Shown here: in pieces, positions 1 through 19,491 of the stretch | Layout of the letters: each line of letters starts with the position of its first letter | Numbering within the stretch: the first letter of the stretch is position 1 | Assembly: GCA_030754595.1 (NCBI GenBank) | Contig: JASLZZ010000099.1 | Coordinates: forward strand, 1 to 19,491 | Direction of reading: 5' to 3' | Origin: Nitrospinota bacterium | GTDB lineage: Bacteria > UBA8248 | DNA length: 19,491 bases | Position numbers and translations under genes: made by a program | The notes under the pieces: model-generated | What the model was told of the DNA's origin: nothing | Seen by the model: only the letters and a program-made list of their open reading frames with translations | The model's database searches: none

Positions 1-432
1 AAGGATATCCGCCGCCATGAGCATCGGGTAGTAGTAGAGGCCGACCGAGGCGGCGATCCCCCGCTGGACCTTGTCCTTGTAAGAGGTGGCGCGGTCAAGG
101 AGCCCCTTGGCCGTCACGGCGGAGAGCACCCAAGCCAGCTCGGCCACCTCGGGCACGTCGCTCTGTCGGAAGAAGACGGCCTTGGCGGGATCGAGGCCGA
201 GGGCGAGGTAGTCGAGGGCGACGTCGAGGGTCTGGCCCTCGAGCACCTCGCGCTCCTGTACCGTGGTCATCGCATGGAAATTGGCGATGAAATAAAAGGC
301 CTCGCCCTCGTCCTGGAGGGCGATGTGCTGCCTGAGGGCGCCGAAGTAGTTGCCCAGGTGCAGCCTGCCCGAAGGCTGGACGCCCGAGAGAAATCTCACA
401 GGCCCTTTTTTCTTGCCGCTGTCGTCCGCCAT
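1..432 (-). CDS. trpS: Tryptophan--tRNA ligase, N-terminal part (runs off the window start)
   Basis: Not in the ORF track. Manual translation from ATG at 432 (AGAGGA SD-like upstream) gives MADDSGKKKGPVRFLSGVQPSGRLHLGNYFGALRQHIALQ...FFRQSDVPEVAELAWVL...GLYYYPMLMAADIL. It contains the SGxQPSG-x-LHLGNY (HIGH) and YPxLMAADIL signatures of TrpRS. Confidence 0.97.
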   Translation of the reverse strand, partial: MADDSGKKKGPVRFLSGVQPSGRLHLGNYFGALRQHIALQDEGEAFYFIANFHAMTTVQEREVLEGQTLDVALDYLALGLDPAKAVFFRQSDVPEVAELAWVLSAVTAKGLLDRATSYKDKVQRGIAASVGLYYYPMLMAADIL

Positions 433-453
433 CGTCCTCTCAAATGAAACCGG

Positions 454-1125
454 TTACAAAAGACCGAAAATCCGCAGAATGTTCCCGGCCAACACCTGCT
501 CGGCGAGCATGAGTGTTCTGTATATCGGTCCCATGATCCAGTGTAAACCTCCGATCAGGAGCAGGCCCATGACGATGAAAAAGCCGTAGGCCTCGGTCTG
601 GCCGTAGCGCCATGCCCACCGCCGGGGCAGAAGACCCATCAGTATCCGCCCGCCGTCGAAGGGCAGGATGGGAATCAGGTTGAAGGCCGCCAGCGCCGTG
701 TTCACCCGGTAACTCGCCACGATCATCAAGGCGGCGGGCTGGCCGATGAATCCCTCGTGGAGTTCGAAGCGGGCCACGAAGTGAAGGACGATGAGGCTCG
801 CGATGGCCAGGAGAAAATTCGTCACCGGCCCCGCGAGCGCCACCCACATCATCCCCCGGTGGGGGTTGCACAGGTTGTTGATATCCACCGGGACGGGCTT
901 GGCCCATCCGAAACCGACCCCCGCGGCCATCGAGACGGCGAAGGCGAGCGTGCCCATCGGGTCGAGGTGAACGAGAGGGTTCAGGCTCAGCCGCCCCATC
1001 CGCCGCGCCGTCGGGTCGCCGAGTTTGTCGGCCGCCCAGCCGTGAGCCACTTCGTGGAGGGTGAGGGCGAAGAGAATCGCCGGCAGGGCGATGACAAGCT
1101 GCTGGATATAATCCGATGAGAACAA
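454..1125 (-). CDS. Site-2 protease family (peptidase M50) membrane zinc metalloprotease
   Basis: HEVAH (HExxH), LSLNPLVHLDP, GWAKPVPV, AGPVTN and FNLIPILPFDGG motifs. The likely start is TTG at 1125 (GAGAAGG upstream), not 1290. An S2P gene upstream of trpS is a common arrangement. Confidence 0.93.
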   Translation of the reverse strand: MFSSDYIQQLVIALPAILFALTLHEVAHGWAADKLGDPTARRMGRLSLNPLVHLDPMGTLAFAVSMAAGVGFGWAKPVPVDINNLCNPHRGMMWVALAGPVTNFLLAIASLIVLHFVARFELHEGFIGQPAALMIVASYRVNTALAAFNLIPILPFDGGRILMGLLPRRWAWRYGQTEAYGFFIVMGLLLIGGLHWIMGPIYRTLMLAEQVLAGNILRIFGLL

Positions 1126-1146
1126 AACGCGCCTTCTCGTTAGCGC

Positions 1147-1252
1147 CCCGGCGGGGACCGTCCCGGTCGGGGGATCGTCCCGGCAGGGGGCGGAGGCGAA
1201 CAAAAACCCGGCGGGGACTGGTCCCGGCGGAGACTGCCCCAGCAGGGGCCGA
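1147..1252. repeat. Imperfect direct repeat (about 47 bp x2, period 60) made of GC-rich CCCGGCGGGGAC-like subunits in the S2P-trpS leader
   Basis: Copy 1 (1147-1194) is CCCGGCGGGGACCGTCCCGGTCGGGGGATCGTCCCGGCAGGGGGCGGA. Copy 2 (1207-1252) is CCCGGCGGGGACTGGTCCCGGCGGAGACTGCCCCAGCAGGGGCCGA. Confidence 0.75.
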
Positions 1253-1293
1253 ACGCAACCCTCCCCCCGGGGAGGGCCCAAAAAAATCAATGG

Positions 1294-1322
1294 ATTTTAG
1301 GGCTTGGGGGGAGAGCGGTCAA
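1294..1322 (-). promoter_or_regulatory. Sigma70-type promoter for S2P-trpS
   Basis: Minus strand reads TTGACC (1322-1317), 17-nt spacer, TAAAAT (1299-1294); each box matches consensus at 5/6. Confidence 0.75.
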
Positions 1323-1333
1323 CGCATGGGGTT

Positions 1334-1366
1334 GCCCCCCCCCAAGAGAGGTCTCCGGGGGGGGGC
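1334..1366. terminator. G-C9/G9-C hairpin downstream of the lipoprotein gene; possible terminator or processing stem
   Basis: GCCCCCCCCC-AAGAGAGGTCTCC-GGGGGGGGGC. There is no U-tract on the minus strand, so a termination role is uncertain. Confidence 0.35.
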
Positions 1367-1414
1367 TGTTGGTCAAAGACCAAGGTTTGAGGGAATCAGG
1401 CACACCTACTTTGC

Positions 1415-2869
1415 CTATTTCCTTTTTCCAATTTCCTTCAATTCACTCGCGATACTTTTACCCGCTGAAACCAGCTTTTCGAGTTCGGTGAGAAAAACAT
1501 CCAATTCGTCACCCTTCTTTACAATTTTATCGTGGATCGCTTTCAACTCATATTTCAAATTTAATTTTTTCCCAGGGTCTTTTTTTAATAGGAATTCAGC
1601 ATGTTTTTGTCCCCCCAAGATACCTTGGGAATCAGCTATTTTCAAAGCGGCGGCAACAATGGCTTTTAGCTGCACGGAGCCCAACTTTTTAAGCTGGGTG
1701 TCGATAAGATTCAAACGGGCGGTCACATTTGCGGCCTCTCCGTCCGTGATTTTTTTCGCCGTCTTCAGCGTGGCGACTTCTTTTTTCAAGGCAGCGACGG
1801 ATTTTTTCACGGAAGCTTCCATCTTCGCTCCGATTATTCCCGATTCCGGAATTTTTTCTTTGAGCTCGAAGGAGGGGTTGGGCCCTTCGAGCAGTTCTTC
1901 CTCCTCCAGTTTTCTCTTGACCTTCGCGGCTCTCTCGGCGGTCGCGGTTTCTAATTTTCCGATATCTTTTTGAAGGCCAATGGCCTTACGCAATGTTTCT
2001 CGAGCCGCTGTCATGCCAGGATCGCGCACCGTTTTTATCGAATCCGCCGCCTCTTCCATGCCCGCGTTGAGCGTGCACTGGTTGTGATAGTCGAGCGCAT
2101 CCCGAATGGCCGCCTGAACGTTGTACTTATTAATATTTCGTCCTTGTTTGCCGCGAATCGCTTTGAGCTTTCTATCTCGCCTGGAATCAATACCGGGCGT
2201 AATCACGTGGACAGCCACATCCTTGAAAAAAGCCTGAGAAAATTCCGCATCAACGCCGCTTGTGATACCACTGAGGCTGCCCAAAATGCGGGCGCCCGAC
2301 GCCCCGGTAACAATCGCGGACGCGCCCCCCAAAACAATAGAGGTCATTTCATAACCTCTTTCGCGGAATCTTCGTCCGTCAAAGGCCTTGATTTTATCGG
2401 CCTTCTCACAGGGGTGGAAACCTCGGGAATGGGTTATGAAATGACTTCTAGACAATCCGCCCAACAAAAAACTTTCATAGGAATCTATGCGCCTCAAATA
2501 GTCCTTATAAAAATTACAAGCCTGTTGTGAAGCGAGGATTAATCTCTCCTGAATTCGATTCCAGTGAATGCCTTTTTTGTCGTACCCGTCCGCTTTATAA
2601 AAAGCCCGTTCTAGGTCTAAAGCTGTTAGGGTTTTCTCCTTTAATATTTCCTTACCTAAATTCAGCTTATCATCTGGATCCAGCACGGCGACGAGGCGCG
2701 CATCGTCAAACTTTTCGATTGATTCCAGAAACGGTTGATTTGCCCCTGCGATATTCACCCCTTTACCGAACAAAGTGAATTCCCTGCTGTTGCCATTAAG
2801 GCCACAGCCCGTCGCCACCAACACAAAACAACAAAAAATGAAAAATCCAAGTGATTTGAACCGTTTCAT
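1415..2869 (-). CDS. Hypothetical lipoprotein with a Lys/Glu-rich helical C-terminus; carries an in-frame MITE
   Basis: ATG at 2869 with AGGAGA upstream. MKRFKSLGFFIFCCFVLVATG-C is a signal peptide II with a lipobox-like Cys. The gene is visibly AT-richer than its neighbours. Confidence 0.8.
   Translation of the reverse strand: MKRFKSLGFFIFCCFVLVATGCGLNGNSREFTLFGKGVNIAGANQPFLESIEKFDDARLVAVLDPDDKLNLGKEILKEKTLTALDLERAFYKADGYDKKGIHWNRIQERLILASQQACNFYKDYLRRIDSYESFLLGGLSRSHFITHSRGFHPCEKADKIKAFDGRRFRERGYEMTSIVLGGASAIVTGASGARILGSLSGITSGVDAEFSQAFFKDVAVHVITPGIDSRRDRKLKAIRGKQGRNINKYNVQAAIRDALDYHNQCTLNAGMEEAADSIKTVRDPGMTAARETLRKAIGLQKDIGKLETATAERAAKVKRKLEEEELLEGPNPSFELKEKIPESGIIGAKMEASVKKSVAALKKEVATLKTAKKITDGEAANVTARLNLIDTQLKKLGSVQLKAIVAAALKIADSQGILGGQKHAEFLLKKDPGKKLNLKYELKAIHDKIVKKGDELDVFLTELEKLVSAGKSIASELKEIGKRK
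2340..2448. mobile_element. MITE (109 bp) with 17-bp terminal inverted repeats and TA target duplication, inserted in frame
   Basis: Left end GAGGTCATTTCATAACC (2340-2356) and right end GGTTATGAAATGACTTC (2432-2448) match at 16/17. TA flanks both sides (2338-2339, 2449-2450). 109+2 = 111 bp = 37 codons. Confidence 0.88.
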
Positions 2870-2954
2870 CGCATGTCTCCTCACGACGTTAGGGTCGGCC
2901 ACGTGGACAAGCCGAGCGAGCAAACGTGTAAATTAACTCAAATTATATAATTAT

Positions 2955-2984
2955 ATTATATATACCCATATATTATATCTTCAA
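2955..2984 (-). promoter_or_regulatory. Putative sigma70 promoter in an AT-rich block upstream of the lipoprotein gene
   Basis: Minus strand TTGAAG (2984-2979), 18-nt spacer, TATAAT (2960-2955). The adjacent palindrome AATTATATAATT is at 2941-2952. Confidence 0.5.
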
Positions 2985-3000
2985 GTGAACCATTTCAACC

Positions 3001-3036
3001 AAAAAAAGCCCGGAGGCCGCTTGGCCCCCGGGCTTT
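3001..3036 (-). terminator. Rho-independent terminator of the nitroreductase gene
   Basis: Minus strand AAAGCCCGGGGGCC-AAGC-GGCCTCCGGGC followed by T7, about 25 nt after the stop codon. Confidence 0.85.
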
Positions 3037-3060
3037 CAGGCAAACTGAAACGGGTCTCGA

Positions 3061-3630
3061 TCAGGGCTTGCCCGGCGCTCCGAATTCGTCGAAGAAGAAA
3101 ATTTCCTCGGGCAGTTTGCGGACGCTGGGCCGATTGGCCTTGGCCTGCATTTCCTCTGAAAGATCCTCGACCTTTCCGGGCTCACCGACGCCGAAGAGCG
3201 CCGCCACACGGTAAGGGTCGGGAATATCGAAATTGGCGCGCACCTTCTCCTCGTCCCAACCCGCCATCGCGTGCGCGGTCAGGCCCAGCTCGCATCCCTG
3301 AATGAGCATGTTCTCGAGGGCGAGACCCACATCGAGGAGCCAGCGATCCTGGCCGAACCGGGGGGGCTGCTCCTCGGGGTTCCCGATGATGACCATTTTC
3401 ACGGGCGCCTCGGTGGCCCACTTTTTGTTGTTATCGCTGAGGGCGTCGTCGAATTTCTTGTGCGCCTCGGGGGAGCGGACCACGAGGATGCGCCAGGGCT
3501 GTTTGTTCGCCGAGGAGGGCCCCCAGCGAAAGGCTTCGAGCATGGTTTCGAGCTGCTCGGAGGTGGGCGGCTTGCCGCTGAAGGCGATTCCGCTCGTTCT
3601 GCTTCGTAGGACAGGATGAATCTCCGCCAT
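3061..3630 (-). CDS. Nitroreductase family flavoprotein
   Basis: RTS..F start, WGPSSANKQPWR motif, DVGLALENMLIQGCELGL and HAMAGWD motifs. Confidence 0.92.
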   Translation of the reverse strand: MAEIHPVLRSRTSGIAFSGKPPTSEQLETMLEAFRWGPSSANKQPWRILVVRSPEAHKKFDDALSDNNKKWATEAPVKMVIIGNPEEQPPRFGQDRWLLDVGLALENMLIQGCELGLTAHAMAGWDEEKVRANFDIPDPYRVAALFGVGEPGKVEDLSEEMQAKANRPSVRKLPEEIFFFDEFGAPGKP

Positions 3631-3866
3631 TTTGGTTCACCTACTCCGTATCGAATTCTCTGAAAACGTCTCCGAAAATCCGCGGCATCATACACATTTT
3701 CCCCAAAATTTCCAGGGATTCTCCTTCACGGCTCAAACGCGAACGCCCTCCTCCGCCCGGGCCGAAACGCGGGACCTCTAATTCGGAATCGAAAACAAGC
3801 CGTTGGGGTTGGTTGAGGCTGGCCGGTTTCGGGCGGCGACTCGCGGCCCCGCTCAGCCCGGAGAAA

Positions 3867-4943
3867 CTATACAAGGGGCAAGTCGATTGGGCGGTTTTCC
3901 GCGGCGCTCCGCTCGATCGCCAGGGTGACATCGAGGGTTTGACGCGCCTCCTCGGGCCGCGTGTTGGGAATCGTGCGGCCCGTGGCCGCGTGTTCCAGGA
4001 ACAAACGCGTCTCATCGCGCATGGGCCCCCAGAACTCCCCGAGGGACCAATCGCCCGCCATCATCGACTCGAGAAAGACCACGTCCGAGGTGGCGTCCGG
4101 CGCATAGGGCGAGGGCACGCCTTTTTTCGTCGCCAGGATGACGCCCTTGTGCGAGTCGTCGATGACAATCGCCCCGTCCGTTCCCATGATGTCCATCCCC
4201 ATCGTGGTGATGGGGGCGGGCCAGTTATCCGGAAAAATCCACGAGCACCCGAAACTGATGTTGCTCCCGTCGTCCAGGGTGACGATCGCCCAGGCCCAGT
4301 CGCCCACGTTGTTGGGATGGGGGAAAATCTTGCTCCCGCCCTGGGCGTAGACCCGGACGGGCTTTCGGCCCTCGAAGTACCAGAGCCCGATATCCACCAC
4401 ATAGGTCAGCGTATCGGTCACCGGACTCGCATGGGGGGACCGCGCATATATCTCCTTGCCGTTGGATTGGGGGTTGTAGAGACTCATCCGGGCGGTGAGA
4501 AGCCGTCCCAGCCGCCCCTGGTTGATCTGCTCCTTGGCGTTGAGATAGCGCCGCCTGAGGCGCTGGGTGTAGCCGACATGGAGGTCGCCGCCGTAGCGGC
4601 GCACGGCCCCGAGGATGCGGTCCGCCGCATCGAGGGACAGATCCAGGGGTTTTTCGACGAGAACAACCTTCCCCAACTCGAGCGCCCGGCAAACCGGATC
4701 GGCGTGCGCGTGCTCGGGGGTAGAGACGATTACGGCGTCCACCTCCGGATGAGAGAGCACCGCCTCGTTGTCGCCGGAATGAAAATCGGCCTTGACCTCG
4801 TCCGCGACCGTCGCGGCGCGGCCCGCGTCCGCGTCCGAGAGGGCGAGGAACCCCACCCTCGGATCTCCGGCCGTGAGATTCGCGCGCAGGCGGCCCATCC
4901 GCCCGCTGCCGATGATCCCGACTCCGATTTTTTTTTCCGCCAT
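3867..4943 (-). CDS. Gfo/Idh/MocA family NAD(P)-dependent oxidoreductase (paralogue 2)
   Basis: GIIGSGRMG Rossmann motif, VSTPEHAH, VLVEKP and HVGYTQR. Confidence 0.92.
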   Translation of the reverse strand: MAEKKIGVGIIGSGRMGRLRANLTAGDPRVGFLALSDADAGRAATVADEVKADFHSGDNEAVLSHPEVDAVIVSTPEHAHADPVCRALELGKVVLVEKPLDLSLDAADRILGAVRRYGGDLHVGYTQRLRRRYLNAKEQINQGRLGRLLTARMSLYNPQSNGKEIYARSPHASPVTDTLTYVVDIGLWYFEGRKPVRVYAQGGSKIFPHPNNVGDWAWAIVTLDDGSNISFGCSWIFPDNWPAPITTMGMDIMGTDGAIVIDDSHKGVILATKKGVPSPYAPDATSDVVFLESMMAGDWSLGEFWGPMRDETRLFLEHAATGRTIPNTRPEEARQTLDVTLAIERSAAENRPIDLPLV

Positions 4944-4947
4944 TTGT

Positions 4948-6039
4948 TCAGCCTTTCAGCGGCAGTTCGACGAGCGACCCGCCCTCTTTCGCGCTTTTCT
5001 CCATCGCCATCGCGAGTTCCAGAACCGCCCGGCCCGATTCCCCGCCGCAGAGCGGTATTTCGCGCCCCGTCGTCACACGCTCTAGGAACAGGCGCGTCTC
5101 ATCGCGCATGGGGCCGTAAAAATCCCCCATCGCCCAATCGCCCGGCATCGCCGAGCCGAGGAAGGCCACCTCGACGGAGGAATCCGGCGCGTAGGGTGAG
5201 GGTATCGCTTCGTTCGTCACCATCATGACTTCCTTATGGGAGTCGTCCACCGAGACGGCCCCCTCGCTTCCGAAAATCTCCATCCCGATGCTCGCGACGT
5301 AGGCGGGCCAGCGCTCGGGTAGAATACACGAGCTGCCCAGGTTGACGGCCGCACCGTCCTCGAAGGTGACGATGGCCCAGCCGTAATCGCCGAGGCCGGC
5401 CGGGTGTTCGGAGAAAACCTCGCTCCCGCCCTGCGCGTAGACGCGGACGGGCTTCCGGGGAGCGAAGAACCAGAGCGCCATGTCGGCCATATAGGTGAGC
5501 TCGTTGGTGAAGGGTGTCGAGTGCGGCGTACGGGCGTGAATCTGGCGGGTCACCGCGCGGGAGCTGTATATCGTCAACCGCGCGGACATCACCTCGCCCA
5601 GGCGGCCGGCGTCGATGTGCTCTTTAATCGAGAGAAAACGCCGCCTCATCCGCTGCGTATAGCCGATATAAAGATCGGCCCCTGATTTCGCCCTCGACTC
5701 GAGGATGCGGTCGGCGTCGTCGAGAGACAGGGATATGGGCTTTTCGACGAGCACGGGCTTGCCCAACTCGAGCGCCCGGCAAACCGAATCGGTGTGCTCG
5801 CCCTCGGGCGTCGAAACGATGAGGGCGTCCACGTTCGGGTTTTCGATGACGGCCCGGTTGTCGTCCGTGAAGTAGGCGGCCTCGCACTGCTGGGCCAGGG
5901 CCTCGGCCTTGGCGGAATCGATGTCCGAAATCGCCAGATAGTTCACGGCGGGGCTCGTGGACGAAAGATGGGCCCTGATCGAGCCCATGCGCCCCGCGCC
6001 GATCAAACCGATTCCGACCACGGGCTTACGCTCTGCCAT
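4948..6039 (-). CDS. Gfo/Idh/MocA family NAD(P)-dependent oxidoreductase (paralogue 1)
   Basis: GLIGAGRMG, VSTPEGEH, VLVEKP and YIGYTQR; GGAGGA SD upstream; ends 4 nt before the paralogue starts. Confidence 0.92.
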   Translation of the reverse strand: MAERKPVVGIGLIGAGRMGSIRAHLSSTSPAVNYLAISDIDSAKAEALAQQCEAAYFTDDNRAVIENPNVDALIVSTPEGEHTDSVCRALELGKPVLVEKPISLSLDDADRILESRAKSGADLYIGYTQRMRRRFLSIKEHIDAGRLGEVMSARLTIYSSRAVTRQIHARTPHSTPFTNELTYMADMALWFFAPRKPVRVYAQGGSEVFSEHPAGLGDYGWAIVTFEDGAAVNLGSSCILPERWPAYVASIGMEIFGSEGAVSVDDSHKEVMMVTNEAIPSPYAPDSSVEVAFLGSAMPGDWAMGDFYGPMRDETRLFLERVTTGREIPLCGGESGRAVLELAMAMEKSAKEGGSLVELPLKG

Positions 6040-6211
6040 GCATCCTCCCCGGACAATTCATAAAATGATTCCGAATCCTAACAGGGCACAGGGAGCCGGG
6101 CAAGATTCCCGAAAAATTCTTCGGCGGGCGTTTTCCGAAAACGGGCGGCGTAGTGTACCTTTCGGGAGTCATCCGACCAGACATACAACTCGGAATAGAA
6201 CCGGAGGAATC

Positions 6212-7132
6212 ATGGCGAATCGCGCGCGCAACAAACCGATCATCGGATTCATCGGCCTGGGCCTGATGGGCCGGGCTTTTTCAAAAAACCTCATCGCGGA
6301 CGGCCACCGCGTCTTCGGATGCGACCCGGACCGCGCCGCGCGGGCGAAATTCAAGCGGCTGGGCGGGGAGCCGGCGGCCTCTCCGCGGGAGGTGGCCGAG
6401 GAGGCGGACATCGTTATGATTTCCGTGCCCAATTCTAAAATCTCGATTCAGGCGAGCCGGGGGAAAGAGGGATTTCTCGCCTTTGCGAAGGAAAAGGCCC
6501 CTGCTCTCATATGCGACACAACCACGGCGGACCCGGAGGACAGCCGCCGCCTCGCCGTCATGTGCAAGAAAAAGGGAGTCGATTACCTGGACGCCTGTGT
6601 GAGCGGGCACAGCGAAAACGTGAAGAACCGCGTCGGCCTACTCATTGCCGGCGGGCCGGAGCGGGCCTATAAAAAAGTGTCCCCGATATTCGGGAAACTC
6701 CTCGACGATCAGATCTACTGCGGCCCCTCGGGGTCGGGCGCGACGATGAAGGTGCTGATCAACTACCTCACCTGCCTCCAGCGGTGCGCCATCGCCGAGA
6801 CCATCCGCATGGGCCTTCGGTCCGGGGTAAAGGGCGGCGTCCTCTTCAAGGCGCTCCACCGCAGCGCGGCCGACAGCCGTCAGCTCCGGAACCGGGGCCA
6901 GCGGATGATCAAGCGGCGGTACACCAATCCCGTCAGCGCCGTCACCGTCCTTCACAAGGATATCAACCTCGGGATGACACTTGCCAAGAGGAGCAAGTCC
7001 ATCACCCCAATCGGGTCCGCCAGCCTCCCCTTCTACGACGAAGCCCTCAGTTCGGGTTACGGCGAGCTCGACAGCGCGGTCGTCTACAAAGTGTTCGAGG
7101 ACCGGGAAAAAAAGAAAAAGAGGAGTCGCTAG
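6212..7132 (+). CDS. NAD(P)-dependent beta-hydroxyacid dehydrogenase (3-hydroxyisobutyrate/tartronate-semialdehyde reductase family)
   Basis: Start ATG at 6212 with GGAGGA SD. IGFIGLGLMG, DACVSG, GSGATMKVLIN (catalytic Lys) and KDINLG motifs. Confidence 0.9.
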   Translation: MANRARNKPIIGFIGLGLMGRAFSKNLIADGHRVFGCDPDRAARAKFKRLGGEPAASPREVAEEADIVMISVPNSKISIQASRGKEGFLAFAKEKAPALICDTTTADPEDSRRLAVMCKKKGVDYLDACVSGHSENVKNRVGLLIAGGPERAYKKVSPIFGKLLDDQIYCGPSGSGATMKVLINYLTCLQRCAIAETIRMGLRSGVKGGVLFKALHRSAADSRQLRNRGQRMIKRRYTNPVSAVTVLHKDINLGMTLAKRSKSITPIGSASLPFYDEALSSGYGELDSAVVYKVFEDREKKKKRSR

Positions 7133-7165
7133 CCCCCCCCCGGAATATTTTTTTGCAATACAAAC

Positions 7166-7199
7166 AAAAAACCCCGCGGCTAAAGCGCCGCGGGGTTTT
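7166..7199. terminator. Bidirectional intrinsic terminator between convergent genes
   Basis: AAAAAACCCCGCGGC-TAAAGC-GCCGCGGGGTTTT: a perfect stem with A-tract and T-tract flanks. Confidence 0.9.
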
Positions 7200-7219
7200 A
7201 CTTTGGAAGAAAATCCCGT

Positions 7220-8797
7220 CTAGCGCATGCCCGCCAATTCCTGGAGCAGGTGCCAGTTGCGAAGCCGCCCCTCCTTGGTCTTGAGGAGGAGCTCCGAGGG
7301 GTTGCCGTCCTTGTCGAACTGCTTGGCGAAGCGCCCCTCGCTCCGCGCGAAGGTGATGAAGTCGCACACCTCGCCCGTCTTGGCATTTTCGAACCAATCC
7401 TTGTTCGGCGAGGGGTTGCCGGTCAGGTTCATGCGCTCCTTGATGCTATCGCCCCGGCGCGGGTCGTAGGTGAACACCGGGAAGGCCCGGCTGTCGGCGG
7501 CGAGCTTGGCCTGCTGGCGGGACACATCGTCCGCGACGCCATGCTCGGGCTGGCATGTGGTGTAGACGTTCACCACCGCCGGGCCGGGGAACGCGTTCGC
7601 GTCCATGATGGCCTTGTAGAAATGATTCGTGTGGGCGCAGGTGGTCTGAGCGACGTAGACATCGCCGTGCATCATGGCGATGGTGCTGATTTCCTTGCGG
7701 TGCTCGACCTTGCCGGGAATCACCTTTCCCACCTGGCTCATCTTGGCGTCCTGGCCCATGAAGGTGCTGGTGGACGCCTGCCCGCCGGTGTTCGAGTAGA
7801 CCTGGGTGTCGAGGATGAGAACATTGATGTCGGCCCCGCTGGCGAGCATCCGCGAGAGGGACTGGAAACCGATGTCCAGCATCGCCCCGTCTCCGCCAAT
7901 CGCCCAGAGGCGTTTTTTCTCGAGGCCTTTCTGGTTCCAGCGCGCGCGCACCCCCATCGCAACGGCCGAGCTATTCTCGAACAGGCTGTTTGTCCAGGGC
8001 ACTAGATAGGGGTTGTAGGGATAGGTGCTGGTGTAGACGGTATTGCAGCCGGTCGAGGCGACGATGCCCATACCGTCGGCCCCGTACTGGAAGCCGGTGG
8101 CGGCCGTCATCATCCGCAGGGCGGTCGCCTCTCCGCAGCCCATGCAGCTTCCCGCACCGCCGACATAGAGCAAAGAGCGCTCGGTCAGCATCATGTCCGC
8201 GAGGAACTTTTCGTTGACATACTCGCTGGGCGTCTCGGGCAGGGTTTTGTAAAAATCCCAACTGCTGCGGAACTCCTCGAGGTTTTCTTTCGACTTCGGA
8301 ATCATGCCGAGAGAAGCGTGGGTGCCGCAAGCTTCCACGCACTCCCCGCAACCCTTGCACTTGGAGGGATCGACGAAGATCCCGAACATGGCCCCGTCGA
8401 GACCTTTTTTCTCGGCCTGTTTGTGGAACTTGCTCGTCTTGGAGAAGCGCGCGCGGAGAGCGTTGCGCTCTTTCTCGTCCGAAACCTGGGCCAGCCGGCT
8501 CTCGAGCTCTTTTTCGCCGATCGCAACTCCGAGGATGGCCGTATCCGGACAGTCCGTCACGCAGTCCATACACCCCACGCATTTATCGTTGTAGAAGTCC
8601 GGAAGGTCGGGGGCGATATAGCTGAAATCGCGGAACACGCCGGTTCCGGCCGGAACGAGGCTCCGCGCCACCTGAACGTCCGCCTCAAGCCCCATCTCGG
8701 CGGAGCCGTCGTTGTAGGCGCCTATGATGCGCTCGTTGAAATCTCCAATATCAAGAAAGATTTCCTCTACCGTTCCCGCGCCGCCGTTTTGGCTCAT
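7220..8797 (-). CDS. Pyruvate/2-oxoacid:ferredoxin oxidoreductase subunit: 2x[4Fe-4S] ferredoxin (delta) domain fused to a TPP-binding (beta) domain
   Basis: CVGCMDCVTDCP and CKGCGECVEAC clusters, GSCMGCGE, ASTGC, GGDGAMLDIG...YSNTGGQ and YTTCQPEHG. Confidence 0.93.
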   Translation of the reverse strand: MSQNGGAGTVEEIFLDIGDFNERIIGAYNDGSAEMGLEADVQVARSLVPAGTGVFRDFSYIAPDLPDFYNDKCVGCMDCVTDCPDTAILGVAIGEKELESRLAQVSDEKERNALRARFSKTSKFHKQAEKKGLDGAMFGIFVDPSKCKGCGECVEACGTHASLGMIPKSKENLEEFRSSWDFYKTLPETPSEYVNEKFLADMMLTERSLLYVGGAGSCMGCGEATALRMMTAATGFQYGADGMGIVASTGCNTVYTSTYPYNPYLVPWTNSLFENSSAVAMGVRARWNQKGLEKKRLWAIGGDGAMLDIGFQSLSRMLASGADINVLILDTQVYSNTGGQASTSTFMGQDAKMSQVGKVIPGKVEHRKEISTIAMMHGDVYVAQTTCAHTNHFYKAIMDANAFPGPAVVNVYTTCQPEHGVADDVSRQQAKLAADSRAFPVFTYDPRRGDSIKERMNLTGNPSPNKDWFENAKTGEVCDFITFARSEGRFAKQFDKDGNPSELLLKTKEGRLRNWHLLQELAGMR

Positions 8798-8870
8798 GAA
8801 TTCACTCCTGGAACAATCGGCCCCGCTCGAAAAGCCGAGGCCAAAGAAATTTAAAAATCCGGATCGGCGG

Positions 8871-10838
8871 TCAGCCCACCATTTCCAGCTCGCTCGCCGT
8901 TTCGATCAAATCGGCGGGAATTTCACGATTCTCGGTGTAACCGCGCCGGACACATTCCATGTTGTCCTTCACCACCTGCTCGCCGCGCCGGCCGAAATAT
9001 TTTTGAATCGATTTCTCGACGCTGGCGAAAACCTCCTCTTCGCTGATGCCTTTTTCCTTGGCGAAAGGCGTGCAACTCAAGAATATCCCGAGAAGCACGA
9101 TGCCCTGCATGCGCTGCTCGAGAGAGGGATCGCTGGCGATCTCGCGTGCGGTCTGCACGGTGTCCATATAAACGACGCGCGCATTCCGCGCCCGGAGGAT
9201 GCTCCTCGCCGATTGCGGAATGTTCCGCCACACCGCCTCGGGTTCGGTCTCGTTGGTCTGGATGAAAACCATCCCGCCATCGCTGAGACCCATCAGCGGA
9301 TTTCCGGCATGAAGGGCGTTTACATCGTTCAAGGGTATGAACTCGACCTGGTGAAGCTCGCAGTGGGTGTAAATCACATCCTCGGCGATGGTCAGGAAGT
9401 AGGTGGTGGGCAGACCCTTTTTCTCGGACCCGTATTTCGGATAGGCCTGGACGTTCAGGCCGAACGTCTCGCCCGCGATGGTGGCGATGACCTTGTTCGT
9501 CGTCACGGAGCCGTAACCGCCGACCGAGTGGCCGCGCATCGAAAAAGAGCCGGCCGGCCGGAGGTCCGGGTCTTCATAGACCTTGAGTGCGGTGGCGTGC
9601 TCGATGCCGATGGAGAAATAGCGACGGCCCGGCCCACCCTCTTTCATATTGTTCGCCACTTCGATGAGATCCCCCGGCCGCACATCGCGGCTGCCGAGAC
9701 CGGCGGAGCAGGAATAAGCCGTCGGGATTCTGTCGATATTCGGGTAGTCATCGGAGCCGACCACCGCGTCGGCGAAAGACGCCTTGATTTCCGCCGTCAG
9801 GGGGTTCGACTGGGCGCCCGGAACATCGAGACGCTCTAAAACGGTGAAGGCCTTGGTGTCCTTGAGGGCCTCGACCAGTTCCGCTCCCGGGAAGGGCCTG
9901 AACACCGTAACGTTCACCAGGCCGATTTTGACGCCCTGCTCGCGGAGGTGATCCACTGTGGCGCGGGCCGTCTCCATATAGGTGCCCATGCCGACGTAGG
10001 CGTATTCGGCGTCCTCCATCCGGTAATTATCGACCATGCCGTAGCGCCGCCCGGTGGCATCGTAGAATTCATCCATCGCGTTTTTCGCGATGGCGGGAAT
10101 CTTGTCATAATAATAGCGCTGGGCGATTTTGCCCTTCATGTAGGCGTCCTGGTTCTGGACGGTACCGCTCATGACGGGATTATCGAAATCCATCAGGTTC
10201 GGGATCTTATCTCCCGGAGGCCCGATGTAGGATTTCATGAACTCGGGTTCGAGAAACGAGAGGCTTTCGACGGTGTGGGTGGTGAGAAAACCGTCCTGGA
10301 TGTTGAGGACCGGGGTATGGCTGTCCTCGGCGACGCGGCGGGCGATGAGCGCCAGGTCGCCGGTCTCTTGGGCGGTGCGCGCGAAGAACATGCTCCACCC
10401 GCAATCGGTGACGCCCATTACGTCGTCGTGGCCCGCATGGACGTTGAGGCTGTGGGAGGTCAGGGCGCGCGCGCCGATATGGAACACGACCGGGAGACGC
10501 TTGCCGCTGATGGTATAGAGGACTTCTTTCATCAGGATCAGACCCTGACCCGACGTAAAGTTCGAAACCCGTCCGCCGGCTAGCGCGTATCCCTCGCAGG
10601 TGCTGGCGCTCGAGTGCTCGCTCTCAAGCTCGAGAAAGTACAGCTTCTCACCCCACAAATTCTCCTTCCCGTTGGCGACCTCGGCCTGATATCCCTGCCC
10701 CATCGTGGTGGAGCTGGTAATCGGGTAGGCGCACGCACCCTGGGTGATATAGGTCTCGACCCAAGTCACCGCGCCCGCGCCGTCGGAGGTCGTCTTGATG
10801 CCCGGGTAGGGGAAAACCTTGGCGTTGGATCCACTCAT
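8871..10838 (-). CDS. Pyruvate/2-oxoacid:ferredoxin oxidoreductase subunit: alpha (domains I-II) fused to gamma (domain III)
   Basis: AYPITSST, ESEHS, FTSGQGLILM, GARALTSHSLNVHAGHDD, DGFLTTH, GLGSRD, GHSVGGYGSVTTNK and YGSEKKGLPT. Confidence 0.94.
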   Translation of the reverse strand: MSGSNAKVFPYPGIKTTSDGAGAVTWVETYITQGACAYPITSSTTMGQGYQAEVANGKENLWGEKLYFLELESEHSSASTCEGYALAGGRVSNFTSGQGLILMKEVLYTISGKRLPVVFHIGARALTSHSLNVHAGHDDVMGVTDCGWSMFFARTAQETGDLALIARRVAEDSHTPVLNIQDGFLTTHTVESLSFLEPEFMKSYIGPPGDKIPNLMDFDNPVMSGTVQNQDAYMKGKIAQRYYYDKIPAIAKNAMDEFYDATGRRYGMVDNYRMEDAEYAYVGMGTYMETARATVDHLREQGVKIGLVNVTVFRPFPGAELVEALKDTKAFTVLERLDVPGAQSNPLTAEIKASFADAVVGSDDYPNIDRIPTAYSCSAGLGSRDVRPGDLIEVANNMKEGGPGRRYFSIGIEHATALKVYEDPDLRPAGSFSMRGHSVGGYGSVTTNKVIATIAGETFGLNVQAYPKYGSEKKGLPTTYFLTIAEDVIYTHCELHQVEFIPLNDVNALHAGNPLMGLSDGGMVFIQTNETEPEAVWRNIPQSARSILRARNARVVYMDTVQTAREIASDPSLEQRMQGIVLLGIFLSCTPFAKEKGISEEEVFASVEKSIQKYFGRRGEQVVKDNMECVRRGYTENREIPADLIETASELEMVG

Positions 10839-11156
10839 ATCGATAAAACCCCCTCAGGCACGCGGGACAGGTAAAACCGCCCAAATAAATGGGATAACAA
10901 CCCGAAAAAAACGCAATAAATTTCGGCCTTCACCCAATATAGGGCCTGCCCCATGACAACCACCAACTAAAATAAATCGAAACGCCACTTATCAACCAAC
11001 AACGTGCAAAATTCCCCGTGATACTAGCATGATTTCATAAAACATTTAATCGCGGTAACGAGGAAAAGGGCATTAAAATCAATTATTAGAAGGCTATCAG
11101 TAATGTATACAATATACTTTTAATCTGGGATTGTATTTCAAGAAATCCGGCCCGAA

Positions 11157-12701
11157 TCAAAACTTTTTTTCATCATCTCCCGGGCCATTCGGCCCCTTGT
11201 GGTCGGTCACCTCCAGACTCCCGCCAAGGCCGAAGAGCCGCTGCATTTTTTTCCTGAACGCGGGGGTGAACAATTTTTGGGCGTAGAAGCTGCCGGCCGC
11301 CCTCTTGTTCACCTGGGCCAGCGTCGGATAAACGTGAATCGTCTCCACCACTTCCTTGACGTGGAGCCTCTTGCGGACAGCCAGGGCGAATTCGGGGAGA
11401 ATTTCTCCGGCGGCGGAGCACACCAGGTCGGCTCCCAGGAACCTGCCCCTCGAATCACACACCACCTTGCAGAACCCCGACGTCTCTCCCTCCAGGATGG
11501 CGCGATCAACCCGGTCCATCGGAAAGCGAAGCACATGAATCTCTCCCAGCGCCTCCCTCGCCTCGGCCTCCGTCATTCCCACATGGGCCGCCTCCGTGCT
11601 CGTGTAAATCGCCCATGGGACAGCGTGATAGGAAGCTTTTTTCTTGAGAAACGGAACCGGTATCCCTAACGGCTCGCTGAAAAGCATATTCCGGAGCGCT
11701 ATGCCCGCTTCATACTCCGCGACATGGGTGAACTGGTAGGCGCCGCGCACGTCCCCCACCGCGTAAATTTTAGGGTTCGAGGTGCGGAGCCACTCGTCCG
11801 TCCGCACCCTGCGCGGGGTGCACTCCACACCGGCATCGGCGAGGCCGAGGCCGTCCAGGTTCGGCTTTCGCCCCACGGCCACCAGGAGCGCATCGCAGGA
11901 AAACGACCGCGGCCCCCCGGGGTTTTCGGCCTGCCCCCCGGGGGCCTCCGCGTGAATGACGATTTCGTCCCCGCGCTTTTCCACTTTTGACACCCTCACC
12001 TCGAAGTGAAGACGAAGACCGCTCTCCTCAAGCGCCCTCCGGAGGACGTCGGCCATCTCGTGGTCGAGCCGGGGCAGGAGCTTGGGCATCATCTCCAGGA
12101 CTTCCATCTCGGTCCAGAGGTGGTGGAACGCCTGGGCCAGTTCGAGACCGATCGGCCCCCCGCCGAGGACCGCCATCCGCCGAGGCTGCGCCTCGAGATC
12201 GAATACGGTCTCGTTCGTGAGAAAGGGAACCTCCGACAGCCCGGCCACCTCGGGCACGAGGGGCGAGCTTCCGGTCACCAGCAAAAACCGCCGCGCCCGA
12301 ATCCGCCTGCCTCCGACCTCGAACAGGTCCGGCCCCGTGAAGCGGCCCTCGCCGAAGATGACCTCGATGCCCATCGCCTCGAATCGGGCGGGGTCGTCGT
12401 GCTCGCCGATATGGGCCTGGACTTCCTTCATCCGCCGCATCACCCGGGGAAAGTCCACCCGCACCTCGCCGACCTCGATTCCGAACTCGCTCATGCGCCG
12501 GGCCCCGGCGGCCATCCGCGCGGCATGAATGAGCCCTTTTGAAGGAACGCAGCCTTAATTCAGGCAATCGCCGCCCAGCTCTCCGCGCTCGACAAGGGCC
12601 ATCCTCGCGCCCAACTGAGCCGCCCCGTAGGCAGCCACCAAACCGCCCACTCCGCCGCCGATACAAAGGAGATCGAATCTTTCTTCATGCTCGGCGGTCA
12701 T
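11157..12701 (-). pseudogene. Lpd/MerA-like FAD-dependent pyridine nucleotide-disulfide oxidoreductase interrupted by an in-frame TAA (12555-12557)
   Basis: From ATG 12701 the frame reads [20 protein letters not shown]...GGDCLN*GCVPSKGLIHAARM and continues in the same frame as ORF 11157..12515 (GGGPIGLE, GRKPN, AVGDV, HVYPTL). There is no C-terminal Cys-Cys pair, so it is not MerA. Confidence 0.88.
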
Positions 12702-14272
12702 TCGCCATCTCCTCCGGCGGGGTCGCCCCCGGCGGCTTCGCCCGAAACCCCGTGGCCACCCAAGGCGAACAGAGAAAACAACACCGCCATGACGAGGTAG
12801 CCGCCCGCGACGGCGGGCGCCTTCGCCCAACCGAACGGGCTGATCAGGCCTCCGGGCGTAATCTCCCATGCGTGGATGACCCCGAACCACGCCAGCAGAG
12901 CCGCAGCCCCCGCCCAGCCCGCGGCGCGAAGAAGCCTCCGGTCGATGAGGGCCGCCGCCATCGCCGCCAGGATCAATGAGGAGAAAATAAATCCGCGCTC
13001 GAGCGTGATCATCCCGCCCAGATGAGACCCCGGGACACCGAAGGCCGACGCGCCGAGTTTATGAATGCTGGTCCCCGCCGTGCGGAAAGCGGTCTGGCTC
13101 ATCAAGAGCCCCCAGGCCGCCACGGCCGGAATGAACCCGAGCGCCACGGCCGGGGCGTGCCTGGCGGGCGTCGCCGAGAAGGCCTGTCCCACCATGATGA
13201 TTCCAATCCAGAGCAGAATGGCGATCACCGCCTCCTCGGGAACGATACTGGCCAGAGCGCCGATCGAGCCCGTCAGGCAGAGGATCGCCACGGCTACGCC
13301 GTTTAAAACGGCGTAGCCCGAGCGCGCGCCCAGACCCTTCCATCCCGGATGCCCGATATAGAGGGTGGTGGGAAAACAGCTTCCGAAAACGGCGGCCAGG
13401 ATCGAACCCGCGCCGTTCACGGCGAGCGAACTGCGGGTGTCGAACCGATCCCCGGCCGCCTCAGCGCTCTCGAGATTCATCAAGCTCCCCACGAGGGTCA
13501 TCAGGCCCATCGGAACCGATATCGCCAGGAAATCCCAAAGAAGAGGGCTTGAAACCATCCCGGCCAGGACACCCACCACGGGCACCGGCAGCGCCACCCC
13601 CACCGGGGAGGGAACGCCGCCCGGAAACCCGTAAATTCCCGCCGAAACGGCCGCGCCGGCTACAACCGCGACGAGGCCGCCGGGCAGCCCGAGCGGAAAC
13701 CGGATTTTCGCGAAATACTGCAAAAATATGATCGCCAGCGGCGCCATGGCCACCAGGGGCCGCTCCCAGATTTTGAGGGCGAAATCCATCGAGATGAACG
13801 TCACCGCGATGCCGGCGAGGGCGGCGAGAAGGGCCGCCCGAGGAGCCGCGCGGCGCACCCAGCCCGCCACGAAACTTCCGCCCGTCTCGATGAGCCCGCT
13901 CACCAGACAGGCGGCGATGCCCGCCCGCCAGGCGGACTCGGCGCTTCCCGTGGCGATCTTCACCGGGAGCATGACGAAAAACACAAAGGCAAAGAGGCTG
14001 ACCGTGTTGATCCCGTAGGGAAGGGCGGTGACGTCCTCCCTCCCCTCCCGCTCCGCGAGGCGGCGGGCCTGACAGGCGTAGAAAAGATTACCGCCCAGGA
14101 TGCTCAGCGCCGCGCCCGGAAGCACTTGTCCGAAAATGAGGCTGTCGGGAAAGCCCAAAACGCCTTTAAGAAGAGAGACGATCAGCAGGAGCTGGACGAG
14201 GCTATCCATCCACAGGCCGAAGAATCCGTCGATATCGCCCTTGACGATCCAGGGAAGTCTCGAGTCGTTCAC
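12698..14272 (-). CDS. NCS2-family (nucleobase:cation symporter-2, AzgA-like) permease
   Basis: Multi-TM protein with [31 protein letters not shown] and [18 protein letters not shown]. The likely start is GTG 14272. Its stop overlaps the next ATG (ATGA). Confidence 0.88.
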
Positions 14273-14354
14273 GGTGCGTCCCCCACGATATACCCCATCA
14301 CGACACACGAGGACCCGAACGGGCCATACTTTTCGGCCGGGAAAATCTTTTCGG

Positions 14355-15365
14355 TCAGGAGAAATCCGTCTCCCACAATCGTTTCAGCTTTTGCATGGAT
14401 TCCCCCGAAATCATCCCGGCGCCCGAGCACGAAACCGCCTCCTCGAGTTGGCCGGAACCCGAGAACCCCACCAAAACGGTGGACACTCCCTCCTTCATGA
14501 GAGCGAACCGAATCGCGGCCTGGGCGAGGGTGTATCCCCCCTCATCGGCGAGCCAGCTCAGCTTCCCCGCCCGCTCAACGTCCCTGGCGTACTCCGAGCC
14601 GAGCGAGAGCACCGGCGGGGCCTCGTCCAAAAATCCCAGGAGCCCGGGCTCCGCCGTCAATGCGCCCAGGGCCAGGACGCGTATCACCAACACCCCCATC
14701 CCCTCATCCACGGCGCGATCGAGCAACCCCCCGTAGTCCAGGGCGCCGAACGACTCGGGGACCGGATAGCCACTGCTGGGGTTCAGTAAATTGAAATAGG
14801 TTTGCACGGTGTGGAACTCGCCGCTTTCAACCAGACCTGAAAGCGCCTTGGGATCTCCGATGCCGGTGAACCCGAAAAAGCCCACCTTCCCCCGCGCCCT
14901 CAACTCCTTAAAACCCGCCAAAACCCCTCCGGGGCCGAATACGTCCCCCTCGTCAAGGGCCACCCCGACCGGCCATTTTCCACCCGGCGCAATGTAGTTG
15001 TGTATCTGAATCAGGTCCACCGAGGTGCGCCCGAGCCGATCGAGACTTCTCTCCACGGAGGCGATCACCGCACCCTTTAGGTCCGAGAGGTCATCCGGCC
15101 CGAGCCGTATCTTCGTGGACAAACTCACCCCGGCCTCGACCCCGGCCCCGGCCGCCTTGAGGGCCCGGCCCAGGTTGGCCTCGGATTTCCCGTTCCCGTA
15201 GCCCATCGCCGTATCGAAGAACGTGACCCCCAGATCGAGGGCGCCCTTCACCGCGCGAAGCTGGCCCTCATGGTCATCGCTCACCATGAGCCGGCTGATG
15301 CCCCCTGTCCCGAAGCCAATCTCGGAGACGCGGATTCCTGTCCTCCCCAATGAGCGATACTGCAT
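14355..15365 (-). CDS. Aldo/keto reductase
   Basis: Start ATG 15365 (GGGAGA upstream): MQYRSLGRTGIRVSEIGFG, FFDTAMGYG, STKI and SLDRLGRTSVDLIQIH, giving the D/Y/K/H catalytic tetrad. Confidence 0.93.
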   Translation of the reverse strand: MQYRSLGRTGIRVSEIGFGTGGISRLMVSDDHEGQLRAVKGALDLGVTFFDTAMGYGNGKSEANLGRALKAAGAGVEAGVSLSTKIRLGPDDLSDLKGAVIASVERSLDRLGRTSVDLIQIHNYIAPGGKWPVGVALDEGDVFGPGGVLAGFKELRARGKVGFFGFTGIGDPKALSGLVESGEFHTVQTYFNLLNPSSGYPVPESFGALDYGGLLDRAVDEGMGVLVIRVLALGALTAEPGLLGFLDEAPPVLSLGSEYARDVERAGKLSWLADEGGYTLAQAAIRFALMKEGVSTVLVGFSGSGQLEEAVSCSGAGMISGESMQKLKRLWETDFS

Positions 15366-15682
15366 CGGCACAATCTCCCGATAAAGATAATTATTGGCGG
15401 CCGGTCGATTACACAAAACCGCCGGCCGAATTCAAAACTCCAAACCTCCGCAGGAGCAAAGGGAGGCATTTTATCGATTGCGCCGGGGAGGATAAAGGCG
15501 CCGGTCCATGCTAACGCCCAGAATGCCTCCGGTGTGGATTTCCACTAGTTTTGATATGCTGGCCCGAGACGCCCATGAAATTAACCGCCGGACGGGAAAC
15601 CCTCCTTTTCGAACGCGACTTTCGAACGTGATTCCCGGATCGGCGGCCCGCGATTCCACCCCCCCCCCACAGGAGCCAGACG

Positions 15683-16432
15683 ATGGAGCCCGTCAAGGTT
15701 TATACACGGCACGGCTGATACACCTGTGCGAGAACGAGGGAGTTTCTCTCGTCGAACGGTATTGAAGTCATCAACCGCGACTGCACAAACGACCCCGAGG
15801 CGATGGCCGAGCTAAAGGCGCTGGGTGTGAAGTCCCTGCCCGTCTCCGTGCGCGGGGAGGATGTCGTCGTCGGCTATAACGTCTCAGACCTGTGCGAAAC
15901 CTTCGGCATCGACGCAGGATCCAGCGGCCCGATGCGTCCCGAGAAAATGATGGAAATGTACCGCCTCGTTTTCGGCGGCCTAAGGCACGCCGTGAACCAG
16001 CTCTCGCCCGGGCAACTCGACTGGATCTCCCCGGGCCGGCCCCGCTCGATGCGCCAGCTTCTTTGGCACAGCTTCGAGCGGCCCGTCCTCGGCATCGAGG
16101 CGCACGACGGCGGCGAGTACTCCCGCGATATGGTGCGGCGCTACGAGGAACTCGCGCAGAACTACCGCACCGGCGAGGAGATTTGCGCCTACGGGGCCCG
16201 CATCGAGGCCGAGCTCGCCGAATTTCTCGCGGAGGGCGATAAGCTCGCCAAAAAGGTGAAAAGCTACATGGGGCCGATCACCGTCCACGAGCTACTGGAG
16301 TTGGCCCTGGGCCATGCGTTCCAGCATCTCCGGCAGGCCTATCACTACATGCCGATGATGGGCGTCGAGCCGGACCGCCCCCTCGACCCGAAGTCGTACG
16401 AAGAGGTACCCGTTCCCGAGGAGTTATTCTAA
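15683..16432 (+). CDS. Probable selenoprotein: NrdH/glutaredoxin-like domain (UxxC) fused to a DinB-like domain, 249 aa
   Basis: AGGAG SD at 15671-15675 and ATG 15683 give MEPVKVYTRHG-U(TGA 15716-15718)-YTCARTREFLSSNGIEVINRDCTNDPEAMAELKALGVKSLPV...VGY, in frame with ORF 15803..16432. The C-terminal part has RSMRQLLWH...LGHAFQHLRQ (DinB-type His triad). Confidence 0.88.
15719..15761 (+). promoter_or_regulatory. Candidate bacterial SECIS element
   Basis: Upper stem ACGAGGGA (15734-15741), loop GUU, then UCUCUCGU (15745-15752): 8 bp with one G-U pair. The loop starts with GU, 23 nt after the UGA. An imperfect lower stem is possible (CC/GG, GU/AC, CG/CG). Confidence 0.72.
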
Positions 16433-16502
16433 GGGGATTTATTCCAAGAGGCTTTACTACCAAAGGCGGGGGACACGCCCTTTCAAGGGCGGACTGGCCC
16501 GC

Positions 16503-17492
16503 TCAGCGGGTGCGCCGCTTGTCCCGCTTTTCCTCGTACATCTTGAAGTCCGCCTCGTCGAGCAGTTTGTCGAGCGAGGGCGTGTTGCCGGGGGAGTAGT
16601 GCGCCACGCCGATGCTGAAGGAGATTTTTATGTCCGGGCGCTTGCGTTCGTTGTGAGCGCTGAGGTTTTTCCGGAGACGCTCGGCGATTCTATCGGCGCT
16701 GTCGGTCCTGTCGGCGCTGTCGAAGGCGAGAATCGTGAACTCATCTCCCGCGTAGCGGCCGATGATGTCCGGGCGGCGCACCGTCTTTCGAAGAATCGCA
16801 CCTGTTTCGATCAGGGCCTGATCGCCTTCGAGGTGGCCGAATTCGTCGTTGATCCATTTGAGGCCGTCGAGGTCCAGAAAGAAAAGGGACATCCCCCAAC
16901 CCTGACGCTGGGCGAGGGTCAACTGCCGGTTGGCGGCTTCGACGAACCCTCTCCGGTTGAACAGACCCGTCAAAGGGTCCACATCCGAGAGGGCCCGAAG
17001 CTGCGCCTCCATGTTGGCCCGCTCGGTAATATCGTGGATGGAGACGATGTAAATTTTCTCTCGGCCAAGTTTCGCTTCCACCGCACGAATCTCGGCCACC
17101 CGATCCCGCCGGCCGGTCTTCGCGAGGGTCGCTTCCTGGGGACGCTGGGGATCGACCACATAGTGAAACTTTTGGCCGATCATCTTTCCACCCCTGGATT
17201 TCAAGAACTTCTCGGCGGCGGAATTGAGATAGCGAATCGTCCCGTCTCTATCGACGGCGACGATTCCATCCGGCGAGTTCCTCACAAGGATTTCGCCCAA
17301 GCCGTCCAGGTCCGGTTTCGAGCCCTTGGAGGCGGGCTTCCCGCCAGACCGTTTCGCCTTAACCTTCGCCTTCAGGGTTTTTTTCCGAGAGACGGTTTTC
17401 TTCTTTTTCGCGGCGGTCTTTTTTTTCGCGGCAGATTTCTTGGCAGTGGATTTCTTGGCGGTGGATTTTTTCTTCGCTACAGCCCTAACCAT
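16503..17492 (-). CDS. Diguanylate cyclase (PAS + GGDEF) with a Lys/Ala-rich histone-H1-like N-terminal extension
   Basis: PDGIVAVDRDGTIRYLN (PAS), DPLTGLFNRR, FLDLDGLKWINDEFGHLEGD, RRPDIIGRYAGDEF and ADFKMYEEK. The start is uncertain (ATG 17492 or 17501). Confidence 0.9.
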   Translation of the reverse strand: MVRAVAKKKSTAKKSTAKKSAAKKKTAAKKKKTVSRKKTLKAKVKAKRSGGKPASKGSKPDLDGLGEILVRNSPDGIVAVDRDGTIRYLNSAAEKFLKSRGGKMIGQKFHYVVDPQRPQEATLAKTGRRDRVAEIRAVEAKLGREKIYIVSIHDITERANMEAQLRALSDVDPLTGLFNRRGFVEAANRQLTLAQRQGWGMSLFFLDLDGLKWINDEFGHLEGDQALIETGAILRKTVRRPDIIGRYAGDEFTILAFDSADRTDSADRIAERLRKNLSAHNERKRPDIKISFSIGVAHYSPGNTPSLDKLLDEADFKMYEEKRDKRRTR

Positions 17493-17625
17493 TGACTCCA
17501 TTCCCGACTTGACCGGACGAAAACCGAAGACGCCTTGGCAACAAGCGCCAGGATAACCGTTCACTCACCCTTGTCCGAAGGCGGTCGGATGAACCGAGAA
17601 TCTATAAACCCGGGCGGGCTCAAAC

Positions 17626-17645
17626 ATGCATTTAACAAAATGCAT
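17626..17645. promoter_or_regulatory. Operator-like inverted repeat in the divergent intergenic region
   Basis: ATGCATTT-AACA-AAATGCAT: perfect 8-bp arms in an AT-rich patch. Confidence 0.4.
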
Positions 17646-18066
17646 TATTTTGAAAGCGGATGGTATCCCAAGAGCTTTAATCAAATAAACCTCGGCGGGC
17701 CACCGCAGGGGGGCAAAGCGATAACTTTCACCTAATCAACATACTACAAGGTAAATTTCACGGCCGAATTTTTCCTCGCCAACGCCTTTCAACCAACCGG
17801 GCGCCATCTTGCCCCGAAACAAGACCTCCACCCCTCCAAAATCCCCGGGCCCGCCGGGAGCGGATTCCGATCACCGGCGCCCGCGCTCCAAACGTCAGTT
17901 CCCCAAACGCCATTATTCCCGAGGAAAAATGAACACCTTTTTCGCCCCTCTCTTATAAGTAACCCGGCCCCTTCTTGCGGCCCCGATCGAAGAGATGTCT
18001 AATCAGGATGCCGCGTATCAAGATGCCGGATCAGGTTATGCCGATGTAACAATAGGAGTCTCTTCC

Positions 18067-19119
18067 GTGACCAAGGCCTTCGCCACCACCGTAATCGGCA
18101 GCATGCCCAAGCCGCCCTGGCTCCTCGAGCGGCGGGCCATGAACGATCCCGCCGCGGATCACCACGGCAAGGGCGCCGACTGGCTCCCGGCCCCGGACCT
18201 TCTCCCCCAGGCCCAGGACGACGCCTGCCGCCTCGCCATACACGATCAGGAGCGCGCCGGCATCGACATCATCAGCGACGGCGAGCAGCGGCGAAAATCC
18301 TACCTCACCTACATCACCATGCAGCTAAGCGGCATCGACTACGGGCGGACCGTGCCGAAGCTGGCGCGAAACGGCAGGCGGACCATCCAGGCCGGCCGGG
18401 TCACCGGGCCCATCCGCCGGGAGGGCCCGCTGCTCAAGGACGACCTGCTCTTCCTGATGCGCGAAGCCGCCGCCCCCGTCAAGATCACCCTGCCCGGCCC
18501 CATGACGGTCTGGGACACTGTGGCCGACGAGCACTACGGCGACGCGCGCGCGCTCGCCCTCGACTACGCGGCCGCCATCAACGGGGAGGCCCGCGAGCTC
18601 GACGCCCTCGGACCCGCCGTGATTCAGTTCGACGAGCCGGTCTTCAGCCGCTATCCGGCCCTCGTCGCCGAATGGGGTAACGAGGCGCTCGACCGCTGCC
18701 TCGAGGGCCTCGCCGCCCGGACCGCCGTCCACGTCTGCTACAGCTACCCGATGCCCGGCGTCGCCCGGCCCATCCAGGACAGCTACCCCGTCATCCTCGA
18801 GGAACTCGAAAAATCCCGGGCCGATTGTCTCGCCCTCGAGTTCGAGGCCTCGGGCCTTGACCCATCGCTGCTTCGCCTCTGCCCCTCGAAGACCGTCATC
18901 TTCGGCTGCATCGACAACGGGAGCGAAACGCCCGAAACCCCCGAGCACGTGGCCCGAAAACTCCTCGCCGCCGCCGAGCACCATCCGCCCGAAAAAATCC
19001 AGGCGGCCCCGGACTGCGGCCTCGTCCCCCTCGGCCGCGAATCCGCCTGCGCCAAGCTCGACGCCCTCGTCCGGGGCGCGCGGATCGCCCGCGAGCGGGT
19101 TGCGGGTGGCACCGAGTGA
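18067..19119 (+). CDS. Cobalamin-independent methionine synthase II family protein (single catalytic domain, MetE C-terminal-like)
   Basis: The likely start is GTG 18067 after AGGAG. TTVIGSMPKP, AGIDIISDGEQRR, KITLPGP and IQFDEP motifs; Zn ligands in VHVC, LEF and PDCG. Confidence 0.9.
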   Translation: MTKAFATTVIGSMPKPPWLLERRAMNDPAADHHGKGADWLPAPDLLPQAQDDACRLAIHDQERAGIDIISDGEQRRKSYLTYITMQLSGIDYGRTVPKLARNGRRTIQAGRVTGPIRREGPLLKDDLLFLMREAAAPVKITLPGPMTVWDTVADEHYGDARALALDYAAAINGEARELDALGPAVIQFDEPVFSRYPALVAEWGNEALDRCLEGLAARTAVHVCYSYPMPGVARPIQDSYPVILEELEKSRADCLALEFEASGLDPSLLRLCPSKTVIFGCIDNGSETPETPEHVARKLLAAAEHHPPEKIQAAPDCGLVPLGRESACAKLDALVRGARIARERVAGGTE

Positions 19120-19167
19120 ATAGCGAGGTGACACCGAGAGAGTAGCGAGGTGACCTGAGAGCGAGGA
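19100..19167. repeat. Degenerate approx. 22-bp tandem repeat spanning the stop codon of the MetE-like gene
   Basis: TTGCGGGTGGCACCGAGTGAA / TAGCGAGGTGACACCGAGAGAG / TAGCGAGGTGACCTGAGAG / CGAGGA. TAGCGAGGTGAC is exact at 19121 and 19143. Confidence 0.6.
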
Positions 19168-19234
19168 GCGCCGCCCCCGAGCCCTTGAGCCCAAGGCTCC
19201 CGAGGCAAACAAAACCGCCCCCCCGGCATTTCCC

Positions 19235-19350
19235 TGACCTGCCCCCAATAGTGGTACCAATCCCCATGCTACCCCAGGTTGGGCAGTCTAGCCCAAAGAG
19301 TACCGAAAATACTCTCATTCAGCATGGACCGGTTTTGAGGGGGAAGATCA
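19235..19350. mobile_element. 116-bp IS3-family (IS407-group-like) non-autonomous element with 5'-TG...CA-3' ends and no transposase
   Basis: Left end TGACCTGCCCCC--AATAGTGGTACCA aligns with the reverse complement of the right end, TGATCTTCCCCCTCAAAACCGGT-CCA. No matching target duplication (TCCC vs CTCA). Confidence 0.72.
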
Positions 19351-19491
19351 CTCAACCGTGTACTCGGATTCGCTCGTGTCGATCACTCCTCCCGGCTCGG
19401 TGATGAAGAAGGGGTCGAAGTTTTCGTACAGGGTGTGGGAGGCGACGCTCTGGGGCGAGCAGCGGACCTCGGGATCCATCGGCTCGATGAT
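19348..19491 (-). pseudogene. End of a truncated acyclic terpene utilization AtuA-like (DUF1446) gene; the 5' part lies beyond the window
   Basis: Manual translation gives IIEPMDPEVRCSPQSVASHTLYENFDPFFITEPGGVIDTSESEYTVE*. SVAxHTLYExxDP...PGG is an internal motif of AtuA-like proteins. The stop codon is the terminal TGA of the IS-like element. Confidence 0.65.

Follow-up and report, generated by a model that had tools for sequence, protein, structure and literature searches.

A predicted selenoprotein joining a glutaredoxin and a DinB-like domain behind a truncated gene call in Nitrospinota

Selenoproteins with a thioredoxin fold and a UxxC motif, U being selenocysteine (Sec), are the commonest kind, and DinB-fold thiol transferases are understood in bacteria that use bacillithiol or mycothiol. 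The glutaredoxin (Grx) of Clostridium oremlandii is listed as a UxxC selenoprotein (PF00462) and was studied by Kim et al. 2011 (cited in PMC13188914). On the DinB side, YfiT/BstA and Mst are described in PMC4360819 as thiol S-transferases, by which electrophiles are conjugated to bacillithiol or mycothiol.

The gene described here lies on the plus strand at 15683–16432 of the window, that is, of the whole 19,491-nucleotide stretch of Nitrospinota DNA that was analysed. It is very probably a real selenoprotein gene, with Sec predicted at residue 12 (Sec12), and we consider it likely that selenoprotein identity and a two-domain Grx–DinB architecture hold jointly. As in the selenoprotein Grx exemplified by C. 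oremlandii, a predicted Sec opens the UxxC motif of a thioredoxin fold, and a SECIS-like hairpin stands just 3′ of the UGA. Known selenoprotein Grx are, however, small, stand-alone proteins, whereas the Grx portion here makes up the N-terminal third of 249 aa, with a DinB domain fused behind it.

An upstream frame with a single conserved TGA

Translation table 11 yields an open reading frame at 15803–16432 that encodes 209 aa, and database entries of 209 aa exist, as expected from the first-pass annotation, which had held that gene callers would give only this truncated product. The same annotation had placed a Shine-Dalgarno sequence and an ATG 40 codons upstream of the called frame, with one in-frame TGA at codon 12, and this is what the sequence contains. 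A GGAG at 15672–15675, read from the sequence, precedes the ATG at 15683 by 7 nt; the sole in-frame TGA (15716–15718, plus strand) supplies the first position of a U-Y-T-C motif; and translation continues over 249 codons to a TAA at 16430–16432. The resulting peptide reads MEPVKVYTRHG-U-YT-C-ARTREFLSSNGI...SLPV...VVVGY, with a TGT at 15725–15727 encoding Cys15, presumably the resolving residue of the UxxC motif. The Shine-Dalgarno spacing is shared by related loci, with GGAG or GGGAG in 29 of 29 and GGAG or AGAG in 5 further ones. A promoter scan found no sigma-70-like promoter, and a terminator scan returned a single such site, which lies inside the gene on the minus strand and does not exceed chance expectation.

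Full-length matches with one TGA were found in 38 genomes of the phylum, and all 39 whole copies in them keep the TGA at the identical codon, a recurrence by which a chance frame can be dismissed. The family is present in 38 of the 42 Nitrospinaceae genomes searched. Across 34 aligned orthologues, both the TGA and the Cys15 codon are without exception (34/34 each), and the stretch 5′ of the TGA bears the marks of translation: in codons 2–11 synonymous sites vary and residues are fixed, with four codons in use for Gly11, four for Thr8 and five for Arg9. Synonymous variation extends 3′ of the TGA in the same 34 copies. DNA contigs assembled in three independent studies span the TGA, none with a listed difference there, which excludes a sequencing error; the TGC or TGT that the first-pass annotation had considered as a sign of error in reads or relatives gives way to TGA in these independent assemblies. 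One further contig, of 154 nt and from an RNA library—a source that may contain DNA—spans 15697–15847 with two differences from the window.

Farther afield, the TGA is kept by all 27 of the distant metagenomic loci for which upstream DNA was available. TGA and frame persist to about 30% identity, and Sec forms occur in Chloroflexota- and NC10-named relatives as well as in Pseudomonadota. Among 80 proteobacterial loci, 8 have TGA and 72 have a Cys codon. Among 69 representative homologues that cover the site, the residue aligned with U is Cys, in a CxxC motif, in 64, Trp in three, Ser in one and a gap in one, while the Cys15 position is Cys in 68 (the exception being an SxxS variant, P0172). 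With Cys-form homologues aligning in this way, the proposal that the TGA sits where the attacking Cys of a Grx/NrdH CxxC belongs is borne out. The three Trp residues are found in the database proteins P0016, P0061 and P0152, and genomic copies of their clades carry TGA; most likely, judging from these sequences, the entries represent TGA rendered as Trp by a gene caller.

A hairpin downstream of the TGA and the Sec machinery

A bSECIS-like hairpin (ACGAGGGAG-UUU-CUCUCGU) occupies 15734–15752 on the plus strand, with an 8-bp stem, the apical loop GUU at 15742–15744 at a spacing of 23 nt after the UGA, and a predicted energy of −8.7 kcal/mol. As given in PMC13188914, bSECIS elements are constrained to a loop of 3–9 nt, a stem of 4–16 bp, a G among the two leading loop nucleotides, a spacing of 16–37 nt from the UGA and a minimum free energy of −7.5 kcal/mol or lower, and the hairpin lies within all of these published limits. 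In an alignment of 49 Sec-form sequences, 95.9% of the cells are paired. The pair formed by columns 26 and 36 is AU in 28 sequences, GC in 21 and broken in none, and the covariation score of the alignment was equalled in 0 of 500 shuffles. Covariation within Nitrospinaceae alone is modest, with two pairs changed on both sides, a count reached in 48 of 500 shuffles; the strong signal arises from adding the distant Sec forms.

The hairpin is specific to Sec forms. It is missing from the 72 Cys-form genes, which form a mean of 3.0 out of 8 pairs, as compared to 7.6 in Sec forms, even though both encode the TKEFL peptide; local folding energies are −2.8 and −9.6 kcal/mol, respectively. A possible lower stem enclosing the hairpin (15724–15727 with 15756–15759, within 15724–15759 on the plus strand) was suggested by the RNAalifold consensus. 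Its support is weak, the pair of columns 15 and 44 being UA in 12 sequences, CG in 12 and UG in 2, with another 8 in which it is broken. Folding of the wider region 15710–15790 was no better than that of shuffled sequences (z = −0.59), and the RNA signal is the short hairpin and its conservation, not bulk folding energy. Scanning 15600–15900 against Rfam with E up to 10 returned nothing beyond two chance matches, to a lncRNA and a snoRNA; Rfam may hold no bacterial SECIS family.

The machinery to decode such a signal, whose absence the first-pass annotation had named as an argument against a selenoprotein, is encoded in the genome. Searches recovered selA (552 bits), selB (364 bits), selD (345 bits) and a tRNA-Sec with the anticodon TCA (73.6 bits), each above its curated cut-off, and selD itself contains Sec in the peptide GGUGSK. 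TGA also acts as the ordinary stop codon of 3 of the 34 orthologues, of selD and of the neighbouring flavoprotein gene. Since TGA thus ends other genes of these genomes normally, the code is not reassigned.

How else might the TGA be accounted for? Were it an ordinary stop, the real gene would be that of a 209-aa DinB protein starting at the ATG of Met41 (15803–15805), and the 5′ stretch a leader or the remnant of a decayed glutaredoxin. Such a protein is what gene callers put out, the 209-aa database entries carry PF12867 alone, and 82 of the best 150 representatives begin 3′ of the TGA site. However, the Met41 position is Gln in 21 of 34 orthologues, codons 1–40 combine free synonymous sites with fixed residues and are hence under protein-level selection, and the 209-aa product would begin inside the Grx fold, past its first strand and helix. 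Retention of TGA and frame down to about 30% identity speaks against a stop as well, as do the truncated database entries themselves, which map to loci with an upstream TGA in 27 of 27 cases. The ATG at 15803 is a false start, and termination at the TGA is very improbable. Insertion of Trp or Cys at the UGA, by near-cognate suppression or a locally altered code, might be read from the W in the three database proteins named above, but the genomes nearest to these entries have TGA. With Trp as the attacking CxxC residue, redox chemistry would be lost, and homologues as a rule have the Cys form. The complete Sec machinery, the Sec-form-specific hairpin at SECIS distance and the fact that TGA ends other genes of these genomes in the ordinary way argue further against such read-through, to which we assign only a very small likelihood. 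A sequencing error or recent nonsense mutation in this single assembly could be suspected from the TAA at 12555–12557 in another gene of the window, a stop codon that none of 5 relatives shares. For the TGA, this explanation is refuted by the 39 copies in 38 genomes together with the contigs of three independent studies, and its probability is negligible. Decoding of the UGA as Sec would proceed by SelB and Sec-tRNA(Sec) binding the hairpin, with the ribosome then inserting Sec at 15716–15718.

Two domains and a possible reaction

The first-pass annotation had recognized a Grx fold in the segments EFLSSNGI, SLPV (with the cis-Pro) and VVGY, and a DinB-like His-triad domain behind it, and had suggested comparing a predicted structure with both folds. 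Pfam detected Glutaredoxin (PF00462) at residues 4–54 with 40.2 bits (cut-off 22.9) and DinB_2 (PF12867) at residues 100–219 with 29.8 bits (cut-off 24.8), and an AlphaFold (AF2) model of high confidence (pLDDT 95.1, pTM 0.89) recovered an NrdH/Grx fold followed by a DinB/YfiT four-helix bundle. The NrdH/YruB-like Grx domain covers about residues 4–75 (15692–15907, plus strand). A strand at residues 4–8 precedes a helix at 13–24, placing UxxC at the N-terminus of helix 1, and the cis-Pro of LPV (P53) is nearly invariant in a 61-sequence alignment. The best Foldseek match of this domain was cGrx1 (7c10; 36% identity, target-normalised TM 0.90–0.91). The domain also holds VGYN/VGFN, which we take to be an NrdH-type motif; because it looks NrdH-like in this respect, glutathione binding is doubtful.

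The DinB/YfiT-like helical-bundle domain spans about residues 86–230 (15938–16372, plus strand). Foldseek matched it to 6iz2 (target-normalised TM 0.82), 2p1a (0.75–0.76) and 1rxq (0.66), the last being YfiT, and to 8f5v, the mycothiol S-transferase of M. tuberculosis with Zn and mycothiol. The His triad consists of His129 (16067–16069), which is nearly invariant in the 61-sequence alignment, and of His211-x3-His215 (16313–16327), of which His211 is nearly invariant and His215 invariant. These three residues form a putative metal site; they fit what we presume to be the metal-ligand pattern of YfiT, with one His on an early helix and HxxxH on the last long helix. No conserved Cys was found in the DinB domain of the homologue alignment.

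The gene neighbourhood offered little guidance. Flanking genes on the minus strand encode an aldo/keto reductase (14355–15416) and a PAS-GGDEF protein (16503–17564), opposite in strand to the selenoprotein gene; both are uninformative, and this genome holds no informative operon partner for it. Clustering of stop-to-stop ORFs around 109 loci yielded mostly spurious frames. The neighbour clusters beside Cys-form genes occur in 5 to 11 of the 80 loci each, which are too few loci to use. Representative ORFs of these clusters gave matches to GntR/FCD, an OYE-type reductase, a Zn-ADH and an FAA hydrolase.

How the two domains might cooperate can be sketched from their predicted active sites. Packed together, they would bring Sec12, as the attacking residue of the Grx domain, to the metal site of His129, His211 and His215 in the DinB domain. 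The His3-bound metal would bind and polarise a small substrate, whether an electrophile or a conjugate linked through S or Se, and the Sec12 selenolate would attack that substrate. Cys15 would resolve the adduct to a selenenylsulfide, to be re-reduced by a disulfide reductase system. In such a scheme the enzyme would be the single-chain counterpart of DinB-family thiol S-transferases, with a selenol of its own that stands in for the low-molecular-weight thiol or assists it. The first-pass annotation had likewise suggested a selenol redox centre joined to a thiol-transferase-like domain. We put forward a selenol-dependent metallo-thiol-transferase or reductase as a tentative assignment; that the protein is specifically a thiol/selenol transferase or a reductase working at the metal site of the DinB domain falls somewhat short of probable. 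A bolder version, which we consider unlikely, would have Sec12 work directly at the His3-bound metal or even ligate it, giving a selenolate–metal active site in a GST-like detoxifying or reducing enzyme made of Grx and DinB; to our knowledge, an active site of this kind has been described for no selenoenzyme.

Alternatively, the protein could be a selenoprotein whose Sec-Grx is only an electron donor or acceptor, NrdH-like and reduced by a thioredoxin-reductase-type flavoprotein; the Sec-Grx would then recycle a low-molecular-weight thiol conjugate or a mixed disulfide from the DinB site, or de-thiolate proteins. Fused redoxin domains usually act as reductants of their partner domain, and the highest scores of the Grx domain are to NrdH/YruB models and NrdH/cGrx structures. 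The window contains, 3 kb upstream, a gene for a flavoprotein disulfide reductase, and in 2 of 34 related loci (L033 and L052) the flavoprotein gene is directly adjacent and divergent. Yet adjacency is confined to these 2 loci, the copy in this window has a premature TAA, and the DinB domain lacks a conserved Cys that could be reduced. We give a role limited to electron transfer a fair chance, though one below even; no datum in the analysis separates it from direct attack by Sec12.

Should Sec12 indeed act at the metal, the family would constitute a major, systematically mis-annotated group of selenoproteins, present in almost all of the Nitrospinaceae, which oxidise nitrite in the sea, and common among bacteria of soil and groundwater; within the group, Sec and Cys would have been exchanged at least three times.

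Relation to known families

By NCBIfam models, the Grx domain resembles the NrdH and YruB families and is not a member of either: NrdH-redoxin (TIGR02194) gave 40.3 bits against a cut-off of 85.75 and YruB-family Grx (TIGR02196) 48.2 bits against 88.55. Uxx-star (NF041212) likewise stayed below its cut-off, with 42.6 bits against 66, and the models of Uxx-star families 1–3 scored lower still. Indeed, no NCBIfam model gets to its cut-off on this protein. Uxx-star glutaredoxin-like selenoproteins are small, of about 70 aa, in contrast to the 249 aa of the Grx–DinB protein with its predicted Sec near the N-terminus. The family is not among the 119 selenoprotein families of a 2026 review, and a listing elsewhere is possible, for instance under ‘Grx’ in BSepDB (111 families). 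Widespread as it is, this predicted selenoprotein family is absent from the current lists of families that were consulted.

Nitrospinaceae are globally important marine nitrite oxidisers, and the gene adds a conserved selenoprotein to their selenoproteome. Public databases give the family the name ‘DinB family protein’ and a truncated length of about 190–236 aa, in which the redox-active third and the Sec are invisible. With its built-in selenol/thiol pair and natural Sec and Cys forms, it provides a system for asking what DinB metal sites do in other bacteria and what advantage Sec has over Cys.

Cys-type Grx–DinB fusions occur in Pseudomonadota (Paraburkholderia, Caballeronia, Burkholderiales and others). 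Truly homologous to the Sec protein, with 22–31% identity, these share architecture, length and His triad, but have CxxC for UxxC, with Cys in place of Sec, lack the hairpin and carry the motif WQPGC(S/T)SC instead of TRHGUYTC. Annotated as ‘DinB family protein’, ‘glutaredoxin domain-containing protein’ or ‘NrdH-redoxin family protein’, these fusions are uncharacterised as well, literature searches having returned no paper on them.

In its general plan, a thioredoxin-fold domain with the nucleophile followed by an all-helical domain, the protein is reminiscent of Omega-class GST, which use a catalytic Cys. This is an analogy only: the helical domain of canonical GST is not homologous, whole-protein Foldseek comparison gave a TM of about 0.3 with an rmsd of 12–16 Å, and no GST Pfam domain was detected at E up to 1. 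With YfiT/BstA of B. subtilis and the mycobacterial Mst, the Grx–DinB protein has in common the helical-bundle fold (1rxq, 8f5v and 6iz2, Foldseek probability 1.00) and the H...HxxxH triad, at 12–21% identity. Those enzymes consist of a single domain and employ a free low-molecular-weight thiol, whereas the Grx–DinB protein would bring its own selenol/thiol pair on the fused Grx domain.

Recoding of an in-frame TGA

The glutaredoxin (Grx)-DinB gene runs on the plus strand from ATG 15683 to TAA 16430-16432, preceded by a Shine-Dalgarno GGAG at 15672-15675, 7 nt ahead of the start, and interrupted by a single in-frame TGA at 15716-15718 (codon 12). The ribosome-binding site, start, TGA and motifs from which the first-pass annotation had proposed a hidden selenoprotein were all recovered. 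Under translation table 11 the open reading frame has its first start at ATG 15803 and gives 209 residues; the read-through product comprises 249 (MEPVKVYTRHG-U-YT-C-ARTREFLSSNGI...). A ten-C run (15660-15669) lies directly 5’ of the Shine-Dalgarno sequence and is not kept in the closest relatives (loci L025 and L026), which have mixed sequence there.

In a profile search of 51 genomes of the phylum, whole copies were confined to the window’s family, where 38 of 42 genomes carry a total of 39; one more genome has the gene divided between two contig ends, its 5’ piece carrying the TGA. All 39 whole copies contain exactly one TGA and none has a Cys codon, and in three independent studies contigs that span the TGA list no difference there, arguing against the sequencing error considered initially. 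The stretch is present in marine and seawater metagenomes from 11 studies, and close database relatives bear names indicating Nitrospinaceae. Alignment of 34 orthologues (49-95% identity) shows fixed residues and variable synonymous sites ahead of the TGA, with four codons used for Gly11, four for Thr8 and five for Arg9; Met41, the start of the 209-residue frame, is Gln in 21 of the 34. In a metatranscriptome library, one contig of 154 nt covers 15697-15847, spanning both the TGA and ATG 15803, which hints, weakly, at transcription of the upstream part.

As the first-pass annotation had anticipated, the selenocysteine machinery is complete in the genome (138 contigs, 96.9% complete): selA (552 bits) and selB (364 bits) share one contig, and selD (345 bits) and a tRNA-Sec (73.6 bits, anticodon TCA) are present. 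The organism uses selenocysteine. TGA is not reassigned, because it terminates selD, the neighbouring flavoprotein gene and three of the 34 orthologues as an ordinary stop. The selD gene (G000:C16; L011:1480-2700) is itself a selenoprotein gene with an in-frame TGA (peptide GGUGSK) and stops at a second TGA; one codon therefore acts as both Sec and stop in a single gene. The Grx-DinB gene is conserved and genuinely encodes a selenoprotein, which standard callers cut short.

In two genomes of the window’s genus the Grx-DinB gene has a paralogue at 50% identity, whole in one (L058, G004:C20:672-1436, motif HGUFSC) and at a contig end in the other (L059, G002:C349); a search with this query did not find it in the window’s own genome. 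Short glutaredoxin-like frames of about 65-100 codons with one or two in-frame TGAs occur at G000:C94:2371-2613, with similar ones in almost all genomes of the phylum. They match the Grx domain at E values of 1e-10 to 1e-15 and, judged by sequence, probably represent stand-alone Grx-like or Uxx-star selenoproteins.

A SECIS-like hairpin specific to the Sec forms

Just 3’ of the UGA, at 15734-15752 on the plus strand, lies a SECIS-like hairpin (ACGAGGGAG-UUU-CUCUCGU) with eight pairs, a GUU loop, a UGA-to-loop distance of 23 nt and a folding energy of -8.7 kcal/mol. The legend to Fig. 2 of PMC13188914 gives four constraints for the bacterial SECIS model, and the hairpin satisfies all four as quoted there. 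Codons within it lack synonymous variation among the aligned orthologues (ACG in 30/30, GAG in 34/34). Within Nitrospinaceae alone, 95.1% of cells were paired; covariation was modest, with both partners altered in two pairs, a number that 48 of 500 shuffles also reached. Adding distant Sec forms (49 sequences) gave 95.9% pairing, one pair being AU in 28, GC in 21 and broken in none, and a covariation score that no shuffle out of 500 equalled and that lay above every slid control.

The decisive control came from the Cys forms, scored at 72 of 80 loci, the other eight having proved to be Sec forms. Despite encoding nearly the same peptide (T-K/R-E-F-L), they formed a mean of 3.0 of the eight pairs (maximum six) as compared to 7.6 in Sec forms, with local folding energies of -2.8 versus -9.6 kcal/mol. 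An Rfam search of the hairpin region returned no relevant match.

Exchange of Sec and Cys within the family

In an exhaustive HMMER search (E up to 0.001), 623 of 1.84 billion representatives matched. Among the best 150 of these, 69 besides the query span the site and carry Cys in 64 cases, Trp in three, Ser in one and a gap in one, in keeping with the expectation that homologues align Cys with the U position. The 64 have CxxC, mostly as WQPGC[ST]SC, and the Ser case is an SxxS variant. The Trp entries (P0016, P0061, P0152) are full-length family members in public protein collections; given that their N-termini resemble clades whose genomic copies have TGA, they most likely reflect TGA translated as Trp by a gene caller on short contigs. 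The other 82 of the best 150 start past the site, mostly within the Grx fold (query positions 16-50). Eight such truncated entries served as seeds for a metagenome scan, which yielded 40 loci, and all 27 that match from the query start with upstream DNA have TGA in frame at the same position (YYRPGUFTC, YFKSGUSAC, YARKGUATC and similar).

When Cys-form seeds were run against a single genome of each species, 80 loci emerged, chiefly from Burkholderiales, Paraburkholderia, Caballeronia and Alphaproteobacteria, of which 72 have Cys and eight TGA (L066, L067, L093, L095, L098, L104, L131, L132; motifs FWQPGUSSC, FWQPHUTSC). These eight sit within an otherwise Cys-type proteobacterial clade. Their hairpins have other shapes than that of Nitrospinaceae, which fits separate origins and suggests separate switches, from Cys to Sec or from Sec to Cys. 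A quick FastTree phylogeny built from 68 Sec and 114 Cys forms (182 proteins) requires at least three changes of state (mean of 55 for shuffled labels) and places Nitrospinaceae with metagenomic sequences in a 61-row all-Sec clade (local support 97); finer details are uncertain owing to long branches. The two-domain family has natural Sec and Cys forms across several phyla.

Fold, gene neighbourhood and proposed chemistry

Pfam places a Glutaredoxin domain at residues 4-54 (40.2 bits, cut-off 22.9) and a DinB_2 domain at 100-219 (29.8 bits, cut-off 24.8). An AlphaFold2 model from a 61-row alignment, with Cys replacing Sec (pLDDT 95.1, pTM 0.89), suggests that the two domains hold a fixed mutual arrangement. 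Foldseek matched the N-terminal domain to cGrx1 (7c10, 36% identity, TM 0.90) and NrdH-redoxins, and the C-terminal domain to DinB/YfiT proteins including DR0053 (6iz2, TM 0.82 normalised to target), YfiT (1rxq) and the M. tuberculosis mycothiol S-transferase with Zn and mycothiol (8f5v), bearing out both proposed folds. The proposed His triad is likewise conserved: H129, H211 and H215, which we take to be the H...HxxxH metal triad of the DinB/YfiT fold, are invariant or nearly so in Sec and Cys forms alike. Homologue alignments revealed no conserved Cys in the DinB domain.

The gene stands alone in the window, flanked by opposite-strand genes. Of 34 related Nitrospinaceae loci, 27 (L030-L052, L054-L057) have a carbamoylase-family M20 amidase on the same strand about 30-50 nt past the stop, and it looks like an operon partner. 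It matches the hydantoinase/carbamoylase family TIGR01879 (340 bits, cut-off 204) and, below cut-off, the ergothioneine-catabolism ErtE model (362 bits). The pairing is lost in the window’s genus, the closest match in this genome (67% identity) lying on another contig (G000:C84:45174-46427). A MerA/Lpd-like flavoprotein disulfide reductase gene (11157-12701, minus strand; best NCBIfam NF004991, 481 bits, below cut-off) lies 3 kb upstream and adjoins the gene in 2/34 loci. An in-frame TAA (12555-12557) interrupts its redox-active motif (GGDCLN-*-GCVPSK). Recoding of this TAA was rejected, as orthologues are unbroken in all five related genomes (TAC, Tyr, in four; TTT, Phe, in one); either the gene carries a nonsense mutation in this genome or the assembly is wrong at this codon. 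Two adjacent minus-strand genes (7220-10838) encode a pyruvate/2-oxoacid:ferredoxin oxidoreductase (POR_N, PFOR_II and POR domains; TPP-binding and 4Fe-4S domains). The neighbouring genes do not fix a substrate.

We infer the following chemistry. A substrate would sit at the predicted His3-metal site of the DinB domain and be attacked there by Sec12 as nucleophile; Cys15 would resolve the adduct, and a reductase system would recycle the resulting selenenylsulfide. The main rival has the Grx domain serve solely as a redox relay, leaving Sec12 without the role of nucleophile that the direct-attack scheme gives it.

Full-text searches on DinB selenoproteins, Nitrospina selenoproteins and glutaredoxin-DinB fusions returned no description of the protein. 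Table 1 of a 2026 review (PMC13188914; 119 families) has no DinB entry, only a stand-alone ‘Glutaredoxin (Grx) PF00462 UxxC’, and these genes may already be tallied as ‘Grx’ by homology pipelines. In NCBIfam 20.0 no model attains its cut-off: the Grx part scores below threshold against those for YruB-type Grx, NrdH and Uxx-star, and the DinB part matches none. Automatic annotation labels the Cys forms ‘DinB family protein’, ‘glutaredoxin domain-containing protein’ or ‘NrdH-redoxin family protein’, with one JGI entry reading ‘uncharacterized damage-inducible protein DinB/glutaredoxin’. The protein belongs, as a variant, among the known UxxC thioredoxin-fold selenoproteins. Within the DinB family, YfiT/BstA and Mst attach bacillithiol or mycothiol to electrophiles, according to a passage in PMC4360819; unlike these enzymes, the Sec protein carries its own redox-active U-x-x-C on a fused Grx domain.
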